Below are positions 1 through 64,000 of a DNA stretch of 64,000 bases, piece after piece. The DNA comes from an uncultured cyanobacterium. GTDB taxonomy: Bacteria; Cyanobacteriota; Cyanobacteriia; CAKZMO01. Within the stretch, counting starts at the first letter, position 1. Each line of letters opens with the position of its first letter. The DNA lies in the NCBI GenBank assembly GCA_963719515.1, contig CAVRCJ010000003.1, positions 224,001 through 288,000 on the forward strand, in the 5' to 3' direction. The position numbers and the translations under genes are program-made. Under the pieces are notes generated by a model. The model saw only the letters and a program-made list of their open reading frames with translations. It was not told where the DNA came from and did not search any database.

Positions 1-30
1 GGCGATCGCGACTGTCAATCGATAGTTCAT
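1..30 (-). CDS. 5' end of a gene truncated by the window edge (MNYRLTVAIA...), possibly exported
   Basis: Minus-strand ATG at 30 preceded by GGAG; divergent from the response regulator. Only 10 codons are visible. Confidence 0.5.
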   Translation of the reverse strand, partial: MNYRLTVAIA

Positions 31-117
31 AGGGGTCTCCAGTAAAGTCATACAGCGTGGTTGGCTGTATATGCTTCTATTAAGCGAGACGAAAATGACG
101 AATCACCCCGCCGTTGA

Positions 118-133
118 ATGACAATTTTGTAAT
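118..133. promoter_or_regulatory. CusR/CopR-box-like palindrome ATGACAATTTTGTAAT
   Basis: Imperfect inverted repeat resembling the E. coli CusR box core (ATGACAAnnTTGTCAT), located between divergent genes upstream of a CusR-like regulator. Confidence 0.5.
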
Positions 134-232
134 GGTTCAAAGCGTGGTTTAGCGGTTTGAATGGATCTGTAGGGGCATGGCGCGCCGTGTCCTAAGGCCC
201 AGGCGGTGGCCTCCAACAGTCAAAGGCACGTC

Positions 233-910
233 ATGCACGTTCTCTACGTCGAAGACGAATTTAAAATTGCCAGCTTCGTTCAGGCTGGTCTTAAAGAGCA
301 GGGGTTCGTCGTTGACTACTGCGACAATGGCAACGACGCCTACCACCAGGCCACAGACCAAGACTACGACGTCATCGTCCTCGACATCATGGTGCCGGGG
401 AAAGACGGCCTCTCTATCCTCAAGCACCTGCGGCGCTCCGGGCGCGATACCCCCGTCATTTTGCTCACTGCCCGCAACGAGCTGGACGATCGCTTGGAGG
501 GGCTCAACTTGGGGGCCGACGACTACATCAGCAAGCCCTTTTTTGTGGAAGAGCTGGTGGCTCGTATCCACGCCGTAGTGCGCCGCAGCGTCGGCGATCG
601 CCAAAATCGCATGGCGGTGGGGGCAATGACCCTCGACCGCCTCACCCGAGAAGTCACCCACCAGGACACCACTGTCGAACTTACCACCCGCGAATTTAAC
701 CTGCTGGAATACCTGATGCGATCGCCGGGGCGAGTCTTTACCCGCACCCAAATTTTGGAGCACGTCTGGGGGTACGACTTCAACCCCAGCACCAACGTCG
801 TCGACGTCTGCGTCCAGCGCCTGCGGAAAAAGATCGACGAGACCGGCGAACCCAGCTGGATTGAAAACGTGCGGGGCGTGGGCTATCGCTTCCGCAGGCC
901 GGAATCATGA
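233..910 (+). CDS. OmpR-family response regulator (CusR/heavy-metal type)
   Basis: Receiver motifs VEDE, LDIMVP and KPF; winged helix with TNVVDV and RGVGY. ATG 233 preferred over GTG 206. Confidence 0.92.
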   Translation: MHVLYVEDEFKIASFVQAGLKEQGFVVDYCDNGNDAYHQATDQDYDVIVLDIMVPGKDGLSILKHLRRSGRDTPVILLTARNELDDRLEGLNLGADDYISKPFFVEELVARIHAVVRRSVGDRQNRMAVGAMTLDRLTREVTHQDTTVELTTREFNLLEYLMRSPGRVFTRTQILEHVWGYDFNPSTNVVDVCVQRLRKKIDETGEPSWIENVRGVGYRFRRPES

Positions 911-2352
911 TTCGCTCTTTTCGCCTCCGCATTGCCCTCTTAGTGACGGCGGTGGCTGGCGTCGCCTTGGTGGGGTTTAGCGGCGTCGCGTGGCGGCTGA
1001 TCTACGCTGCCAAGGTTAGCCGCGTTGACGCCCGGCTAGAGGCCCAGCTAGGCCGACTTGCCCGCGCTTCGCCCCCCTCCGAGTCCTGGCAGTCTAGGGC
1101 GGCGCTGCGCCAGCTTCGGGGAGATGCCGAAGCCGTAGTCCAATTGCTCAATGCTCAAGGCGCGGTACTCTACCAGTCCGAAAACTGGCCTTCTGACTTC
1201 AACACCATTCCCCTTTCCCCGGCCCCCCGGTCCCTTAGACCCCCTAGACCTCGAAGAGACCGAATACCCCACAATCAGCCAAACAGCAGGGGCGATCGCC
1301 CGCCGCTTGGCCGAGGCAGGCCGAACCTCCGCCTCCGCACAGTCCGCATTCACTCCGCAAGCTGGCGTATCGGAGCCGTCCACAGCCCTGCAGGCCGCGT
1401 GGCGATCGCCGTCAGTCTGCAGACCATCGCCCAAGAAATGGTCGCCATCCGCAATATCTTTCTCGTCGCCGTCCCTGGAACGCTTTCACTAGTAGCTCTT
1501 GGGGCTTGGGGGCTCTCCGGCGGCGCTCTTCGCCCCATTCGGCGGGTGACAGGGGCCATGCAGCAGATTACTGTCGCCGGATTGGACCAGCGGCTGACTG
1601 TGGGGTCAACGGACTTGGAGTTCGCCGCCCTCTTTGAGGTCTTTAACCAAATGCTAGAGCGCCTAGAGCGCAGCTTTCGCCAAGCCTCTCGCTTTAGCGC
1701 TGACGCAGCCCACGAACTAAAAACCCCGCTGGCTATCCTGCAGGGGGAGCTAGAGCAGACCCTACAGCAGGCCGACCCCGGTTCGGAGCTGCAGCAGCAT
1801 TTGAGCAGCCTCCTGGACGAAGTGCGCCGCCTCAGCGGCATTGTCCGCAAGCTGCTGCTGCTGTCGCTGGCCGACGCTGGTCAGATGGGCCTGCACAAAA
1901 GCCAGGTGGATTTTTCGGCGCTGCTAGCGGTGATGGTGGAAGACCTAGAGCTGCTCGCGCCTCACCTCACCATTCACACCAGCATTGCCCCTAATCTACA
2001 GGTGTGCGGCGATCGCGACCTGCTGACTCAGGTGCTGCAAAACCTGATCGGCAACGCCATCAAGTACAACCTGTCCCAAGGGTGGATTCGCCTGGAGGCG
2101 CGCCAATCTGCCGCCGTTCAAGTCACCGTCACCAATGCCTCAAGAGAAATTCCCGCAGGCGATCGCGATCGCCTTTTCGACCGCTTCTACCGGGGCGACC
2201 CCTCCCGCAACCGCAGTGTGGAAGGATTGGGATTGGGCCTGAGCTTAGCGCGGGAGATTGTCCATGCCCATGGGGGCAGCCTGATTTTGGCAGCGTCGCA
2301 GGCGGGGGAGACGACGTTTGTCTTGACGTTGCCTCTCCCCACCAAACCCTAA
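907..2352 (+). CDS. Membrane sensor histidine kinase (HAMP-HisKA-HATPase)
   Basis: Two TM segments, H-box AAHELKTPL, N-box NLIGNAIKY, GLGLGL; ATGA overlap with the regulator. Confidence 0.92.
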   Translation: MIRSFRLRIALLVTAVAGVALVGFSGVAWRLIYAAKVSRVDARLEAQLGRLARASPPSESWQSRAALRQLRGDAEAVVQLLNAQGAVLYQSENWPSDFNTIPLSPAPRSLRPPRPRRDRIPHNQPNSRGDRPPLGRGRPNLRLRTVRIHSASWRIGAVHSPAGRVAIAVSLQTIAQEMVAIRNIFLVAVPGTLSLVALGAWGLSGGALRPIRRVTGAMQQITVAGLDQRLTVGSTDLEFAALFEVFNQMLERLERSFRQASRFSADAAHELKTPLAILQGELEQTLQQADPGSELQQHLSSLLDEVRRLSGIVRKLLLLSLADAGQMGLHKSQVDFSALLAVMVEDLELLAPHLTIHTSIAPNLQVCGDRDLLTQVLQNLIGNAIKYNLSQGWIRLEARQSAAVQVTVTNASREIPAGDRDRLFDRFYRGDPSRNRSVEGLGLGLSLAREIVHAHGGSLILAASQAGETTFVLTLPLPTKP

Positions 2353-3596
2353 AATCGCAGTCGGTGCCGATAATTCATCACCGACTCCGCCAAACCGACC
2401 GCCAAAAAATTGGTGAGCATGGCCGACCGACCGTAGCTCATCCAGGGCAGGGGAATGCCGGTAATGGGAGCCAGGCCAATGGTCATGCCGATGTTCACCA
2501 GCACCTGAAAAACAATCATCGACAGCACCCCCGCTGCAATCAGAGAGCCAAAGTTGTCCTTGGCGTTTTGGGCAATGATGACTAGCCGCAGGCACACCAG
2601 CCAAAAGCAAGCGAGGACGGCGATCGCGCCCATAAACCCGAGTTCTTCGCCCACAGCGGAGAAGATGAAATCGGTGTGCTGCTCGGGGATAAAGTTGAGC
2701 TGAGTTTGGGTGCCCTCGTGTAGCCCCTGCCCCCAAAGCTGGCCCGCGCCAATAGCGATAATCGACTGAATCAGGTGATAGCCCCCGCCCAAAGGATCTT
2801 TGCTGGGGTCTAAGAACAGCGTCAGGCGATCTTTTTGGTAATCTGCAAGCAACCCCCAAAACAGCTGTCCCAGACGCCCCGAAATCAGGTTGATGCTGAG
2901 CGCACCGATCACCCCTACCCACCGCCAGGGCAGCGTCCATAGCGCCAGTAGGCCAGCAATGGTGACCCAAACCAACCAAGCGGGCAGATAGACATTGAAC
3001 AAAATCGCTGAGATAACGGGCGAAACGAGCAGCACGAGCCAGCCAGGGTTGGCGTTTGCCCAGTAGAGCATGCCCAAGGTAATGACGCCAAAAACTAGTG
3101 ACGTACCCAAGTCAGGCTGCAAAAAGACTAGGCTCCAGGGCACTGCCGTGATTGCCAGTGCCCTAATCATGACCCCTATTCGAGAGGCGGTCGTCTCGTG
3201 CAGCAGTCCCGCCAAAGTGATGATCAGCCCTAGCTTGGCGAACTCTGAGGGCTGCACGTGGAAGCCCGCCAGGGAAATCCACCGCTGTGATCCCGAGGCT
3301 GTAACCCCGACAATCATCACCAGCAGCAGCGATAGATTAGTCGCTCCATAAATAAACCAGGTCAGGTCACTGAGGCGTTCGTACCGAAAGCGGGAAATGA
3401 GCAGCACTAGCCCTACCCCAATTGCACCCAGGAGACAGTGCTGCCACCAGTAGTTGGAAAGCCCTTGGTTGAGTTCAGTGCTGCGAATCATCAGACCGCC
3501 GAGCCCGGTGAGCCCAATCAGGGCAGCCAGCAGTAGCCAGTCAATCTGCTGCCAAGGCAGCAGGAAGGATTTCCAAGGAGACGCGGTTTGAGCCAT
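2349..3596 (-). CDS. rodA: Rod shape-determining protein RodA (SEDS family)
   Basis: QRWI, QPSEFAK, LQPDLGT, PEQHTDFIF and GIPLPWMSYGRS motifs; multiple TM helices. Confidence 0.95.
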   Translation of the reverse strand: MAQTASPWKSFLLPWQQIDWLLLAALIGLTGLGGLMIRSTELNQGLSNYWWQHCLLGAIGVGLVLLISRFRYERLSDLTWFIYGATNLSLLLVMIVGVTASGSQRWISLAGFHVQPSEFAKLGLIITLAGLLHETTASRIGVMIRALAITAVPWSLVFLQPDLGTSLVFGVITLGMLYWANANPGWLVLLVSPVISAILFNVYLPAWLVWVTIAGLLALWTLPWRWVGVIGALSINLISGRLGQLFWGLLADYQKDRLTLFLDPSKDPLGGGYHLIQSIIAIGAGQLWGQGLHEGTQTQLNFIPEQHTDFIFSAVGEELGFMGAIAVLACFWLVCLRLVIIAQNAKDNFGSLIAAGVLSMIVFQVLVNIGMTIGLAPITGIPLPWMSYGRSAMLTNFLAVGLAESVMNYRHRLRF

Positions 3597-3600
3597 AGAT

Positions 3601-3642
3601 TGAGCCGGGGTATGTGAGCCGATATCCGTGAGCCGAGGTATG
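3601..3642. repeat. Three degenerate 14-bp tandem units starting TGAGCCG
   Basis: TGAGCCG at 3601, 3615 and 3629, directly upstream of rodA. Confidence 0.7.
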
Positions 3643-3701
3643 AGATCGGCCTGTGGACGCGATTTCAGTTCACCACAGTTTTAGCGCATATTGGCGCTAG
3701 C

Positions 3702-5243
3702 TCAGGAGGCGATCGCCGGTCGAATCTCGATGTCGCGCTCGAGCGCCGCTGCCAGCACCGCGCTCGAGCGCTGCGCGGCCCAAATCTCTAGCTCTAACTT
3801 ATCCGCACCCGCAAGGGCCAGCACCAGGGTCTCTTTTGAAATATCGCAGACGACAGACGCCACCCGCTGGGTTTTGGTTTTATCTAGCCCCACCGCGATT
3901 CTCAAAATGCCTGAGAGCGTTTGCACCCTTTGGCGATGGCCCTTCGACAGCTGTCTGAACTTTTTGTGTTTTTTGGTAGGGGCAGCCTTGCAGTGATACC
4001 GCGCTAGGTGGCCGATCAGCAGCACCTCCTCATCAGTAAAGCCTCGGGGATCGGTGCGGTTGATGATGTATCGCGAGTTTTTGTGGTGCTTGCGGAACGA
4101 GATGTATTGTCCAATGTCGTGGAGGAGCGCCCCGAACTCTAGCACCTGATGCTCGAAATTGCCGTATCCATGCAGCTCCCGGGTCTGGTCAAACAGCTGT
4201 AGGGCTAGATCAGCAATGTGGCAGTTTCGATACCAGTCAGACCGATATTTTTGCACCAGCTGAGCCGCCTTGCGGTACCGCAGGTTAGCGGGAATCGGAA
4301 GGCTCGAAACCCCCTGATAATGCCGTTCGAGATAGTCAAAAATCATTCCTTCTCTGAGGGAGGCATCGCAAAGGGTGATCTCCTGAACGTCCGCCATCTC
4401 CAGCAGCTGCACTAGCAGTACGCCCCCCAGATGAATAGCGTCTGCTCGCTTGTCGCTGATGCCATCCACCTTGGCGCGGTTCTCCATCTCCTGCTCAAGC
4501 AGGGCGAGCGTCACCTTTTCGATGTCTTTAAGCTGGACCACTTCGGCGTTGACCGATCGCAAGGGAGCGCCGTCTGCCGCGAGATGGGCCGCTTCTCCTA
4601 GGGTGCGGATGGTGCCAGAGGTGCCAATTACCCGATCGAACCCAATGTCCTGGACGCGATCCATTATCTCTTGAGCCGTGAAGCGAATGTGCGCTTCTAG
4701 AACATTCCGCCCTTCACGGCCTACCGGGCCTTTGTCCTCAAACATATCCAGCAGACGCAGGACGCCTAGCTCAAGGCTATTGCCAAACAGGATGTCCTGC
4801 TGGTTGCCGACAACGGCTTCCGTGCTGCCGCCGCCAATGTCGAGTACCAGCGCCCTGTCGTCTCCAAGGGCAATGGAGTTTCGGACCGCTAGGAAAATGA
4901 GGCGGGCCTCTTCTTTGCCGGAAATGATCCTAGGGGAAAGCCCCGTCTGCCGCACCACTGCGTTGATGAAGTCATCGCCGTTTTGCGCCTCGCGAATAGC
5001 GCTGGTGGCGGCGGTGATCACCTCGTCTACGCCCACTTGCTCAGCTAGCTCCACGTAGCGCTGAATTGTTTTTAACCCCGCTTCAAAGGCGCGATCGCTC
5101 AATCGATTGGTGGCGAACACCCCGGCCCCGAGCTTGGCCATCTCCTTTTCGCGCTCGATTACCTCAAAGTTTCGCTGACCGATCACCTCCACAATAATCA
5201 TGTGAATAGAGTTGGTGCCAATATCGATCGCAGCGAGCTTCAT
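3702..5243 (-). CDS. ppx: Ppx/GppA exopolyphosphatase with C-terminal HD domain
   Basis: AIDIGTNS, ATSAIREA, DIGGGSTE, LREG and LLHDIG motifs. Confidence 0.9.
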   Translation of the reverse strand: MKLAAIDIGTNSIHMIIVEVIGQRNFEVIEREKEMAKLGAGVFATNRLSDRAFEAGLKTIQRYVELAEQVGVDEVITAATSAIREAQNGDDFINAVVRQTGLSPRIISGKEEARLIFLAVRNSIALGDDRALVLDIGGGSTEAVVGNQQDILFGNSLELGVLRLLDMFEDKGPVGREGRNVLEAHIRFTAQEIMDRVQDIGFDRVIGTSGTIRTLGEAAHLAADGAPLRSVNAEVVQLKDIEKVTLALLEQEMENRAKVDGISDKRADAIHLGGVLLVQLLEMADVQEITLCDASLREGMIFDYLERHYQGVSSLPIPANLRYRKAAQLVQKYRSDWYRNCHIADLALQLFDQTRELHGYGNFEHQVLEFGALLHDIGQYISFRKHHKNSRYIINRTDPRGFTDEEVLLIGHLARYHCKAAPTKKHKKFRQLSKGHRQRVQTLSGILRIAVGLDKTKTQRVASVVCDISKETLVLALAGADKLELEIWAAQRSSAVLAAALERDIEIRPAIAS

Positions 5244-5476
5244 AGTGGTGTTAGGTTGCTAGCTTAATTATCATAGTCCTCTCCCTGCTGTCCTCCAAAA
5301 CACCGCCGTTTCCCTGAAACAACCCAGGCGCAAATATTCCTTCTGGGATTTGCGGCATATGAGTCAAGGGAGACACCGTGATAAAGCCATCCAAGCCATA
5401 ATGGGGGGGGCTCCAGCCTTTTAGCCCACATCTCCGACGAGTCCAGTTCAAGTCTATTCATTTAGCAGGAGGCGCT

Positions 5477-7132
5477 GTGTTCTCAGGCATCACTCAATCA
5501 AACTCTCGTCAGCGAGAAATTGTCGAAGTTGTTTTTCGCAACGGATGGGACTACATGCGCCGGCTGCTGGCGGGCAGCAGCAAAAATGAAGAGCCCGAGC
5601 TACCCACCCCCGCCGTCCTGCGCAACATCTTGGTTGACCTCGGCCCCATCTATATCAAGCTCGGCCAGCTAATGAGCACGCGGCCCGATCTCCTTCCCCC
5701 TGACTACATTGATGCCCTGTCGACCCTACAGGCGACGGTTCCTCCCATCCCCTGGATTGAGGTCGAGCGGGTGATTCGTCAGCAGGTCGGGCAGCCTATC
5801 AACCAGGTGTTCACCAAAATTGATCCCGAGGCGATCGCCGCCGGTTCTATTGCCCAGGTGCATCGGGCTATCCTGAAAAGCGGCGAAGAGGTCGCTATCA
5901 AAGTGCAGCGCCCCGGCATCGACGAGATCATCGATCAAGACATCTCCATTATTCGCGGCGTGGCTGAGCTAGTGTCGCGCACTAAGTTTGGGCAGTATTA
6001 CGACGCTACGGCCCTAGCGGACGAATTTTCCAGCGCCCTGCAGTCGGAGCTTAACTTTTTGGAAGAGGCGGGCTTTACCGATAAGCTGCGGCGCAACCTC
6101 TCTAAAAGCACCTGGTTTGACACCGATATGCTGGTGGTCCCCGCAATTTACTGGGATCTAACCACCGAGAAGATGCTGGTGATGGAATGGCTGCACGGCG
6201 TTCCGATTTTGACCGCTGAGCTGACGGGCCAGCGCTACAAAGGAGACATTGAGGCCGAGCGCAAAGGTCTGACTACCATCCTCTTCCGCGCCTTTTTTCA
6301 GCAGCTCTACGTCGACGGGTTCTTCCACGCCGACCCCCACCCCGGCAACGTGTTCTACCTCGACGACGGCCGGCTGGCCTTACTGGACTGCGGCATGGTG
6401 GGACGCCTCGACCCCCGCACCCAAAGCCTGCTCACCGAGATGATTTTAGCGATCGCCGGGTCTGACGCCCAGCGCTGCACCCAGCTCACCCTAAAGCTGG
6501 CCCACCAGGTGCGCCCCGTGAATCTGGTGCAGCTGGAGGGCGACTATGACCAGCTGATGCGGAAGTACTATAGCCTTAGCCTGGATGAACTCAACTTCAG
6601 CCAGGCGTTTTACGAGGTGCTGCAGTCTGCCCGGCGAAACCATCTGCGCTGGCCCAGCAACATGGGCCTCTATGCCAAATCATTGGCTAACTTAGAGGGG
6701 CTGGGCCGCAAGTTTAACCCCGAGGTGAACCTACTCGATGAGGTGCGCCCCTTGGTGACCGACCTGTTCCGTCAGCAGCTGCTCGGCGACGACCCGATGC
6801 AGGCTTTGCTGCGCACCGGCCTGGAGGTCAAAAATCTATCCCTAGAGACGCCCCGTCGTCTTGAGTTCTTGCTCGACCGCATTAGTACCGAAAGCTTTAA
6901 GTGGAATCTGTCTCTGCGAGATTTGGACGGCCTGCGGCTCACCATCGACGATTCGGCTAACCGGCTGTCGTTCAGCATTTTGGTGGGCTCGCTAATTATG
7001 GGGGCGGCGATCGTGACGGCCCAGGAGAAGTCGTCGGAGCTGTATTGGCTGAGCACGGTGCTGTTTGTGGCGGCGAGCTTGCTGGGGCTGTGGCTGATTA
7101 TCAGCATTGTCAGATCAGGGAAGTTACGCTAG
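5477..7132 (+). CDS. ABC1/AarF/UbiB atypical kinase
   Basis: LGPIYIKLGQLMSTRPD, AAGSIAQVH, VAIKVQRP, FHADPHPGN and LLDCGM; two C-terminal TM helices. Confidence 0.92.
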   Translation: MFSGITQSNSRQREIVEVVFRNGWDYMRRLLAGSSKNEEPELPTPAVLRNILVDLGPIYIKLGQLMSTRPDLLPPDYIDALSTLQATVPPIPWIEVERVIRQQVGQPINQVFTKIDPEAIAAGSIAQVHRAILKSGEEVAIKVQRPGIDEIIDQDISIIRGVAELVSRTKFGQYYDATALADEFSSALQSELNFLEEAGFTDKLRRNLSKSTWFDTDMLVVPAIYWDLTTEKMLVMEWLHGVPILTAELTGQRYKGDIEAERKGLTTILFRAFFQQLYVDGFFHADPHPGNVFYLDDGRLALLDCGMVGRLDPRTQSLLTEMILAIAGSDAQRCTQLTLKLAHQVRPVNLVQLEGDYDQLMRKYYSLSLDELNFSQAFYEVLQSARRNHLRWPSNMGLYAKSLANLEGLGRKFNPEVNLLDEVRPLVTDLFRQQLLGDDPMQALLRTGLEVKNLSLETPRRLEFLLDRISTESFKWNLSLRDLDGLRLTIDDSANRLSFSILVGSLIMGAAIVTAQEKSSELYWLSTVLFVAASLLGLWLIISIVRSGKLR

Positions 7133-7421
7133 GGGGACAGCGTTAATGCCCGCTTCGGAACAAACGCGGCTCTAAATTGATGCAGCTCGGGATCGGCAGC
7201 AGAGGGGGAGCGGAGCTTTGCTGCTGTCAAAGAAGCTTACGTTGAGCCCGCAAATCTGCTAATGAGGGTCTCACCCGTTTGACCTCCATTTTCCCAGAGC
7301 GAGAATCGCACCAATATGAAAGCGATCGCCATTTCTTCGCTATCAGTTAAGATAAAAAGCTGGTTGAGAAAAGAAATCAAAAATAGCATTTACTTCCAAG
7401 CTTTAGCTAAGTTAAAATCCT

Positions 7422-8951
7422 ATGACCGCATCGGTTAACAAGTCCGCAACCCTACTGGAACTCCTTGCCGGAGCTGATGACCAGATAGCTTTGACTGCGC
7501 CCGCTAAGCCTAGCCTGACCTATAGACAGCTTCGGCAACACATCGTGGAGCTCGTCGCCCAGCTCAATCAGCTGGGTGTGGGCCGAGGCGATCGCCTCGC
7601 CATTGCCATCCCCAACGGCCCGGAGATGGTGGTCACCTATCTGGCGGCGGCCACCTGCGGCACGGCGGCCCCCCTCAACCCTAAGTACAAGCAAGACGAG
7701 TTTGCCTTCTATTACGAGAGCACCGGGGCGATCGCCCTCATCGTTTTGGGCGAAGGGATTGAGGCCGCCAAGGCAGCGGCAGCCGATATCGACATGACCC
7801 TGATTCAGGCCACCGCTCAAGGCGACGGTACCCTGAGCCTGAAGCAAGTGGGCGGTAAGCAGCGCGATCCTAAGCCCCACGAGCTGGCGGAATCGGAAGA
7901 CATCGCCATGATTTTGCACACCAGCGGCACCACCAGCCGCCCCAAGCGGGTGCCCATTCGCCACCGCAACCTAGCGGCCTCCGCCAGCAACATTATCGGC
8001 ACCTACAGCCTCAGCGATCAGGACCGCGCCCTCTGCGTTATGCCCCTGTTCCACGTCCACGGCATCGTCGCCTCCCTGCTCTCTACCCTGATTTCCGGCG
8101 GCACGGTGATCTGTCCGGCGGGCTTCAACGCCCTGGAGTTCTTTAAGATTCTTGCCGAGTTTCAGCCCACCTGGTATTCGGCGGTGCCCACCATGCACCA
8201 GCTGCTGCTCTCTCGGGCCGAGCGCAATAAGGAGGCGATCGCCGCAGCCCCCCTGCGGTTTATCCGCTCCAGCAGCTCGTCCCTGCCGCCGGTGGTCCTA
8301 GAGCGGCTAGAGGCTACCTTCAATGCCCCGGTGCTCGAAGCCTACAGCATGTCGGAGGCCGCCCACCAAATGACCTCCAACCCCATGCCCCCCGCCGAGC
8401 ATAAGGCGGGCACCGTGGGCAAGGGCTTCGGGGTGGAGGTGAACATTATGGACGAGGGCGGCAGCCTGCTGGAGCAGGGCGGCTTGGGGGAAGTGGTGGT
8501 CAAAGGGGCCAACGTGTTTGACGGCTACGAGGGCAACCCCAAAGCCAACGAAACCGCCTTCACCGGCGGCTGGTTCCGCACTGGGGATCAGGGTGTCTTA
8601 GACGGCGACGGCTACCTATCGCTGACGGGCCGCATTAAGGAGCTAATTAACCGGGGGGGCGAGAAGATTTCGCCGCTGGAGGTGGATAACGTACTGCTGC
8701 GCCACCCCGCCGTGGCGGAAGCCCTGGTGTTTGCCGTCCCCCACAAAACCCTAGGGGAAGATATCCACGCGGCGCTGGTGGTGAGTGAGGCGGTAGAAGA
8801 AAAAGATCTGCGCACCTACTGCGCCGAACACATTGCTGACTTTAAGGTGCCGAAGAAATTTCATATCTTAGACGCGCTGCCCCGAGGGGCCACCGGCAAG
8901 CTGCAGCGGCTCAATATGGCCAAAATGCTCAACCTGACTGGGGAATCATGA
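7422..8951 (+). CDS. Acyl-CoA synthetase, oxalate-CoA ligase (AAE3/Pcs60/Oxs)-like
   Basis: LHTSGTTSRPK, PLFHVHG, EAYSMSEAAHQMTSN, FRTGD, ELINRGGEKISP and TGKLQR closely follow the motifs I recall for plant AAE3 and yeast Pcs60. Confidence 0.8.
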   Translation: MTASVNKSATLLELLAGADDQIALTAPAKPSLTYRQLRQHIVELVAQLNQLGVGRGDRLAIAIPNGPEMVVTYLAAATCGTAAPLNPKYKQDEFAFYYESTGAIALIVLGEGIEAAKAAAADIDMTLIQATAQGDGTLSLKQVGGKQRDPKPHELAESEDIAMILHTSGTTSRPKRVPIRHRNLAASASNIIGTYSLSDQDRALCVMPLFHVHGIVASLLSTLISGGTVICPAGFNALEFFKILAEFQPTWYSAVPTMHQLLLSRAERNKEAIAAAPLRFIRSSSSSLPPVVLERLEATFNAPVLEAYSMSEAAHQMTSNPMPPAEHKAGTVGKGFGVEVNIMDEGGSLLEQGGLGEVVVKGANVFDGYEGNPKANETAFTGGWFRTGDQGVLDGDGYLSLTGRIKELINRGGEKISPLEVDNVLLRHPAVAEALVFAVPHKTLGEDIHAALVVSEAVEEKDLRTYCAEHIADFKVPKKFHILDALPRGATGKLQRLNMAKMLNLTGES

Positions 8952-9919
8952 AGGTCTGTATTGTGGGGGCGGGGGCGATTGGGGGCTACATTGGCGCGAA
9001 GCTAGCTCTGGCCGGAACCGACGTGACGCTGATTGCGCGAGGTGCCCATCTAGAGGCGATGCAGACTCAGGGGCTGACCCTGGAGAGCGAGGGGGAGACA
9101 CAGACAATCCCGGTGACCGCCATGGAGGACATCCGCAAGGCGGGGATTCATAATGTGGTGATTGTCGCTCTCAAGGCTCACAGCGTCCCCAAAGTGGCCG
9201 AAGCGCTACCCGCTCTCTACGGCCCTGACACCCTGGTGATCACCGCCCAGAACGGCGTGCCCTGGTGGTACTTCCGCAAGCTCGACCACCCCAAACAGGA
9301 CTACTGCATCCAGTCCGTTGACCCCAACGGCATTGTGGAGGCCAACGTTCCTGTGGACCGGGTGATTGGCTGCGTGGTCTATCCCGCCGCTGAACTCTCG
9401 GCCCCCGGCGTAGTGCGCCACATCGAGGGCGATCGCTTCTCCTTAGGGGAGCTAGACGGCTCCAAGAGCGATCGCCTCAAGGCGCTGTCCAAGACCCTGC
9501 GTCAGGCGGGCATCAAGGCTCCGATGCGCAGCGAGATTCGCAACGAGCTGTGGGTGAAGCTGTGGGGCAACCTGGCCTTTAACCCCATCAGCGCCCTCAC
9601 CCGCGCCACCCTAGAAGATATCTGTCAGTATTCTCTGACGCGAGACCTAGCGCGAAACATGATGGAGGAAGCCCAGGCGATCGCCGAAAGCCTGGGAGTC
9701 ACATTCAGAATTCCCCTAGAGCAGCGTATTGATGGGGCAGAGCAGGTGGGCGCCCACAAGACCTCAATGCTGCAGGATATCGAGTCAGGGCGACCGACTG
9801 AAGTCGATGCCCTAGTCGGAGCGGTGGCCGAGCTGGGTCGCCTTGTGGAGATTCCCACCCCCCATATCGATGCGGTTTATGCCAGCGTCAAGCTTCTGGA
9901 AAAGACGCTGGCAGAATAA
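8948..9919 (+). CDS. panE: Ketopantoate reductase family protein (PanE2/oxalyl-CoA reductase-like)
   Basis: GAGAIG Rossmann motif, QNGVPWWYF, WVKLWGN, HKTSMLQD and E-motif RPTEVD; ATGA overlap with the ligase. Confidence 0.82.
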   Translation: MKVCIVGAGAIGGYIGAKLALAGTDVTLIARGAHLEAMQTQGLTLESEGETQTIPVTAMEDIRKAGIHNVVIVALKAHSVPKVAEALPALYGPDTLVITAQNGVPWWYFRKLDHPKQDYCIQSVDPNGIVEANVPVDRVIGCVVYPAAELSAPGVVRHIEGDRFSLGELDGSKSDRLKALSKTLRQAGIKAPMRSEIRNELWVKLWGNLAFNPISALTRATLEDICQYSLTRDLARNMMEEAQAIAESLGVTFRIPLEQRIDGAEQVGAHKTSMLQDIESGRPTEVDALVGAVAELGRLVEIPTPHIDAVYASVKLLEKTLAE

Positions 9920-9928
9920 CCCCGTGTC

Positions 9929-10426
9929 TCAGGCCGCCTGAGGCAGAGACTCGCCTCCCCGAGGCTTTCCCCAGTCTCTTCTGGCTGTAGCCTGCTCAAT
10001 CACCCGCTGCAGCCGAGGAATCTCGCCGCTGTTGTAAACCCGAAACTCGCCTTCTAGGGTGGCGTTAGTTTTTCGCACCGCTTGGTTAAGGACTAGGGAG
10101 CCTTGGGGATCGGAAACGGAGCGATGAAACGTGCCGGGTGGAATCCTCAGAATGTCGCCGTTAGCTTCAAGGCGCACCACGTGAAACGGCACGCGCCAGG
10201 ATAGGTTCACCAGACAAAACGTCCGCCCCCCGCTCAGCGCCAGCAGGTTGTCCTCCTGTCGGGGGTGGAGGTAGAACTGCCAGTTGTTGCGGGCGTCGTT
10301 GTTGGGGCTGACGGCGGGACCGTCGTGAGACACTAGATCGCGGGCGTTGGAGGTGTTGATGGTGATATCAAAGAACTTGACGCCCGGCGTGTCGCGAAAC
10401 TTCTGATAGGAGATGAGTTCAAACAT
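9929..10426 (-). CDS. RmlC-like cupin protein of unknown function
   Basis: Cupin-like motifs YLHPRQED and LRIPPGTFH. Confidence 0.65.
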   Translation of the reverse strand: MFELISYQKFRDTPGVKFFDITINTSNARDLVSHDGPAVSPNNDARNNWQFYLHPRQEDNLLALSGGRTFCLVNLSWRVPFHVVRLEANGDILRIPPGTFHRSVSDPQGSLVLNQAVRKTNATLEGEFRVYNSGEIPRLQRVIEQATARRDWGKPRGGESLPQAA

Positions 10427-10761
10427 GGGAATTTCAGGGGGTTGCTAACGGCGTAAGCGAAAATTAGCCATCGGACAGCGCAGAGCTTGTGAATAGAGAG
10501 CAGGTGGCAGTCTGACCTTGAGATCTATTCGCAACCGAGATAGGTGAATCCGCGCAGACTTCACGGTTAAAGTCTGTCAGTCGCCAGTGGTATCAGCCAA
10601 AAAATTGAGGGCTAGCTCAGGGCAATAGAAGGAGACCTGCGATAAAAGGCGCTAGGCCTAAGGTGGGCGGTTCACGAGCGAAAGCGCTAGTCTTTCCTTA
10701 AGTTCGCTTATCAATACGCTAACAAGCAGCTCCCAATGAGATCAAAACAGTTCGCGACTTA

Positions 10762-10786
10762 TATCTATGCGATCTGCGCATAGATA
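10762..10786. promoter_or_regulatory. LysR recognition site TATCTATGCG-N5-CGCATAGATA
   Basis: Perfect 10-bp inverted arms containing T-N11-A (T10768 to A10780), ending 6 nt before the LysR ATG. Confidence 0.7.
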
Positions 10787-10792
10787 AACGTA

Positions 10793-11677
10793 ATGAACAT
10801 TTTACATTTCCAGATTCTGGCGGCGATTGTCGAGCACGGCAGCTTCTCCGGCGCGGCGGTTCACCTCGATTTGTCTCAGTCTGCCGCAAGTCGGGCGATC
10901 GCCGCCCTTGAAGATGAACTCGGGGTGACGCTGCTCGTGCGCGGGCGCTTCGGTGCGCGGCTAACGCCCGTAGGGGAAAGGGTGATGAGCCACGCCCATC
11001 AGATCCTGCAGGGGCAGGAGCTCATTGAGGCTGAGGTGAACCTGCACAAAGGACTCAACAGCGGACACCTGCGCATTGCCTCATTTCGCAGCGCCGCCAC
11101 CCACGTTTTGCCGCCGGTCATTGCCCAGTTTCGTCAGCGGTTTCCCGGCGTAGATATCTCCTTAGATGAGCTTGATCCGCTGGGGGTGGAGCGGGTGCTA
11201 CGGTCGGGTGCTGCCGATATCGGCATGCTGCCGCTCCCCCGCTCGGAGGAATTTGAGACCTGGGAGGTAGAGCGGGATGAATACGTCGTGCTGCTGCCTA
11301 GCCAGGTGTCTCTCCCAGAGCAGCTGAGCTGGGAGTACCTGTCGCTTCACGAGTTCATCTTATATAACTACGCCGAATGCACCTCGGCGGTGCGCAAGCA
11401 CTGGGCGCACTGGGACCAGGTCCTCAACATCGCCTACGAAATTAAAGAAGACTCCACCATCGTCAGCATGGTGGCTCAAGGTCTAGGGGCCGCCATTTTG
11501 CCCCGGCTGACGGCGCTTCCCATTCCGCCGACGGTGCAGGTGCGATCGCTCCCCGTTCCCCTAGAGCGCGTGGTAGGGGCCGCCATTGTGGCCAACTCCC
11601 TACAGCCGCCCACTACCTTCGTGTTTTTAGACTTACTGCGGGGCCAGAGCGTATTTAAGCGCGATCGCACCGGATAA
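10793..11677 (+). CDS. LysR-family transcriptional regulator
   Basis: HTH GSFSGAAVHLDLSQSAASRAIAALEDELG; substrate domain with FRQRFPGV and VAQGLG. Confidence 0.95.
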   Translation: MNILHFQILAAIVEHGSFSGAAVHLDLSQSAASRAIAALEDELGVTLLVRGRFGARLTPVGERVMSHAHQILQGQELIEAEVNLHKGLNSGHLRIASFRSAATHVLPPVIAQFRQRFPGVDISLDELDPLGVERVLRSGAADIGMLPLPRSEEFETWEVERDEYVVLLPSQVSLPEQLSWEYLSLHEFILYNYAECTSAVRKHWAHWDQVLNIAYEIKEDSTIVSMVAQGLGAAILPRLTALPIPPTVQVRSLPVPLERVVGAAIVANSLQPPTTFVFLDLLRGQSVFKRDRTG

Positions 11678-11699
11678 TAGGGCCATCGCGCTCAAGGTA

Positions 11700-13232
11700 T
11701 TGGCAATGCACAAGCGGACCCTCCCCGTCGGGACTGTTGGCCTCGTTGCCGGGGCCATCTTTGTGGGCCTGCTGCTGCGGGTTGTAGGCCTAGCAGACAA
11801 CGTCTACTGGGTGGATGAGGTCCACACGGCGCTGCGGCTGGCGGGCTACACCAAAGAAACCGTCGTCCCCCTGCTTACTCAGCCCACTACCGCCGGTGAG
11901 CTGACGCCGTTTCAGGGCACCGCCGCCGCCCTTCCCGACACCCTGCGGGCTCTGGCCCAGCACCCCGAGCACCCGCCGCTCTATTACCTTATGGCCTGGG
12001 GTACCCTGGCGCTGGGCCGCTCGGCCTTGGGCTTTGTCGGCGGACTGCGAGGAGTGAGCGTCTTTTGGGGGCTGTGGGCGCTGCCCGCCACCTACTGGCT
12101 GTGCTGGGAGCTCTGGCGATCGCCTCGGGTGAGCGCCCTAGCGCTGGCGCTGGTGACCCTGTCGCCGCTGCATGTGCTCTACGCCCAGGAAGCACGGGAG
12201 TATAGCCTGTGGACGAGCATGATTTTGTTCTCCAGTGCGGTCCTGCTGCGATCGCTGCGGCGGGGGGGCGGGGGGAGGTGGGCCGTGTACGGCATAACGG
12301 TGGTGCTAGGTCTCTACAGCCATCTGCTGTTTGGCGTGGTGATGCTGGCCCACGGCAGCTATGTCTTGATCACGACCCGGTCTAAACCTGGGCGGTGCGG
12401 GGCCTATGTCCTAGCCACAGCGCTGGCGATCGCCGCTTTTTTGCCCTGGGTTTGGGTGGGGCTGCAGCGGCTGGGGCAGATGAGCGCCGTGGCCGACGCG
12501 GTGCAGCGGGACACCTCGCTGGGCTACTTGATCAACGTCTGGAGCCGCAATCTCAACCGCGTATTTTTTAATGGCGACTGGGGCACCGCCAATTTGCTGA
12601 TTTTGGGGCTAGCGCTCTACGGCCTCTACTTTCTCTGGCACTCATCGCCCCGTCCCGCCAGCGCCCTATTTGTTGGCCTGCTGGTCGCTATTCCGGCCTT
12701 GACCCTGCTGGTGCCTGACCTAGTTTTGGGCGGCATTCGCTCCACCCGCATCCGCTACCTGATTCCGGTCTACCTAGGGGTGCAGCTGGCGATCGCCCAC
12801 CTGTTTGTGGGGCAGCTGCAGCGGCGGCGGAGCTGGGCAAAGCAGATCTGGGGGTTGGGTCTTGCCGCTATTTTGCTGGGGAGCGGCGGGGCGAGTTTGG
12901 CCAGCACCCAAACGCCTCTAAGCTGGGCCAAAAGCGATAAATCGGCCTACTACCCCGCTATGGCAGAGGCCATCAACGCCAGCGAGGCCCCTTGGGTGAT
13001 CAGCGATTCCTCTGTGACCTACCTGCTAGCTCTGGCGCGATTGCTCAAGCCGACGACAACGCTGCAGCTTGTAGAGGCCTCTAATCTGGGGTCGCAGCTA
13101 GGACCAACGGTCTTTTTGTTTGACCCCTCCCCTCCGCTAAAACGCGCGATTCGACGTCGCTATGGGCCGCTGCAGCTGCGGGTAGAGCAAAATTCTGGCT
13201 TTCAGCTGTGGCAGCTGAGGCCAAGCCAGTGA
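11700..13232 (+). CDS. GT-C (GT39/PMT-like) membrane glycosyltransferase
   Basis: YWVDE, EHPPLYY, YAQEAREYS and RYLIP motifs; many TM helices. Start is TTG 11700 or ATG 11706. Confidence 0.8.
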   Translation: MAMHKRTLPVGTVGLVAGAIFVGLLLRVVGLADNVYWVDEVHTALRLAGYTKETVVPLLTQPTTAGELTPFQGTAAALPDTLRALAQHPEHPPLYYLMAWGTLALGRSALGFVGGLRGVSVFWGLWALPATYWLCWELWRSPRVSALALALVTLSPLHVLYAQEAREYSLWTSMILFSSAVLLRSLRRGGGGRWAVYGITVVLGLYSHLLFGVVMLAHGSYVLITTRSKPGRCGAYVLATALAIAAFLPWVWVGLQRLGQMSAVADAVQRDTSLGYLINVWSRNLNRVFFNGDWGTANLLILGLALYGLYFLWHSSPRPASALFVGLLVAIPALTLLVPDLVLGGIRSTRIRYLIPVYLGVQLAIAHLFVGQLQRRRSWAKQIWGLGLAAILLGSGGASLASTQTPLSWAKSDKSAYYPAMAEAINASEAPWVISDSSVTYLLALARLLKPTTTLQLVEASNLGSQLGPTVFLFDPSPPLKRAIRRRYGPLQLRVEQNSGFQLWQLRPSQ

Positions 13233-13238
13233 CGCGAA

Positions 13239-15437
13239 CTAGGGTGATGGATTAGAGGTGTTGGATTCTGGCGCTGGCGCGGAGCCCGATTCGGGCCGCT
13301 CAGGCTGAGCTGGGGCGTTGGGCGGTGTCCCGTTGGAGCCCGCTTCGGGGGAAGCGGCGTTGGCGGGGTTATCAGCAGGATTTGCGTCGGGTGACTTCGT
13401 GTCGGGTGAGGCTGCATCTGACGGAGTTGCATCGGAGGCGGACTCATCAGGGGATTCTGCATCGGGTGACGCTTCCGGCGACGCTTGCCGCCGTGGTCTA
13501 CTCGGGGGCTCTGGCGGCGCGGGCTGGGTGACCACGTCGGCAGAAATATTGAGCTGGTAAGAAATGGTGTCCGACGCCGTTGAAATGACAACCACCTCGT
13601 AAGCGCCGGTCTGGGGCAATCGGCCTGACCAGGTGACATTCCGAGACCCCTCTAGCAGCGCGGGCTGCTCGGCGGTGGGGCTGGGGAGGTAAACCGACAG
13701 CCGCGTCTTTCCCTGCGGTGCCTCTAGGTTGAGGCGTAGAAACTGTCCGGCGGAGAGCTCCATGACGTAGATTTGGCCTGACCCAGGAGCCAGTAAACCG
13801 CTTACCCGCTGCCGGTAGTCTCCGTCAGCAAAGCTTAGGGTCGACAGGGTTTCACCCGAGCGCAGGGCTGCCAGCTGGTCCAACGCTATGCCGTACCACA
13901 CCTGACCGATGGGCTGCTCAAAGATGGCCTCACCGCGCTGCTTGGGAAAAAGCTGAAAAAATTTGGCGTCAGTGAGGTCGTCCAGCGCTCGTCGACCCAC
14001 CAGCAGCTCGTTGACGGCTTGGGTCCAGCGGTCAAGATCAGCCGGGATAAAGCGGCCTAGCCCTTGCCTTGCCTGGGGGCTCAGATGAACTTCAAATAGG
14101 GTGAGCCACTCCGCGGCGATCGCATCCCAGCGAGCGCGCCACTCCGCATCTTCCGGCCCGTCGGTCAAGGCACGACCCCGCTGTTGGGGGTAGCGCTCGT
14201 AGAAGGTGCTGTCGGTTAGCTTGATCAAGTAGCTGCTATCGACGCCTAGATTAGCCTGTCGAGTTCGCAGGTCATCCCGCCGCGTTTCCTCGCGACTGGC
14301 CGAGTTGCCCGACTGGAGAATGCCCTCTGGCAACAGGCGATAGCCCGCCCAGCTGCCCAAAACCGCGATCCCCAGGGCTAGGCCAGCAATGATCAGGCCG
14401 CGGTTTGGGCTAGACGACGGCGCTGCCGGCGGAGACGCCGCCGTAGAAGAGAAGCTAGGCCGAGCGATGGAGGCCTCTGAAGCCGCAGTTCTGCGATGGT
14501 AGCGAACGGCGCTATCGGCCTCACGGCTAAGGGCAACGCGCACCTGCTTTGCCGTCTGGAAGCGATCGCGGGGATTGTCCGCCAGCATCTTTTCAAGGAT
14601 GACCGCCAGCCGAGGGGCAACGCTCACGTGCTGAAGCCAGGCGCTAGAAGATTTAGAGCCGAGCAGGGTGTGGGCCGGCTGCCCGGTGAGCAGCACCAGC
14701 GCCGTAGCGGCGAGGGCATAGAGATCGCTATGGGGATAGGTCTGCCCATGCTGGATTTGTTCGTAGGGGGCAAAGCCCACTTTCCCCACCAGCGTGACCG
14801 GGGTCGGGTTGGCCACGGCGGTGACCACCTGCTTGACGCCGCCAAAGTCAATCAAGATCGGGAGTCCATCCAACGCCCGCATCATCAGATTATCGGGCGA
14901 AATATCCCGGTGGATGACGTTGACGCTGTGGATATATTCCAGCACGGGCAGCACGTCTAGGAGAAACTGATGGACTTCCTCTTCTGTAAAGGTCTGCCCC
15001 TGCTGCTGCCGCTGGTCAAGCAGCGTCTGGTAGGTGCGACCATCCACATAGTCCTGCACTAAAAACAGGCGCTCGCGCCGCTCAAAGTTGGCCCGCAGCA
15101 GTTCTCTAAAGGTGGGAATCTGGGGGTGCTGCAGCTGATACAGCACGCCAGCCTCGCGCTCAAACAGCGTCTCGGCCTTTTGTAGCGCCTCGTCTCCTTC
15201 GACGTAGGGCGCAAATTCTTTGAGCACGCACAGCTCATTGAAGCGGTAGGTATCCTCTGCCAGGTAGGTGCGGCCAAACCCGCCCTCACCGAGCTGATAC
15301 TGGAGCCGATAGCGCGAGCCGATCAGCGATTCTGGCGCAGGAGAGACCCCTTGCGCCGCCGGTAGCGGCGTGCCGCAGGCGGAGCAAAACTGACTATGGT
15401 CGGGGTTGGCGTGGCCTTTTGAGCAATATTGGGACAT
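13239..15437 (-). CDS. Hanks-type Ser/Thr protein kinase with N-terminal zinc ribbon, TM helix and extracytoplasmic domain
   Basis: CSKGH..FCSACG; GEGGFG, VLKE, HRDISPDN, DFG and APYEQ; Pro/Ser-rich tail. Confidence 0.92.
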   Translation of the reverse strand: MSQYCSKGHANPDHSQFCSACGTPLPAAQGVSPAPESLIGSRYRLQYQLGEGGFGRTYLAEDTYRFNELCVLKEFAPYVEGDEALQKAETLFEREAGVLYQLQHPQIPTFRELLRANFERRERLFLVQDYVDGRTYQTLLDQRQQQGQTFTEEEVHQFLLDVLPVLEYIHSVNVIHRDISPDNLMMRALDGLPILIDFGGVKQVVTAVANPTPVTLVGKVGFAPYEQIQHGQTYPHSDLYALAATALVLLTGQPAHTLLGSKSSSAWLQHVSVAPRLAVILEKMLADNPRDRFQTAKQVRVALSREADSAVRYHRRTAASEASIARPSFSSTAASPPAAPSSSPNRGLIIAGLALGIAVLGSWAGYRLLPEGILQSGNSASREETRRDDLRTRQANLGVDSSYLIKLTDSTFYERYPQQRGRALTDGPEDAEWRARWDAIAAEWLTLFEVHLSPQARQGLGRFIPADLDRWTQAVNELLVGRRALDDLTDAKFFQLFPKQRGEAIFEQPIGQVWYGIALDQLAALRSGETLSTLSFADGDYRQRVSGLLAPGSGQIYVMELSAGQFLRLNLEAPQGKTRLSVYLPSPTAEQPALLEGSRNVTWSGRLPQTGAYEVVVISTASDTISYQLNISADVVTQPAPPEPPSRPRRQASPEASPDAESPDESASDATPSDAASPDTKSPDANPADNPANAASPEAGSNGTPPNAPAQPERPESGSAPAPESNTSNPSP

Positions 15438-15513
15438 ATGCTGCAGAAACCAGAACGATCAACAGAAGAGCGTAGGGTGAGAGGCACAGAGCAAAAGTGC
15501 AGCGGGGGAGCCG

Positions 15514-16317
15514 TCAATCGGCAGCCCCCAGAGGATGCTTGGCGGGAACGCCGACGTCGCGGGGAAAGTGATCCGGCGTCAGGGCAGTTTTGTGGAGCAT
15601 AATGCAGTGGCGATCGCTCTGGGTAAGCGGCGTCGTGAACTGATCCACCTGCTGAATTTTACCCCCTAGCTGCTGCACCACTGGCGTGAGCTGAGCCGTT
15701 TCCTCAGATGACCATTGCCCTCTATAGAGGATGGCGCTGCCCCCTATCTTCAGCAGCGGTAGGGCATATTCCGCGCAGACGGCTGCTGGGGCCACCGCCC
15801 GAACTAACGCCAGGTCGTAGCGCTCGCGGTGCTGCGGCAGCTGCCCTACGGCCTCCGCCCGAGCAGCTAGGGGAACGGCATTGGTGAGGGCGAGATAGGA
15901 CAGTGCCTCACCCACAAAGGCAATCTTCTTTTTGGTGGAGTCCAGCAGGGTTACCGTCCAGTCAGGGCAGGCAATGGCGACAGGAAGTCCGGGAAACCCT
16001 GCCCCGCTGCCGATGTCAATCACCTGCCACGGACTAGACCGTAGTTCAGAGGTAAGGAAGGGCTGAACGCCTTTCAGGGAGTCCCACAGGTGCTTCTCCC
16101 AAAAGTCGTCGGGGGTGGTCACGCGGGTCAGGTTCATCCGCTGGTTGCCGAGCAGCACCGCTTCGTACAGCCGCTGAAAGCAACGCTGCTGCTCCGGGGT
16201 AGGAGACCAGCTTAAATCAGGCCATTGGATCGAGAGTTCGGGGCCAGCGGGTGGATTGAAAGGAGGAGCTGAGGACATACGGGTAGGTAGCGCATTAAGC
16301 GGGGCGTTTGAGGGCAC
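15514..16317 (-). CDS. rsmG: 16S rRNA m7G527 methyltransferase
   Basis: MNLT, KHLWDS, DIGSGAGFPG, RAE and RAVA motifs. Start is uncertain (16317 or 16278). Confidence 0.93.
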   Translation of the reverse strand: MPSNAPLNALPTRMSSAPPFNPPAGPELSIQWPDLSWSPTPEQQRCFQRLYEAVLLGNQRMNLTRVTTPDDFWEKHLWDSLKGVQPFLTSELRSSPWQVIDIGSGAGFPGLPVAIACPDWTVTLLDSTKKKIAFVGEALSYLALTNAVPLAARAEAVGQLPQHRERYDLALVRAVAPAAVCAEYALPLLKIGGSAILYRGQWSSEETAQLTPVVQQLGGKIQQVDQFTTPLTQSDRHCIMLHKTALTPDHFPRDVGVPAKHPLGAAD

Positions 16318-16960
16318 GTCGAAGGGAATCGAGGTCGGCGGCGGTAAGCTGCCCGTGGTTGAGCGTCCAAGCGCGATCGGCGATAGAGATCAGCTCGGCG
16401 GCATCGTGAGTCACCACCAGCAAGCTCCACTGCTGCTTGAGCTTGGTCAGCAGCTGCACGAGCTGTCGGCGCATTGACCAATCTAGCCCAGCAGTGGGTT
16501 CGTCTAGCAGCAGCAGACAGGGCTGGCGCACCAGCTGCACCGCCAACGATAGACGCCGCTGCTGGCCGCCGCTGAGAGATTGGGGCGGGGTGTCTAAGGG
16601 CAGGTGTCCTAGCCCCACTGACGTTAGCACAGCGGAGATTTTGTCATTGTCGAGCTCGGGGTGACCCAGCCGCAGCTCGTGGAGAACGGTGCTGCCGCAA
16701 AAAAAGCGCTCTGGGAACTGAAACACGAGCCCTCCCAGCTGCTGCAGCTCGTCATTTGACAGCTTCTGTTTACGCCAGCAGACGGTGCCCGAGGTTGGCG
16801 AGGCAAGTCCGGCCAAAATCTCCAGCAGCGTACTTTTCCCAGACCCACTGGGACCAACCACCAACCCTAGCTGCTGGGGCGAGAGTTCGAGGTTGACATC
16901 CCGTAAAATCGGCTCTGAAGCAACCGCCGGGTGGTAGACCAAATTGTTGATGTAGAGCAT
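16295..16960 (-). CDS. ABC transporter ATP-binding protein (ECF/CbiO-like)
   Basis: Walker A GPSGSGKS, VFQFPER, LSGGQQRR and LLLDEPTAGLD. Confidence 0.9.
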   Translation of the reverse strand: MLYINNLVYHPAVASEPILRDVNLELSPQQLGLVVGPSGSGKSTLLEILAGLASPTSGTVCWRKQKLSNDELQQLGGLVFQFPERFFCGSTVLHELRLGHPELDNDKISAVLTSVGLGHLPLDTPPQSLSGGQQRRLSLAVQLVRQPCLLLLDEPTAGLDWSMRRQLVQLLTKLKQQWSLLVVTHDAAELISIADRAWTLNHGQLTAADLDSLRRALKRPA

Positions 16961-17251
16961 GGATTAAGCAGCCGCTAGGGGGGCATTCGGTCAAGGAGAC
17001 AACTCTCCTCAGCCTACACAACTTATCTCCCTCTCGACCTGAATAGAGGCGAGCAGCCTGTTTGGCGCTGTTCGCTGCGGGAAATGCTTATCTCTAAGTG
17101 ACCCTCAGGCTGCCCCTAAAGTTGCACCTCGTCTCTCGCCCACCTGCTGTAGCCAATTTGACAAGGTGGCTGAAATGCCCTGTCGTATTTCAGATTCAGA
17201 CCTTAAAATGGGGGCGCAGCAGCGCTGTTCAGCTCGACAAGTAATCTCATT

Positions 17252-18238
17252 ATGCCAATGACTTATCTTACGCCTCGTACCCCAACGTATCGCGCTCGAA
17301 TGTCCTGGCCCCGAAGACTGACGCTAGCCGCAAGCACTCTCTCCTTGGCGATCGCCACCGCTATGCCCGCGATCGCCGACCCGTTTCGCGCTGAGGCCTC
17401 TCGTCAGTTTGACCCGGCGGCAGAAGCCGCGTTTGACGCCATGTTTAAAGCAGGGGACTACCGGCAGGCAGAGCAGCTCTTGCAGAACGCCAGTGAGAGC
17501 GAACCCATTACCCACGCGATGCAGGCGACGTTAGCTTACCTGAGCGAAGACTGGAATGCTTTGGGTCAAGAAGCGGATCAAACTCTTGCGAGCGCCGCGC
17601 AGCTCATGGCACAGGATCCTCTGCGGGGCCACCTCTACACCGCCGTGGGGCACTTCATGCAGGGCGGCCACGCCCTCTCAACCCAGGACGCCGTCAGCGC
17701 CACGCCGCTGGTACTCAACAAGCTGCGGCTGGCCTTTAGCCACTTCGACCAAGCCGCTGAAATCGATGCTAGCGACCCAGAGCTAAACCTAATTCGAGGC
17801 TATGTGGACCTGCTGCTGGCGGTAAATCTACCGTTTTCTAGCCCGGATGAAGCGATCGAAAAATTCAGCAGCTTTGGCGCTCCGCCCTACCTAGTGAGCC
17901 GGGGTTTAGCGATCGCCTACCGCGACCTCAATCGATACGACCAGGCGATCGCCGCTGTAGACCAAGCGCTACAGCAGACCCCCGACAACCCAGACCTGTA
18001 CTACCTCAAAGCGCAAATTCTGCGGCTTCAGGGAGATCTAGAGCCCAGCGTGCAGCTCTTCAACCGTGCCCTGAGGCAACAGGCGCAAATGCCGCCAGAC
18101 CTAGCCGACCAGATCGCCCGCGAGATGTGCCGCGCCCGCCGTGACTTAGAAGGTCAAGGCCCCAACTGCGACAACTGGGTGAGCCGCTGGCGAGAGCGGA
18201 TAGACAGTCGCGCCAGCAGCCAACGCAATCAGAGCTAG
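17252..18238 (+). CDS. Exported TPR protein (Sll0314/Alr1548-like)
   Basis: Signal peptide followed by ADPFR; DPELNLIRGYVDLLLAVNLPF; TPR repeats. Confidence 0.75.
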   Translation: MPMTYLTPRTPTYRARMSWPRRLTLAASTLSLAIATAMPAIADPFRAEASRQFDPAAEAAFDAMFKAGDYRQAEQLLQNASESEPITHAMQATLAYLSEDWNALGQEADQTLASAAQLMAQDPLRGHLYTAVGHFMQGGHALSTQDAVSATPLVLNKLRLAFSHFDQAAEIDASDPELNLIRGYVDLLLAVNLPFSSPDEAIEKFSSFGAPPYLVSRGLAIAYRDLNRYDQAIAAVDQALQQTPDNPDLYYLKAQILRLQGDLEPSVQLFNRALRQQAQMPPDLADQIAREMCRARRDLEGQGPNCDNWVSRWRERIDSRASSQRNQS

Positions 18239-18245
18239 CGCCAGG

Positions 18246-18836
18246 CTAGGGTTCGAGCGAATCGAGGTCGACCTGTGGCATTGTAACCGGCACCGTGGCA
18301 GGGCCGTCTAAGCCGGGAATGAATAGGTCAGCTGCGGAGGAGCTGGCCTGAATGCACTCATTCATAATCCTGCGGGGATCAACCTGTACCGCGTCTTGGA
18401 CGCCGGCCACGCAGGCAGAGAAGCGGGACGGCAGCAGGCTACGGGTGCAGTAGGCCAGCGCATCATTGGAAAACTGTTGGTCAAACGCGCTGTCGACGTC
18501 GACGACGCATTCAGAGAGCTCCTCGGGACGCCGCACCCGCAGACAGGCTCCTAGCGCGGCGTCGGCAATGATTGAGGTGTCACCTTGGATGCCGGTGACG
18601 CAGTTGGCCACCTGATCGGGGTTGAAGGCCGACGCGCATACGTCAACGGCCTGGGCGGCCTCAATGCCCGAGTCCTGTAGGTCACTGGCGCAGTCGCTAT
18701 AGTCGCCAGCGCTGATAGAGTCTTCTGGATTAATCAAGCCAGCCGGATCAAAACCGGCTAGAGCCACCGGGCTGATGATGCCTTGGCCTAAGACCCCTAC
18801 GGCGGCGATCGCGCCAGCAAAAGCAAAGCGTTGCAT
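18246..18836 (-). CDS. Secreted cysteine-repeat hypothetical protein
   Basis: Signal peptide; eight Cys including three C-x11-C units spaced about 33 aa apart. Confidence 0.7.
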   Translation of the reverse strand: MQRFAFAGAIAAVGVLGQGIISPVALAGFDPAGLINPEDSISAGDYSDCASDLQDSGIEAAQAVDVCASAFNPDQVANCVTGIQGDTSIIADAALGACLRVRRPEELSECVVDVDSAFDQQFSNDALAYCTRSLLPSRFSACVAGVQDAVQVDPRRIMNECIQASSSAADLFIPGLDGPATVPVTMPQVDLDSLEP

Positions 18837-18941
18837 AATTCATTCCTGTAGAGCGATGTCTATACCTAATCCTGACACGCCAAGCGTTATCCTGACGCTT
18901 TTAAAAATGCCGCGATTGTCCTGCAGGACTAGGCACGAGGG

Positions 18942-20216
18942 CTAGAGCCCCAGCAGCCAAAAAATCGGCAAAACGGCAGCGGCCAGCAGCACCGCTGACA
19001 GCGCCGCCGCCTTTGTCTCAGGCAAATTGGCAATCTGACTACAGCTGCTGTAAAGGATGAGCACGGTGTAGCTCGCGGCGATCGCCAGCAGACTTACAAA
19101 TAAAGGCAGCGGCAGCCCCAGCGCTAGAACAACGACGCTAGCGGGCAGTAGCGCGACCCCGGCGGTAAAGATGTCCCCCGCCAGACTGCTGTAGCCCCCC
19201 AGCAGCCAGCGCCCGAGACGAGTTGTCAAGGCCACGCTCGCCAGCGGCAATAGCCCTATTGCGGCCTGCAGCAGCCAGGGTGTGGAGGTCAGAAGACTCA
19301 GCTTGAACCCCAAGCACAGCGCCAACACCCCTCCGAAGACTAACCCCACGGCGATCGCCCGCTGATTGCCTAGCCGCACGAAGGTGGGCAGCAGCCCCCC
19401 GACGGGGTTGGCGCTGCGGCGCACCACCAAAAACGCATCTCGCAAAGGGAGTGAGGGGTCGGCCCGCGCGACGCGCAGCACGAACCACCCGTCTACTTTC
19501 TTGAGGGCAGCCTGCGCCGCACGGGTGTTGCGCTCGTCTCCCTGCTGCGTGAAGGATTTGACGGCCTGCCGTAGGTCCACCGAAGCCGCGCGGCGATCGC
19601 CTAGGTCGGCGTAGGCCAGTCCGCGGCGATAGTAAGCTTTGGCGTAGCCTGCATCTAGCTCTAGGGCGTTGGTGAAGTCTCGAATAGCGGCTTCTGTGTC
19701 CCCCAGATCAAATCGGGTCAGTCCGCGATAGAAATGCACCGGAGCTAGGTGGAGGTTGAGCTGTAGCGCTGCGCCATAGTCGGCCAGCGCCGCCGGATAG
19801 TTGTGCAGGTTGTAGTAGGCGAAGCCCCGCTGGGCGTAGGCATCGATGTAGCCTGGGTCAAGGCTCAGGGCCTGGGAGTAGATGACGACGGCATCTCGAT
19901 AGTGGCCTTTTTGCGCCTGAGAAAGGCCCCGCCGATAAAGCTCTAGCGCCTCGTAGGCGGCGTCCTCGAAGTCGGCGGCGTCGTTGATGGGGACGCGCTC
20001 TGACGCATCAATCATGCGATTGTAGCGATCGCGCTCTACGGGGTCCAGCAACACCTGGTAGATGGACGTCAGCCGATGAAAAACCTCTACGGCGTCTTCG
20101 TCTGGGTTGACATCTGGGTGATATTGACGCGCCAACCGCCGGTAGGCTCTTTTAATATCGACCAGGTCTGCGTCTGGGTGAACCCCAAGAACGTCGTAGT
20201 AAGTTTGCGTCACCAC
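18942..20216 (-). CDS. DnaJ-domain + TPR + membrane-anchor protein
   Basis: J-domain TYYDVLGV..YHPD, four TPR-like units and a hydrophobic C-terminus. GTG start after GGAG preferred over the track start at 20318. Confidence 0.85.
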   Translation of the reverse strand: MVTQTYYDVLGVHPDADLVDIKRAYRRLARQYHPDVNPDEDAVEVFHRLTSIYQVLLDPVERDRYNRMIDASERVPINDAADFEDAAYEALELYRRGLSQAQKGHYRDAVVIYSQALSLDPGYIDAYAQRGFAYYNLHNYPAALADYGAALQLNLHLAPVHFYRGLTRFDLGDTEAAIRDFTNALELDAGYAKAYYRRGLAYADLGDRRAASVDLRQAVKSFTQQGDERNTRAAQAALKKVDGWFVLRVARADPSLPLRDAFLVVRRSANPVGGLLPTFVRLGNQRAIAVGLVFGGVLALCLGFKLSLLTSTPWLLQAAIGLLPLASVALTTRLGRWLLGGYSSLAGDIFTAGVALLPASVVVLALGLPLPLFVSLLAIAASYTVLILYSSCSQIANLPETKAAALSAVLLAAAVLPIFWLLGL

Positions 20217-20415
20217 CGCACTGCTCCACAGGTTAGATAAGCGTTCATCGCCCTGCGCTGCTCTCGAAAGACCTTTCATCCCTGACAAAGTATCTTTCTG
20301 GCAAGGCCCGTTCCGCAATCACTGCTTCGTACTACATCTCAATAGAGTCGCTATCTGGGCATATTTGACGCCGAGCGACCCTAACCTAGCGCTGGCGGCT
20401 CCTAACTTGGGCATT

Positions 20416-20871
20416 TTAGGGTTTCGGCGCTTTAGACTTTGGGACTTCAGAGTTTGGCGATTGGGCTTTGATAGCCTGAGCGTCATACTTCTCTCCGGCC
20501 CCGTAGGAGTCAATATCCATAGCCTCTGAGCCTCCCATTACCAGCAGCTTGAACATCGAACCCAGCTGTAGCCAGATGAGCAGCGCTGTTGGCAGCGTCA
20601 CCACCAGAGCAAAAATGGTCGCCGTTACTGGCGAAAACCCAAACGTTCCTAGAGTTGCCCCAACTGACACCGTCACCAGTAAGCTGAGCACCCCATAGAC
20701 GAGGGAAATGCCGGGCTTTTCATACTCAACTGTAGGCTGGGTATCGCGGTTGGCATACCAGCGATTGACCTCGTACTCCAGCATGTCTTTGAAGATGATG
20801 CCCCAGAGAACTGCAAACACCGTCGAGGCGATAGCAGCGGCATAAACTGGGCTGAGCTGAGTGGTTTCCAT
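20416..20871 (-). CDS. Conserved hypothetical membrane protein
   Basis: Three TM helices; GIIFKDMLEY motif. ATG 20871 chosen as start. Confidence 0.65.
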   Translation of the reverse strand: METTQLSPVYAAAIASTVFAVLWGIIFKDMLEYEVNRWYANRDTQPTVEYEKPGISLVYGVLSLLVTVSVGATLGTFGFSPVTATIFALVVTLPTALLIWLQLGSMFKLLVMGGSEAMDIDSYGAGEKYDAQAIKAQSPNSEVPKSKAPKP

Positions 20872-21051
20872 GGATAACAAGCTTGGAAGGGGGTAGGAGT
20901 CGCCTAGGACACTGGCGCTAGCGGCGCTTGAGGGAGAGGCGCTCAATTAGTGGCACTTAATTGGTAGCGCTCAATCAACAGCGCTCAGCGCACTGACGTA
21001 GTATACAGCAGGCGGCTGCAGTCCAGAGGCCTGTAAATACTCCTCGACGCT

Positions 21052-21798
21052 TTACTCCGCAGAATCACCGGCAGGCACCTCAGATGCCGGCAGCACGACG
21101 CACTCCTGCGTCTGACACTGCTTGGCAAACAGCTCGTTCACGTAGGGCTTTTGCCAACTCACCGGAATCTCTAGCAGGTCGCGAGCGCCCGTAAAGCCCT
21201 GGCCGACAAACAGGAGGACTGCTATAGCGTTGAGCATGGCATGGGCCCGCCGCCACCGTTTTTGCTTGTCTTTGTAAATGTCGGGCACCACCGCCACCGA
21301 CAAAATCATCAAAAGAGCGGCAACGATACCGTAATAGTAGTGAGAGGTATACCACTCGAAACCGCGCCGAAATATCTCGGGTTGACAACCCAGGATAATC
21401 AGCCCCATACCGGTTAACGTCGCAAAGATGCCGCGCCACAGGGCAGGCTGGGCGCGGTAGAGCAGCACCGCAGAAGCAAGGGTAAGCGCAATCATGAGCC
21501 CAACGAAGGTGACGCGTCCAGGCTCTGTAGCGAAGGTATCGTTGATGATCATTTTGCTGGTAATAGGCTCACTAAGGCCCAAGATACCGACGCCAATGAC
21601 TCCCGCCGCTAGCCACCGTCCGATGGTCAGGTGCTCAGAACCCACAACGGGAGGAATTTTACTTTTCTCTTTATTTTCTACGGTCAGGCGACGCTGTCGA
21701 GTTTGCCAAGCTAAAGCTGTGGCAATGCCAACGAGGGGAAAAACGAATACGACGGCTAGCGTTGGATGTAGGAGCAGGGCAAAATCAGCGATACTCAC
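21052..21798 (-). CDS. DUF4079-like membrane protein
   Basis: LLHP, WQTRQRR, EH..GRWL, SHYYYG and TGARDLLEIP. Start inferred as GTG 21798. Confidence 0.75.
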   Translation of the reverse strand: MSIADFALLLHPTLAVVFVFPLVGIATALAWQTRQRRLTVENKEKSKIPPVVGSEHLTIGRWLAAGVIGVGILGLSEPITSKMIINDTFATEPGRVTFVGLMIALTLASAVLLYRAQPALWRGIFATLTGMGLIILGCQPEIFRRGFEWYTSHYYYGIVAALLMILSVAVVPDIYKDKQKRWRRAHAMLNAIAVLLFVGQGFTGARDLLEIPVSWQKPYVNELFAKQCQTQECVVLPASEVPAGDSAE

Positions 21799-22016
21799 GG
21801 CGGCTCTCTGAGTTTTGGTGGTTGACAGAAGTTGATTTGCTGAGATCATTTCACAGCACAGCCCTAAGGTACCGTGCTTTTCCATACCGGAAATGAATTC
21901 ACCGTGAGGACAGGCGGTAGGACTGCTGAAAGTATCCAGCAGCGATCGCCCCTGTGGTCACCTCAAGGGGCACAGCATTCTGAGCCTATACGAGAGCCTC
22001 GGCTTTGACGCCGCCG

Positions 22017-22907
22017 CTAAACGGCCCTAGCCAAGAGGGTATTTAAGAACGGCAGCAGCAGCGTAAAGAAGTAGTACACCAGGGGCCCCGTGAACACGTA
22101 GCTGTCGGTGCGGTCTAAAATGCCGCCGTGACCCGGAATCAGACTGCCCGAGTCTTTTACCCCCACGTCGCGCTTCATCATCGACTCCGTCAGATCTCCC
22201 AAAAGGCTAGCAATACCGATGATTAGCCCTAGCGCTAGCCCAGATAGCGGCCAGCCCACCCAGCCCAGATACCAGGTTCCCGTCATTGCCACCGTGGCGC
22301 AGGCCAGCACGCCGCACACAGCGCCTTCTACCGTTTTCTTGGGGCTGATTTCCGAAAGACGGGTGCGGCCAAACGTTTTGCCAAAGACGTACCCGCCGAT
22401 ATCGGCGGCCCAGATACAGCCAAAAGTAATTAGGGTAATCACGAGGCCAATCGGCAAAGCCATAGGGTCAGCCCAAACTGACCAGTCTGAGGGCCAGTAT
22501 CCAGCCAGAGAGAAGGGGTTTTCGATGCCTAGATTGCGGATTCTTACCAGGTAGCTCGGCAAGTATCCCCCGTAAAAAAGCCCCAGAATCGAGGCGGAGA
22601 TGTCGGCGATTGTAGCAAATTTGGGCTGAAACAAGAGGTAGAAGCAGATAAACGTGCCCGCAACGGGAAACACGGCATCGGCCAGGGTAGGAGAGATCAT
22701 CGAGACCACCAGCAGCACCTGGCTGACCACCAAGGTCGTTTTAGCGGCGGGGGCAATACCTTTTGCTTGGGCCAGCTGAAAGTACTCCGACTGACCTAAA
22801 TACACCAAGACGCCGATCAAAAAGGTGAAGTACCAGCCTCCTAAGAGAATCATGGTCCCGGCAATGATAATGGCGACTATGCCGCTGATGACGCGAGGAG
22901 TAGGCAT
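22017..22907 (-). CDS. cdsA: Phosphatidate cytidylyltransferase
   Basis: WAADIGGY, ISPKKTVEG, GDLTESMMKR and IPGHGGILDRTDS. Confidence 0.95.
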   Translation of the reverse strand: MPTPRVISGIVAIIIAGTMILLGGWYFTFLIGVLVYLGQSEYFQLAQAKGIAPAAKTTLVVSQVLLVVSMISPTLADAVFPVAGTFICFYLLFQPKFATIADISASILGLFYGGYLPSYLVRIRNLGIENPFSLAGYWPSDWSVWADPMALPIGLVITLITFGCIWAADIGGYVFGKTFGRTRLSEISPKKTVEGAVCGVLACATVAMTGTWYLGWVGWPLSGLALGLIIGIASLLGDLTESMMKRDVGVKDSGSLIPGHGGILDRTDSYVFTGPLVYYFFTLLLPFLNTLLARAV

Positions 22908-23275
22908 AAAGAGTAGGCTAGCGTGTGGATTTTTTGGAGGCGGAACTCTCGAAAGAGCGCGGCTGAACTCAGCAAAACTAGACGTGATCAACGGGCTACT
23001 GTGATGCCGATATTAAATCTAGTTTAAGACGATCTGGTCTCTCTCCGGGACAGAAGAGCGGTGAGTCCAGGTCATGCCATCAATGGGTCAAGGGAGTTGC
23101 GTCGAGTATTCGCGTTAATTCACGTTAGTTAGTATTATGACGAATTGCTTCGTAGGCTAGAAGCCCTCGCCATATGTCTTTCGACATAAACTAAAACCGG
23201 CGCTGCTGAACTGCGGGATGACTCCCGAACGGACGCGACGTGCCGCGCCTCTCCAGGCTGAAATCGGTCTATCAC

Positions 23276-23301
23276 AATTGTATTAAGAAATTGTATTAAG
23301 A
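23276..23301. repeat. Exact 13-bp tandem duplication AATTGTATTAAGA x2
   Basis: Read directly; on the minus strand each copy contains TACAAT, upstream of cdsA. Confidence 0.8.
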
Positions 23302-23302
23302 A

Positions 23303-25060
23303 TCATGAAATTTGGCGGTGGGCTGACTTGAGCGCTGCAGCCCGCCAGCCCCGCACCGAATTGACGACAAATAGGCGATCGCACTTCTCTAGCACCGCGC
23401 AGGAGATTACTTTTTCCTGCACGATCCCTTGGTCTAGCAGCTGCGCCCGCAATGTCCCGGGCAAAAGGCCGCAGCGAGTGGGGGGAGTGTACCGCTGCCC
23501 GCCAAGCTCAACCACCAGGTTGCCAGTGGTGGTCTCGGTGGCCTCATGACGCTCGTTCCAGAGAATGACGTCATCAACCGCGGCGGGAGCGCCCTGGCGG
23601 GCCTGGTGGTAGACCTCGCGGTGGGTCGTTTTGTGGTGCAAGAAGACGTCTGACGAGGCGATGGGCTGCTGGGCTAAACAGAGGGTGAGCGGGGTAGGCG
23701 GTGGTCCCGAGGGCGGTAGCGCTACCGCCTCGCCGCTGAGAGCGCCGTCGGCGGCCAGCATCAGCCGAACTTTACGAGGATCGTGGTATGGGGAAACAGC
23801 TGTCTCTAGCCATTGCAGCAGGGCTTTGCGGTCGTAGGAAAAGCCAAAATAGGCCGCCGACTGCCGCAGCCGCTCTAGATGGCGTTCCAGCAAAGTGTAG
23901 CCCCCCTCAGGAGTCCAGAGCAGGCTCTCTAGCAGGGAAAACGGGGGACGGTGGTGGTGCAGCACCTGGGCCTTGGTGCAGCACTCGGCGTATTCCTCGT
24001 CGGCCTGGGAGTCCCAAACGATGCCGCCCCCAACGCCGTATTCTGCCATTCGCCGTCGTCGGTCCATCAGCACCGTACGAATCGCCACGTTAAACTGCGA
24101 TCGCCCGTCGGGGCACATGAACCCAATCGTGCCGGTGTAGATGTGGCGGGAGCTGGATTCTAGCTGGGCAATCAGGGACATAGTCCGGGGCTTGGGGGCC
24201 CCCGTAATTGAGGCGGGCGGAAACAGGGCCTGAAAAAGTTCTGCTGTTGACGCGGTGGTGTGGCCCTGAACTGTCGAGGTCATCTGCCACACTGTAGGGT
24301 AGCGCTCTAGGTCGAAGAGGCGAGGAACCTCGACGCTGCCCACGGTAGCGACCCGACCGAGGTCATGGCGCACCATATCCACAATCATGGCGTTCTCTGC
24401 CTGGTTTTTTGCAGAGGCCCGCAGCCAAGCCGCCTGCCGGCTATCTTGCTCAAGATTTAGTCCACGGGGTACCGTGCCTTTCATCGGCTTGGAGATCACC
24501 CGACCGCCGCTGTGGGAAAAAAACAGTTCGGGAGACGCGCAGGCCATCACCCAGTCCCCAGCCTCCACAAAAGCGCCGTAGTCCGCCGATTGAGCCTGAG
24601 TCATCTGCAGGAACAATCCCCAAGGATCGGCGGGCATCTCGGCTCTGAGGCGAAAAGAAAAGTTGACCTGGTACGTGTTCCCGGCGGCAATCTGGGCCTT
24701 GATGGCGGCAATTTTTTGGCGATATTGGGATTGGGAAATGGAAGGCTGCCAGTCGATTGGGGCTGCTTTGGGAGCGGGGGGAAGCGCGATGTTAGTGGGG
24801 CGATCGCAAATTTCAAACCACAGCAGCGGCAGGCGGCCCTCCTCGGGGGCCGCCCGATTAGCGCAGGTCTCCAGCGCTGAGTCAAACCCCGACGCCGCCT
24901 CGTAGGCCACATACCCAGCGGCATACCTACCGCCGTCGACCTGGCGCTGCACGGCCTCCAGTGCCGGAATGACTTCACTAGGATAATGGGCAGCGATCAC
25001 CGCCGCAGGGCGATCGAAGCGAAGCCACTGCTGAGATGACGCATCATGGACGATTAGCAT
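23303..25060 (-). CDS. pabB: Aminodeoxychorismate synthase component I fused to an ADC lyase (class IV aminotransferase) domain
   Basis: YQVN, SPELFF, KPMKGT, ENAMIVDMVR, SITGAPK and GVGGGIVWDS, followed by HLERL, HKTTHR and GLLPGTLR. Confidence 0.9.
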   Translation of the reverse strand: MLIVHDASSQQWLRFDRPAAVIAAHYPSEVIPALEAVQRQVDGGRYAAGYVAYEAASGFDSALETCANRAAPEEGRLPLLWFEICDRPTNIALPPAPKAAPIDWQPSISQSQYRQKIAAIKAQIAAGNTYQVNFSFRLRAEMPADPWGLFLQMTQAQSADYGAFVEAGDWVMACASPELFFSHSGGRVISKPMKGTVPRGLNLEQDSRQAAWLRASAKNQAENAMIVDMVRHDLGRVATVGSVEVPRLFDLERYPTVWQMTSTVQGHTTASTAELFQALFPPASITGAPKPRTMSLIAQLESSSRHIYTGTIGFMCPDGRSQFNVAIRTVLMDRRRRMAEYGVGGGIVWDSQADEEYAECCTKAQVLHHHRPPFSLLESLLWTPEGGYTLLERHLERLRQSAAYFGFSYDRKALLQWLETAVSPYHDPRKVRLMLAADGALSGEAVALPPSGPPPTPLTLCLAQQPIASSDVFLHHKTTHREVYHQARQGAPAAVDDVILWNERHEATETTTGNLVVELGGQRYTPPTRCGLLPGTLRAQLLDQGIVQEKVISCAVLEKCDRLFVVNSVRGWRAAALKSAHRQIS

Positions 25061-25100
25061 AACTGCGGAAGATTAGGGTGGGTCAAGCGCTGTCTATGGT

Positions 25101-26933
25101 TTACCCTTTCATATTGATGAATACCCCGAGACGCTCGCCGCTGGCCCTTCCGGTAACGTCACCATTAGAGCCACTAGCTTCCCCATCGCCATAGCGGGTG
25201 AGGGTCGTAGACTCGACGATGCCGTCTAGGCCCTCAAATAAGTCAAAGCCTTTGGTAGGGCGAGAGGGCTGCGCCAGGGTGCGGACCGTAGACCAGTCGA
25301 GGTGGAGATAGCCGTTGGGCGATGGCCCTAAGGCGGCGATCGCCCGAGAGATGCCGTCGGTCTCGGTGGTTTGCAGCGCTCGGGCGATGGCCCCGACGGA
25401 GGTGGCGACGAGGACGGTATTGTCTACGACGGCGTGGGCTCCTTTGACTTCGGCTATCAGGCGAGGAATATCGCCGTCAGCTTCGTTGGGAGGAACGCCT
25501 ACCGATAGCTTCGTCCACACCGTGAGCGGATGTTGGCGGTAGGGAATGGTTCCTACCGTGAGCCCTTGGGCCTGGGCCTGGGCGTCTAGGTCGCGGAGGC
25601 CGTCTTCAGCCTTTGGTGAGGTGGGCGTGACAAACAGCCAGTCGCGCTTGGCGTCTGGCCTGGGCAGCTTGGCGATACCGTAGCTGTCCCTCACCCAGGG
25701 CACCACCCGGTCTCGGATGTCCTGAATGTCTAGGCCCAAAGCCTCTAGGTCAAGGGGGGCAATGGCCTCTAGGGCGGCTGCTGCGGCCGGAGAAGGATCG
25801 CCGGCAATCAGGTCAGACCACCGCACCGACAAATCTCGGTCGAGGATAGCGGCCGCGCTGCTGCTGGGCAGCCACGCAGCCAAAGCGCGGTCTACCGGGG
25901 CGGGCGGGGCTTCGTCTGGATCATTGCTTGGGGAACTCTCTGAAGTCGCGGGGGGCTGCGTACCGAGCGATCGCGCTTCCAGGGAGGTAAGCCAGAGCTG
26001 CAGCGCTAAGTCATTATCGGCCTGAGTCACAGCCGCCAACAGCGTATCGTGCCGCGCCCAGTCGCTATCGGTTATTCGTAGCCGAATCAGATCTGATAAG
26101 GCTGGGGACCACGAACGCAGCTGGGGCAGATCTGCCAGCACAAATCCGATACCCTCAGGAGGAAGCTGGGCGATCGCCGCGCTGTAGCGCTGCCGGGACT
26201 GAACTCTGAGAGAGGGGCTCTGAGCGCTGCTGATGGCGTCTTGTAAAACGCTCAGGTGACTGGCGATTAGCACCAGCTGACGGCCAATGTGAGCTGTTGC
26301 CAGCGCTGCTGGCGCAGGGTCAGCCTTCTCAGCGGTCCCGGCGTAGGTGATTTCAATTCCAGCTTGGCGGGTAGTCTGAGCGGTGCGGCCCCGCCACAGC
26401 CGCTGCAAAAATTCCCGAGAGGACTGGGGGTCGTCCGTGGCGATCGCGACTAGATATCCCGGCTGGCTGCCGTTCTCGGCGTTGCGATCTTCATCTAAGC
26501 TCACCAGCGCAGCAGTCACCTCTGAGCCAATCCACGGCCTAATGTCTTGGTTATAGCGAATGCCAAACCGGCGCAGCTGGCGCTTGAGACCGCCTAAACG
26601 CCGCCGCAGAGAGCGCTGTTGGGTGAAGGGAACGGCGGCAATCTGCGCCGCCTCCCAATCAGTCGCATCCACGAGCAAAGACCCGAGAGCCAAGGTGCGT
26701 CCGGGGATAAAGGCCATAGTTTTGGGCTGGTCTCTGGCGGGACGGCTCTCTCCAGCTGCATCAAAAGCTGTGCCGGTGGCGGAGCGAGGCCAGGGGCTAG
26801 ACGTCAGGCCACTGCTGTCTCCAGGCAGGGCTGCTGCCACCTGGGCTCGAAGCCAGGCAGCTCCGCCTAGCGACAGCAGTAGCAAGGATAGAGCCCCTAC
26901 CGTTAGCACCCGCAAGAAGGCTTGAAATTTCAT
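25101..26933 (-). CDS. DUF3352-like exported/membrane-anchored protein
   Basis: N-terminal TM helix; YNQDIRPWIGSEVT..D.D...NG.QPGYL motif. Confidence 0.7.
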   Translation of the reverse strand: MKFQAFLRVLTVGALSLLLLSLGGAAWLRAQVAAALPGDSSGLTSSPWPRSATGTAFDAAGESRPARDQPKTMAFIPGRTLALGSLLVDATDWEAAQIAAVPFTQQRSLRRRLGGLKRQLRRFGIRYNQDIRPWIGSEVTAALVSLDEDRNAENGSQPGYLVAIATDDPQSSREFLQRLWRGRTAQTTRQAGIEITYAGTAEKADPAPAALATAHIGRQLVLIASHLSVLQDAISSAQSPSLRVQSRQRYSAAIAQLPPEGIGFVLADLPQLRSWSPALSDLIRLRITDSDWARHDTLLAAVTQADNDLALQLWLTSLEARSLGTQPPATSESSPSNDPDEAPPAPVDRALAAWLPSSSAAAILDRDLSVRWSDLIAGDPSPAAAAALEAIAPLDLEALGLDIQDIRDRVVPWVRDSYGIAKLPRPDAKRDWLFVTPTSPKAEDGLRDLDAQAQAQGLTVGTIPYRQHPLTVWTKLSVGVPPNEADGDIPRLIAEVKGAHAVVDNTVLVATSVGAIARALQTTETDGISRAIAALGPSPNGYLHLDWSTVRTLAQPSRPTKGFDLFEGLDGIVESTTLTRYGDGEASGSNGDVTGRASGERLGVFINMKG

Positions 26934-27293
26934 AAAAATGGGGTTTTGCGATCTCACCTCTGGTTTACCATACGGTCGGACTGTTCCTGCCAGATCGACC
27001 CAGATCGACGACCATAGAGCCGAAGCGATGGCAACCCTAGAGAAGAGTGCCTTGCGTTCTCCGCGGCCTTACCTCGACAATAAAGACCTCCAGACTCACG
27101 TTTTACCTAAACCCTAGAGCCATAGTTTGAGGCCACAGTTTTCAGTATTCGCGCCAAACTGCCATCAGCTTCGTTAAATTAACGTTAGCTGATATGCAAT
27201 TTGTCGCAGGTCTCTCTAAAATTTGAACAGCCCTTCACCTGGACAGCCTTGCCATTTGAAGCGGACCAGCATGAACCACAAGCGGTTGATTGA

Positions 27294-28346
27294 ATGGACG
27301 ATCTTGAACGATGCTATCGAGTCTTAGAGGTAGAGCCCGGTGCGTCTATGGATGACGTCAACCAGGCCTACAAAGATCTCGTCTTTATCTGGCATCCCGA
27401 TCGCATTCCTAAAGACAACACTCGCCTGCAGCAAAAGGCCCAGGAGAAGCTCAAGCAGCTCAATCAAGCCCGCGATCGCCTCCGAGCCTTGCGGAGAGAC
27501 GACGCCAAGTCGCCCAGTTCTAATACCCAGACTAGTGGCACCCAGTCCGGCGCCCGCTCTAGATATACGACCGCCCGCGCTACCCAAGACACCGCCCGAG
27601 ACACAACCCGCAAAACCTCCTCACGGGCCACTGCAGCAGAACGAGCCGCCGCCCGGGCCAAGGCGGCAAGCGCCCGCAGCGCCCGCCAAACCGCTAGCCG
27701 TAGGGCTCACAGCGAATCTTCATCGGCGTCTCGTCCCCGCCCCCAGCCCTCGCGCCCCCCTCGGCCTGGATTTGGAGCCGATTGGCCCCGCGCTCAGCCC
27801 CAGGCAGCGGCCCCGAGTGACGCTGCGGCGCAGTCTGGTCAAGCTTCAACCTCTAGCCAGGTGCCAAGCACTCAGTCGTCCAGCGGCACCCGCCCCACGC
27901 CAGCAGCCTCAGTCTGGCCCAGAGAAGCTCAGATGTCACCGACACCCGCCCCCGCGCCCCACGTGGCGCATCGCTGGCCAGAACCTGACCTGAGCGACGT
28001 CGACTGGCACGACCGCAATCTCAGCGAAAAAGACTTTTCAGGGCGCAACCTCCGGAACGCTAACCTCAGCGGCGCAGATCTGAGCGATACATTCCTGCAT
28101 AAAGTCAACCTCAATCGAGCCAATCTCCACAAGGCCAACCTGTTTCGCGCCAATTTGCTGCAGGCCAATCTCAGCCACGCCAACCTAAGTCAGGCCAACC
28201 TAATTGGCGCAGACCTCAGCGGCGCAGACCTCAGCGGCGCAGACCTCAGCGGCGCCCGCGTTGGCGTACCGGGGCGCGTCATGGTGAAAATGACTGGGGC
28301 GCTGCTGAGGGGGGCAATCATGCCCGACGGCTCGATCCATGACTAG
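27294..28346 (+). CDS. DnaJ-domain + pentapeptide-repeat protein
   Basis: CYRVLE..WHPDR J-domain, low-complexity linker, A(D/N)LS repeats, terminal MPDG. Confidence 0.88.
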   Translation: MDDLERCYRVLEVEPGASMDDVNQAYKDLVFIWHPDRIPKDNTRLQQKAQEKLKQLNQARDRLRALRRDDAKSPSSNTQTSGTQSGARSRYTTARATQDTARDTTRKTSSRATAAERAAARAKAASARSARQTASRRAHSESSSASRPRPQPSRPPRPGFGADWPRAQPQAAAPSDAAAQSGQASTSSQVPSTQSSSGTRPTPAASVWPREAQMSPTPAPAPHVAHRWPEPDLSDVDWHDRNLSEKDFSGRNLRNANLSGADLSDTFLHKVNLNRANLHKANLFRANLLQANLSHANLSQANLIGADLSGADLSGADLSGARVGVPGRVMVKMTGALLRGAIMPDGSIHD

Positions 28347-28433
28347 CGGAGCAGCTGTTCTGTAGGCATACGCTCAGCCTCTTTAAGCTCTCCCAAGGTT
28401 TCGACACCACCTCCACTACCAGCGATCTAATCC

Positions 28434-28778
28434 ATGGCTAACTCCGTTCCCTCTATTACCGTGCAGGAGCTTGCGACTAGACGGCAGCAGGCCGACATCC
28501 CGCTGCAGCTAATTGATGTCCGTGAACCCGAAGAGTTGGCGATCGCCGCACTTACGCCCTGCCTGCACCTGCCGCTCAGTCAATTCGACAGCTGGGCTCC
28601 GACGCTGTCCCAAAGCCTCGATTCCACGGCGGAAACGATCGTATTTTGTCACCATGGGGTGAGGTCAGCGCAGATGTGCCACTGGCTCCTGGGGCAGGGC
28701 TTTGTTGATGTGAAAAACGTTGTGGGGGGAATTAATGCCTACTCACTGTACGTTGATGCGACCCTGCCTCGATACTGA
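28434..28778 (+). CDS. Rhodanese-like domain protein
   Basis: LIDVREPEE, CHHGVRS and GGINAY. Confidence 0.9.
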   Translation: MANSVPSITVQELATRRQQADIPLQLIDVREPEELAIAALTPCLHLPLSQFDSWAPTLSQSLDSTAETIVFCHHGVRSAQMCHWLLGQGFVDVKNVVGGINAYSLYVDATLPRY

Positions 28779-29085
28779 CGCGCCCTCGACGCCACGGTAG
28801 GGTCCCCGAGCGGAGGGCTAGGGGCGCGGCAAAATTTTATACCTCTAGGTGCCTCTAAGTGCCTCTAGATGGCCCTGCTGCCGTAACAGGTTTTAATAAT
28901 ACCTTAATAAAAAATTCGGTATTGTAAACTGTACCTATAGGGGGTGCTACGGTATCAGGATTAGACTGCCTAGCCCTCGAACAAAGACTTATTCCTGAAG
29001 ACTATAGAGCGCCTGGCAAAGTGCCCTATGCTCCTCAGCACACGACTCGTAGCTCATTACACTGGTAGCTCATTACATAAGTGCG

Positions 29086-30207
29086 ATGCAGATAAAGCTC
29101 AACAAGCGTCAGCGGCATGTCATGTGGGCTACCGTCCGTCGGTACGTTGCGACGGCAAAGCCAGTAGGCTCAGAAGCGCTGCTCGAGGAGTTTAATCTGA
29201 ACGTGAGTTCAGCGACGGTGCGCAACGCCATGGGCCGCCTGGAAAAAGTCGGGCTTTTGTATCAACCCCACACCTCAGCGGGCCGGGTCCCCTCCGATTT
29301 GGGCTACCGGACCTACGTCGACCATTTGCTTAAGCCTTCCGACATGGGGCGTCAGATTGAGCAAGGGCTCTCCCATCAGTTGGGTGACGGGCAGGGAGCG
29401 GCCATGAAGGGCCATCGCCGTAGCCTGGAGGCCCGGCTGCGAGGGGCCGCGCAGCTCTTGGCTCAGCTCAGCGGCTATGTCGCCCTGATTACCTTTCCCG
29501 AGCGCCAGAGCGCCACGCTACGCCACCTGCAGCTCGTTCCCATGGAGAGCAGCCGGGTGCTGCTGATTGTTGTCCTAGAGTCTTACGAATCAGAGTCTAC
29601 GGTCATTGAGCTGCCTTCCCCAGAGGAGATGTCGCCTAATGACATCGAGATTCTAGAGCAAGAGCTACAGATTCTCTCTAACTTTCTCAACCATCGCCTC
29701 AGGGGGCGATCGCTGGGTGAGATTAGCACCTTGGATTGGAGCGAGCTAGGGCGGGAGCTAGAGCGACATGCCAACGTACTGCAGGCGTCTTTTGCCGATA
29801 TTGAGCGGCGCGCCCAGCGAACCTCTGCCAACCATCTTTTGGTCAGTGGGCTAGCGGAGGTGCTGCGCCGTCAGCCTGAATTTTCCGAGCAGCAGCAGCT
29901 GCAGATGATTGTGCAGCTGCTAGAGGACGGGCCTGATCTGCTGCTGCCGATGATCTGCGACATCGTTGAGTCGCCCACTGCAGACGGAATAGGGTTGGGG
30001 CGCAGGGTGGCGGTACGGATTGGTTCAGAGAACCGGCTCCAGCCGGTTCAAGACTGCGCCCTGGTGTTCACCACCTACCAGTTTGGCGAGACGGCGGTGG
30101 GCAGCGTTGGGGTCTTGGGGCCGACGCGCATGATGTATGATGATGCGATCGCTGCCGTGGAGGCAACGGCCAACCATCTCTCTGACGCCACCTCCGACCA
30201 GCGCTGA
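29086..30207 (+). CDS. hrcA: Heat-inducible transcription repressor HrcA
   Basis: PVGS, SSATVRN, QPHTSAGRVPSDLGYR and GVLGPTRM. Confidence 0.95.
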   Translation: MQIKLNKRQRHVMWATVRRYVATAKPVGSEALLEEFNLNVSSATVRNAMGRLEKVGLLYQPHTSAGRVPSDLGYRTYVDHLLKPSDMGRQIEQGLSHQLGDGQGAAMKGHRRSLEARLRGAAQLLAQLSGYVALITFPERQSATLRHLQLVPMESSRVLLIVVLESYESESTVIELPSPEEMSPNDIEILEQELQILSNFLNHRLRGRSLGEISTLDWSELGRELERHANVLQASFADIERRAQRTSANHLLVSGLAEVLRRQPEFSEQQQLQMIVQLLEDGPDLLLPMICDIVESPTADGIGLGRRVAVRIGSENRLQPVQDCALVFTTYQFGETAVGSVGVLGPTRMMYDDAIAAVEATANHLSDATSDQR

Positions 30208-30238
30208 TCTGACATGCTGTTTTTTGTCTGGGTGCCCC

Positions 30239-31162
30239 ATGTCTCAACTCAACGCGCCGCGTCCTCTGGGTTCTGAGCCTGCTCAAATTTATGCCTGGCG
30301 CGACTATCGCTGCACCTATGACGTCGTGCCCGAAAGCGACGCTGCCGGCGTCGCCCTGCTGCTCATTCATCCCGTCGGGGTCGGGCTGTCTCGTCAGTTT
30401 TGGTATCCCTTTTGCCAAGCCTGGTCGGACAGCGGGTACAGTGGTTCTCTCTACCTGCCTGACCTGCTAGGGTGCGGCGACAGCAGTATGCCTGCCGTGG
30501 CCTATACCCCAGAAGACTGGGCCGACCAGCTCCTGCATTTTTTAACTACCGTAGTGCAGTGGCCCGTGGTGCTCGTCGTTCAGGGGGCGCTGCTGCCCGT
30601 GGCGATCGCCCTCACTCAAAAGGCCGAGACTACGGGGCTGGTGCGCGGTATGGTGCTAGCCGGCCCTCCCGCTTGGCCCGTAGTGACCACGGAAACCCCC
30701 ACCTGGCAAAATCGTCTGCTGTGGAGCCTGTTTTCTTCTCCTGCGGGGCGGCTATTCTACCGCTATGCCCGCCGCCGTCAGTTCTTAGCGTCGTTTTCTC
30801 AAAAGCAGCTGTTTGCCCGTGCGGCAGATGTCACCGACGATTGGCTCGCCATGCTGGTGGCGGGTGCCGCCGACCCTGAAAGCCGTCACGCCGTGTTTGC
30901 CTTCCTAGCGGGCTTTTGGCGACGAGACTACGAGGCCGACTTAGAATCGCTCACCATCCCAACGCTGGTGGTCATGGGCACGACTGCCTCCAGCATCAGC
31001 CGCTCTGGCAAGTCAGAACTCCCCGATGAGAGACTGCAGCAATACCTCAGCCATCTGCCGCAGGGAGAAGGCGTTCGAGTAGAGGGGCGCAACGTGCTGC
31101 CCTATGAGTCAGCTGCTGAATTTGTCCAAGCGATCGCCCCGTTTGTCCTAGCGCGGCGCTAG
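30239..31162 (+). CDS. Alpha/beta-fold hydrolase-like protein
   Basis: LLLIHPVGVG, PDLLGCGDS and NVLPYE. It lacks GxSxG, so it may be non-catalytic. Confidence 0.75.
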   Translation: MSQLNAPRPLGSEPAQIYAWRDYRCTYDVVPESDAAGVALLLIHPVGVGLSRQFWYPFCQAWSDSGYSGSLYLPDLLGCGDSSMPAVAYTPEDWADQLLHFLTTVVQWPVVLVVQGALLPVAIALTQKAETTGLVRGMVLAGPPAWPVVTTETPTWQNRLLWSLFSSPAGRLFYRYARRRQFLASFSQKQLFARAADVTDDWLAMLVAGAADPESRHAVFAFLAGFWRRDYEADLESLTIPTLVVMGTTASSISRSGKSELPDERLQQYLSHLPQGEGVRVEGRNVLPYESAAEFVQAIAPFVLARR

Positions 31163-32001
31163 GCCTGCCTTACTGCGGCGTGGTTGTGGGGTATGGCACT
31201 AGGGTTTACCGCTTTAGTGCTTATCGCTTCACTGGCCATCGCTTCAGTGTGAGCATCCGTCTCTACGTCATCCTCGATGAAGTCGAAGTCCTCAAAACGA
31301 ATTCCCTCTTTAGACCCCTCACTCAGCTCTTTGTCGGCGTCGGAAACGAGCGCCCCCTGCTGAACGGCATCGAAGGCTAGGTCCTGAAGCTGCTCATAGT
31401 TGAGCTGCGTATCGATGAGAATAGCGTCTTTCAGGTTAGCGCCTTCGACAAAAGCGTACAGCAACCTCGCTCGGGTAAAATTAGCGCTGCGAGCATTGGC
31501 CCGTCTCAAATCGGTGCGCTCAAGGTTAGCCTGCTGAAAGTTCGCGTTGACCAACCGGGCTTGCTTAAGGTTGGTGCCCGTGAACAGGGCATCTGTGCAG
31601 TCTGTGCGGCTGAGGTCAGCGCCCGAAAAGTTTGACTCAACGCAGTCTGCATGAGTGAGCTTAGCGCCCAGCAGAACGCAGCCGGTGAGGTTAGCCGCCA
31701 TCAGCCGGGTGCCGATCAGCCGGGCACCAATTAGCGTAGACCAGCTGAGGTCGGAGCCTGCAAGGTGAGCTCCGATTAAATTTGCACGCGTCAAGTTGGA
31801 AAGACTCAGCCGACACCGATAGAGATTGGTAAAGCTGAGGTCAGTGCGGGTGAAATTGGTGCGGCTCAAATCAAATCCCGATAAATCGAGCTTGGTCAAG
31901 TTGATGCCGCTGAGATCGGGCTGAGTTTGGTAGCGGTCTCGCCACTCGTTCCACAACGGGGCACCTTTAGTCAGCAGAATGAGATGTTCCCAATTTGCCA
32001 C
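31159..32001 (-). CDS. Pentapeptide-repeat protein
   Basis: WNEWR..PDLS N-terminus followed by A(N/D)Lxx repeats. Confidence 0.9.
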   Translation of the reverse strand: MANWEHLILLTKGAPLWNEWRDRYQTQPDLSGINLTKLDLSGFDLSRTNFTRTDLSFTNLYRCRLSLSNLTRANLIGAHLAGSDLSWSTLIGARLIGTRLMAANLTGCVLLGAKLTHADCVESNFSGADLSRTDCTDALFTGTNLKQARLVNANFQQANLERTDLRRANARSANFTRARLLYAFVEGANLKDAILIDTQLNYEQLQDLAFDAVQQGALVSDADKELSEGSKEGIRFEDFDFIEDDVETDAHTEAMASEAISTKAVNPSAIPHNHAAVRQA

Positions 32002-32147
32002 AAGCGGCCTCCGGACAGAATTGAGGATTGTAGGAGCGATCGCGTAGAAGGTCTTGAATACTCTTCTGCGGTAGGCTATCCTATCCGGCGGATGCGGGTG
32101 AAAAGGAGATGAAGCGGTGCTAACTCAAGGTGAAGATAGACCGGAGC

Positions 32148-33044
32148 CTAAACGGTTGGCTCCTGCTCGTCGCCAAAGCGAATCAGCAAAGCGATCGCCA
32201 AACTCACCGCTAAAATTAGCATCATGCTGAGAGCCGAGCCAAAGCCCCAGTTGCGCGCTGCCCCCAAAAACTGGTTGTAGATTAAGCGCGGAATGGTCAT
32301 GCTAGAGGCTCCCCCCAGCAGCTCGGGCACGACAAAATCTCCCATGCTGGTAATAAACACCAGCAGCATCCCGGCAACGATGCCCGGTAGGCTTTGGGGC
32401 ACCGTCACCCGAAAAAACGTTTGGCGCGGCGTGGCTCCCAGATCCGCTGAGGCCTCTAGCAGCCGCCGGTCGAGCTTCTCTAGCGACGCATAGAGAATTA
32501 GCACCATGTAGGGCAGGTAGTTGTAGGTGAGGCCGATGAGCACGGCAGGACTATCGTTGAGCCACCCTTGCCCCGGTAGGCCCAAAGCCGCCAGCGCCGT
32601 ATTCAATACCCCCGAGGGCCGCAGTATGGTAATCCAAGCATAGGACCGCAGCAAAGACGAAGTCCACAGCGGCAGCACGAAAGCCACTAAGAACAGCGTG
32701 CGCCACCGCTGGGGGGCCATGAGGGCAATCCAGTAGGCCACGGGAAACCCCATCAGCAGGCAGGCTACGGTGGCCCCAGTCGCGTAGTAGAGCGATCGCG
32801 CCATCACCTGCAGATACACCGGCTCTAAGATTCGCAGGTAGTTGCCGGGGCCGTAATTTTCGATGGCGTCCTCGGGCCGCAGCCCCGGCACCATGCTGAT
32901 CTCCAAGATCAAGATTGTGGGTAAAACCAGCAGCAGCAGCAGCCACAGACCGGCGGGTGCGAGCAGGACTATGGGTTGAACAGCCTGCCTGAGGCGACGA
33001 CGCCAGGGCGAGGCGGCTGGAGGGACCGGAGTGGTGGTAGACAT
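32148..33044 (-). CDS. potB: Polyamine ABC transporter permease (PotB-like)
   Basis: LPLWTSSLLRSYAW, EASADLGA loop and GDFVVPELLGG. Confidence 0.85.
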   Translation of the reverse strand: MSTTTPVPPAASPWRRRLRQAVQPIVLLAPAGLWLLLLLVLPTILILEISMVPGLRPEDAIENYGPGNYLRILEPVYLQVMARSLYYATGATVACLLMGFPVAYWIALMAPQRWRTLFLVAFVLPLWTSSLLRSYAWITILRPSGVLNTALAALGLPGQGWLNDSPAVLIGLTYNYLPYMVLILYASLEKLDRRLLEASADLGATPRQTFFRVTVPQSLPGIVAGMLLVFITSMGDFVVPELLGGASSMTIPRLIYNQFLGAARNWGFGSALSMMLILAVSLAIALLIRFGDEQEPTV

Positions 33045-33077
33045 AAGGACTTGGGAGAGGTGATGGGTGAGTCCTCT

Positions 33078-35498
33078 CTAGGCATCCTTCACTTGTACCG
33101 CAAATCGTGCGCTCCGCAGCGTTTTCTCCTCAGAGGCGACGAATTCAAAGTGAATCTCCCCGCTCTGTACAGGGGGAATATCCACATAGGCGATGCCCAA
33201 AGGCGTCATCACAGCGTCTTGGGTCTGGCTATCAGAACCAGTACCAGAGCCAGCGCTAGAGCCGGACTGGGTCCACCAGCGGAGGGTAAACTCTTCGGGG
33301 ACCTGTACCCTGAGCACATACCCCGGCTTGATGCGAGCCACGCGGCGGTTGGGTTTCCAGATTTCCAGATAGCGGCGATTATCTCTAGGCTGTTGGTAGC
33401 GCTCTGCCACCTCTGGAATGTAGTCGAATACCTTGCCGTCGCTGAGCGATCGCAGCAGCTTAATATACTCCGAGTGCGCCCACATCAGCGGCATGGCCGA
33501 GCCGGTGGGCCGCCCGAGGTGCATATGGGCCTCGGGGATGTCATCTGTGTCCCAGCTTTGCTCCGGCAGCATTCCCGTGTCGTTGGCGAACCCCTCTATT
33601 GACTCCAGCAGTGGCCCAATGTCGTGGCCTGCCGCTAGCTCGTAGTGGGCCCGCTCTCCGGTGAGCAGGGGCCAGATGCGGCCCACGCCAGTCTCCTCGA
33701 AGGCGGTGCCGTCGGCCTGCTGGCCGTAGCCGTCGTGGTTGTAGCGGTGCCAGCCTACGCCGCTCGGCGTTTCGGTGCGTAGCGCGGCGTCTACGACCTT
33801 GAGCGAATCGACGATTAGCGGATCGTGGGGGCTGCGAATGCCGTAGCGCACCAGCTCTAAAAAGCCCCCATCTACAACGTCTTTGGCCGGAAACGCCTGG
33901 TCGCCTTGAGGGCGGTTGATGATGTAGAGCGTAGCGGTGTTGGGATCTTCGCAGGGAGCAGGGTCGTCTATCTCGGCGGGCAGCACCCGGATAAAGTGGC
34001 GGGGGATATCGGGGACAAGACTGCCTTGAGTGGTCACCGTCCAGGCTTCGAGGTGGTCTTCTAAAAAGTCAGCGTACTCCTCAAGGAACTGCGCCGTCTC
34101 GACTTCATCCCGCAGGCGGGCAAGGCGGGCTGCACAGACAAGAGCCGCGATGCTGGTGGCCAGAGTCGAGGGGGAGTATCCGCAGGCCTCTTCCCAGCGC
34201 TCTTGCTCCGTGGCGGGGCCGTGAATAATCAAGAAGCTCGCCGCCTTCTTCACCATTGTGTAGGGGTCGAAGTTTTGCAGCGTCTCTTCGCAGTGGAGGG
34301 TGTAGGCCAAAATGATGGGTAAGGCCACTTGGTCAAGCTGTACCCCGCACCAGTGGGCGTCGCCGTTGATCCAAAAGTTTTGGGGGAAGCCGCCGCTGTC
34401 CTGCTGGCTGGCCGCTAGGTAAATCAGCGCTCGCAGCGGCGTTTCCGAATTGCCCGCTGCCAGCAGCCCGCGAGCGCTGTTGACCATATCCCGCACCCAC
34501 ACGAGGTGATAGCCCCCCTGCTCATCGTCTCCTTTGGTGTGGCCCCAGGGAATGGCGAGGGAGGCAATCAGCGCCCCGGGATAGGTCTTGTCCTCATGGG
34601 CCATCAGCAGGCTGAGGCTGGTGTGGTAGAGGTGCCCTTCATCGTGGGTGAACTCGACTAGGGCAGCGCGCGTGTCGTTGCAGCAGGGCGGCTCCCACTG
34701 CTGCTGAAACTGCTCCTTTTGGGTTTCGAAAGGTTCGCTGAGCGCCTGCAGCACCGTCGTCACCGCCGCGTGACGACAGTCGCCGAAGCCAATGCCCAGG
34801 GTAAAACCATCGTCTTGCCGCCAGTCCAGCTCCGCCGTCAGGGCCGTGTTTCCGTCCTTGGCTTGGTCAGACTGATAGTCGAGCTGTCCGTTGTCGCGCA
34901 GGTCTTGCCAGCCGTCGCTAGTGCCCACATACCCAGCGGAGGCCTGGATCAGGGGAACCGTCGCGGCGATCGCCAGCCAGGTCTTTTCGCGGGTCGCCAC
35001 CAAGACGGTGCGCCCCGCCACGTTCAAAATCTGCGCAGTATTGCCCCAGCCCGCCACATCTATATGGGGCGCACACAGCACGTAAAGCTGTAGCGCATCG
35101 AGGACAGCGCTATCCCCTGAGAGGCGCGTGTGCTGCAGCACGCAGGGAGAGATAGGTGATGAAATAATTTCCTTGATAATCTCGAAGCGTCCATCGGGGT
35201 CCCGGTTGGTAACCCGGTAGCCCAAGGCGTGGGTCCACATTCGTTCGGTGGTCGACTGCAGGTGCGATTTCTCGCTTTGAAACTCGCCTTCTAGGGTGAC
35301 GAGATACTGCAAATCGCGGGTCTGGGGCCGATCGATGGTGGGGTAGTATAGCTCGGTGAGTACACCGTTCCACAGCGTAAACCAGACGCGGCTGGCGGTG
35401 GAATAGGCGGTGCCGACGCCGTCTTTATTGCCCTGAGTCCACCGAGGCTCGGCTCCAAAGGGGCCAAAGGCTTGCCGCTGTCCGCGAAGCTGTATCAT
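33078..35498 (-). CDS. Glycoside hydrolase family 15 glucoamylase/glucodextranase
   Basis: AFGPFG.EPRW, GYHLVWVRD, QERWEE, RYNHDGYG, WPLLTGER and SAMPLMWAHSEY. ATG 35498 chosen because the track start lies inside the IS. Confidence 0.9.
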   Translation of the reverse strand: MIQLRGQRQAFGPFGAEPRWTQGNKDGVGTAYSTASRVWFTLWNGVLTELYYPTIDRPQTRDLQYLVTLEGEFQSEKSHLQSTTERMWTHALGYRVTNRDPDGRFEIIKEIISSPISPCVLQHTRLSGDSAVLDALQLYVLCAPHIDVAGWGNTAQILNVAGRTVLVATREKTWLAIAATVPLIQASAGYVGTSDGWQDLRDNGQLDYQSDQAKDGNTALTAELDWRQDDGFTLGIGFGDCRHAAVTTVLQALSEPFETQKEQFQQQWEPPCCNDTRAALVEFTHDEGHLYHTSLSLLMAHEDKTYPGALIASLAIPWGHTKGDDEQGGYHLVWVRDMVNSARGLLAAGNSETPLRALIYLAASQQDSGGFPQNFWINGDAHWCGVQLDQVALPIILAYTLHCEETLQNFDPYTMVKKAASFLIIHGPATEQERWEEACGYSPSTLATSIAALVCAARLARLRDEVETAQFLEEYADFLEDHLEAWTVTTQGSLVPDIPRHFIRVLPAEIDDPAPCEDPNTATLYIINRPQGDQAFPAKDVVDGGFLELVRYGIRSPHDPLIVDSLKVVDAALRTETPSGVGWHRYNHDGYGQQADGTAFEETGVGRIWPLLTGERAHYELAAGHDIGPLLESIEGFANDTGMLPEQSWDTDDIPEAHMHLGRPTGSAMPLMWAHSEYIKLLRSLSDGKVFDYIPEVAERYQQPRDNRRYLEIWKPNRRVARIKPGYVLRVQVPEEFTLRWWTQSGSSAGSGTGSDSQTQDAVMTPLGIAYVDIPPVQSGEIHFEFVASEEKTLRSARFAVQVKDA

Positions 35499-35583
35499 GG
35501 GAAATTTGCTGAACGGGATTATCCTTTCAAGGTACGAAGGGCAGAGCAGCTTAGCGTCAATCGGAAGAGTTATATTTTGGCTC

Positions 35584-35605
35584 GGGGCGAGGGTGACCTC
35601 GCCCC
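35584..35605. terminator. GC-rich hairpin GGGGCGAGG-GTGA-CCTCGCCCC
   Basis: Perfect 9-bp stem. In the reconstructed empty site it lies about 35 nt downstream of the stop of 37017-37496. Confidence 0.5.
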
Positions 35606-35667
35606 TGCTGCATTGGCCCCATCGCCTAGGGCCTTGACCAAAAATCATGGGTCTAAAGCCCCGTCCT

Positions 35668-35808
35668 TCAGGACGGCTTCTCTAAATGTAGGCGATCTAT
35701 CCAATCTTCTACCAGTTGAGTCATGGTCTTGTCCCTCTCTTTTGCAATCGCCCTAAGCTTTTGCAATCTTTTAATAGAGACTCTTAAATTAAGCTGTCCT
35801 TTTGCCAT
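35668..35808 (-). CDS. 46-aa ribbon-helix-helix (CopG/Arc-like) protein, absent from the ORF track
   Basis: Manual translation MAKGQLNLRVSIKRLQKLRAIAKERDKTMTQLVEDWIDRLHLEKPS*: beta-strand QLNLRV followed by two amphipathic helices. Confidence 0.72.
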   Translation of the reverse strand: MAKGQLNLRVSIKRLQKLRAIAKERDKTMTQLVEDWIDRLHLEKPS

Positions 35809-35851
35809 ACTGCCTACACAATGCCTACGCATCTATGCTATCATAAACAGT

Positions 35852-36976
35852 ATGAGAACATTGAAGTTTAAGATATACGAGCACAAGCGGAACCGGCACC
35901 TAAAGCGCACTATTAATGCTGCTGGGGTGATTTGGAACCACTGCATTGCTCTCCACAAACGGTACTACCGTATGTGGGGCAAACACCTCAATTGCTCTAA
36001 ACTTCAGTCTCATATTGCCAAGCTACGGAGGCGCAATCCGTTTTGGCAGTTGGTGGGGTCTCAGGCTGTGCAGGACATCTGCCAGCGAATTGAAAAGGCA
36101 TACCAGCTGTTCTTTAAGCATCACGGCAAAGGCTATAGGCCGCCTAGCTTTCAGAAGGTAAGGCGATACAAGTCGTTCACCCTAAAACAGGCGGGATACA
36201 AGCTGCTCAATGGTGGTCGTATCAAGATAGGCAGCAGGGTCTACCAGTATTGGAATTCAAGGGAGATAGAGGGCAAGGTTAAGACCGTCACGGTGAAGCG
36301 ATCGCCTTTGGGTGAGCTGTTTTTAGCCGTTGTGGTGGACCAGGAAGCTGAACCAGTTCAAGGCATCGAGACGGGTAAAACCGCTGGTGCTGATTTTGGA
36401 CTGAAGACGTTTCTCACTTTGTCAGATGGTACTCAAATCGAGTCTCCTGAATTCCTGAAAGCATCGCTCAAAGACCTTTGCCGAGCTAGCCGCAACCTAT
36501 CGCGCAAGCGAAAAAAGTCGGCAAACTGGCACAGGGCAAGACTAAATCTAGCTCGCTGCCATGAGGCCATAGCCAATAGGCGACGAGATTGGTTTTGGAA
36601 GCTTGCCCACCGGCTAACCGATACCTACGATGCGCTCTACTTTGAGACGCTGAACCTGAAAGGGATGCAGCGGCTATGGGGCCGGAAGATATCGGACCTA
36701 GCCCTAGCTGAATTTCTCGAAATCCTTCAGTGGGTGGCAAAGAAAAAAGGCAAGACCGTAGCATTCATCGACCAGTGGTATCCCAGCTCTAAAACTTGTA
36801 GCTGTTGTGGGCACGTACTGAAGGAGTTAGATCTAAAACAACGGCAGTGGGATTGCCCTATTTGCAACGAACATCACGATCGAGACTTAAATGCTGCAAT
36901 AAACATTCAACGGGTTGGGGCGTCAACCCGTGGGCTAGGCGATGTCAGACAGGCTCAGCCTGCGATCGCTGCTTGA
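35852..36976 (+). CDS. tnpB: RNA-guided endonuclease TnpB (374 aa)
   Basis: MRTLKFKIY N-terminus; RuvC-I GADFG, RuvC-II YFETL, Zn finger CSCC..CPIC, RuvC-III DRDLNAA. Confidence 0.93.
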   Translation: MRTLKFKIYEHKRNRHLKRTINAAGVIWNHCIALHKRYYRMWGKHLNCSKLQSHIAKLRRRNPFWQLVGSQAVQDICQRIEKAYQLFFKHHGKGYRPPSFQKVRRYKSFTLKQAGYKLLNGGRIKIGSRVYQYWNSREIEGKVKTVTVKRSPLGELFLAVVVDQEAEPVQGIETGKTAGADFGLKTFLTLSDGTQIESPEFLKASLKDLCRASRNLSRKRKKSANWHRARLNLARCHEAIANRRRDWFWKLAHRLTDTYDALYFETLNLKGMQRLWGRKISDLALAEFLEILQWVAKKKGKTVAFIDQWYPSSKTCSCCGHVLKELDLKQRQWDCPICNEHHDRDLNAAINIQRVGASTRGLGDVRQAQPAIAA

Positions 36977-37035
36977 TTCCAGAATCCCCGCTCTTCAGGG
37001 CGGGGAGTACGTCAATTTAACGGTCCGTGACTTCA
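36870..37035 (+). ncRNA. Predicted TnpB omega/reRNA (scaffold overlapping the tnpB 3' end plus a flank-derived guide); 5' boundary approximate
   Basis: Inferred from known TnpB biology and the right end at 37015; guide would begin TTTAACGGTCCGTGAC. Confidence 0.55.
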
Positions 37036-37496
37036 GGAACAGTGACGATAGCGGTGCCAAAGGGAATGAGTCCCTCCAGCATGGGGGTGGTGCCGAATAC
37101 CCGGTAAGGAACGGTCAGACCGTCTAGTCGCCCGCGGACGCGCGAATTGAGCATTACAAGTCGTACGGTCTCCCCTTCGGGAATCGCCTCGTCAAACGTA
37201 ACCGTAAACTCTTCGAAGCCGTAGTCGACGCTGGCCGGAATTGCGTTGCCGTCTTCGTCAAGGACCTCGACGTCGTCTAGTTGGTGAAACGTGACGCAGA
37301 CCACCTTGACCCGGTCGAGGCTTCCGCTCGAGGCCTCGATATCGATGAAGTGGTCCTGGTTTCGCTCTAGCGTGCCAGCATCAGCGACGTAGGGGGCTCT
37401 GATTTGAGCAACAGCGTCAACGACGATCGCCGGAACGGCAACCGTGGCTAGTGCGATCGCTGAAAGCGTTCCAAATACATGCTTTTTCATACCCAT
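37017..37496 (-). CDS. Secreted protein, DUF2808-like
   Basis: Signal peptide; beta-rich with VTFDEAIPEGETV and YRVFG. Confidence 0.65.
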   Translation of the reverse strand: MGMKKHVFGTLSAIALATVAVPAIVVDAVAQIRAPYVADAGTLERNQDHFIDIEASSGSLDRVKVVCVTFHQLDDVEVLDEDGNAIPASVDYGFEEFTVTFDEAIPEGETVRLVMLNSRVRGRLDGLTVPYRVFGTTPMLEGLIPFGTAIVTVPEVTDR

Positions 37497-37726
37497 AGCA
37501 AGTCATATCTCCGTAGTTAGGAACAGGTTGAACAAGGTCCAAGAGGCAGAAGACTGTAACAGCAGCCCTCGGTGGGTGCACTCATGGGTGTCTTGACTTC
37601 AACGGCCTCAATATTAGGAGCCACAGATGAGGACTGGATGAATGGGAGCCGAGCCCCGCTAAGGGAAGTGGTGGGTAAAGCCCTAGATTACGGCGAGCGG
37701 CGCCTTATCGCAGGTTTAACCAATTC

Positions 37727-38914
37727 TCAGACTTTTTCGTGGGGATACCAAATTGAGTCAACTTGACGACTGAGGACTAGGGCCTGATTGTCGATGGACT
37801 GGTCTGAGTCAAGCTTGATAGTCACATGGCCCAGCTTTCGCCCGGGCCTAGACTGACCTTTGCCGTACCAATACACCGTGGCATGAGGAATCTGGGCGAG
37901 CTGCCGCCGCTGAGCCTCATAGTTGCTTTGGGCCTCTTCGTAGCCCAGCAGGTTGACCATCAGCGCCCCCGCCCACTGCAGCGAGGCGTCGCCCAGGGGC
38001 AAGCCACACACCGCTCGCAGCTGCTGCTCAAATTGGGATGTGGCGCAGGCGTCGAGGGTGTAGTGGCCCGAGTTGTGGGTGCGGGGGGCAATCTCGTTGA
38101 TCAAGAGCCGGTTGTCGGAGGTTAGAAATAGCTCAATGCCAAAAATACCCACGACTTCCAGAGCCTGCAGCGTCGCTTTCGCAATTACCCGGGCCGTCTG
38201 CGCGACCGCCGAAGGAAGGTCAATTCCAGCCACCACCCGGCGGCAGACCTGCTCCACCTGCAGGCTTTCCACAACCGGATAGACGGCGATCGCCCCGTCT
38301 TGTCCCCGCGCCGCCATCACGGCTAGCTCACGCTGAAAGGGCACAAACTCTTCAAGCATCCAAAGATCGGCGGGACCTAGGGCGTCAGCCTTGCCGGATG
38401 AGACGACCTGTCGCAGCGCCTCCGAGGTGTGAACCACATGGGTGCCTTTACCGTCGTAGCCGTGGCGGCGGGCTTTGAGCACCAGCGGAAAGGGGAGCGT
38501 GAGGGACTGAGCTGGATCGGTAACGGCAGCCTCTTCTATTTGCGTTGAGGCGTCCAGCGCCATGAACTGCGGCACCGGCAGCCCCAGCGACTGTAGGTAT
38601 TGACGCTGCTCTAGCTTGTCCACTAGCGGAGCCAAAGCCTCTAAGCGGGGGCGAAATAGGGTTTGGCTGTGGGGCAGCGCCTGCAGCGCCGGAATGTCGA
38701 TAAACTCGTTTTCGAAGGTGATGATGTCGCAGCGCTGGGCGAGCCGAGCGGTTGCTTGGGCGTCCTCTACCGGGGCCAAGATGGTTTCTGTGGCGATCGC
38801 CGCGGCTGGGTCTGAGGGGTTTGGGGTCTGAACGATTAGATCGAGTTCTAGAGATTTCGCCGCAGCGCCCATCATCCAGGCTAGCTGTCCGCCACCGATT
38901 ACCCCAACGCGCAT
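37727..38914 (-). CDS. purK: N5-carboxyaminoimidazole ribonucleotide synthase
   Basis: GVIGGGQLAWM, ITFENE, GYDGKG, NEIAPRTHNSGH and RPGRKLGH. Confidence 0.96.
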   Translation of the reverse strand: MRVGVIGGGQLAWMMGAAAKSLELDLIVQTPNPSDPAAAIATETILAPVEDAQATARLAQRCDIITFENEFIDIPALQALPHSQTLFRPRLEALAPLVDKLEQRQYLQSLGLPVPQFMALDASTQIEEAAVTDPAQSLTLPFPLVLKARRHGYDGKGTHVVHTSEALRQVVSSGKADALGPADLWMLEEFVPFQRELAVMAARGQDGAIAVYPVVESLQVEQVCRRVVAGIDLPSAVAQTARVIAKATLQALEVVGIFGIELFLTSDNRLLINEIAPRTHNSGHYTLDACATSQFEQQLRAVCGLPLGDASLQWAGALMVNLLGYEEAQSNYEAQRRQLAQIPHATVYWYGKGQSRPGRKLGHVTIKLDSDQSIDNQALVLSRQVDSIWYPHEKV

Positions 38915-38940
38915 TTTGAGCTACCCATAGTTCTACCTGG

Positions 38941-39711
38941 CTATTTTAGGCGGTTGCGGCTGCGGCTGCGCCCGGTATGCCTTTTGCTCAAATTCGGTGC
39001 GTCGCGCGGCGCTGACGGGACTACTGCGATTCGGTGCGTTGCGCCACTCCGATGCGGGTCCACAGCGCCAACCCCCCCCCCTCTTCCCCGAGCGGCAATA
39101 AAGTTTGGCTTGACCGCAAAATAGCGAAAGAAAGCCTGCTGTTTGAGGGGCAGTTGGGCAAACGCCGCTTCGCGAGAGACGCCATTACGAATCGCGAACT
39201 TGAGCGGTGACCACGGCCCCAAACCGACTGCCATGCGGGTGAAGTCAAAGGCTAAAATGCCGTTGGGCCAGAGCTTGGTTGGTCCGCTTACCGTCATTGC
39301 CGTCTCGACTAGGGCCACGCGGTTTTGCGCCCAGCCTATCTGGTCGACAGCGTCGGGGTCAGCAGCGTTAGGTGCCCCTATCCCTTCGGGCAGGGTGCCC
39401 AGCTCGGCCTCCGCCAGGTCTAGCCCGCCGTAGGTCAGCGAAACCGTTACCCAGCGGGGAACAAATCGCCCCTGCCCCAAAACTACCCCCGCCCGCTGCT
39501 GCGAGGCCCGAGTGCCGGTGATGAAGGTCAGCCGCCAGCTTCCCTGCAGCTCAGCGTAGGTCCAGCGATCGCCCTTGGGGCTGCGGCGACAGGCTTTTTC
39601 AGCGGACAGCACTGCGGCAACGACCTCGTCTGCTGACGGACGCGGGCCGCCGGACGTCATCCACTGATGCACCTGATCAAATACAGAGGCCGGTTCTATT
39701 GCTTGGGTCAT
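38941..39711 (-). CDS. Conserved cyanobacterial hypothetical protein with an apparent +1 frameshift near the C-terminus
   Basis: L.GSWRLTF, AFDFTR and AFFRYF motifs. The C10 run at 39072-39081 shifts RGRGGG-LALW out of frame; the restored stop would be at 39021. Confidence 0.7.
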   Translation of the reverse strand: MTQAIEPASVFDQVHQWMTSGGPRPSADEVVAAVLSAEKACRRSPKGDRWTYAELQGSWRLTFITGTRASQQRAGVVLGQGRFVPRWVTVSLTYGGLDLAEAELGTLPEGIGAPNAADPDAVDQIGWAQNRVALVETAMTVSGPTKLWPNGILAFDFTRMAVGLGPWSPLKFAIRNGVSREAAFAQLPLKQQAFFRYFAVKPNFIAARGRGGGVGAVDPHRSGATHRIAVVPSAPRDAPNLSKRHTGRSRSRNRLK

Positions 39712-39826
39712 AGGGGGGAGGGCTAGGGATGGGGGCTTCCAAGACGCTAAACAAGTACTCTGCCTGCGCCAGATCTCTTACAGAGTGTAGAGTGTCTTGC
39801 CGAGGAGGATGCCCTAGTATGATGTC

Positions 39827-41335
39827 ATGCCCCTCACTTCTCCGATGGACGACTGGCTATTTCAGCTAGCCTTTGACAACGCCGCCATTGGTATAGCGAT
39901 GGTCATGCCCGATGGCCGGTGGCAAAAGGTGAACGCAGCCCTCTGCGACATTGTCGGCTACACCCCAGAAGAGCTCTATCAGCTCACCTTTCAAGATATC
40001 ACTCATCCCAATGACCTCGCCGCAGACCTAGACTATCTGCAGCAGACTCTCGCCGGGGAGCGCCAGAGCTACCAGATGGAGAAGCGCTATATTCACAAGC
40101 TCGGCCACACCATTTGGGTGCAGCTCAATGTCTCCCTGGCGCGAGATGAGAATGAAAAGCCGGTGTATTTCGTCTCGCAGCTTCAGGATATCAGCGATCG
40201 CAAACGTCTAGAAAAGGAAATTCGCGCCCGAGGGCGGCGGCTCAACGCCTTTTTCGAAGCGGCTTCAAGCGCCGGAGTCGGCTTCTGTATTTACGACGAG
40301 CAGCGGCGATACCTGCAGGTCAACCAGGCTTTGGCCAATATCAACGGAGCTTCTATCGAGGCCCACGAAAACCGAACGACCGCTGATGTTTTGTCCGACC
40401 TAGCTGTGATTATTGAGCCCTTGCTGGTGCAGGTACAAACCACCCGGCAGCCCATCTTGAACGTTGAAATCGTGGGGGAAACGCCACAAAACCCTGGCAA
40501 GGCCCTGACGTGGCTGGCGTCTTACTTCCCCATAAAAACCAGCCGTTCTCAGGCGCAAATCGGCGTGATTGTTGTAGACATCAGCGATCGCAAGCAGATG
40601 GAGCGCACGCTAAAAAACATTAACCAAGAGCTGGCCCGCTCAAACCGAGAGCTGGAAAACTTCGCCTACGTCGCCTCCCATGACCTGCAGGAGCCCCTGC
40701 GCAAGATTCAGGCCTTCGGCGATCGCCTGTATACAAAGTACGATGAGGCGCTAGATAAACGGGGGCAGGACTACCTGCGGCGCATGCGCAACGCCTCTGA
40801 GCGGATGCAGACCCTGATCAAAGACCTGCTGCGCTTCTCGCGCATCACCACCAAAACCCTGCCTCATAAGTCTGTCGACCTCAACCAAATTGTTGTTGGG
40901 GTACTCTCTGATTTAGAAGCCGCCATCGTCGAGCTCGACGGTAAAATCCAGGTCGGCCCGCTACCACCGGTCTATGCCGACTCGCTGCAGATGCGGCAGC
41001 TGTTTCAAAACTTGATTGGCAATGCCCTTAAGTTTCACCAGCCCGACCAGCCGCCAAGAATCGAAGTGTCTCAGGTGTCATCCGCCCAAGCCGACCAGGT
41101 CAGCATCGCGATCGCAGACAACGGCATTGGGTTTGACGAAAAATACATTGACCAAATTTTTGAGCCTTTTCAGCGGCTGCATGGCCGGCTAGAATATCCC
41201 GGCACCGGTATGGGTCTGGCAATCTGCCGCAAGATCATTGAGTATCATAGTGGTTCTATCCACACCAGCAGCGCTCCCAACCAGGGAACTACCATAACTG
41301 TGACGCTCCCGACTCATCCACAATCAACATCATGA
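39827..41335 (+). CDS. Soluble PAS-PAS histidine kinase
   Basis: Two PAS/PAC domains each ending DISDRK; ASHDLQEPL, NLIGNALKF, DNGIG and GTGMGL. Confidence 0.92.
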   Translation: MPLTSPMDDWLFQLAFDNAAIGIAMVMPDGRWQKVNAALCDIVGYTPEELYQLTFQDITHPNDLAADLDYLQQTLAGERQSYQMEKRYIHKLGHTIWVQLNVSLARDENEKPVYFVSQLQDISDRKRLEKEIRARGRRLNAFFEAASSAGVGFCIYDEQRRYLQVNQALANINGASIEAHENRTTADVLSDLAVIIEPLLVQVQTTRQPILNVEIVGETPQNPGKALTWLASYFPIKTSRSQAQIGVIVVDISDRKQMERTLKNINQELARSNRELENFAYVASHDLQEPLRKIQAFGDRLYTKYDEALDKRGQDYLRRMRNASERMQTLIKDLLRFSRITTKTLPHKSVDLNQIVVGVLSDLEAAIVELDGKIQVGPLPPVYADSLQMRQLFQNLIGNALKFHQPDQPPRIEVSQVSSAQADQVSIAIADNGIGFDEKYIDQIFEPFQRLHGRLEYPGTGMGLAICRKIIEYHSGSIHTSSAPNQGTTITVTLPTHPQSTS

Positions 41336-41793
41336 CCTCACGTTCGACACGCCCTGTTCCTATTTTGATGGCTGAAGATGATGAGGACGACCGCGTTCTA
41401 TTTCAAGACGCCTTAGAGGAAAGTCACCTCGCTAATCCTGTCTATTTTGCGAAGGATGGTGAGGAGCTGCTTGACTACCTGCATCGGCGAGGCGACTTTG
41501 CTGACCCTAAAACCTCGCCTCGCCCAGGTCTGATTTTGCTCGACCTCAACATGCCAAAGAAAGACGGACGGCAAGCCCTGTCCGAAATCAAGTCAGACCC
41601 AGGGCTGCAGTCGATTCCCATTGTTGTGCTGACAACCTCAAAAGAAGAGCGCGACGTGCTTCAGTCCTATGACTTAGGCGTCAACTCGTTTATCGTTAAG
41701 CCCGTCACGTTCATCAAGCTGATCGAAGTCGTTACCTTTATTGGCCATTACTGGCTCGAACTCGTAACGCTGCCAAATTCTCCAGACGGTTGA
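41332..41793 (+). CDS. Single-domain response regulator (Rcp1-like)
   Basis: MAEDD, PGLILLDLNMPKKDG, LTTS and SYDLGVNSFIVKP; ATGA overlap with the kinase. Confidence 0.92.
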   Translation: MTSRSTRPVPILMAEDDEDDRVLFQDALEESHLANPVYFAKDGEELLDYLHRRGDFADPKTSPRPGLILLDLNMPKKDGRQALSEIKSDPGLQSIPIVVLTTSKEERDVLQSYDLGVNSFIVKPVTFIKLIEVVTFIGHYWLELVTLPNSPDG

Positions 41794-41911
41794 GCTGATC
41801 GCAGCTGAGTACGGACTTTCGCTCTTTTTAAAAAAGATATTTAAATTTCGTACCCTCCTAATTTTTTGTGTGTATGCTGAATACACATTCGGAGAGTCTT
41901 CTCGCTCCGCC

Positions 41912-43279
41912 ATGAGCAAGCTAATTCCTAACAACAGCCGCCAGCCGGGCCAATCTGGCGCATTCTCCCCTAGCGAGATACCCGCTTCCACCCAAAGCGG
42001 CCCACTTTTAGAGTCAAATCGCCTTGATAACAGCAGCTTGAGGTCAGACTTTCCCAGCAGTTCGTCTATCTTCGCATCCTCTGCTCGTTTGTCCCGCAGC
42101 ATAGGGCCCCTCAGGCTGCTGTTGGTCGAAGACGATGAAGATGACTATATTTTGATTAAAGACCTGTTGTCGGATCTGGAGGAGCCTGGCTTTACCCTGG
42201 ACTGGGTGCCGACGTTCAAGGCCGCCCTTGAGATGCTAGAGCGCCAGGCCCACGACGCCTATTTAGTAGACTATCGCCTGGGGGCGCAGGATGGTCTGAA
42301 GCTGATGAGCGCGATTCAGGAAAGGCACCACGCGCCAGTCATCATTTTAAGCGGGCAGGGAAGCCGGGATCTAGATATTGAGGCGCTTAAGCTAGGCGCT
42401 AGTGATTACGTCGATAAATCCAATCTGCACGCGTCCCTCTTGGAGCACTATATTCGGGCTTCTGTTGAGCGCAACGAGGCGCTACAGGCGCTCAGGGAAA
42501 GCGAGCAGCGCTATCGGAAGCTATTTAAGCAAGAGAGGCTCCTGAGGCGGCAGCTCAGCGAGTCGAATGCCGACCTAGAGCAGTTTGCGTTTATTGCCTC
42601 TCACGACCTGCGGGAACCGCTGAGGGCGATCGCCGGTCATGCCTATCTGCTCATGGATGAATATGGCGATCGGTTTGATGAGACGGCTACAGAATACGTC
42701 GCCTTCATTACCGACGGCGTTCAGCGAATGCAGAGCCTGATTCGCGATCTGCTGGGGTTTTCTCGGCTACAGGCTACCCCAATCGATCTCGCTGTGATAG
42801 CAGACTGCGATCAGGCAGTGCAAAATGCCCTCACCAATCTCCAGTCCGCCATTATTGAGAGCAACGCCGTCATCACCTGTGAGGCGCTGCCAGCGGTAGG
42901 CGGCGATCTCTCTCAGATTACGCGGCTTTTTCAGAACCTGATTGACAACGCGATCAAATTTAGACAGCCTGACCTACAGCCCTGTATCAACGTCACCGTA
43001 AGGCCTATTACCGACGAGACTCCTACGTCGGGGGCGGATCCAGCCGCAATCTGTTGGCAGTTCAGCGTCGCCGACAACGGCATCGGCGTTGAGTCAGAGT
43101 ACGTTGACTACGTTTTTAAGGCGTTTAAGCGACTTCACACTCACCAAGAAATACCAGGGACCGGAATTGGCCTTGCAGCCTGCCAGCACATCGTTCATCG
43201 ACACGGCGGCGATATCTGGTTGGAGTCTGAGCTTGGCCAGGGAAGTACGGTGCATTTCACCTTAAGAAATTCTATATAG
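41912..43279 (+). CDS. Hybrid receiver-histidine kinase
   Basis: LLVEDDEDD, LVDYRL, ASHDLREPL, NLIDNAIKF and GTGIGL. Start is uncertain (41870 or 41912). Confidence 0.88.
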   Translation: MSKLIPNNSRQPGQSGAFSPSEIPASTQSGPLLESNRLDNSSLRSDFPSSSSIFASSARLSRSIGPLRLLLVEDDEDDYILIKDLLSDLEEPGFTLDWVPTFKAALEMLERQAHDAYLVDYRLGAQDGLKLMSAIQERHHAPVIILSGQGSRDLDIEALKLGASDYVDKSNLHASLLEHYIRASVERNEALQALRESEQRYRKLFKQERLLRRQLSESNADLEQFAFIASHDLREPLRAIAGHAYLLMDEYGDRFDETATEYVAFITDGVQRMQSLIRDLLGFSRLQATPIDLAVIADCDQAVQNALTNLQSAIIESNAVITCEALPAVGGDLSQITRLFQNLIDNAIKFRQPDLQPCINVTVRPITDETPTSGADPAAICWQFSVADNGIGVESEYVDYVFKAFKRLHTHQEIPGTGIGLAACQHIVHRHGGDIWLESELGQGSTVHFTLRNSI

Positions 43280-43559
43280 CTGCAGCTTGTAAACAATTTG
43301 TTTTAATACTTCCCAGAGGCTGGGAAACCCCCTGTGGAAAGCTGCTCTAGGAATTTAGATGGCGCTGGATGGCCTTAAGAAAAGTGCTTATACTCTTCTA
43401 TGTTAAGGCAGCATTTCTTTGTGTTAATCAATGTCTCTTTTTATCAAGAGAACCCCACCTTCATTCTTGTTAGGCTAAAGCTTCAGTTGATAAAGATTGG
43501 CCGAAGTACAGGCTATCAACGCAGATGCAACCGTCCGGCCCCTTACTCAGACCTGTAAT

Positions 43560-44006
43560 ATGACGTCCAGCTCATCTAGTCTTCTTCTTGTTGAGGATTC
43601 TGCCAGTGATGCTAGTCTCTTCAAACGCTACGCCCGCCGAAGCCGCCTCACGCATGAAATTAATTGGGTAGAGACAGGAGAACAAGCGCTAATGTACTTG
43701 CGGCAGGACGGTCCGTACCGTCAGGCCCCTCGCCCCAGCCTCATTGTTCTTGACCTTGACCTTCCCGGAATCGATGGTCAAGGCGTCCTTGCCATCATCA
43801 AGGCAGACCCGCTGCTGAGGCAGATTCCCGTGGTCGTATTCACCGGCTCTATGGATGAGGCCGACATCTGCAGAGCCTATGACCTCTACGCAAACTGCTA
43901 CCTCAAGAAGCCGCTAGAGGTTTACAACTATAGAGCAACGCTGGAGGCAATTGGAAATTTTTGGCTCAGTTTGGCCCTTTTGCCATCTGAAAGCTGCACA
44001 GCCTAG
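43560..44006 (+). CDS. Single-domain response regulator (Rcp1-like)
   Basis: LLVEDS, PSLIVLDLDLPGIDG and YDLYANCYLKKP. Confidence 0.88.
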   Translation: MTSSSSSLLLVEDSASDASLFKRYARRSRLTHEINWVETGEQALMYLRQDGPYRQAPRPSLIVLDLDLPGIDGQGVLAIIKADPLLRQIPVVVFTGSMDEADICRAYDLYANCYLKKPLEVYNYRATLEAIGNFWLSLALLPSESCTA

Positions 44007-44033
44007 ACGCGCTGCTCGGTAAGATTCTAGAAT

Positions 44034-45152
44034 ATGCATTCTGACCTTTCCCCCTCTCAATCCGGTGATGCTATTTCACTGCTTCTCGTAGAAGATAGCG
44101 CTAGCGATGTCAGCTTGGTTCGCCGAATGCTGGAGCGATCGCGTCCTGACTACCAGGTTGACGGTGCAGTGCGGCTCGAAGAGGCGATCGCCCTAGCGCA
44201 GCACTATCGCTTCGACGTCGTCCTTCTCGACTTGAACCTGCCGGATTCAGATGGACTGGCCACCGTCGAGCAGTTTGTCTCAGCGGTTCACCTGCCCACC
44301 ATTATTTTAACGGTCCAAGATGATGAAGCGCTGGCGCTGCAGGCAATCAATAAAGGCGCTCAAGACTACCTCATTAAGGACGAAATCTCTCCAGAAATGC
44401 TGGTCCGCTCAATTCGCTACAGCATCGAGCGGGGACGGCTCATATCCCAAATTCAGGCCGCCAATGCTGAGCTAGAAGCGTTTAGCTATTCAGCCGCCCA
44501 TGACCTGAAGTCGCCGCTGCGAGGAATTGTCGGATTTGCGGATATTCTTTTGGCCGATGACGAAGAGATTGTTATCAACGCTGTTGCAGAAGGCTACGTT
44601 CGCTCTATCCGCAGCAGCGCCTTGTGTATGAGTACGCTAATTAACGATCTATTGGTCTACAGCCGCGTGAGCACTGACCGCATGCCGCTGACTGCGGTAG
44701 ACCTCAGCGACAGCATCAGCGGCGCTCTAGCGCAGCTGCAGGCCGATATTGACCAATCCCAAGCGACCGTCATTGTCGATGCCCCTTTTCCCCAGGTGGT
44801 CGGTCACGCCGCCATGCTGCAGCAGGCGATCGCTAACCTAGTCGGCAACGCAATCAAGTTTATTGAGCCAGACACACTGCCCAAAGTTCGCCTATGGGCG
44901 GAAGAGCGCCTGTGGCATGGAAAGCCTCGCGTCAGGCTATGGGTAGTAGACAACGGTATCGGCATCGCCCCTCAGCACCGCGAGCAGATCTTTCAGGTTT
45001 TTGAGCGCCTCAATCGCCACGAGAAATATTCAGGCAGCGGCATTGGCTTGGCCATTACCCAAAAGGCCGTTCATCGAATGGAGGGCGTCCTCGGCGTCGA
45101 GTCGAGGGTGAATCAGGGCAGTCAGTTTTGGCTTGAGCTGCCCAAGGCGTAG
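44034..45152 (+). CDS. Hybrid receiver-histidine kinase
   Basis: LLVEDS, LLDLNLPD, AAHDLKSPL, NLVGNAIKF and GSGIGL. Confidence 0.9.
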   Translation: MHSDLSPSQSGDAISLLLVEDSASDVSLVRRMLERSRPDYQVDGAVRLEEAIALAQHYRFDVVLLDLNLPDSDGLATVEQFVSAVHLPTIILTVQDDEALALQAINKGAQDYLIKDEISPEMLVRSIRYSIERGRLISQIQAANAELEAFSYSAAHDLKSPLRGIVGFADILLADDEEIVINAVAEGYVRSIRSSALCMSTLINDLLVYSRVSTDRMPLTAVDLSDSISGALAQLQADIDQSQATVIVDAPFPQVVGHAAMLQQAIANLVGNAIKFIEPDTLPKVRLWAEERLWHGKPRVRLWVVDNGIGIAPQHREQIFQVFERLNRHEKYSGSGIGLAITQKAVHRMEGVLGVESRVNQGSQFWLELPKA

Positions 45153-45257
45153 CGGCAATGGCGAATCTATAGCTTTGGCCACGTCGCTTAGGCAAACCTA
45201 TTGAGTCAAGGCGCTGCGCTACAAAGGTGTGCAGCGCGCAATCTTCAAGTCGCTACC

Positions 45258-45321
45258 CTCTCAGCGCGTTGTCCTCTCAGCGCATCACCGTCTCAGCGCG
45301 TCACCGTCTTAGCGCGTCAAG
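45258..45321. repeat. Four degenerate 16-bp tandem units (consensus STCTCAGCGCGTCACC)
   Basis: CTCTCAGCGCGTTGTC / CTCTCAGCGCATCACC / GTCTCAGCGCGTCACC / GTCTTAGCGCGTCAAG. Confidence 0.8.
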
Positions 45322-45676
45322 ATATTGCAGCCGCAAGGCTGTTAGAACAAGCAGCGCCCTAGCCGCGATAATTTGCCAATCTGTTAAGCGGACTACGGCA
45401 GCCGGGCTTGGCTATGTGCCAATTAACTGTGACAAATCGCTGAAAGCTTCTTTCAGTCAAAGGTACAGCGATTTGTCGCGTTCCGGACGATTTTGCTCAT
45501 TTTTAGACAGTTGATAAACTCGCCGGTCTGCAACCTCATCCCATGGCGGTCCTGGAAATAATGGGGACAAGCCCAGAGGACAGCACTACTACCCACTCGT
45601 CATCCTGAATGTAGGTGCTTGATCTGGATTCCATAACCCCCACGAATCACAACACCCCATAACTTAGGACTAGACC

Positions 45677-46918
45677 ATGAAATCACTCCGCCAAATCGCA
45701 GCTCTCGCCGCAATTGCTACCACCGCCGCCGCTGGCGCGATCGCCGCCGTCGCCCCCTTCACGCCTAGCGTTGCCGCTCCCCTATTCGGTCAAAAAGAAG
45801 TTGACCAAAACAAGTTTGTGGCGATCGCCGCCCCCTTCGGACGCGACAACCACCAGCTTCTCGTCTTAGAGCAGGTTTCAAACCAGCGCTCCTGCTGGGA
45901 AGAGAGCGGCAGCACCCCCGCCGTTGTTGACCCACTGCTGACCACGTTTGATTTTACCGGCATCTGCGGTCGCAGCACCGACAGCAACGGCTACTCCATC
46001 CGCGTCGACGGTGAAGACCTAGGCCTTCAGTACAGCCTGCGGGTCATCGAGCGAGAAGGAGACCTGAAGCTGGTGGGTCGCCCCTTCCGTTTAGGGAGCG
46101 GCAGCGAGCTTGAAATTGGCAGCGCCAAGGGCACCGCAGACGGCTTCGTCAAGCTTAATCTCAATCCGGGCTGGCAGTTTGCCAAGCGCACCTATGAAGG
46201 ACAGACCCTAGGCCATGTGTACCTGAGCTACAACAGCGCTCTGCCGGGGATCAACCTTCCTGGGGAAGAGGCTACTCCCAGCTCCTTTACCTTCGCCGAC
46301 ACCGCTAGCGACATCTATGCTAGCGACATCGAAGCTGCCGTAGAGCTAGGGTTTGTCGCCGGCTTCTCTGAGGACAATACCTTCCGACCTCGCCAGAGCC
46401 TCACCCGCGAACAGCTAGTCTCCATCGTGGTCGAAGCGCTAGACACCCTGCCGGAGGCTGACGTTACGCTTTCCGCTCAGGTCGGCGCCAAGCCCTACCC
46501 TGATGTCGACGCCTCTCGCTGGAGCGCCGCCAAAATCAAGTTCGCCCGCGACAACAATATCATCAGCGGCTACCAAGACGGCACCTTCCGGCCTACCCAG
46601 ACCGTTACCCGCGCTGAGCTGATGGCCATCATGCGCCGGGCCGCTGAGTACAGCCAGGGCACGCAGTCAAACGTGGCGCTGTGGCCGACTCAAGACGCCT
46701 TTGAGTTCTCCGATGTTGAGGGTCACTGGGCCTCCCGCGTCGTGACCCAGATGTCCTCCTACTGCGGCGTAGCGTCTCCTCTCAACGAGTCGGGAACGGC
46801 CTTCTACCCCAACAGCGCTACTCAGCGTAACTATGCCGCTGCCGCAACGCTGCGCATGCTGGACTGTGTAGATGGCGACAGCGAAACTGAAACCGCAACG
46901 TCGATCAGCGCTCGCTAG
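45677..46918 (+). CDS. Exported DUF3747 + S-layer homology (SLH) domain protein
   Basis: Signal peptide; VDPLLTTFDFTGICGRSTDSNGYSIR; SLH motifs FRP..LTRE and GYQDGTFRP..VTRAE. Confidence 0.85.
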   Translation: MKSLRQIAALAAIATTAAAGAIAAVAPFTPSVAAPLFGQKEVDQNKFVAIAAPFGRDNHQLLVLEQVSNQRSCWEESGSTPAVVDPLLTTFDFTGICGRSTDSNGYSIRVDGEDLGLQYSLRVIEREGDLKLVGRPFRLGSGSELEIGSAKGTADGFVKLNLNPGWQFAKRTYEGQTLGHVYLSYNSALPGINLPGEEATPSSFTFADTASDIYASDIEAAVELGFVAGFSEDNTFRPRQSLTREQLVSIVVEALDTLPEADVTLSAQVGAKPYPDVDASRWSAAKIKFARDNNIISGYQDGTFRPTQTVTRAELMAIMRRAAEYSQGTQSNVALWPTQDAFEFSDVEGHWASRVVTQMSSYCGVASPLNESGTAFYPNSATQRNYAAAATLRMLDCVDGDSETETATSISAR

Positions 46919-46940
46919 TCTTCCGTTACGAAAACGCTTG

Positions 46941-46979
46941 ACGCCGCTAAGGAACCATTTCCTTAGCGGCGTTTCTCTT
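46941..46979 (+). terminator. Rho-independent terminator
   Basis: Perfect 14-bp stem ACGCCGCTAAGGAA-CCAT-TTCCTTAGCGGCGT followed by TTCTCTT, between convergent genes. Confidence 0.85.
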
Positions 46980-47003
46980 CATTTGACCCAGACCAAGCAT
47001 TAA

Positions 47004-47330
47004 TTACGCCGACTTAGCAAGAGAATCCTCAAAGGTTTCTACAGAATCGTGAATCGTAAAGAGCTTGTCGGTATTGGTGAGATCTAAAACCATTTGGGTT
47101 TGCTCTTGGACCCCACATAGGGCGAAGATACCGCCTGCCTGCTGCACCCGCTTCTGCATTGAGAGCAGCAAACCTAGGCCTCGGCTGTCCATAAACATGA
47201 CATTTTTTAGGTCGATGGCAATGGTGCGCACGCCTTGATGCAAATTTCTAGCAGTCCAGCTCTCTAATGCCTCGGCGTCGGCGGCGCTGAGCAGATGGGT
47301 AAGCGGTTGATAGACTTTCATTCGCGTCAT
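47004..47330 (-). CDS. STAS-domain anti-sigma factor antagonist
   Basis: IDLKNVMFMDSRGLG motif. Confidence 0.9.
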   Translation of the reverse strand: MTRMKVYQPLTHLLSAADAEALESWTARNLHQGVRTIAIDLKNVMFMDSRGLGLLLSMQKRVQQAGGIFALCGVQEQTQMVLDLTNTDKLFTIHDSVETFEDSLAKSA

Positions 47331-47579
47331 GGTGTTGGGGCTGTTGTCGCGTCTCAGTGATCTGACTTGAGTCTGGAATTAATTTGAGTGTAGCGAGCTA
47401 CATCAGTGTTCCCATAGTGGAATGATAAATTTTGCCGAGGGATACATCACGAGAGCGCAAAGATTTAGGAGGACATGCGATCGCCTCTGAATGGTAAGTT
47501 CGGTATTTTTGGGGGTGTCGTCTATATCTGACGCGGGAATAGGTAGATTAGCCTTCGCTAAATCCTCGCTAAATTCCCT

Positions 47580-48299
47580 ATGTTGATGACCCAGCCCCCG
47601 CGAGTTTCCGACCTGCCCAGTCAAGACCGCCCTCGGGAGCGCCTGCTCAGCCAGGGCGCTCAGGCCCTCTCTACCGCAGAGCTGTTGGCCATTCTCGTCG
47701 CGACAGGTCAGGGCACCGGTAAGCTTTCCGCCGTTGGACTGGGTCAGCATATTCTGCAGGTCCTCGGTCGCCACCAGCAGGATGCCCTGGCCGTCTTGCG
47801 TCACGTCGCCCCTCAAGAATTGATGGCAATTCCGGGGATTGGCGAGGCCAAAGCTTCGAGCATTTTAGCCGCCATTGAGCTGGGGCGACGGGTACTCCAT
47901 ACTCGTCCCCCTATGGGCACCGTCATTGACGACCCGGCGATCGCTGCCGCCATTCTCAGCAACGATTTGATGTGGCAGCCTCAAGAACGCTTTGCCGTGC
48001 TGCTGCTCGACGTCAAGCACCGGGTAATCGGCTCTCAGGTGATCAGCGTCGGCACCGCGACGGAAACCTTGGCTCATCCCCGCGATATCTTTCGGGCCGT
48101 CATCCGCCATGGGGCTACCCGAGTGGTAGTCGCCCATAACCATCCATCAGGAAGCGTGGAGCCCAGTGCTGAGGACTTAGCGCTGACCCGCCAGCTCTTG
48201 TCGGGCGCAGATATTTTGGGCATTCCTCTCCTAGATCACCTGATTTTGGGAAATGGAACCTTTGTCAGCCTACGCCAAAAGACTGATCTTTGGGGTTGA
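47580..48299 (+). CDS. radC: RadC family JAB-domain protein
   Basis: [35 protein letters not shown] and LLDH. Confidence 0.95.
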
Positions 48300-48503
48300 T
48301 TGCGGCGCGCAGCTGTTGCCTGGAAGGCACCGGCTACCCATAGGCCAGGGGCATAGCCGCCCTTAGGTTATATTAGGAGCGCGATCGCCCAAACAATGCA
48401 CGAAACTGTGGCAAGCTAAGAGTTGCCGCAGACGGAATCGTGTCCTATACTAGAGCCTCCAGTTTTATTAGATGCTGTATAGATTAAATTTGAGGAGGCT
48501 ATC

Positions 48504-48866
48504 ATTCCTGAGCAAATCACTCTAACCGTTAGCTTGAGAGGTACTCGCGACGCAAAAGAGAAGTACCAGCTGTTTCGGTTAGCTGGGCTCCTAGATGCGT
48601 TTTCTGAGCCAACCTTTCGCAAGGTGCTGAGCAAGTACATTGAAGACGGGCCCTCTGACGTAGTGCTCGACCTAAGCGGCATCGATTTCATCGATAGCTC
48701 TGGTCTGGGGGCACTGGTTCAGCTCGTCAAGAAAGCGCAGACGGCAGGGGGGAGTCTACAAATTGTCACGAACCCCAGAGTTACGCAAACCGTTAAGCTT
48801 GTGCGCCTAGAGAAGTTTCTGTCGCTACAGCCGACTGTTGACGACGCCTTGAAAAGTCTCAAATAG
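48504..48866 (+). CDS. STAS-domain anti-sigma factor antagonist, probable ATT start
   Basis: GLLDAFSEPTF and LDLSGIDFIDSSGLGALV; SD GAGGAGG (48492-48498) lies 5 nt before an in-frame ATT. Confidence 0.85.
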   Translation: MPEQITLTVSLRGTRDAKEKYQLFRLAGLLDAFSEPTFRKVLSKYIEDGPSDVVLDLSGIDFIDSSGLGALVQLVKKAQTAGGSLQIVTNPRVTQTVKLVRLEKFLSLQPTVDDALKSLK

Positions 48867-48959
48867 CTGCGTTCATCCTATTTACAGAGGTTTCACAGGC
48901 GCGATCACCTTCGTGCATCTTTGCTGTGACCTTGGCTGCCGCGTTCTCGCTATCGGGCT

Positions 48960-49328
48960 ATGTCAGTGGTAAACGCTAACCAGCTATCGCCTACTGCCCT
49001 AGCCTATATTGGTGATGCGGTGTACGAGCTATATATCAGGATGCGTTACTTATACCCTCCACAGCGCATTCAGTCCTATCATCGACGGGTTGTCGAGCAA
49101 GTTCGCGCTGAGGCACAAGCTCACCATCTACAGCAGCTTTTACCTCATTTAACCCCTCTTGAGAAGGACGTCACTCGGCGGGGTCGCAACGCGGCCTCCA
49201 ATCCGCCAAAGCGGGCCAGCTTCGATATCTACAGGCGAGCAACGGGGTTTGAAGCCCTAGTGGGATATCTCCACTTAACCGACCCCGAGAGACTTCAAGA
49301 GCTGCTGCTGCTGCTGTCGTTGGACTGA
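48960..49328 (+). CDS. mrnC: Mini-ribonuclease III
   Basis: LAYIGDAVYEL, RRGRNA and YRRATGFEALVGYL. Confidence 0.92.
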   Translation: MSVVNANQLSPTALAYIGDAVYELYIRMRYLYPPQRIQSYHRRVVEQVRAEAQAHHLQQLLPHLTPLEKDVTRRGRNAASNPPKRASFDIYRRATGFEALVGYLHLTDPERLQELLLLLSLD

Positions 49329-49406
49329 CGGCTGAGGCGATCGCTCAAGAGCGTCCAGTTTTATCCCCTTTCATCGCGTCTATCCACAGAGTTGCAGCCT
49401 TATACC

Positions 49407-50459
49407 ATGACAGACTCTTCGTCCGATCGCCCCAAGCCCGTGCGTTCATCCAAACCAATACGACGGGCTAGACCTCAAGGGGCCAAGCCGTCAAGGCCCG
49501 GCGCTAAGAGTCGCCGCCCGTCTCATGGGGGCTCCTTTAAGCGCCCCGGCCTGCCCAAGCGGCGAGAGGGTCGGCAGCAGGATCGCCCTGACTCCTTCGA
49601 GTCCTCCTCCGCGCCGACTCCTGATTCTTCTGCGGCTCCGGCATCCTATGGCCCGGCTAGTACCCCACGCTCATCCCAGCCTGAAAATCCCGACTTGATC
49701 TATGGCTGTCACGCAGTCTTGGCGGCCCTGAACGGGGAGCGGACGCTTAACCGCGTGTGGATAACCGCTAAGCTGCGCTACGATCCCCGATTTCATATCC
49801 TTCTCAATCAGGCCAAAGAAGGGGGCACCGTCATTGACGAAGTCTCCCACCCGCGCCTGAATCAAATTGCCAATATCGACAATCATCAGGGGATAGTGGC
49901 CCAGGTTGCGCCCTACAACTACCTGGATCTTGGCGCGCTGATCGAAAAGTCTGCCGACGCTAAGCCTTACCCGGTTCTGGTCGTGGCTGATGGGATCACT
50001 GATCCCCACAATCTTGGGGCTATTATTCGCAGCGCAGAAGCCCTAGGCGCACAGGGCCTAGTAATTCCCCAACGCCGCGCAGCGGGCGTGACCTCCACCG
50101 TGGCTAAGGTCGCTGCCGGCGCGCTAGAGACCTTTCCTGTGGCACGGGTGGTCAATCTAAACCGCGCGTTAACGCAGTTTAAAGAAGCTGGGTACTGGCT
50201 TTACGGCGCTTCTTCAGAGGCAGATCAGTCCTTAGGGCAAACTACGTTTGATCGCCCCACGGTGATTGTGGTGGGCTCTGAGGGAACTGGATTGAGCCTG
50301 ATGGTGGAGAAATGCTGTGATATCCTCGTCTCTATTCCGCTCAGAGGAGCAACGCCGAGCCTCAATGCCTCGGTTGCTGCAGGGATTTTGCTCTACGAGG
50401 TTTGCCGGCAATGGACCAAAGCTCCGCTCCAATTGGGGGATTTACAAATCAAATCGTAA
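49407..50459 (+). CDS. rlmB: 23S rRNA Gm2251 methyltransferase
   Basis: [27 protein letters not shown] and SLNASVA. Confidence 0.93.
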
Positions 50460-50640
50460 GCGGTATAACATTACATAAAGTTTTATAAAGGCATGAGATT
50501 CTATAAAACGAGCGTTCGGAATTGCTTTTGCGGTTACCTTGTGGTTAAGGGCCGGAATTCTAGTCCGCTATGGAAGCGATTGGCTTTCACAGCGTGATCC
50601 AAGTTTTATAAAATTTGTGAAATTACAGGGAGCGATAACT

Positions 50641-50910
50641 ATGTGGTTGAGCTTACTTCAGGCGCTTGGCCTTGCCTGGTGGGTAGAAGTTAAAACGGAG
50701 AATCCGAACTACACCTACTACTTTGGTCCCTTTGTGGCGCAGGACGAGGCAGAAGTGGCCAAGGGTGGCTACGTTGAAGATTTGGAGCAGGAAGGGGCGA
50801 CCAATATTCGGCTTTCCGTGCTGCGGATGAAGCCTACAAAGCTGACCATTGAGGGCAATACGGTGGCCCATGAAAGCACCCCAGGGTCGGCGCTAACGGG
50901 TCAGGCCTAA
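50641..50910 (+). CDS. DUF1816-like small cyanobacterial protein
   Basis: WWVEVKT..P..TYYFGPF..GYVEDL.QEGA motif; ATG 50641 follows GGGAG. Confidence 0.8.
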   Translation: MWLSLLQALGLAWWVEVKTENPNYTYYFGPFVAQDEAEVAKGGYVEDLEQEGATNIRLSVLRMKPTKLTIEGNTVAHESTPGSALTGQA

Positions 50911-51779
50911 GCGCTGGTCGGCTCGTTTGGGCTGGGACAAAACGAGTTGGCGGTAAGCCAGGTGTTGATATCGGCCTCTAGAACGTCGGGGATTTCCCAC
51001 GGAAATAGGTGAGCGACGTTGGGATAGGTAATCCACTGGCAGTTGGGCAGGGCCCGCGCGGTCTCCAAACTCGCCTCTAGGGTGATGTGGCGGTCTTGCT
51101 CTCCTGCCAAGACCAGGCAGGGGACATCAAGCTTCTGAATTTCCGGAATGCGGTTATGGCCCTTTCGAAGCGCCGCATTGAGCGCTTGGCTCGCTTGGCT
51201 AGAGGTTTGTAAATAAGCGGGCAGCCCTTCGCGGGCGAGATGGCCGTAGGCCCGAGCAGTGTGCTGCTGAATGAGATGGCGGTAAAGGGATCGCTTGCCA
51301 AAGGTTTCGATGTTCCATTGCCAGCCGGGACGCGCCCGGTTGAGCAGCGAGGCTACCCCGGTGTAAACCTGGTCGGCCACGGTTATGGGGGGATGGCTGC
51401 CGCGCGGCCTTGCCGCTGTCGCCACTAGAATTAGGCCGCTCACCCGTTGCGGCATCTTCAGGGCCAGCTCCAGGGCCAGGATGCCCCCTAGAGACCAGCC
51501 CAGAACCAGGCAGGTCTCAATTCCCTCTTGGTCCAAGAGCGATCGCAGGTCGCTGATGTGGGCCTGCATCGGGAAAGGGTGGCGGTAGCGGCTGCGCCCG
51601 TAGCCCCGTAGGTCGGGGGCAAGGGTTTGAAACTGGCGCGAGAGGAACTGGGTGAACACCGACATTGACGCCCCTGAACCGGGATGGCCGTGGAGACAGA
51701 GCACCGCCACGCCGGTGCCTTGCCGTCGGACGTAGAGCGGATGGGGGGCTAGGTCGTCGATGTTGATGCTAGAAGCCAT
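50907..51779 (-). CDS. Alpha/beta hydrolase
   Basis: LHGHPG, PDLRGYG, GWSLGG nucleophile elbow and AHLFPWE. Confidence 0.9.
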   Translation of the reverse strand: MASSINIDDLAPHPLYVRRQGTGVAVLCLHGHPGSGASMSVFTQFLSRQFQTLAPDLRGYGRSRYRHPFPMQAHISDLRSLLDQEGIETCLVLGWSLGGILALELALKMPQRVSGLILVATAARPRGSHPPITVADQVYTGVASLLNRARPGWQWNIETFGKRSLYRHLIQQHTARAYGHLAREGLPAYLQTSSQASQALNAALRKGHNRIPEIQKLDVPCLVLAGEQDRHITLEASLETARALPNCQWITYPNVAHLFPWEIPDVLEADINTWLTANSFCPSPNEPTSA

Positions 51780-53097
51780 CGTTTTGGGCAATATGCTCGG
51801 CGATCTCTTTGACGATGCGGCGGACAGCGGCCTCATGGGCGCTGCGGTCGAGGGTGACCGTGAGCACGTAGCGCTCGTCGTTGATCTTGGCGGCCACGGT
51901 GGTGCCCAGTACCTTAGAGTTTTGGCCCGTCTTCTCCCCAATCCAGAAGACATCGCCCTCCGCCGCCTTCAGCCCGGCGTAGCCCAGCTTCCAGTCCCAC
52001 TGCTCCACCAGAGAGTCGAGCAGCACGTCGTCGCCCTCGTTCTCGAAGTTGTAGATCTGCACCATCATTTCGGTAATTTCGTCGGTGGTGGTGCGGTTGG
52101 TGCCCCCTTCGCCGAAGTCCTCGGGAAACGTGGTCTCACCCACCAGCTTGTGGCCCACGAAGGTGGCGGTGTAGCCGCGATCGCTCAGAACCTCATTGAT
52201 GTAGTCTAGACCCGCAAAATCGATCATCTGGTTGGTGGCGATGTTGCTGCTGTCGTTGATCATCCGTCGCAGCACCTTACGCATGGGGTACTCCACGCCC
52301 GCGCGGATGTCGGAGGCGTCTTCGGTGTAGTTGCCCTCTTCGACTAGCATCGGCTGGTCGAGGTCAACATTTTCGTCGATCACCTTTTCCATCACCGCGA
52401 CGCCAATGGGCAGCTTAATCAAGCTAGCCGGGCTATCGGGCGGCTTCTTGCCGTTGAGGCGTCGGCATTCTCGCGTTTCAATGTGGCAAACCGTAATCCG
52501 GACTCGCCCGGTGCCCAGCCCGGCGGTTTCGGCGATGGGCACCAGGAACTCGGAGCGGGCGGTGTCGTATCGGTAGGCGATCTCAGCTAAGTTAGGGGCG
52601 TACTCTTCTTGCTTATCTCGAGCGACCTCCGCCAGCAGGGAGTCTTCTGGAATGTTCTGCAGCTGGGCGATCGCCTCTCGCCACAGCCCGTCAATTTTGC
52701 CCAAGTCTTCAGCGTCTAGATCCTTCTTTTTGCCCAGCTTGACGGCCCGACGAGCGGTATCCAACGCCTGATCCCAAGTCTGCTGAGCTGCCCCCTCAAC
52801 GTGAATTCGGGTGTCTATCGACTGCAGCAGCCGCTGCTGCTCGTTCGGAGAAAGTAAAGTTTGCGCTAGGGGCAGGTAGCGCGGCGCGGCGCCCTCTTCC
52901 GCAATTTGGACCTGGAGGCGATCGCGGATGGCGCGCAGCTCCTCTAGAGAATCCCAGTTTGACAAAAACTCCCCCCCCTTCTGATGGAGGAGATCGACGT
53001 TCGGGGCCAGCGCCCCAGTCGCCCACACCGCGCTTCCCCCTATCGTCGCCGTTAGCGCCGCGGCTGAGAGCACTATCATTCGAGTAGACCAGCGCAT
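51769..53097 (-). CDS. Serine hydrolase, class A beta-lactamase/PBP-like, with N-terminal helical domain
   Basis: SxxK (SLIK), SxN (SSN) and KTG; N-terminal signal/TM segment; GAGGAG before ATG 53097. Confidence 0.8.
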   Translation of the reverse strand: MRWSTRMIVLSAAALTATIGGSAVWATGALAPNVDLLHQKGGEFLSNWDSLEELRAIRDRLQVQIAEEGAAPRYLPLAQTLLSPNEQQRLLQSIDTRIHVEGAAQQTWDQALDTARRAVKLGKKKDLDAEDLGKIDGLWREAIAQLQNIPEDSLLAEVARDKQEEYAPNLAEIAYRYDTARSEFLVPIAETAGLGTGRVRITVCHIETRECRRLNGKKPPDSPASLIKLPIGVAVMEKVIDENVDLDQPMLVEEGNYTEDASDIRAGVEYPMRKVLRRMINDSSNIATNQMIDFAGLDYINEVLSDRGYTATFVGHKLVGETTFPEDFGEGGTNRTTTDEITEMMVQIYNFENEGDDVLLDSLVEQWDWKLGYAGLKAAEGDVFWIGEKTGQNSKVLGTTVAAKINDERYVLTVTLDRSAHEAAVRRIVKEIAEHIAQNDGF

Positions 53098-53259
53098 GCA
53101 CAACTCCTCGCCCAAAGCCTCAGTGGCTATTGCTCATCTAAAATCAATGCAGATGAATAACTAAACGTTAGCCCGTTATTCAAACTCCGTGGGCGGGAGG
53201 GCGGAGGCTAAGCGATCGCCTACGCAACCCGACACAAAATTTAATCTCCATAATACGCT

Positions 53260-54183
53260 ATGTCCATCGCCTCTCATACCCCACTGTCACAGACCCTTCA
53301 TTTTCTAGGGCACGAAGTCTCTAAGCCTTACTCAGAGGCGCAAGTGGTTATTCTGCCTGTTCCCTTCGAGGCGACGACCACCTACCGCAAAGGCTGCGTC
53401 GCGGGGCCAGAGGCTATTTTAGAAGCCTCTCACCAGGTCGAATACTACGACGATGAGTGGGAGCGCGAGTTTTGGCCGCTGGGAATCCATACCCACGCTT
53501 CTGTTGCTGACTCGCGACAGGGACCGCTCTCCCCCGAAAACATGGTGGCGAGGGTCAGCGCTGCTGCCGCTCCTCTCATTGCGGACAACAAGTTTGTGAT
53601 CGCCCTGGGGGGAGAGCACAGCATCACGGCGGGCCTAGTGGCGGCCTACCACCAGAGTTCCTCCGCGCCGTTTACCGTGGTTCAAATCGACGCCCACACC
53701 GATTTGCGCCACAGCTATGACGGATCGATCTACAACCACGCCTGCGTAATGCGGCGGGTTTTAGACCTGGGGGTGCCCACAGTCCATCTGGGCATTCGCA
53801 GCCTTTGCCAAGAAGAAGCCACCCTGATTCGCGATCGCCAGCTGCCGGTGTTTTGGGCGCGCCACCTAGCTGTTCAAGACGACTGGGTTGACGCGGTGCT
53901 AGCCGCCGTCACCACCCGTCAAGTGTTCCTGACTATTGATCTCGACGGCCTTGACCCCAGCCTGATGCCCGGTGTGGGTACCCCTGAACCGGGAGGACTC
54001 AGCTGGTATGCCCTACTGGGGTTTTTGCGACGTCTGTTTGAAACCAAACAGGTGATCGGAGCAGACGTGATGGAGCTAGCGCCGCTTCAAGACTCGGTGG
54101 TCTCTCAATTTACCGCTGCCAAGCTGGTCTACAAGCTGATAGGCTACCGGGCGATGGCGGCGAAAGCGCCTTCATCTGCTTGA
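53260..54183 (+). CDS. speB: Agmatinase (ureohydrolase family)
   Basis: GGEHSIT, DAHTD, DLDGLDP, GTPEPGG and DVMEL. Confidence 0.88.
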   Translation: MSIASHTPLSQTLHFLGHEVSKPYSEAQVVILPVPFEATTTYRKGCVAGPEAILEASHQVEYYDDEWEREFWPLGIHTHASVADSRQGPLSPENMVARVSAAAAPLIADNKFVIALGGEHSITAGLVAAYHQSSSAPFTVVQIDAHTDLRHSYDGSIYNHACVMRRVLDLGVPTVHLGIRSLCQEEATLIRDRQLPVFWARHLAVQDDWVDAVLAAVTTRQVFLTIDLDGLDPSLMPGVGTPEPGGLSWYALLGFLRRLFETKQVIGADVMELAPLQDSVVSQFTAAKLVYKLIGYRAMAAKAPSSA

Positions 54184-54333
54184 GTCTAGGGGACTTAGAG
54201 CTTTCAATGGCTTCTGAGAGAGCCCTAGAGCGAGTTAAGCCTTGATGAAAATCGTCTAAAGGGGCGCTAAAGTTCAGATCCCGCTAGATTGGGCTGTTAT
54301 CTTAGGTGGTGATGTAGCGCCGGGGAACGGGAA

Positions 54334-55062
54334 ATGGGAGCGAAGTATCAGCGGGTTTTACTCAAGTTGAGCGGTGAGGCGCTAATGGGGGAGCTGTCGT
54401 ACGGCATCGACCCGGCGATTGTAGAAAAGATCGCCCGTGAGGTTACCGATGTGGTGGCGGCTGGGGTAGAGGTGGCGGTTGTTGTGGGTGGGGGCAACAT
54501 CTTTCGCGGCGTCAAAGGAGCCGCTGCCGGCATGGATAGGGCCACCGCCGACTATATCGGCATGATTTCCACCGTCATGAACGCGATGACGCTGCAGGAT
54601 GCCCTAGAGCGTATGGGGTCCCCCACGCGGGTGCAGACGGCCATCGAAATGAAAGAGATCGCTGAGCCCTATATCCGTCGCCGCGCCATTCGCCACTTAG
54701 AGAAAGGCCGCATCGTTATTTTTGGCGCAGGCTCCGGTAATCCTTTCTTTACCACCGACACTACTGCGGCCCTGCGGGCGGCTGAAATCAACGCTGATGT
54801 CGTCTTTAAGGCTACCAAGGTGGACGGCGTCTACGACTGTGATCCCAAAGAAAACTCCGATGCTAGGCGGTTCAACAGCCTCACCTACAGCCACGTTCTA
54901 AAAGAGGATCTCAAGGTAATGGACAGTACGGCGATCGCACTGTGCAAAGATAACAATATCCCTATTATCGTGTTTGATCTCACGGTGGCGGGCAATATTC
55001 GTCGCACCGTGATGGGGGAGTCTGTTGGAACTATTGTCGGAGAGTCTTGTGAAGTTAGCTGA
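54334..55062 (+). CDS. pyrH: UMP kinase
   Basis: [27 protein letters not shown] and VMDSTA. Confidence 0.97.
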
Positions 55063-55597
55063 AGTTGAACAGTCCATGCAGAATGCGCTAGAGGCGACTC
55101 AGCGCTCGTTTAACACCATTCGCACGGGGCGAGCCAACGCCTCCCTCTTAGACCGTGTCATGGTGGACTACTACGGTAGCCCGACGCCCCTGAAGTCTTT
55201 GGCCAATATCAATACGCCGGACTCCAGCACCATTGCCATTCAGCCCTATGATCCCGGAAGTCTAAGCTTGATCGAGCGGTCTATCTCAATGTCAGATTTG
55301 GGGTTGAACCCCAATAACGACGGGTCCGTGATTCGCCTCAACATTCCCCCTCTCACCAGCGATCGCCGTAAGGAGCTAGTGAAGATGGCCTCAAAGCTGG
55401 CGGAGGAGGGCAAAGTCTCGGTCCGCAACGTCCGCCGCGATGCGATTGACTCCATCCGCAAGGACGAGAAAAACAGCGATGTCTCCGAAGACGAGTCTCG
55501 CGATCTGCAGGAGGATGTGCAAAAGCTGACGGACAAGTATGTCAAAAAGGTAGAGGAGGCGTTCGCGGCTAAAGAGCAGGATATCCTCAAGGTTTAG
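55049..55597 (+). CDS. frr: Ribosome recycling factor
   Basis: [15 protein letters not shown] and VRNVRRD; GTG start at 55049; canonical pyrH-frr order. Confidence 0.96.
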
Positions 55598-55636
55598 GGT
55601 ATTTTCGGACGATCAACGTAGCTGCACCTGCACAAA

Positions 55637-55659
55637 AGGACATGGCACCGCCATGTCCT
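55637..55659. terminator. Hairpin AGGACATGGC-ACC-GCCATGTCCT between convergent genes
   Basis: Perfect 10-bp stem; terminator or REP-like element. Confidence 0.55.
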
Positions 55660-55699
55660 CCATACTGCTATGCCCTACAGCATCATGCCCCACAGCCCG

Positions 55700-56329
55700 C
55701 TAAACCGGCTTCACCGCCTGCAGCACCTGCAGGCTGCCGCCCCCATAAAACTGATGCCGCTGCACCTCAAACCCGTATTTTTTCAACATCTCGGCTAGAT
55801 CAGTTTTAACCAGCCGCCACGCCGTTTCCGTCTCAAACAGCGCCATAAACGCATACAGCCCCGGCACCATCAGCGGATTGCTGGGTTGATGCAGATCGAC
55901 AAAAGCAAACGCTCCCCCAGGCTTCAGCACCCGGTACACCCCCTGAAAAATCTGCTCAAGCTGCTCGGCAGTCATCTCGTGCAGAGCGACGCTGGTGTGA
56001 ACGAGGTCAAAGCGCTCAGCCTCAAAGGGTAGCGACTCCGCCCAGCCCTCGACGTAGTCTGCCTCAGGCACGTTGCGGCGAGCCCGCTCAATGGACTTGG
56101 GAGAGGCGTCTAGCCCCGTGACCTGTCCGTATCGCTGGGTGAGATAGCCTGTGGCTTGGCCACTGCCGCAGCATAGGTCAAGTACCTCAGCGCCCTTGCC
56201 TAGGGTTAGCCCTTCGAGGGGGAGCTGATGGAAGCGGGAAAGACCGCCCACAGCAAGAGCGCTAAACCAGGAAATTGTGTCGTAGAGCCACTGATACCGA
56301 TAGCTCCAGCTGCGTAAAATAGTGGCCAT
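55700..56329 (-). CDS. Class I SAM-dependent methyltransferase
   Basis: VLDLCCGSG, GLDAS, FDLV..ALHEM and RVLKPGG. Confidence 0.9.
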   Translation of the reverse strand: MATILRSWSYRYQWLYDTISWFSALAVGGLSRFHQLPLEGLTLGKGAEVLDLCCGSGQATGYLTQRYGQVTGLDASPKSIERARRNVPEADYVEGWAESLPFEAERFDLVHTSVALHEMTAEQLEQIFQGVYRVLKPGGAFAFVDLHQPSNPLMVPGLYAFMALFETETAWRLVKTDLAEMLKKYGFEVQRHQFYGGGSLQVLQAVKPV

Positions 56330-56627
56330 GACGTTGAAGTTACTTCGAGCTACCATCAAATCATCAGCTCTCTTGCCGCAAGTCGTCAACGTTGAGAATC
56401 GTTCTCAAGCGATCGCCCCGGCTCAATTCCCCCTGAACGAAGTACCCGCGATCGCCCATAGGCCCAGCCTCAAACGGATTGCGATCGTGGCCATCAAAAC
56501 CGCTGCTATCGCTAACAAAAGGGATAGGGGGAGCGCGTGACCATTGGCCATAGGTTTGTTAAATTCCGGCTCCAAAATCAACAGGAGCTGCCTAGAATTG
56601 AAGCAGCCGCCACAGCCATGACTCCTG

Positions 56628-57272
56628 ATGCAAACCGCCCCAGTCTACCCCTCTGCTCAACCAGCGCTAGCCGCGCTGTTGGGATTAACGTTAGGACTAG
56701 CGACATCCTGTTTCCCGCTACCCCCCGACACCGCCGCACCCCCTACCGACGTGACGACAGCTCCCGAGACTGAAGCGGTTGATCCCGATGAGCAAACGAC
56801 CACCGGCAGCGAATCTACCCGCGACGAGCCCCGCGAAACGGCGATCGCGCCTGAGGACCAAGCTGAAGTTGCTGCCGCCAGCTCAGCTGCCATGCCTGCC
56901 GTTGATACCTTCACCACAAACGAGCTGTTTGCGGCGGGGGGCGGGGGCTGCGGTATGTCCCTTTGGCGGGCAGATGCGGAGCCTAGAGAAGAGGGATTTT
57001 TATTTTTCAGCGGTCTCGAAGGCTCAGCGATGATGCGCTTCGATGGGGAACTCGTAGCCCTAGAGCGAGACGAGACCACGGGGGAAGAGTTCTACGGCCA
57101 GTACACCTCCCAGACCTTTGTCGCTCCTGACGATTCGCTGAGCGCGACGGCTAACGTAGTGCTGGGGGAACCAGGGGAAATAGAATCGGTCGCGATTCCT
57201 GCCGGAACTCTTTTAATTCAAGCCGGAAGCGCAACCACGGAAATTCCCGTCACGGGTGATGCGGGCTGTTAG
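56628..57272 (+). CDS. Hypothetical lipoprotein
   Basis: Hydrophobic leader with lipobox-like LATSC, acidic linker, GCGM motif and terminal GDAGC. Confidence 0.7.
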   Translation: MQTAPVYPSAQPALAALLGLTLGLATSCFPLPPDTAAPPTDVTTAPETEAVDPDEQTTTGSESTRDEPRETAIAPEDQAEVAAASSAAMPAVDTFTTNELFAAGGGGCGMSLWRADAEPREEGFLFFSGLEGSAMMRFDGELVALERDETTGEEFYGQYTSQTFVAPDDSLSATANVVLGEPGEIESVAIPAGTLLIQAGSATTEIPVTGDAGC

Positions 57273-57338
57273 GTGTGCGGTAGGAGGACAGCTTGCTCCC
57301 CCTTACCATCACCTAAATCCTCATCATCAGAGATAGGC

Positions 57339-58793
57339 CTAGCTCAGCGCCATAGCCCAATCCTTGGCCCAATCTAAGTTACGGCGCACGTCCTCCAGGG
57401 ACATTGCCTCCGAGTACAGCCGCAGCACCGGCTCCGTGCCGCTGAAGCGAATCAGCAGCCAGCTTTCATCCGCCAGCTGAAACTTGTAGCCGTCGATGGT
57501 CAGGCAATCGGTGACCGCCTGTCCCGCCACTTCCGTAGGCCGATTCGCCTCCAGTTCGTTTACCAAGCGCGATCGCACCTCCATATTCGCCAACGGCAGA
57601 TCGATGCGGTCATACTCTGAGCTAAAGCCGGCCTGCTCCTGCAGCTGGCGATACAGATCGCTCAGGTCCTGCCCCGACTGCACGACGGCCTCCAGCACGT
57701 ACATGGCCGAGAGCAGCGCATCCCGCTCGGGAATATGGTGGCCGTAGCCGATGCCGCCGGATTCTTCACCCCCGAGCAGCACATCTGCGTCGTTCATGCG
57801 ATCCGCGATATATTTGTAGCCAATGGCGGTCTCATGCACCGGCAGACCGTAGAGCGCCGCCACCTTGGGAAATAGGTTAGAGCCGCTGATGGTCTTCACA
57901 AGCTCGCCGCTGTAGCCGCGCCGGGTGGCCAGATGCTCTAGCAAAATCGGAATCAAAATCTGAGAGCTGAGGAAGGTGCCGCTGCCGTCCACCGCCGCGA
58001 TGCGATCGCTGTCGCCGTCAAACACAAGACCCACGGCCAGGCCGCCCTTATCGCGGTCTTTCATCTGCTGAAGCAGATCCGGCAGATAGCGGGGCAAAGG
58101 TTCCGGGGCCCCGCCGCCGAACAGCGGGTCGCGATCGCTGTTGAGCTCGTTAATCTGGGTGCCCAAAATGCGCTCAATGCCGCTGGCCGCCGCCCCATGC
58201 ATCACGTCGGCAAAGACGGTTAGCGTCCCGCTGGCGATCGCCTCACGGATGGCTTCAATGTTGACCTGCTGCTGGATAATGCCGCAATAGCTAGGCCAGG
58301 GGTCGAAGGTGGTGAGGCTTCCTGGCTCGCCGATAGGGGCAGGCGGCTGCTCTAGCATCGCCTCGACTTTTTGGGTCACCTCGGGCGGCACCGATCCGCC
58401 AAAGCCCCCTTTGATCTTCAGGCCCGAGTACGCACCGGGGTTATGGCTCGCCGTAATCACGATTGCCCCTAGCGCCCCTTGGTCCTTAGCGGCCCAGCTA
58501 AAGGCTGGGGTCGGCGCGTAGCCCTCAGAGAGCATGACGTCAAATCCGGCCTGCTGCACCGCCTGGGCCGCGAGCTGGGCAAACTCCTCAGATAAAAAGC
58601 GGCGATCGTAGCCCACAATTACCATGCGGCTGTCGATGTCGCCGTAGGTTTGCTGCAGGGCATGGGCGGCCAGCGGCGCTACCTGGGCGACCCGCTCAAA
58701 GGTGAAGTCGGCGGCGATAATACCGCGCCAGCCGTCGGTGCCAAATTTAATCGGTTTGCCTATGAGGGCAGCGGGGGAAATAGGAGCGGCCAT
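57339..58793 (-). CDS. pgm: Phosphoglucomutase/phosphomannomutase
   Basis: FGTDGWRG, ITASHNP, FDGDSDR, GGEESGG and RFSGTEP. Confidence 0.92.
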   Translation of the reverse strand: MAAPISPAALIGKPIKFGTDGWRGIIAADFTFERVAQVAPLAAHALQQTYGDIDSRMVIVGYDRRFLSEEFAQLAAQAVQQAGFDVMLSEGYAPTPAFSWAAKDQGALGAIVITASHNPGAYSGLKIKGGFGGSVPPEVTQKVEAMLEQPPAPIGEPGSLTTFDPWPSYCGIIQQQVNIEAIREAIASGTLTVFADVMHGAAASGIERILGTQINELNSDRDPLFGGGAPEPLPRYLPDLLQQMKDRDKGGLAVGLVFDGDSDRIAAVDGSGTFLSSQILIPILLEHLATRRGYSGELVKTISGSNLFPKVAALYGLPVHETAIGYKYIADRMNDADVLLGGEESGGIGYGHHIPERDALLSAMYVLEAVVQSGQDLSDLYRQLQEQAGFSSEYDRIDLPLANMEVRSRLVNELEANRPTEVAGQAVTDCLTIDGYKFQLADESWLLIRFSGTEPVLRLYSEAMSLEDVRRNLDWAKDWAMALS

Positions 58794-58852
58794 AAGAATA
58801 TTTGGTTTGAATAACAACAAGATAGGAGGGTGAGGGGCGGTGCGGCGCAGTA

Positions 58853-58892
58853 TGCCCTGCCCCTGCAGTATGCCCATTGCAGGGGCAGGGCA
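58853..58892. repeat. Perfect 15-bp inverted repeat TGCCCTGCCCCTGCA-N10-TGCAGGGGCAGGGCA
   Basis: Read directly between divergent pgm and fabG. Confidence 0.85.
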
Positions 58893-59122
58893 GTGCCACA
58901 GTCCTACCGCCTGACTTTAAGCTGACTCTAGTGCTGAAGACTCATCAACGCCGTCTACTCTTTCACCGCGTTTTTGGCTTAAATAACCCCAGCATGGCCA
59001 GTCTAAACGCATACCACACCCCAGCCTTCACAGTGTATCCGCCTCGCTTTGCGATCGCTACAGTAGCGAAACCGCTAACCGTAAAGACTGGATAAAGGCA
59101 CCGCCAAAAGATAGTAATATAA

Positions 59123-59917
<795 letters not shown>

Positions 59918-59920
59918 ACC

Positions 59921-60655
59921 CTAAGTGCCCTGCTGCGTAGGGCGCACCAGCACGTCATGCACCTGCACATGGTCCGGCTGGGATATCATATACCACACCG
60001 CGTTCGTAATATCCTCGGGCTGCAGGACGGGAAAACGACCGTAGGTTTCTGCCGCCTTCTCTGCGCTGTCCATCTGAGCGGCAAACTCCGTTTCCACCAG
60101 GCCGGGACTGACGGAGGAAACGCGAATAGCGCTTCCTGCCTTGCGCAGCTCCTGCCGCAGTCCTTCCGTCAGCGCCCTGACGGCAAACTTAGTAGCGCCG
60201 TAAAACGCGCTTCCTGCCAGAACGCGATGTCCGGCCATGGAGCTGATGTTGACGATGTGGCCGCGATCGCCGTTGGCCTGCATTTGCTTCACGGCCTCGC
60301 GGGTGCAGATGGTCAGCGCCAGTACGTTCACCTCTAGCATTTCGCGCCAGCTCTCGGTGTCTCCCGACAGCAGCGGGGCCCGATGCCCTAATCCGGCGTT
60401 GTTGACGAGCAGGTTCACGCCGCCCCACTGCGCTTCAACTTGCTCAAACAGTGACAAAATTTCGTCTTCCTGCCGCAGGTCTACCGTTTTTGGGACAATC
60501 TTCTCTGGAAAGTCGGCCGCCAGAGCTTCTAGGCGCTCTAACCGGCGGGCCGCGGCGACCACGCGGTAGCCTTCGCGGGCAAGTTGACGGGCGATCGCCT
60601 CACCGATGCCGCTGGAGGCCCCGGTAACGAGGGCCGTTGGAGAAGATGCAGTCAT
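59921..60655 (-). CDS. SDR-family oxidoreductase (YdfG/DHRS11-like)
   Basis: [17 protein letters not shown] and PGLVETEF. Confidence 0.9.
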
Positions 60656-60662
60656 AACGGGA

Positions 60663-62009
60663 TTACGATGAACGACTTGATGCGGCCTCCGGCAGTACCG
60701 GCGGCGCAGAAACGCTGGTGGTATCAGCGCTGACCATCACGCTTTGGTAGATTTCCAGCATTCGATCTACCTTAACGTTCCAATCGAAATGACGCAGCAC
60801 TTTTTCTCGTCCCGCTGCGCCCATCGCCGCTCGCTCTTGAGGCGATCGCGCTAGCCGCACCATAGCAGCGGTTAACCCCTCAACGAACGCCTCTTTAGAA
60901 GAGGGCTCGACGAGAATACCACAGGACGGGTCGAGGTAGTCGGCCGGGCCGCCCCAGTGGGTTGCGATCGCCGGAATACCGACAGCCATAGCTTCTAGCA
61001 CAACGGCCCCACCACATTCTAGGAGGCTGGGTAGAACCAAGGCATCGGCTTGTCTAAGTCGGCTTGCACAGTCTTGCTGCGGAAGCCAGCCTGCAAAAAA
61101 TATGCGACCTGCTTGACTGGGAGCCGTTGCCAAGACGCCTAGCGCTTCCGCCTGGTGTTCTAAACTTGCTCTCTCGACGCCGTCGCCAATAATTGTCAGC
61201 GTGATCTCAGCCTCTGAAGCCGCTTGCCTAAACGCCGGCAGCAGCAAGTCGACGGCTTTCCAATCCACTAGCCTGCCCACAAAGACGTAGTGGACGGCCT
61301 CAGTTTCTCCTGCTGCTCCGGCTTCTTCCACAGCCGCCTCTAGCGCATGAGACTGCCAGACGGATAGGTCTACTCCATTTTCCACCAGCTCGATAACCTG
61401 CTGACACTCTGTTTGAGGCAGGGCCTCGCGCGTGCGCTCATTTGCCACCATGAGCAGCGCGGCTTTCCGCTTCCCAGGCATTATTCTGTTGATGACATTA
61501 GCGGCCCGTCGCCCGAACTCTAAAGTAGTCTGCTCTATAGGGCTCTGATTCTTTTGAAACGCTGGGGGATAATTCATGCCACCGTTCATTGGACCAATGA
61601 TAACGGGCGCATCCATCCCAAAAATCGTAGAGGGTTCTTTGGGAGATACCGGAATCGGCTGATGGATGACGGTGATTTTCTTCTCTTTTACAATCTGCTT
61701 AGCGATGCGCCTTTGCGCTAGCTGAGTCATGAGACGCATGGCGAAGCCTACTGTGAAGTAGAACAATCGACCGGGCAATACAGTGTTGAGCCGCCAAAGC
61801 CAGCGTTGCCAGATATTGTCTTCGATATAGATAATATGGTCGTCTTCAGGAAACAGCCTTTGCAGCTCTGGGCGGGTGCGGGCATGCACCAGCATCCAGG
61901 ATGGAATATCTCGCTGACGGAGAATGCGATAGTAATGCAGGGGCAGAACAGCTTCGCCCCCAAACTCAGCAGAGGCGTGCTCGGCGACAATCAGTATTCG
62001 AGGATCCAT
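60663..62009 (-). CDS. Glycosyltransferase family 4
   Basis: FVGRLVDWK and [19 protein letters not shown]. Confidence 0.9.
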
Positions 62010-62956
62010 CTAAGTTGACGCTCACAGATATATCCATTTCTTTTATTTCTGCTCAATAAATTTGGTTGGGTCAGGACAATGCGCTGAGTCAAGCTGTGAG
62101 CGTTGAGTAAAGAGTTGACGAAGGACCCCTCTTCAAAAAGCGATGCTGGGGCAACTTTCAACTGAGAATCTTTCCGAGGTTGAACCAGAACTGTTTTTGA
62201 AAAGCGCCCTGGCAAAGTTCGGACGAGATTTATCTACAGCGGCAGTTGCTGTAGATACGCTTGTTTAGAGCCGGTTGAGGAAACCTTTCTTAAAAATCGC
62301 CGTCATGACAGGTGTATTGCTCAAAAGGCTTGATAAAGAGCCGAAAACGTGCATTACGCAGCATCTATCGCTACCATCACGGAAACCAAGGTAGAAACAC
62401 GGGGATAACGAGCTAAGAGCGCCCCGACTGCCCGAAGCAGCTCCGAGTTTGTCAATAGTTTTACTGAGCTTCTGGGCGCAAGCACAAAGAGGGCCAAAGG
62501 GGTTTCCCAAGGCAACAGCCTTCTATTGCCGGGATCTTTAAAATCTTCTCCCGGAACAACATTGGCCTTTCAGCGTCCAACGTAGCTAGCAACAGGGCAT
62601 CTCAAAAAATCAGCATCTCCGTAGAGAACAGGCCCGACAGCTAATTTGTTTTATCTGCCCTATTGCTTGAAATAGGGTTTCTAGCTCGAAGCGCCGCGTA
62701 GGCGATAGGGCGCGTCATTGTCCTGATGCATCAAGACAATCGGCAAAAAGATTTACGCATCAACCGCAATCAGGAGCCCTGCCAGTTTGGACGATTCTGG
62801 CACTCAGCTTTGCTTGGGCAGCTCTGACGAGTCAGTCCATTGCCTCGTGGCCTCCGGATAGGCCGCCTGCCAATGGACAGGCTTGCACCAAAGATAATCG
62901 CCTCCTGCTGTATGGCAGGCGAGCACTGCAACACGACCATAAGGATTCTTCACGCT

Positions 62957-64000
62957 ATGAACATGCAAGCTCATCATTCATCTGGAATGGCCCACGCTGA
63001 CAACCCCGCCAAGCAAAAAGAGCACATGGCGGTGCTGGACTTGGTGAAGCATGGTGACGCCACTCACGTCGCTGTCAAAAATGGAAACTGGTCTGATGCC
63101 AGCACCTGGAGGGGGGGGAAGGTTCCTGGAAATGGTGCCAAGGTATTGATTGGCGACAACCTGAACGTTAAGTACGACGCCCAAAGCGACGCTCGCCTAA
63201 AGACCATTCGCGTCGACGGTCAGCTCGACTTTGCCACCCAACAAAATACCAAAATGGTGATTGACACCTTTGTGGTGTCACCCAGCGGCACGCTTACCGT
63301 CGGCACCAAGCAGAATCCCGTTGCGGGCAACGTTGACGCTGAAATTTGGATTGCAGACAACGGCAAGATTGACCGCAGGTGGGATCCCACTCAGATCAGC
63401 CGAGGCCTTATCTCCCATGGTGAAGTAGAGATCTATGGGCAAGAGAAAGCGAGCCACGTAAAGGTCTCCAAAAACGCAATGGCGGGGGACCAAGAGCTGG
63501 TTCTTGGCGAGGCACCAAAGAACTGGCAGGTAGGCGACTCCCTCGTCCTGACGGGAACTAAGCACGTTCCGAGCAAGTGGAATCCGCAAAAGCGCGAGAT
63601 GGAATGGCAGGGCACTCAAGATGAGGAGCTCACGATCAAAGCGATTAACGGCAACCGCGTTACCCTCGATCGCCCTTTGACCTACGACCACGACACGCCG
63701 CGCAGCGACCTCAAAGCCTACGTCACCAACTTCAGCCGCAACGTCTCGATTACTAGTGAGAATGCCGACCGGCTGCCGTCTAATCAGCGGGGCCACGTCA
63801 TGTTCATGCACTCCGACGATGTGGACGTGCGCTATGCCGAGTTTCGCGAGCTGGGCCGTAGCGATAAATCAATCCGGTTTGACGATTTTCGCACCACGAG
63901 CAACGGCACCCGCATCCTAGACGGTAAGGGTAATACGCAGGCCGGCCCTTCAAACAATATTCGAGGGCGATACGCCGTTCACTTCCACCGCTCTGGGGAC
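62957..64000 (+). CDS. Large G8-domain protein, truncated at the window edge and absent from the ORF track
   Basis: Manual translation MNMQAHHSSG..THVAVKNGNWSDASTWRGGKVPGNGAKVLI..LTVGTKQNPV..NWQVGDSLVLTGT..RGHVMFMH..RGRYAVHFHR; AAGGA upstream of the ATG. Confidence 0.8.
   Translation, partial: MNMQAHHSSGMAHADNPAKQKEHMAVLDLVKHGDATHVAVKNGNWSDASTWRGGKVPGNGAKVLIGDNLNVKYDAQSDARLKTIRVDGQLDFATQQNTKMVIDTFVVSPSGTLTVGTKQNPVAGNVDAEIWIADNGKIDRRWDPTQISRGLISHGEVEIYGQEKASHVKVSKNAMAGDQELVLGEAPKNWQVGDSLVLTGTKHVPSKWNPQKREMEWQGTQDEELTIKAINGNRVTLDRPLTYDHDTPRSDLKAYVTNFSRNVSITSENADRLPSNQRGHVMFMHSDDVDVRYAEFRELGRSDKSIRFDDFRTTSNGTRILDGKGNTQAGPSNNIRGRYAVHFHRSGD

Follow-up and report, generated by a model that had tools for sequence, protein, structure and literature searches.

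A two-gene unit lies on the forward strand of the 64-kb stretch of DNA analysed here (the window), in which a gene for an adenylating ligase is followed directly by one for a PanE-family reductase. The first-pass annotation had described the two genes as joined by an ATGA overlap, and both open reading frames were recovered as it gave them, with the reductase ATG at 8948-8950 and the ligase TGA at 8949-8951. The unit and the region preceding it contain the following features:

7133..7421, + strand: intergenic region of 289 nt, probable promoter region, with two weak sigma-70-like sites
7422..8951, + strand: Oxs/AAE3/Pcs60-subfamily oxalate-CoA ligase-type adenylating enzyme, 509 aa, stand-alone, without a carrier domain
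8948..8951, + strand: ATGA start/stop overlap, seen in the sequence, which may couple translation of the two genes
8948..9919, + strand: reductase of the PanE2/ApbA2 type, 323 aa, predicted to act on oxalyl-CoA

The sequencing runs listed as matching are four DNA runs of one study, with no RNA run among them, and the best-matching one may be the source sample. Contig pieces partly cover both genes, and no piece among the matches listed bridges the overlap. The weak sigma-70-like sites upstream of the ligase lie at 7279-7306 and 7389-7418. Across 7000-10900 three promoter-like sites were counted, where shuffled sequence gave 1.0 on average (sd 1.0), a weak signal, and 7133..7421 is probably, if weakly marked, the promoter region of the pair. 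An ABC1 kinase gene upstream and a 165-aa gene and a LysR gene downstream were considered as members of the unit and rejected, since neither the same-genus locus nor any other retains them next to the pair. The cyanobacterial identity of the host, proposed from the outset, is borne out by the closest named relative of the reductase (92% identity), which comes from an Elainellaceae cyanobacterium.

Distribution of the pair

Among 401 genomes of the phylum, the reductase and the stand-alone ligase occur in 18 each and both occur in 17; G019 carries the reductase without the ligase and G167 the ligase without the reductase. The 17 genomes with both genes are kin, 15 of them in one family, so that the co-occurrence reflects few independent events and its Fisher p value overstates the association. 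Within family f30, the reductase is present in 15 of 46 genomes and the ligase in the same 15. The genes are adjacent in 7 of the 17 genomes and retained but apart in 10. A suggested survey of synteny across cyanobacteria was carried out and found the ligase-reductase order in nine other loci, at gaps of -4 to 486 nt, with the ATGA-type overlap (-4 spacing) recurring in G004 and G142. The same order exists in Chloroflexota and Proteobacteria, and its recurrence across these groups speaks against a chance association of the two genes. The ligase-reductase pair is kept in all eight sampled genomes of one Nostoc-like genus, and culturable strains are among the named carriers.

Family placement of the two proteins

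The reductase scores 477.7 bits against the NF005089 subfamily (cut-off 223) and contains the PF02558 and PF08546 domains. Its predicted structure (pLDDT 92.5) has 3ghy as its nearest fold (TM 0.91), and an atlas search returned PanE-family names only. The fold and the Lys/Glu/Asn/Ser core of ketopantoate reductases are present, with N102, K204, N208, S273 and E285 common to other PanE proteins; we take these residues to correspond to the catalytic set of E. coli PanE, presumably in the same roles. The QNGVPWWYF motif noticed earlier is located at residues 101-109. An insert starting with PWWYF and numerous residues particular to the clade (R198, W206, G207, R260, H270) are lacking in 23 further PanE-like proteins from the phylum, to which identity is 27-36% among those measured. 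The suggested PanE versus PanE2 phylogeny separated 122 rows from these 23 proteins with an SH-aLRT of 99, in a quick LG+G4 tree that has an ingroup gathered by likeness to the query, includes no characterised PanE and carries a long-branch warning.

Gene neighbourhoods place the reductase clade in an oxalate context. Of 74 non-cyanobacterial loci, an Oxs-like ligase occurs in 28, a gene resembling oxc, frc or oxlT in 32, and one or more of these in 54, as counted with marker seeds that pass their NCBIfam cut-offs. An FAH-family neighbour is found in 44 of the 74, versus none of 29 cyanobacterial loci. In Methylobacterium bullatum, oxlT (627 bits, cut-off 335), an FAH-family gene, the reductase (54% identity) and the ligase (52%) stand in a row; species of this kind served throughout as genus-level proxies for the proteins characterised in M. 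extorquens and C. necator. The 54% to this proxy may be set beside the 51% reported between PanE2 and ApbA2 (PMC7486775). The C. metallidurans match (51%) falls on a side branch and has neither oxc nor oxs alongside. Clade membership, gene neighbourhood, tree and co-occurrence agree with the original PanE2-type reading: the protein likely belongs to the PanE2/ApbA2 clade of oxalate gene clusters and is predicted to be an NADPH-dependent oxalyl-CoA reductase.

It is unlikely that the reductase is instead the genome's ketopantoate reductase, acting in pantothenate and CoA synthesis beside a merely CoA-using ligase. Such a role would fit its annotation as 2-dehydropantoate 2-reductase, its TIGR00745 score (210 bits over a cut-off of 141), the shared core residues and the position of panB in 3 of 29 cyanobacterial loci, one or two genes 5' of the ligase, although these three form a single close lineage. 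The search for another panE or ilvC, as had been advised, showed that this genome holds no second PanE-family gene; IlvC, which is able to perform the ketopantoate step, is present in all five carriers tested, and the other four of these have a second PanE-family gene, 27-28% identical. Synechocystis is described as lacking PanE (PMC7133116), and IlvC of B. subtilis as a third ketopantoate reductase (bioRxiv 2024.04.17.589903). The reductase has no match whatever in 21 of 41 relatives, and a ketopantoate function leaves its co-occurrence with the oxalate ligase in 17 of 18 genomes unexplained. Because the protein is the only PanE-family member here and keeps the PanE residues, ketopantoate reduction is possible as a second role beside the predicted reduction of oxalyl-CoA.

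The ligase consists of PF00501 and PF13193 only, the adenylation domain and the C-terminal domain of an ANL fold. Its four best PDB matches are all oxalyl-CoA synthetases (437, 426, 383 and 284 bits; next 209); 6qjz, 5ie0 and 8aff score 436.6, 426.2 and 382.5 bits and the best other ligase 208.8, the plant oxalyl-CoA synthetases thus leading by more than 200 bits. The best NCBIfam model is FadD7, at 454.7 bits under its cut-off of 650, and a search of fadD7 literature at the level of listings returned nothing on function. All four motifs first reported are located in the protein (LHTSGTTSRPK at 165-175, PLFHVHG at 208-214, HQMTSN at 315-320 and INRGGEKISP at 409-418). LHTSGTT and INRGGEKISP are adenylation motifs in general, so what speaks for oxalate in particular is the gap in scores together with the residues of the pocket. 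The AtAAE3 pocket comprises V215, H216, C288, S289, A313, M314, H319 and K500 (PMC8905533), and its equivalents here are V212, H213, S284, S285, S309, M310, H315 and K493. Six of the eight match, the oxalate-contacting Ser289, His319 and Lys500 all being retained as S285, H315 and K493, and the two differences are C288 to S and A313 to S. Of the 58 homologue rows with at least 48% identity that cover H315, some of which represent one gene in two loci, 57 keep it, and both 32% paralogues have a gap there; S285 is found in these paralogues too, so that H315 alone tells the ligase clade from them. PDB ranking, pocket residues, the neighbourhood of relatives, trees and co-occurrence converge on the placement with AAE3, Pcs60 and Oxs made at first reading. 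The ligase is likely of the oxalyl-CoA synthetase type, predicted from these features to depend on ATP and CoA and to prefer oxalate.

A different small acid as the substrate of the pair, be it malonate, glyoxylate or an unknown acid of the 2-oxo or dicarboxylic type, with oxalate simply the substrate best studied in the family, is distinctly improbable. The two pocket differences would be compatible with this, as would S309, which typifies the cyanobacterial branch at a position that is mostly G in other bacteria, the failure to find an oxalate transporter or source, and the tolerance of the PanE fold for varied 2-oxo acids, D-mandelate dehydrogenases being among the fold matches of the reductase model. 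However, both pocket changes are small-for-small, malonyl-CoA synthetases score only 175-186 bits against 426-437 for the plant oxalyl-CoA synthetases, and relatives are located in oxc/frc/oxlT clusters. For the grass-pea enzyme a preference of four orders of magnitude for oxalate relative to malonate is reported, and plant enzymes are reported to reach a kcat/KM of about 1e5 per M per s with oxalate (PMC8905533). It is very improbable that both enzymes, one starting from oxalate and the other from glyoxylate, make oxalyl-CoA for a biosynthetic step that transfers the oxalyl group to give an N-oxalyl product: the reductase reaction is reversible (PMC9485241) and Oxs-like domains occur as fusions with carrier proteins or with NRPS modules in four cyanobacterial loci, but the conserved neighbours of the pair include no acyltransferase, carrier or NRPS gene, and the fused domains branch apart from the reductase-linked ligases, the reductase being missing from three of their four genomes.

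Oxalate supply and the glyoxylate pool

The absence of oxc, frc and oxlT first noted for the window holds for its open reading frames (list read by eye), for the whole genome, as searched on the earlier advice, and for the 17 other carriers. Among 20 genomes, Oxc was found in none at E 1e-70 (best match in this genome 209.7 bits, cut-off 739.4), the formyl-CoA transferase family PF02515 in none, and OxlT (TIGR04259) in none over its cut-off, with eight weak matches of which none is in this genome. The genome thus does not hold the classical oxalotrophy set. Of five carriers, none has Gcl over its cut-off and none has malate synthase, and GcvP and GlcD are present in all five. The gcvP gene is frameshifted in the assembly, and the extra base is missing from contigs of two runs. 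An AGT-type aminotransferase is also present, its score for BhcA (340 bits) falling short of the cut-off of 650.

Oxalate would come from outside the cell by a slight preference, its formation inside the cell having somewhat less than an even chance. No oxalate importer lies in the unit, no transporter is common to all carriers, and none of the known oxalate-making families was found in this genome. Formation by lactate/glycolate oxidase, with repair by the pair, was rejected as a general explanation, the full-length enzyme being present in two of five carriers and not here; the oxaloacetate-hydrolase family PF13714 occurs in 8 of 20 genomes, again not in this one. Two lineages with Bmp-family binding proteins beside the ligase, together with a ureidoglycolate-lyase-like gene in locus L051 and a GGT-family gene in locus L038, prompted the idea of a purine origin. 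It was not supported: HpxZ is present in 7 of 18 carriers and absent from this genome, OHCU decarboxylase is found in 3 of 18 carriers versus 7 of 22 others, and the AllD family in none of 20 genomes. The GGT proteins match 5hft, which we take to be HpxW, far less than 2nlz.

The cupin oxalate decarboxylase, presented in the first-pass annotation as the usual cyanobacterial route, is rarer than the pair (6 versus 17 of 401 genomes), which corrects the picture based on Synechocystis. Mutual exclusion of the two was considered and set aside: the cupin enzyme occurs in none of the 17 carriers, where 0.25 would be expected by chance, so that the zero is no evidence of exclusion.

Proposed route and known systems

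The pair probably converts oxalate through oxalyl-CoA to glyoxylate, and onward to glycine and serine, using photosynthetic ATP and NADPH. In the first step, suggested by strong homology and the pocket residues, oxalate, ATP and CoA would yield oxalyl-CoA, AMP and PPi. In the second, suggested by clade and gene neighbourhood, NADPH would pass a hydride to the thioester carbonyl beside the carboxylate, at the Lys/Glu site (K204, E285) of the ketopantoate-reductase fold, and CoA would then be released. M. extorquens PanE is reported to catalyse a reversible, NADP-linked interconversion of glyoxylate and oxalyl-CoA (PMC9485241). With an ATP-driven ligase pushing forward, and no oxalyl-CoA decarboxylase or class III CoA-transferase as a drain, net flux would run to glyoxylate, which AGT-type aminotransferase and glycine decarboxylase might then consume, glyoxylate carboligase and malate synthase being missing. 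On oxalate, deletion of apbA2 in C. necator reportedly slows growth and deletion of frc-oxc abolishes it (PMC7486775); in a phototroph that obtains NADPH from light, this oxidative branch could be dispensable. Lacking Oxc and Frc, the pair would be unable to dispose of photorespiratory glyoxylate and would add carbon to the glyoxylate pool. Of the link first proposed, the CoA-dependent connection between oxalate and glyoxylate therefore stands, and the tie to 2-phosphoglycolate salvage does not extend beyond a shared downstream route.

If this is right, some photosynthetic bacteria would reclaim oxalate carbon without the usual oxalate-degrading genes and without loss of CO2; they make up about 4% of the sampled cyanobacterial genomes (17 of 401) and, within one large family, a third (15 of 46). 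As had been predicted, annotation masks the genes: one is labelled a fatty-acid ligase and the other a vitamin B5 enzyme, and metabolic models would miss the pair for this reason. A more tentative extension, rather doubtful at present, is light-driven oxalate assimilation by a minimal Oxs-PanE2 route, also in Chloroflexota, on oxalate from fungi, lichens, plants or mineral crusts. Both oxalate carbons would then be fixed via glyoxylate without decarboxylation, such cyanobacteria would be oxalate consumers missed by frc/oxc surveys, and oxalate could carry carbon from the fungus back to the cyanobacterium in lichens.

The name Oxs and this enzyme's role in M. extorquens AM1 reportedly go back to Schneider, Skovran and Vorholt in 2012. 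The chemistry is known from Methylobacterium, and cyanobacteria are the new host group: no cyanobacterial case of the pair was found in the papers searched, and a word search of the main text of three recent oxalotrophy papers found no mention of cyanobacteria. As in the Oxs and PanE2 system of Methylobacterium (Methylorubrum) extorquens AM1 (PMC7486775, PMC9485241, PMC13409138), an AAE3-type ligase adjoins a PanE-family reductase of the same clade, judged by the M. bullatum proxy; unlike it, the host is an oxygenic phototroph, oxc, frc and oxlT are missing from the genome and there is no FAH-family neighbour. ApbA2 of Cupriavidus necator H16 is likewise described as a PanE2-like CoA-acylating glyoxylate dehydrogenase that aids growth on oxalate, but it lies near frc-oxc, can run to oxalyl-CoA decarboxylation and feeds the glycerate pathway (PMC7486775), whereas oxc, frc and gcl are missing here and an ATP-dependent ligase is coupled instead. 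The oxalate decarboxylation branch of Synechocystis also handles oxalate at the glyoxylate node, but through a cupin enzyme, without CoA and with carbon lost as formate and CO2 (PMC7486775, PMC7133116). From PanE/ApbA ketopantoate reductases, alike in fold and core residues, the reductase differs in its PWWYF insert and clade residues. The best structural homologues of the ligase by sequence are AtAAE3 (5ie0), LsOCS (6qjz) and Pcs60 (8aff), with which the three contact residues are kept; oxalyl-CoA is reported to proceed to decarboxylation or to beta-ODAP in plants, whereas here, in contrast to the plant and yeast oxalyl-CoA synthetases, the ligase is coupled to a reductase in a cyanobacterium.

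The proposed oxalate ligase-reductase pair and its relatives

The genes concerned, and the two that follow them in the window, are:

7422-8951, + strand: Oxs-like ligase (predicted oxalyl-CoA synthetase), 509 aa
8948-9919, + strand: PanE-family reductase (predicted oxalyl-CoA reductase), 323 aa
9929-10426, - strand: 165-aa gene, divergent from the LysR regulator and, like it, without a conserved place next to the pair
10793-11677, + strand: LysR regulator; its place next to the pair is not conserved

An ATGA is common to the ligase end and reductase start, as the first-pass annotation described, and all the motifs that it quoted occur in the two proteins. GC and GC3 of the ligase (0.62 and 0.78) and reductase (0.61 and 0.74) lie at the upper end of the values of five neighbouring genes (GC 0.57-0.61, GC3 0.68-0.75) and thus do not point to recent import. 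The window is part of contig C3 of a 5.28 Mb assembly that is 100% complete by marker genes. The 165-aa gene, without a match in Pfam or NCBIfam, is similar to clusters of cyanobacterial proteins that bear the name 'redox protein', and has a more distant likeness to cupin-type GPI. An ORF judged by eye to be of the RNA-guided TnpB/IS605 type (35723-36976, - strand) has a near-identical copy elsewhere in the genome (L188:6540-7790).

Of 227 PDB sequences, the top four for the ligase are oxalyl-CoA synthetases, from grass pea (436.6 bits), Arabidopsis (426.2) and yeast (382.5, and a fragment at 284), followed by MenE (208.8) and malonyl-CoA synthetases (175-186); none of the 25 NCBIfam models displayed reaches its cut-off. 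PMC8905533 names eight residues of the AtAAE3 pocket and describes two of them, Ser289 and His319, as oxalyl-CoA-synthetase-specific. Through the printed alignment these eight correspond to ligase V212, H213, S284, S285, S309, M310, H315 and K493, six being identical and two small-for-small changes. H315 is conserved in 57 of the 58 homologue rows that cover the position at 48% identity or above; two 32% paralogues have a gap there but retain the Ser. A 49-row ligase tree, which left out duplicates and rows with fewer than about 400 matched residues (hence the ligase of G142), unites 17 ligases of cyanobacteria with a single Chloroflexia protein (support 95), and its subgroups, compared by eye, look like those of the reductase tree.

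In four other cyanobacterial loci (L153:7347-10001, L154:6376-9033, L155:6108-11531, L163:6597-8516), an Oxs-like adenylation domain is joined to a carrier domain, together with a thioesterase, with a C-A-PCP module or beside an NRPS. These domains form a separate branch of the ligase tree, conserve the oxalate-pocket His in three of four cases, and are possible oxalate-loading NRPS starters.

The reductase reaches 477.7 bits with the NF005089 subfamily model and 210 bits with the general PanE model. Its AlphaFold model (pLDDT 92.5) is closest in fold to 3ghy (TM 0.91, 43% identity), the structure of a putative ketopantoate reductase; the remaining PanE-family structures show 20-29% identity. 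The closest named homologues, from an Elainellaceae cyanobacterium (92%), Chroococcidiopsis, Gloeocapsopsis, Chroogloeocystis and Leptolyngbya (73-76%), Nostoc and Desmonostoc (about 69%) and Chloroflexota (69-70%), are all labelled 2-dehydropantoate 2-reductase. A 145-row reductase tree places the window protein in a set of 122 sequences; the phylum's 23 other PanE-like proteins stand apart from this set (SH-aLRT 99, with a long-branch warning). Within it, 42 cyanobacterial rows form one group (support 83), unresolved relative to Chloroflexota, with the G019 reductase outside. The clade is marked by a PWWYF insert and about 50 further positions, while N102, K204, N208, S273 and E285 are common to other PanE proteins. 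Judged by proxies, the reductase may be orthologous to the characterised enzymes of M. extorquens and C. necator.

The reductase may also act on ketopantoate as a side activity: it passes the PanE cut-off, keeps the PanE core residues and is the sole PanE-family gene in its genome (G000), and panB is close to the pair in 3 of the 29 loci from cyanobacteria, all of one lineage. However, the search for another panE or ilvC did find IlvC in G000, a second PanE-family gene exists in four other carriers, the reductase has no counterpart by matching in 21 of 41 relatives, and a passage of PMC7133116 describes Synechocystis as without PanE. Upstream of the pair, panB lies at a distance of one or two genes (L042, L053, L065), and a small cupin gene immediately precedes the ligase in L042.

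Distribution and gene neighbourhoods

Among 401 sampled genomes of the phylum, 19 matched the reductase at E 1e-40, or 18 once G185 (37%, an outgroup in the tree) was dropped; 32 matched the ligase at E 1e-60, of which 18 had stand-alone frames at 55% or above, carrier-fused and distant matches being dropped. Both genes occur in 17 genomes, adjacent in 7 and not within about 7 kb of each other in 10. G019 (locus L054) has the reductase without the ligase, and G167 (L156) lacks the reductase but has an oxalate decarboxylase and a ligase that falls in the proteobacterial branch. Fifteen carriers belong to one family (f30; 15 of its 46 genomes), in which all eight genomes of genus g50 are carriers with proteins clustering with named Nostoc proteins; the window's own genus has the pair in one of four other genomes (80-93% complete). 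Since the carriers are kin, co-occurrence statistics are limited to a few events, not seventeen. Cupin decarboxylase, named earlier as the usually described cyanobacterial oxalate route, does occur, but in only 6 of 401 genomes, against 17 with the pair.

Reductase loci comprised the best 80 of at least 597 species-genome loci, 19 from phylum surveys and 4 of 40 listed plasmid-collection matches. Among the 74 non-cyanobacterial loci, which are best matches and often short, an Oxs-like ligase is encoded within the DNA available in 28, an Oxc-, Frc- or OxlT-like gene in 32 (one Frc-like match being only 54% identical), and at least one of these four in 54. A Methylobacterium bullatum record has consecutive oxlT, FAH-family, reductase and ligase genes. 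A FAH-family gene is close to the reductase in 44 of these 74 loci and a TctA-type transporter in 18; both are absent from all cyanobacterial loci.

Genomic setting and possible origin of oxalate

The reported absence of oxc, frc and oxlT from the window extends to 20 genomes, namely 18 carriers (G004 among them) together with G019 and G167: none has an Oxc at E 1e-70, a class III CoA-transferase, or an OxlT that reaches its cut-off. Of five carriers, G000 among them, none has a bicupin oxalate decarboxylase, glyoxylate carboligase or malate synthase over cut-off, and all have IlvC, GlcD and GcvP. G000 also encodes an AGT-type class V aminotransferase scoring under the BhcA cut-off. A single additional base near L173:5075 on contig C17 splits its gcvP (gcvP pieces and a degenerate 5' duplicate, about 6 kb off, at L173:2792-5726 and 10691-11734). 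Contigs of two runs lack this base and otherwise match the main copy, not the partial duplicate, so the split is likely an assembly error or strain difference. A CHAT/TPR-like gene between the copies is apparently also in pieces.

No importer was found that goes with the pair from carrier to carrier, and the four internal sources considered (lactate/glycolate oxidase, HpxZ, the AllD family and PF13714) all failed in G000. Two points speak for oxalate from outside, the patchy distribution and the presence of transporters next to relatives in other phyla; a unit without transporter or regulator favours oxalate made inside. Many named carriers are probably soil, rock or lichen cyanobacteria, and the four runs containing window DNA, labelled sediment metagenome, come from one study. 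In two f30 lineages, two Bmp-family ABC binding proteins (27% mutual identity) lie at or near the ligase (L049, L051, L157-L159, L162, L164), the ABC transporter genes of L049 and L051 running co-directionally into the pair; these are candidate importers. Contig C10 of G000 carries a purine-degradation cluster (L188:7838-16043) of 8-oxoguanine deaminase, OHCU decarboxylase, xanthine permease, GntR-like regulator, HIU-hydrolase-like and HpxO urate hydroxylase genes, two named by eye.

Proposed route and known systems

Conversion of oxalate through oxalyl-CoA to glyoxylate, as first annotated, is well supported as a prediction by homology (PDB ranking, pocket, clade) and gene context. Oxalate would be adenylated and passed to CoA, and the oxalyl-CoA reduced to glyoxylate, which may be transaminated to glycine and lead to serine. 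M. extorquens PanE is reversible, the assay described in PMC9485241 having used NADP+; given ATP-driven entry and no decarboxylase, reduction would be the sole known outlet for oxalyl-CoA here. The suggested link to 2-phosphoglycolate salvage holds in part: the pair would feed the glyoxylate pool or recover oxalate lost from it, but could not remove photorespiratory glyoxylate.

Titles and abstract openings of the papers listed on cyanobacterial oxalate, oxalotrophy, lichens, the ligase and the reductase yielded no description of the pair in cyanobacteria, and 'cyanobacteri' is absent from the main text of PMC13409138, PMC12927642 and PMC12551280. The chemistry is already known, and the pair represents known enzyme types in a cyanobacterium. 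According to a passage of PMC7486775, C. necator no longer grows on oxalate once frc-oxc is lost, presumably from lack of reducing power; a phototroph need not share this limit, which would explain a two-gene form without frc-oxc.

Follow-up and report, generated by a model that had tools for sequence, protein, structure and literature searches.

The window, by which we mean the whole stretch of 64,000 nucleotides that was analysed, carries on its minus strand an open reading frame for a predicted Arc-like ribbon-helix-helix (RHH) protein of 46 aa (35668..35808), divergent from a tnpB gene on the plus strand (35852..36976); the tnpB start at 35852 and the ATG of the small gene are 43 bp apart on opposite strands. 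The TnpB protein (374 aa) has its RuvC residues D181, E265 and D345 and two CxxC motifs intact, the third RuvC Asp lying in HDRDLNAA, and it matches NF040570 with 258.6 bits (cut-off 100) as well as PF01385 and PF07282 over their cut-offs. Both genes belong to a whole non-autonomous element of the IS200/IS605 family, 1,377 bp in length (35639..37015, plus strand). A BLAST search of the genome returned nine near-identical copies of this 1,377-bp unit (98.5-100% identity), and because their flanks all differ the ends can be fixed at 35639 and 37015, which places the small ORF wholly inside the element, as the initial annotation had stated. None of the genome's 14 Y1_Tnp matches lies within an element copy, and target duplications were absent in the nine copies. 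The element is a multi-copy, transposase-less member of the IS200/IS605 family that has recently been mobile.

The left end (35655..35676) comprises the guide AAAG (35655-35658) and a subterminal hairpin, CCGTCC-TTCA-GGACGG, with its stem at 35661-35676. As had been noted from the sequence, the loop TTCA (35667-35670) contains the TGA of the RHH gene. A special role for this stop codon was considered and rejected: 30 of 79 relatives (from the best 80 of 197 related stretches) have a hairpin-placed stop after K/N/Q-P-S, two members of an unrelated RHH family likewise end with K/N/Q-P-S in the left hairpin, and the placement is not special because whichever gene occupies the slot will run on into the left end. 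The right end (36941..37015) carries the guide GAAT (36982-36985), a hairpin (36986-37006) and the terminal TCAA (37012-37015), and the 3' part of the presumed omega-RNA scaffold would lie within the same interval, for which Rfam gave weak sub-threshold matches and none at the curated threshold.

To the left of the element lies the motif TTGAC (35634..35638), which is non-cognate, whereas the other eight copies follow TTAC (seven TTTAC, one CTTAC). Of 79 relatives examined, 41 could be parsed and 38 could not; in 39 of those 41 the guide changes together with the target. The window copy follows TGAC though its guide is AAAG, which pairs with TTAC in the other eight copies; in relatives, TGAC accompanies the guide CAAG (10 cases). 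Either off-target insertion or mutation may account for the TGAC of the window copy, which may excise poorly. The insertion point is 1 nt past the stop of a DUF2808-like gene (flanking genes at 33078-35648 and 37017-37496 of the window). Along the RHH strand, a glucodextranase/GH15 gene lies about 140 nt downstream of the insertion, with a likely start at 35498; the RHH promoter is directed at this gene, no terminator was found between the two, and an ATG at 35648 in the left end is in frame with it. Two of the other copies (G000:C5:45281-46657 and C10:496430-497806) show clustered substitutions at window-equivalent positions 36820-36887 and 36860-36887, respectively, a pattern that suggests gene conversion from a related tnpB.

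Translation of the minus strand from 35808 to 35668 yields the motifs QLNLRV, KRLQKLRAIAKERD and TMTQLVEDWIDRL. The ORF is intact in 9/9 element copies, with an identical protein in eight and V33L in one. An in-frame ATG at 35832 would give a longer form of 54 aa, which we judged unlikely: homologs mostly start at the position matching 35808, and only 3 nt separate the ATG at 35832 from the -10 box predicted on the minus strand. Searching one genome per species turned up 197 related stretches; the best 80 of them, making up 79 loci, were taken. All but one of these 79 carry cyanobacterial titles, and the relatives of the small ORF point to a cyanobacterial host. The core of the ORF is open in 77 of the 79 loci (best 80 of 197 stretches). 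After the two stop-bearing loci were dropped, the rest and the window gave 72 unique cores of 37 codons, with a mean pS of 0.82 and a mean pN of 0.23 in the RHH reading frame (pN/pS about 0.28), values for which pS is saturated and pN is biased downward by the choice of homologs through protein similarity. The five alternative frames are interrupted by stops in 48-72 of the 72 cores, and the minor-allele fractions by codon position (0.25, 0.12 and 0.44) follow the pattern of a coding gene. Neutral DNA would not be expected to combine saturated third positions with an amino-acid identity of about 60-75%.

Among 50%-identity clusters, a profile search brought up 286 relatives with an E of 0.001 or less. 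Searching NCBIfam with the small protein gave no match, and its relatives in a plasmid collection (one) and a phage collection (two) are all weak and unnamed or hypothetical. Two of the checks proposed alongside the initial annotation, conservation among related elements and a dN/dS comparison, thus came out in favor of a gene: the ORF is kept, with a divergent tnpB in 47 of the 79 loci (best 80 of 197 stretches), and the 72 cores bear the mark of purifying selection. Taken together, these comparisons show that the 46-aa ORF is a real gene under purifying selection. A few RHH relatives lie opposite unrelated ORFs without a Pfam match (L034:1400-2389 and L048:2-280), and others occur in the Pseudanabaena phages ON014754.1 and MT234670.1; the RHH family is therefore not confined to IS605 elements.

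The small protein is predicted to adopt an RHH fold, with an N-terminal alternating strand followed by two helices. An AlphaFold2 monomer model built on a 108-sequence alignment has a pLDDT of 92 and helices at residues 12-24 and 29-39; its N-terminus is extended, and DSSP calls no strand there. The top rows of a Foldseek search were Arc, YiiF, ParG, PutA and CopG, with Arc (1baz) at a probability of 0.91 and an rmsd of 0.8 A over 36 columns, and no structural match reached an E of 0.001 or less (best E 0.57). VIA-align gave a best Z of 6.3 (rmsd 1.5, 43 aligned), a middling score in the tool's 'possibly a common arrangement' range, and its list is full of RHH proteins. Over both fold searches the best matches were Arc, ParG, CopG, PutA, StnY and TacA. 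The top four matches of a sequence-profile search of the PDB were ParG, CopG twice and ParD (E 0.14 or worse). In Pfam, the best match had an E of 0.0023, below cut-off, with weak matches to antitoxin RHH families, and the Arc family PF03869 matched 1 of the 108 family members. The fold proposed in the initial annotation agrees with the confident model and with RHH proteins topping both fold searches, each single score (Pfam, Foldseek, VIA-align, PDB profile) being non-significant alone. The outward-facing strand residues Q5, N7 and R9 are the predicted DNA readers.

The intergenic segment 35809-35851, which the initial annotation had singled out for binding and reporter assays, contains a candidate operator (35811..35828, plus strand) made of two TGCCTAC repeats, at 35811-35817 and 35822-35828, 11 bp apart. 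This putative binding site overlaps a -35-like TACACA (35815-35820) and the predicted RHH transcript start. Next to it, the near-palindromic core ATGCTATCAT (35835..35844, both strands) reads as an extended -10 each way and is a predicted two-way promoter. A repeat at a lag of 11 (at least 6 of 7 positions matching) was found in 54 of 75 unique spacers of relatives versus 1.7% in shuffles, counts that overstate independence given that the loci are kin; at the other lags from 7 to 16 it was found in 0-3 of the 75. The lag-11 repeat is absent from 21 of the 75 spacers, about ten of which, judged by eye, seem inverted instead. Among sister tnpB elements, which are kin rather than independent and some of which overlap the 75 spacers, the repeat occurs in 7/8 with this RHH gene and 0/9 with tnpA. 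With up to one mismatch allowed, the genome has 10 instances of the tandem site, nine of them inside element copies. The half-site CTAYCC, a class defined after the data were seen, is present in 42 of the 55 spacers that go with Arg5 and in 0 of the 20 that go with another residue, and a poorly resolved tree of 31 columns puts about 7 changes on this class.

For the promoter itself, one sigma-70-like site (TACACA-18-TATCAT) was found versus 0.6 expected by chance, and the promoter scan returned none on the minus strand. The tnpB strand shows an extended -10 in 61 of the 75 spacers, 31 of which have one on both strands; in shuffles the figures are about 10.6% and 0.1%, respectively. The tnpB start is 7 nt past the -10 box, so tnpB is predicted to be leaderless; likewise, an ATG or GTG lies 6-8 nt past the extended -10 in 35 of the 61 spacers, which suggests a leaderless tnpB message. 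Sisters that bear tnpA retain the -10 core without the RHH gene or the repeats, and the promoter therefore likely fires without the RHH protein. Position 35841 is T only in the window copy (TATCAT) and A in the other eight (TAACAT); the T is one step nearer the consensus on the tnpB strand.

We next consider what faces the RHH gene in its relatives. A divergent tnpB lies within 400 nt in 45 of the 79 loci by tblastn (26 at no less than 60% identity, 19 lower, mostly about 30%), and two further loci by Pfam bring the count to 47 of 79 (best 80 of 197 stretches). In four of the 79, a tnpB match is farther off or otherwise oriented, and five TnpA queries matched 0 of the 79 loci (best 80 of 197 stretches). 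By eye, the RHH gene stands opposite a noncoding stretch of about 330-350 nt (a few longer) in 21 of the 79; RNA-only loci of this kind are L044, L049, L050, L054, L057, L060, L061, L064-L067, L069, L070, L072-L077, L082 and L084, to which L029:3757-4115 can be added. An IS605-like hairpin and CTTCAC end 18 of 20 RNA-only loci examined, and such elements span several cyanobacterial families. RNAalifold predicted 34 pairs from 17 noncoding sequences, 17 of them with two-sided changes, and Rfam gave no match at the curated threshold for the RNA of these tnpB-less relatives. The RHH gene in tnpB-less elements is still under selection (pS 0.73, pN 0.13; 19 cores). The same genome holds a second element, without tnpB, whose RHH gene is of this family and 68% identical (G000:C6:326304-326870; L085, L115); it has the strand NFTIRL, ATGTGC repeats 11 bp apart and about 300 nt of noncoding DNA. 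Its ends are nearly identical to those of an autonomous element on contig C16, and the conserved 330-350 nt noncoding region could not be aligned to its RNA by blastn. In L066 the RNA region appears by eye to be split by an intron bearing a reverse transcriptase, and in L047 the ORF facing the RHH gene begins TnpB-like and runs into a PemK-like domain.

A reverse search of 401 genomes with the window TnpB matched 33 genomes and gave 30 loci; one lacked upstream DNA, and the C16 sister was added. Of the resulting 30 sister elements, 8 carry this RHH family in the slot, 12 carry a second RHH family and 7 carry tnpA; in the other 3 the slot is empty. Three of the 12 second-family genes are broken (labelled by eye), and 9/9 intact ones match Pfam RHH_1, seven over cut-off. 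This CopG-like family fronts close tnpB relatives in L120, L123, L126, L128, L130, L131, L134, L137 and L138 and near 50873 of G000:C3, and three members have their own TGCCGTC repeats with 11-bp spacing. On the TnpB tree, whose bootstrap is not fully settled, the slot labels require 15 changes versus 15.4 when shuffled, and the window TnpB is sister to that of the tnpA-bearing C16 element (98/91). Given the scatter of these labels, the left arm can be seen as a cassette open to exchange, which holds tnpA, this RHH gene, a CopG-like RHH gene or nothing, apparently joined at the conserved -10 core.

With a probability of about 0.82, we read the locus as a transposase-less element whose predicted RHH protein likely binds the two repeats in the promoter that both genes share and likely represses tnpB as well as its own gene. 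Repression of tnpB is inferred from the candidate operator, together with experiments published for other Arc proteins. Two RHH dimers would each sit on one TGCCTAC half-site, with one helical turn between the sites. On the rightward promoter, which would serve tnpB and the omega-RNA, they would cover the -35 region, and on the leftward rhh promoter the start site. The resulting negative feedback loop would keep the total output of nuclease in check as copies multiply. To move, the element would depend on TnpA in trans, for which the best candidate donor is the single autonomous sister on contig C16; its TnpB is 86% identical and it has the same TTAC, AAAG, GAAT and TCAA, with differing hairpin sequences. 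No matching tandem site was found in this sister, and cross-repression of it was rejected on that ground.

Could the ORF instead have arisen by chance, or be what is left of a decayed tnpA? It is short, falls below curated cut-offs and sits in the tnpA slot, yet it has the codon-position pattern of a coding gene and the many relatives noted above. The five TnpA proteins of the genome have no tblastn match in the left arm (best E 0.08), the small protein has no Y1_Tnp match at E up to 10, and the DNA likeness of the left arm to the C16 sister is limited to the hairpin and the -10 box. The selection data and the absence of TnpA likeness refute this explanation, to which we assign almost no probability, and with it goes the degraded tnpA fragment that the initial annotation had named as a way its proposal could fail. 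An antitoxin-like partner, in which the small protein would bind TnpB or its RNA complex and block cleavage, is improbable. Excerpts of PMC10691335 propose an archaeal RHH/MazE-TnpB complex from co-folding, and the weak Pfam matches are to antitoxin families; the protein here, however, is a bare RHH with a tail of just 6-7 residues, and the TnpB is mobile with a canonical third RuvC Asp, unlike the archaeal clade. The idea is weakened most because the same family pairs with very different TnpBs (at least 60% identical at 26 loci and less than 60%, mostly about 30%, at 19) and remains under selection in elements that have none.

It is somewhat less improbable, though still unlikely, that the repeats are bound and tnpB is not the main target, with the protein limiting itself, activating rightward transcription or chiefly controlling the omega-RNA. 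The repeats stop 7 bp before the -10 core, inside the RHH leader. Extended -10 promoters may need no -35. The 21 of 79 relatives in which the gene faces noncoding RNA only fit this alternative as well, and some RHH proteins are activators (bioRxiv 10.64898/2026.09.24.754181). Against it, the repeats overlap the rightward -35, the same placement as in the element for which repression was measured, and the -10 core is kept in tnpA-bearing sisters that lack the RHH gene and the repeats. Repression of tnpB and of the RHH gene itself thus stays our preferred reading.

A broader reading is possible, and we offer it tentatively: cyanobacterial IS605 elements may carry swappable, orthogonal repressors with their own operators and a strand-residue code, with the guide RNA regulated too. 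In the left arm, the transposase and at least two unrelated RHH families would have replaced one another time and again, each family bringing an operator of its own; Arg5 would read CTAYCC, and other residues would read CTAYRV or other sites. If so, element families in one cell would cap their own nuclease by copy number and leave the autonomous donor unsilenced. Since selection on the repressor persists in tnpB-less elements that encode only a structured RNA of about 330-350 nt, the guide RNA itself would be a regulated product. Many 'tnpB-only' cyanobacterial elements hide a predicted regulator below annotation cut-offs, and the natural variants in strand residue and operator could provide a test set for RHH specificity and small orthogonal repressor/promoter parts. 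Overall, the gene is real, the fold call correct and the function probably correct, for a kind of arrangement that has already been described. What the present comparisons add is a repeated exchange of tnpA and two RHH families in the slot, and a repeat whose sequence varies with a single strand residue.

A preprint (Moon, Zedaveinyte, Wiegand and Sternberg, 2026; bioRxiv 10.64898/2026.09.24.754181) already sets out the basic architecture and the mechanism, and the surprise is accordingly small. That study found that an IS605-encoded Arc binds the intergenic promoter, included arc+tnpB-only IS605 elements and tested them by ChIP-seq, measured Arc repression in E. coli for one clostridial tnpB promoter, reported some Arc homologs without specific binding, and pointed out that arc genes of 50 aa or fewer are missed by annotation. 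The novelty that the initial annotation implied for an RHH-tnpB architecture is lost, arc with tnpB and without tnpA being described there; Arc-like ORFs in IS605 elements were first noted in bioRxiv 10.1101/2023.11.20.567912. The string 'cyanobact' is absent from the main text of bioRxiv 10.64898/2026.09.24.754181, whose supplementary lists may include cyanobacteria, and a narrow literature search, with most subscription journals outside its scope, found no relevant description of a cyanobacterial case. Our analysis would extend the Arc-repressor model beyond Clostridia, into cyanobacteria, and names a specific candidate operator. The elements of Moon et al. share with this one a stand-alone RHH gene in IS605 ends, a divergent tnpB and a short two-way promoter overlaid by paired sites. 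The cases that they treat in detail are clostridial elements of three genes in which arc overlaps tnpA, whereas RHH and tnpA alternate among our 30 sisters; their strand residues are N5/N7/T9 with oppositely oriented sites, whereas here they are Q5/N7/R9 with direct repeats in a cyanobacterial host.

Other known systems resemble the locus in part. The IS608 ends given in a figure legend of PMC5934647 (CL TTAC, GL AAAG, GR GAAT, CR TCAA) are matched exactly by this element family, and IS1341-type non-autonomous elements likewise lack tnpA; this element differs by the extra RHH gene in its left arm. The archaeal RHH/MazE-TnpB systems (RIIIr-4), as presented in excerpts of PMC10691335, also have a small RHH gene beside tnpB; they are non-mobile, their tnpB lies downstream of the RHH gene and His replaces the RuvC-III Asp, whereas here the genes are divergent, nine mobile copies exist and the Asp is intact. 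Phage P22 Arc and the plasmid CopG and omega repressors share the predicted fold and the use of two sites in adjacent major grooves, and differ in sequence (about 20% identity), in site sequence and in the transposon context found here. The DNA-reading triad of P22 Arc, given as Gln9/Asn11/Arg13 in a passage of PMC12645479, is the same as the predicted Q5-N7-R9 of the small protein.
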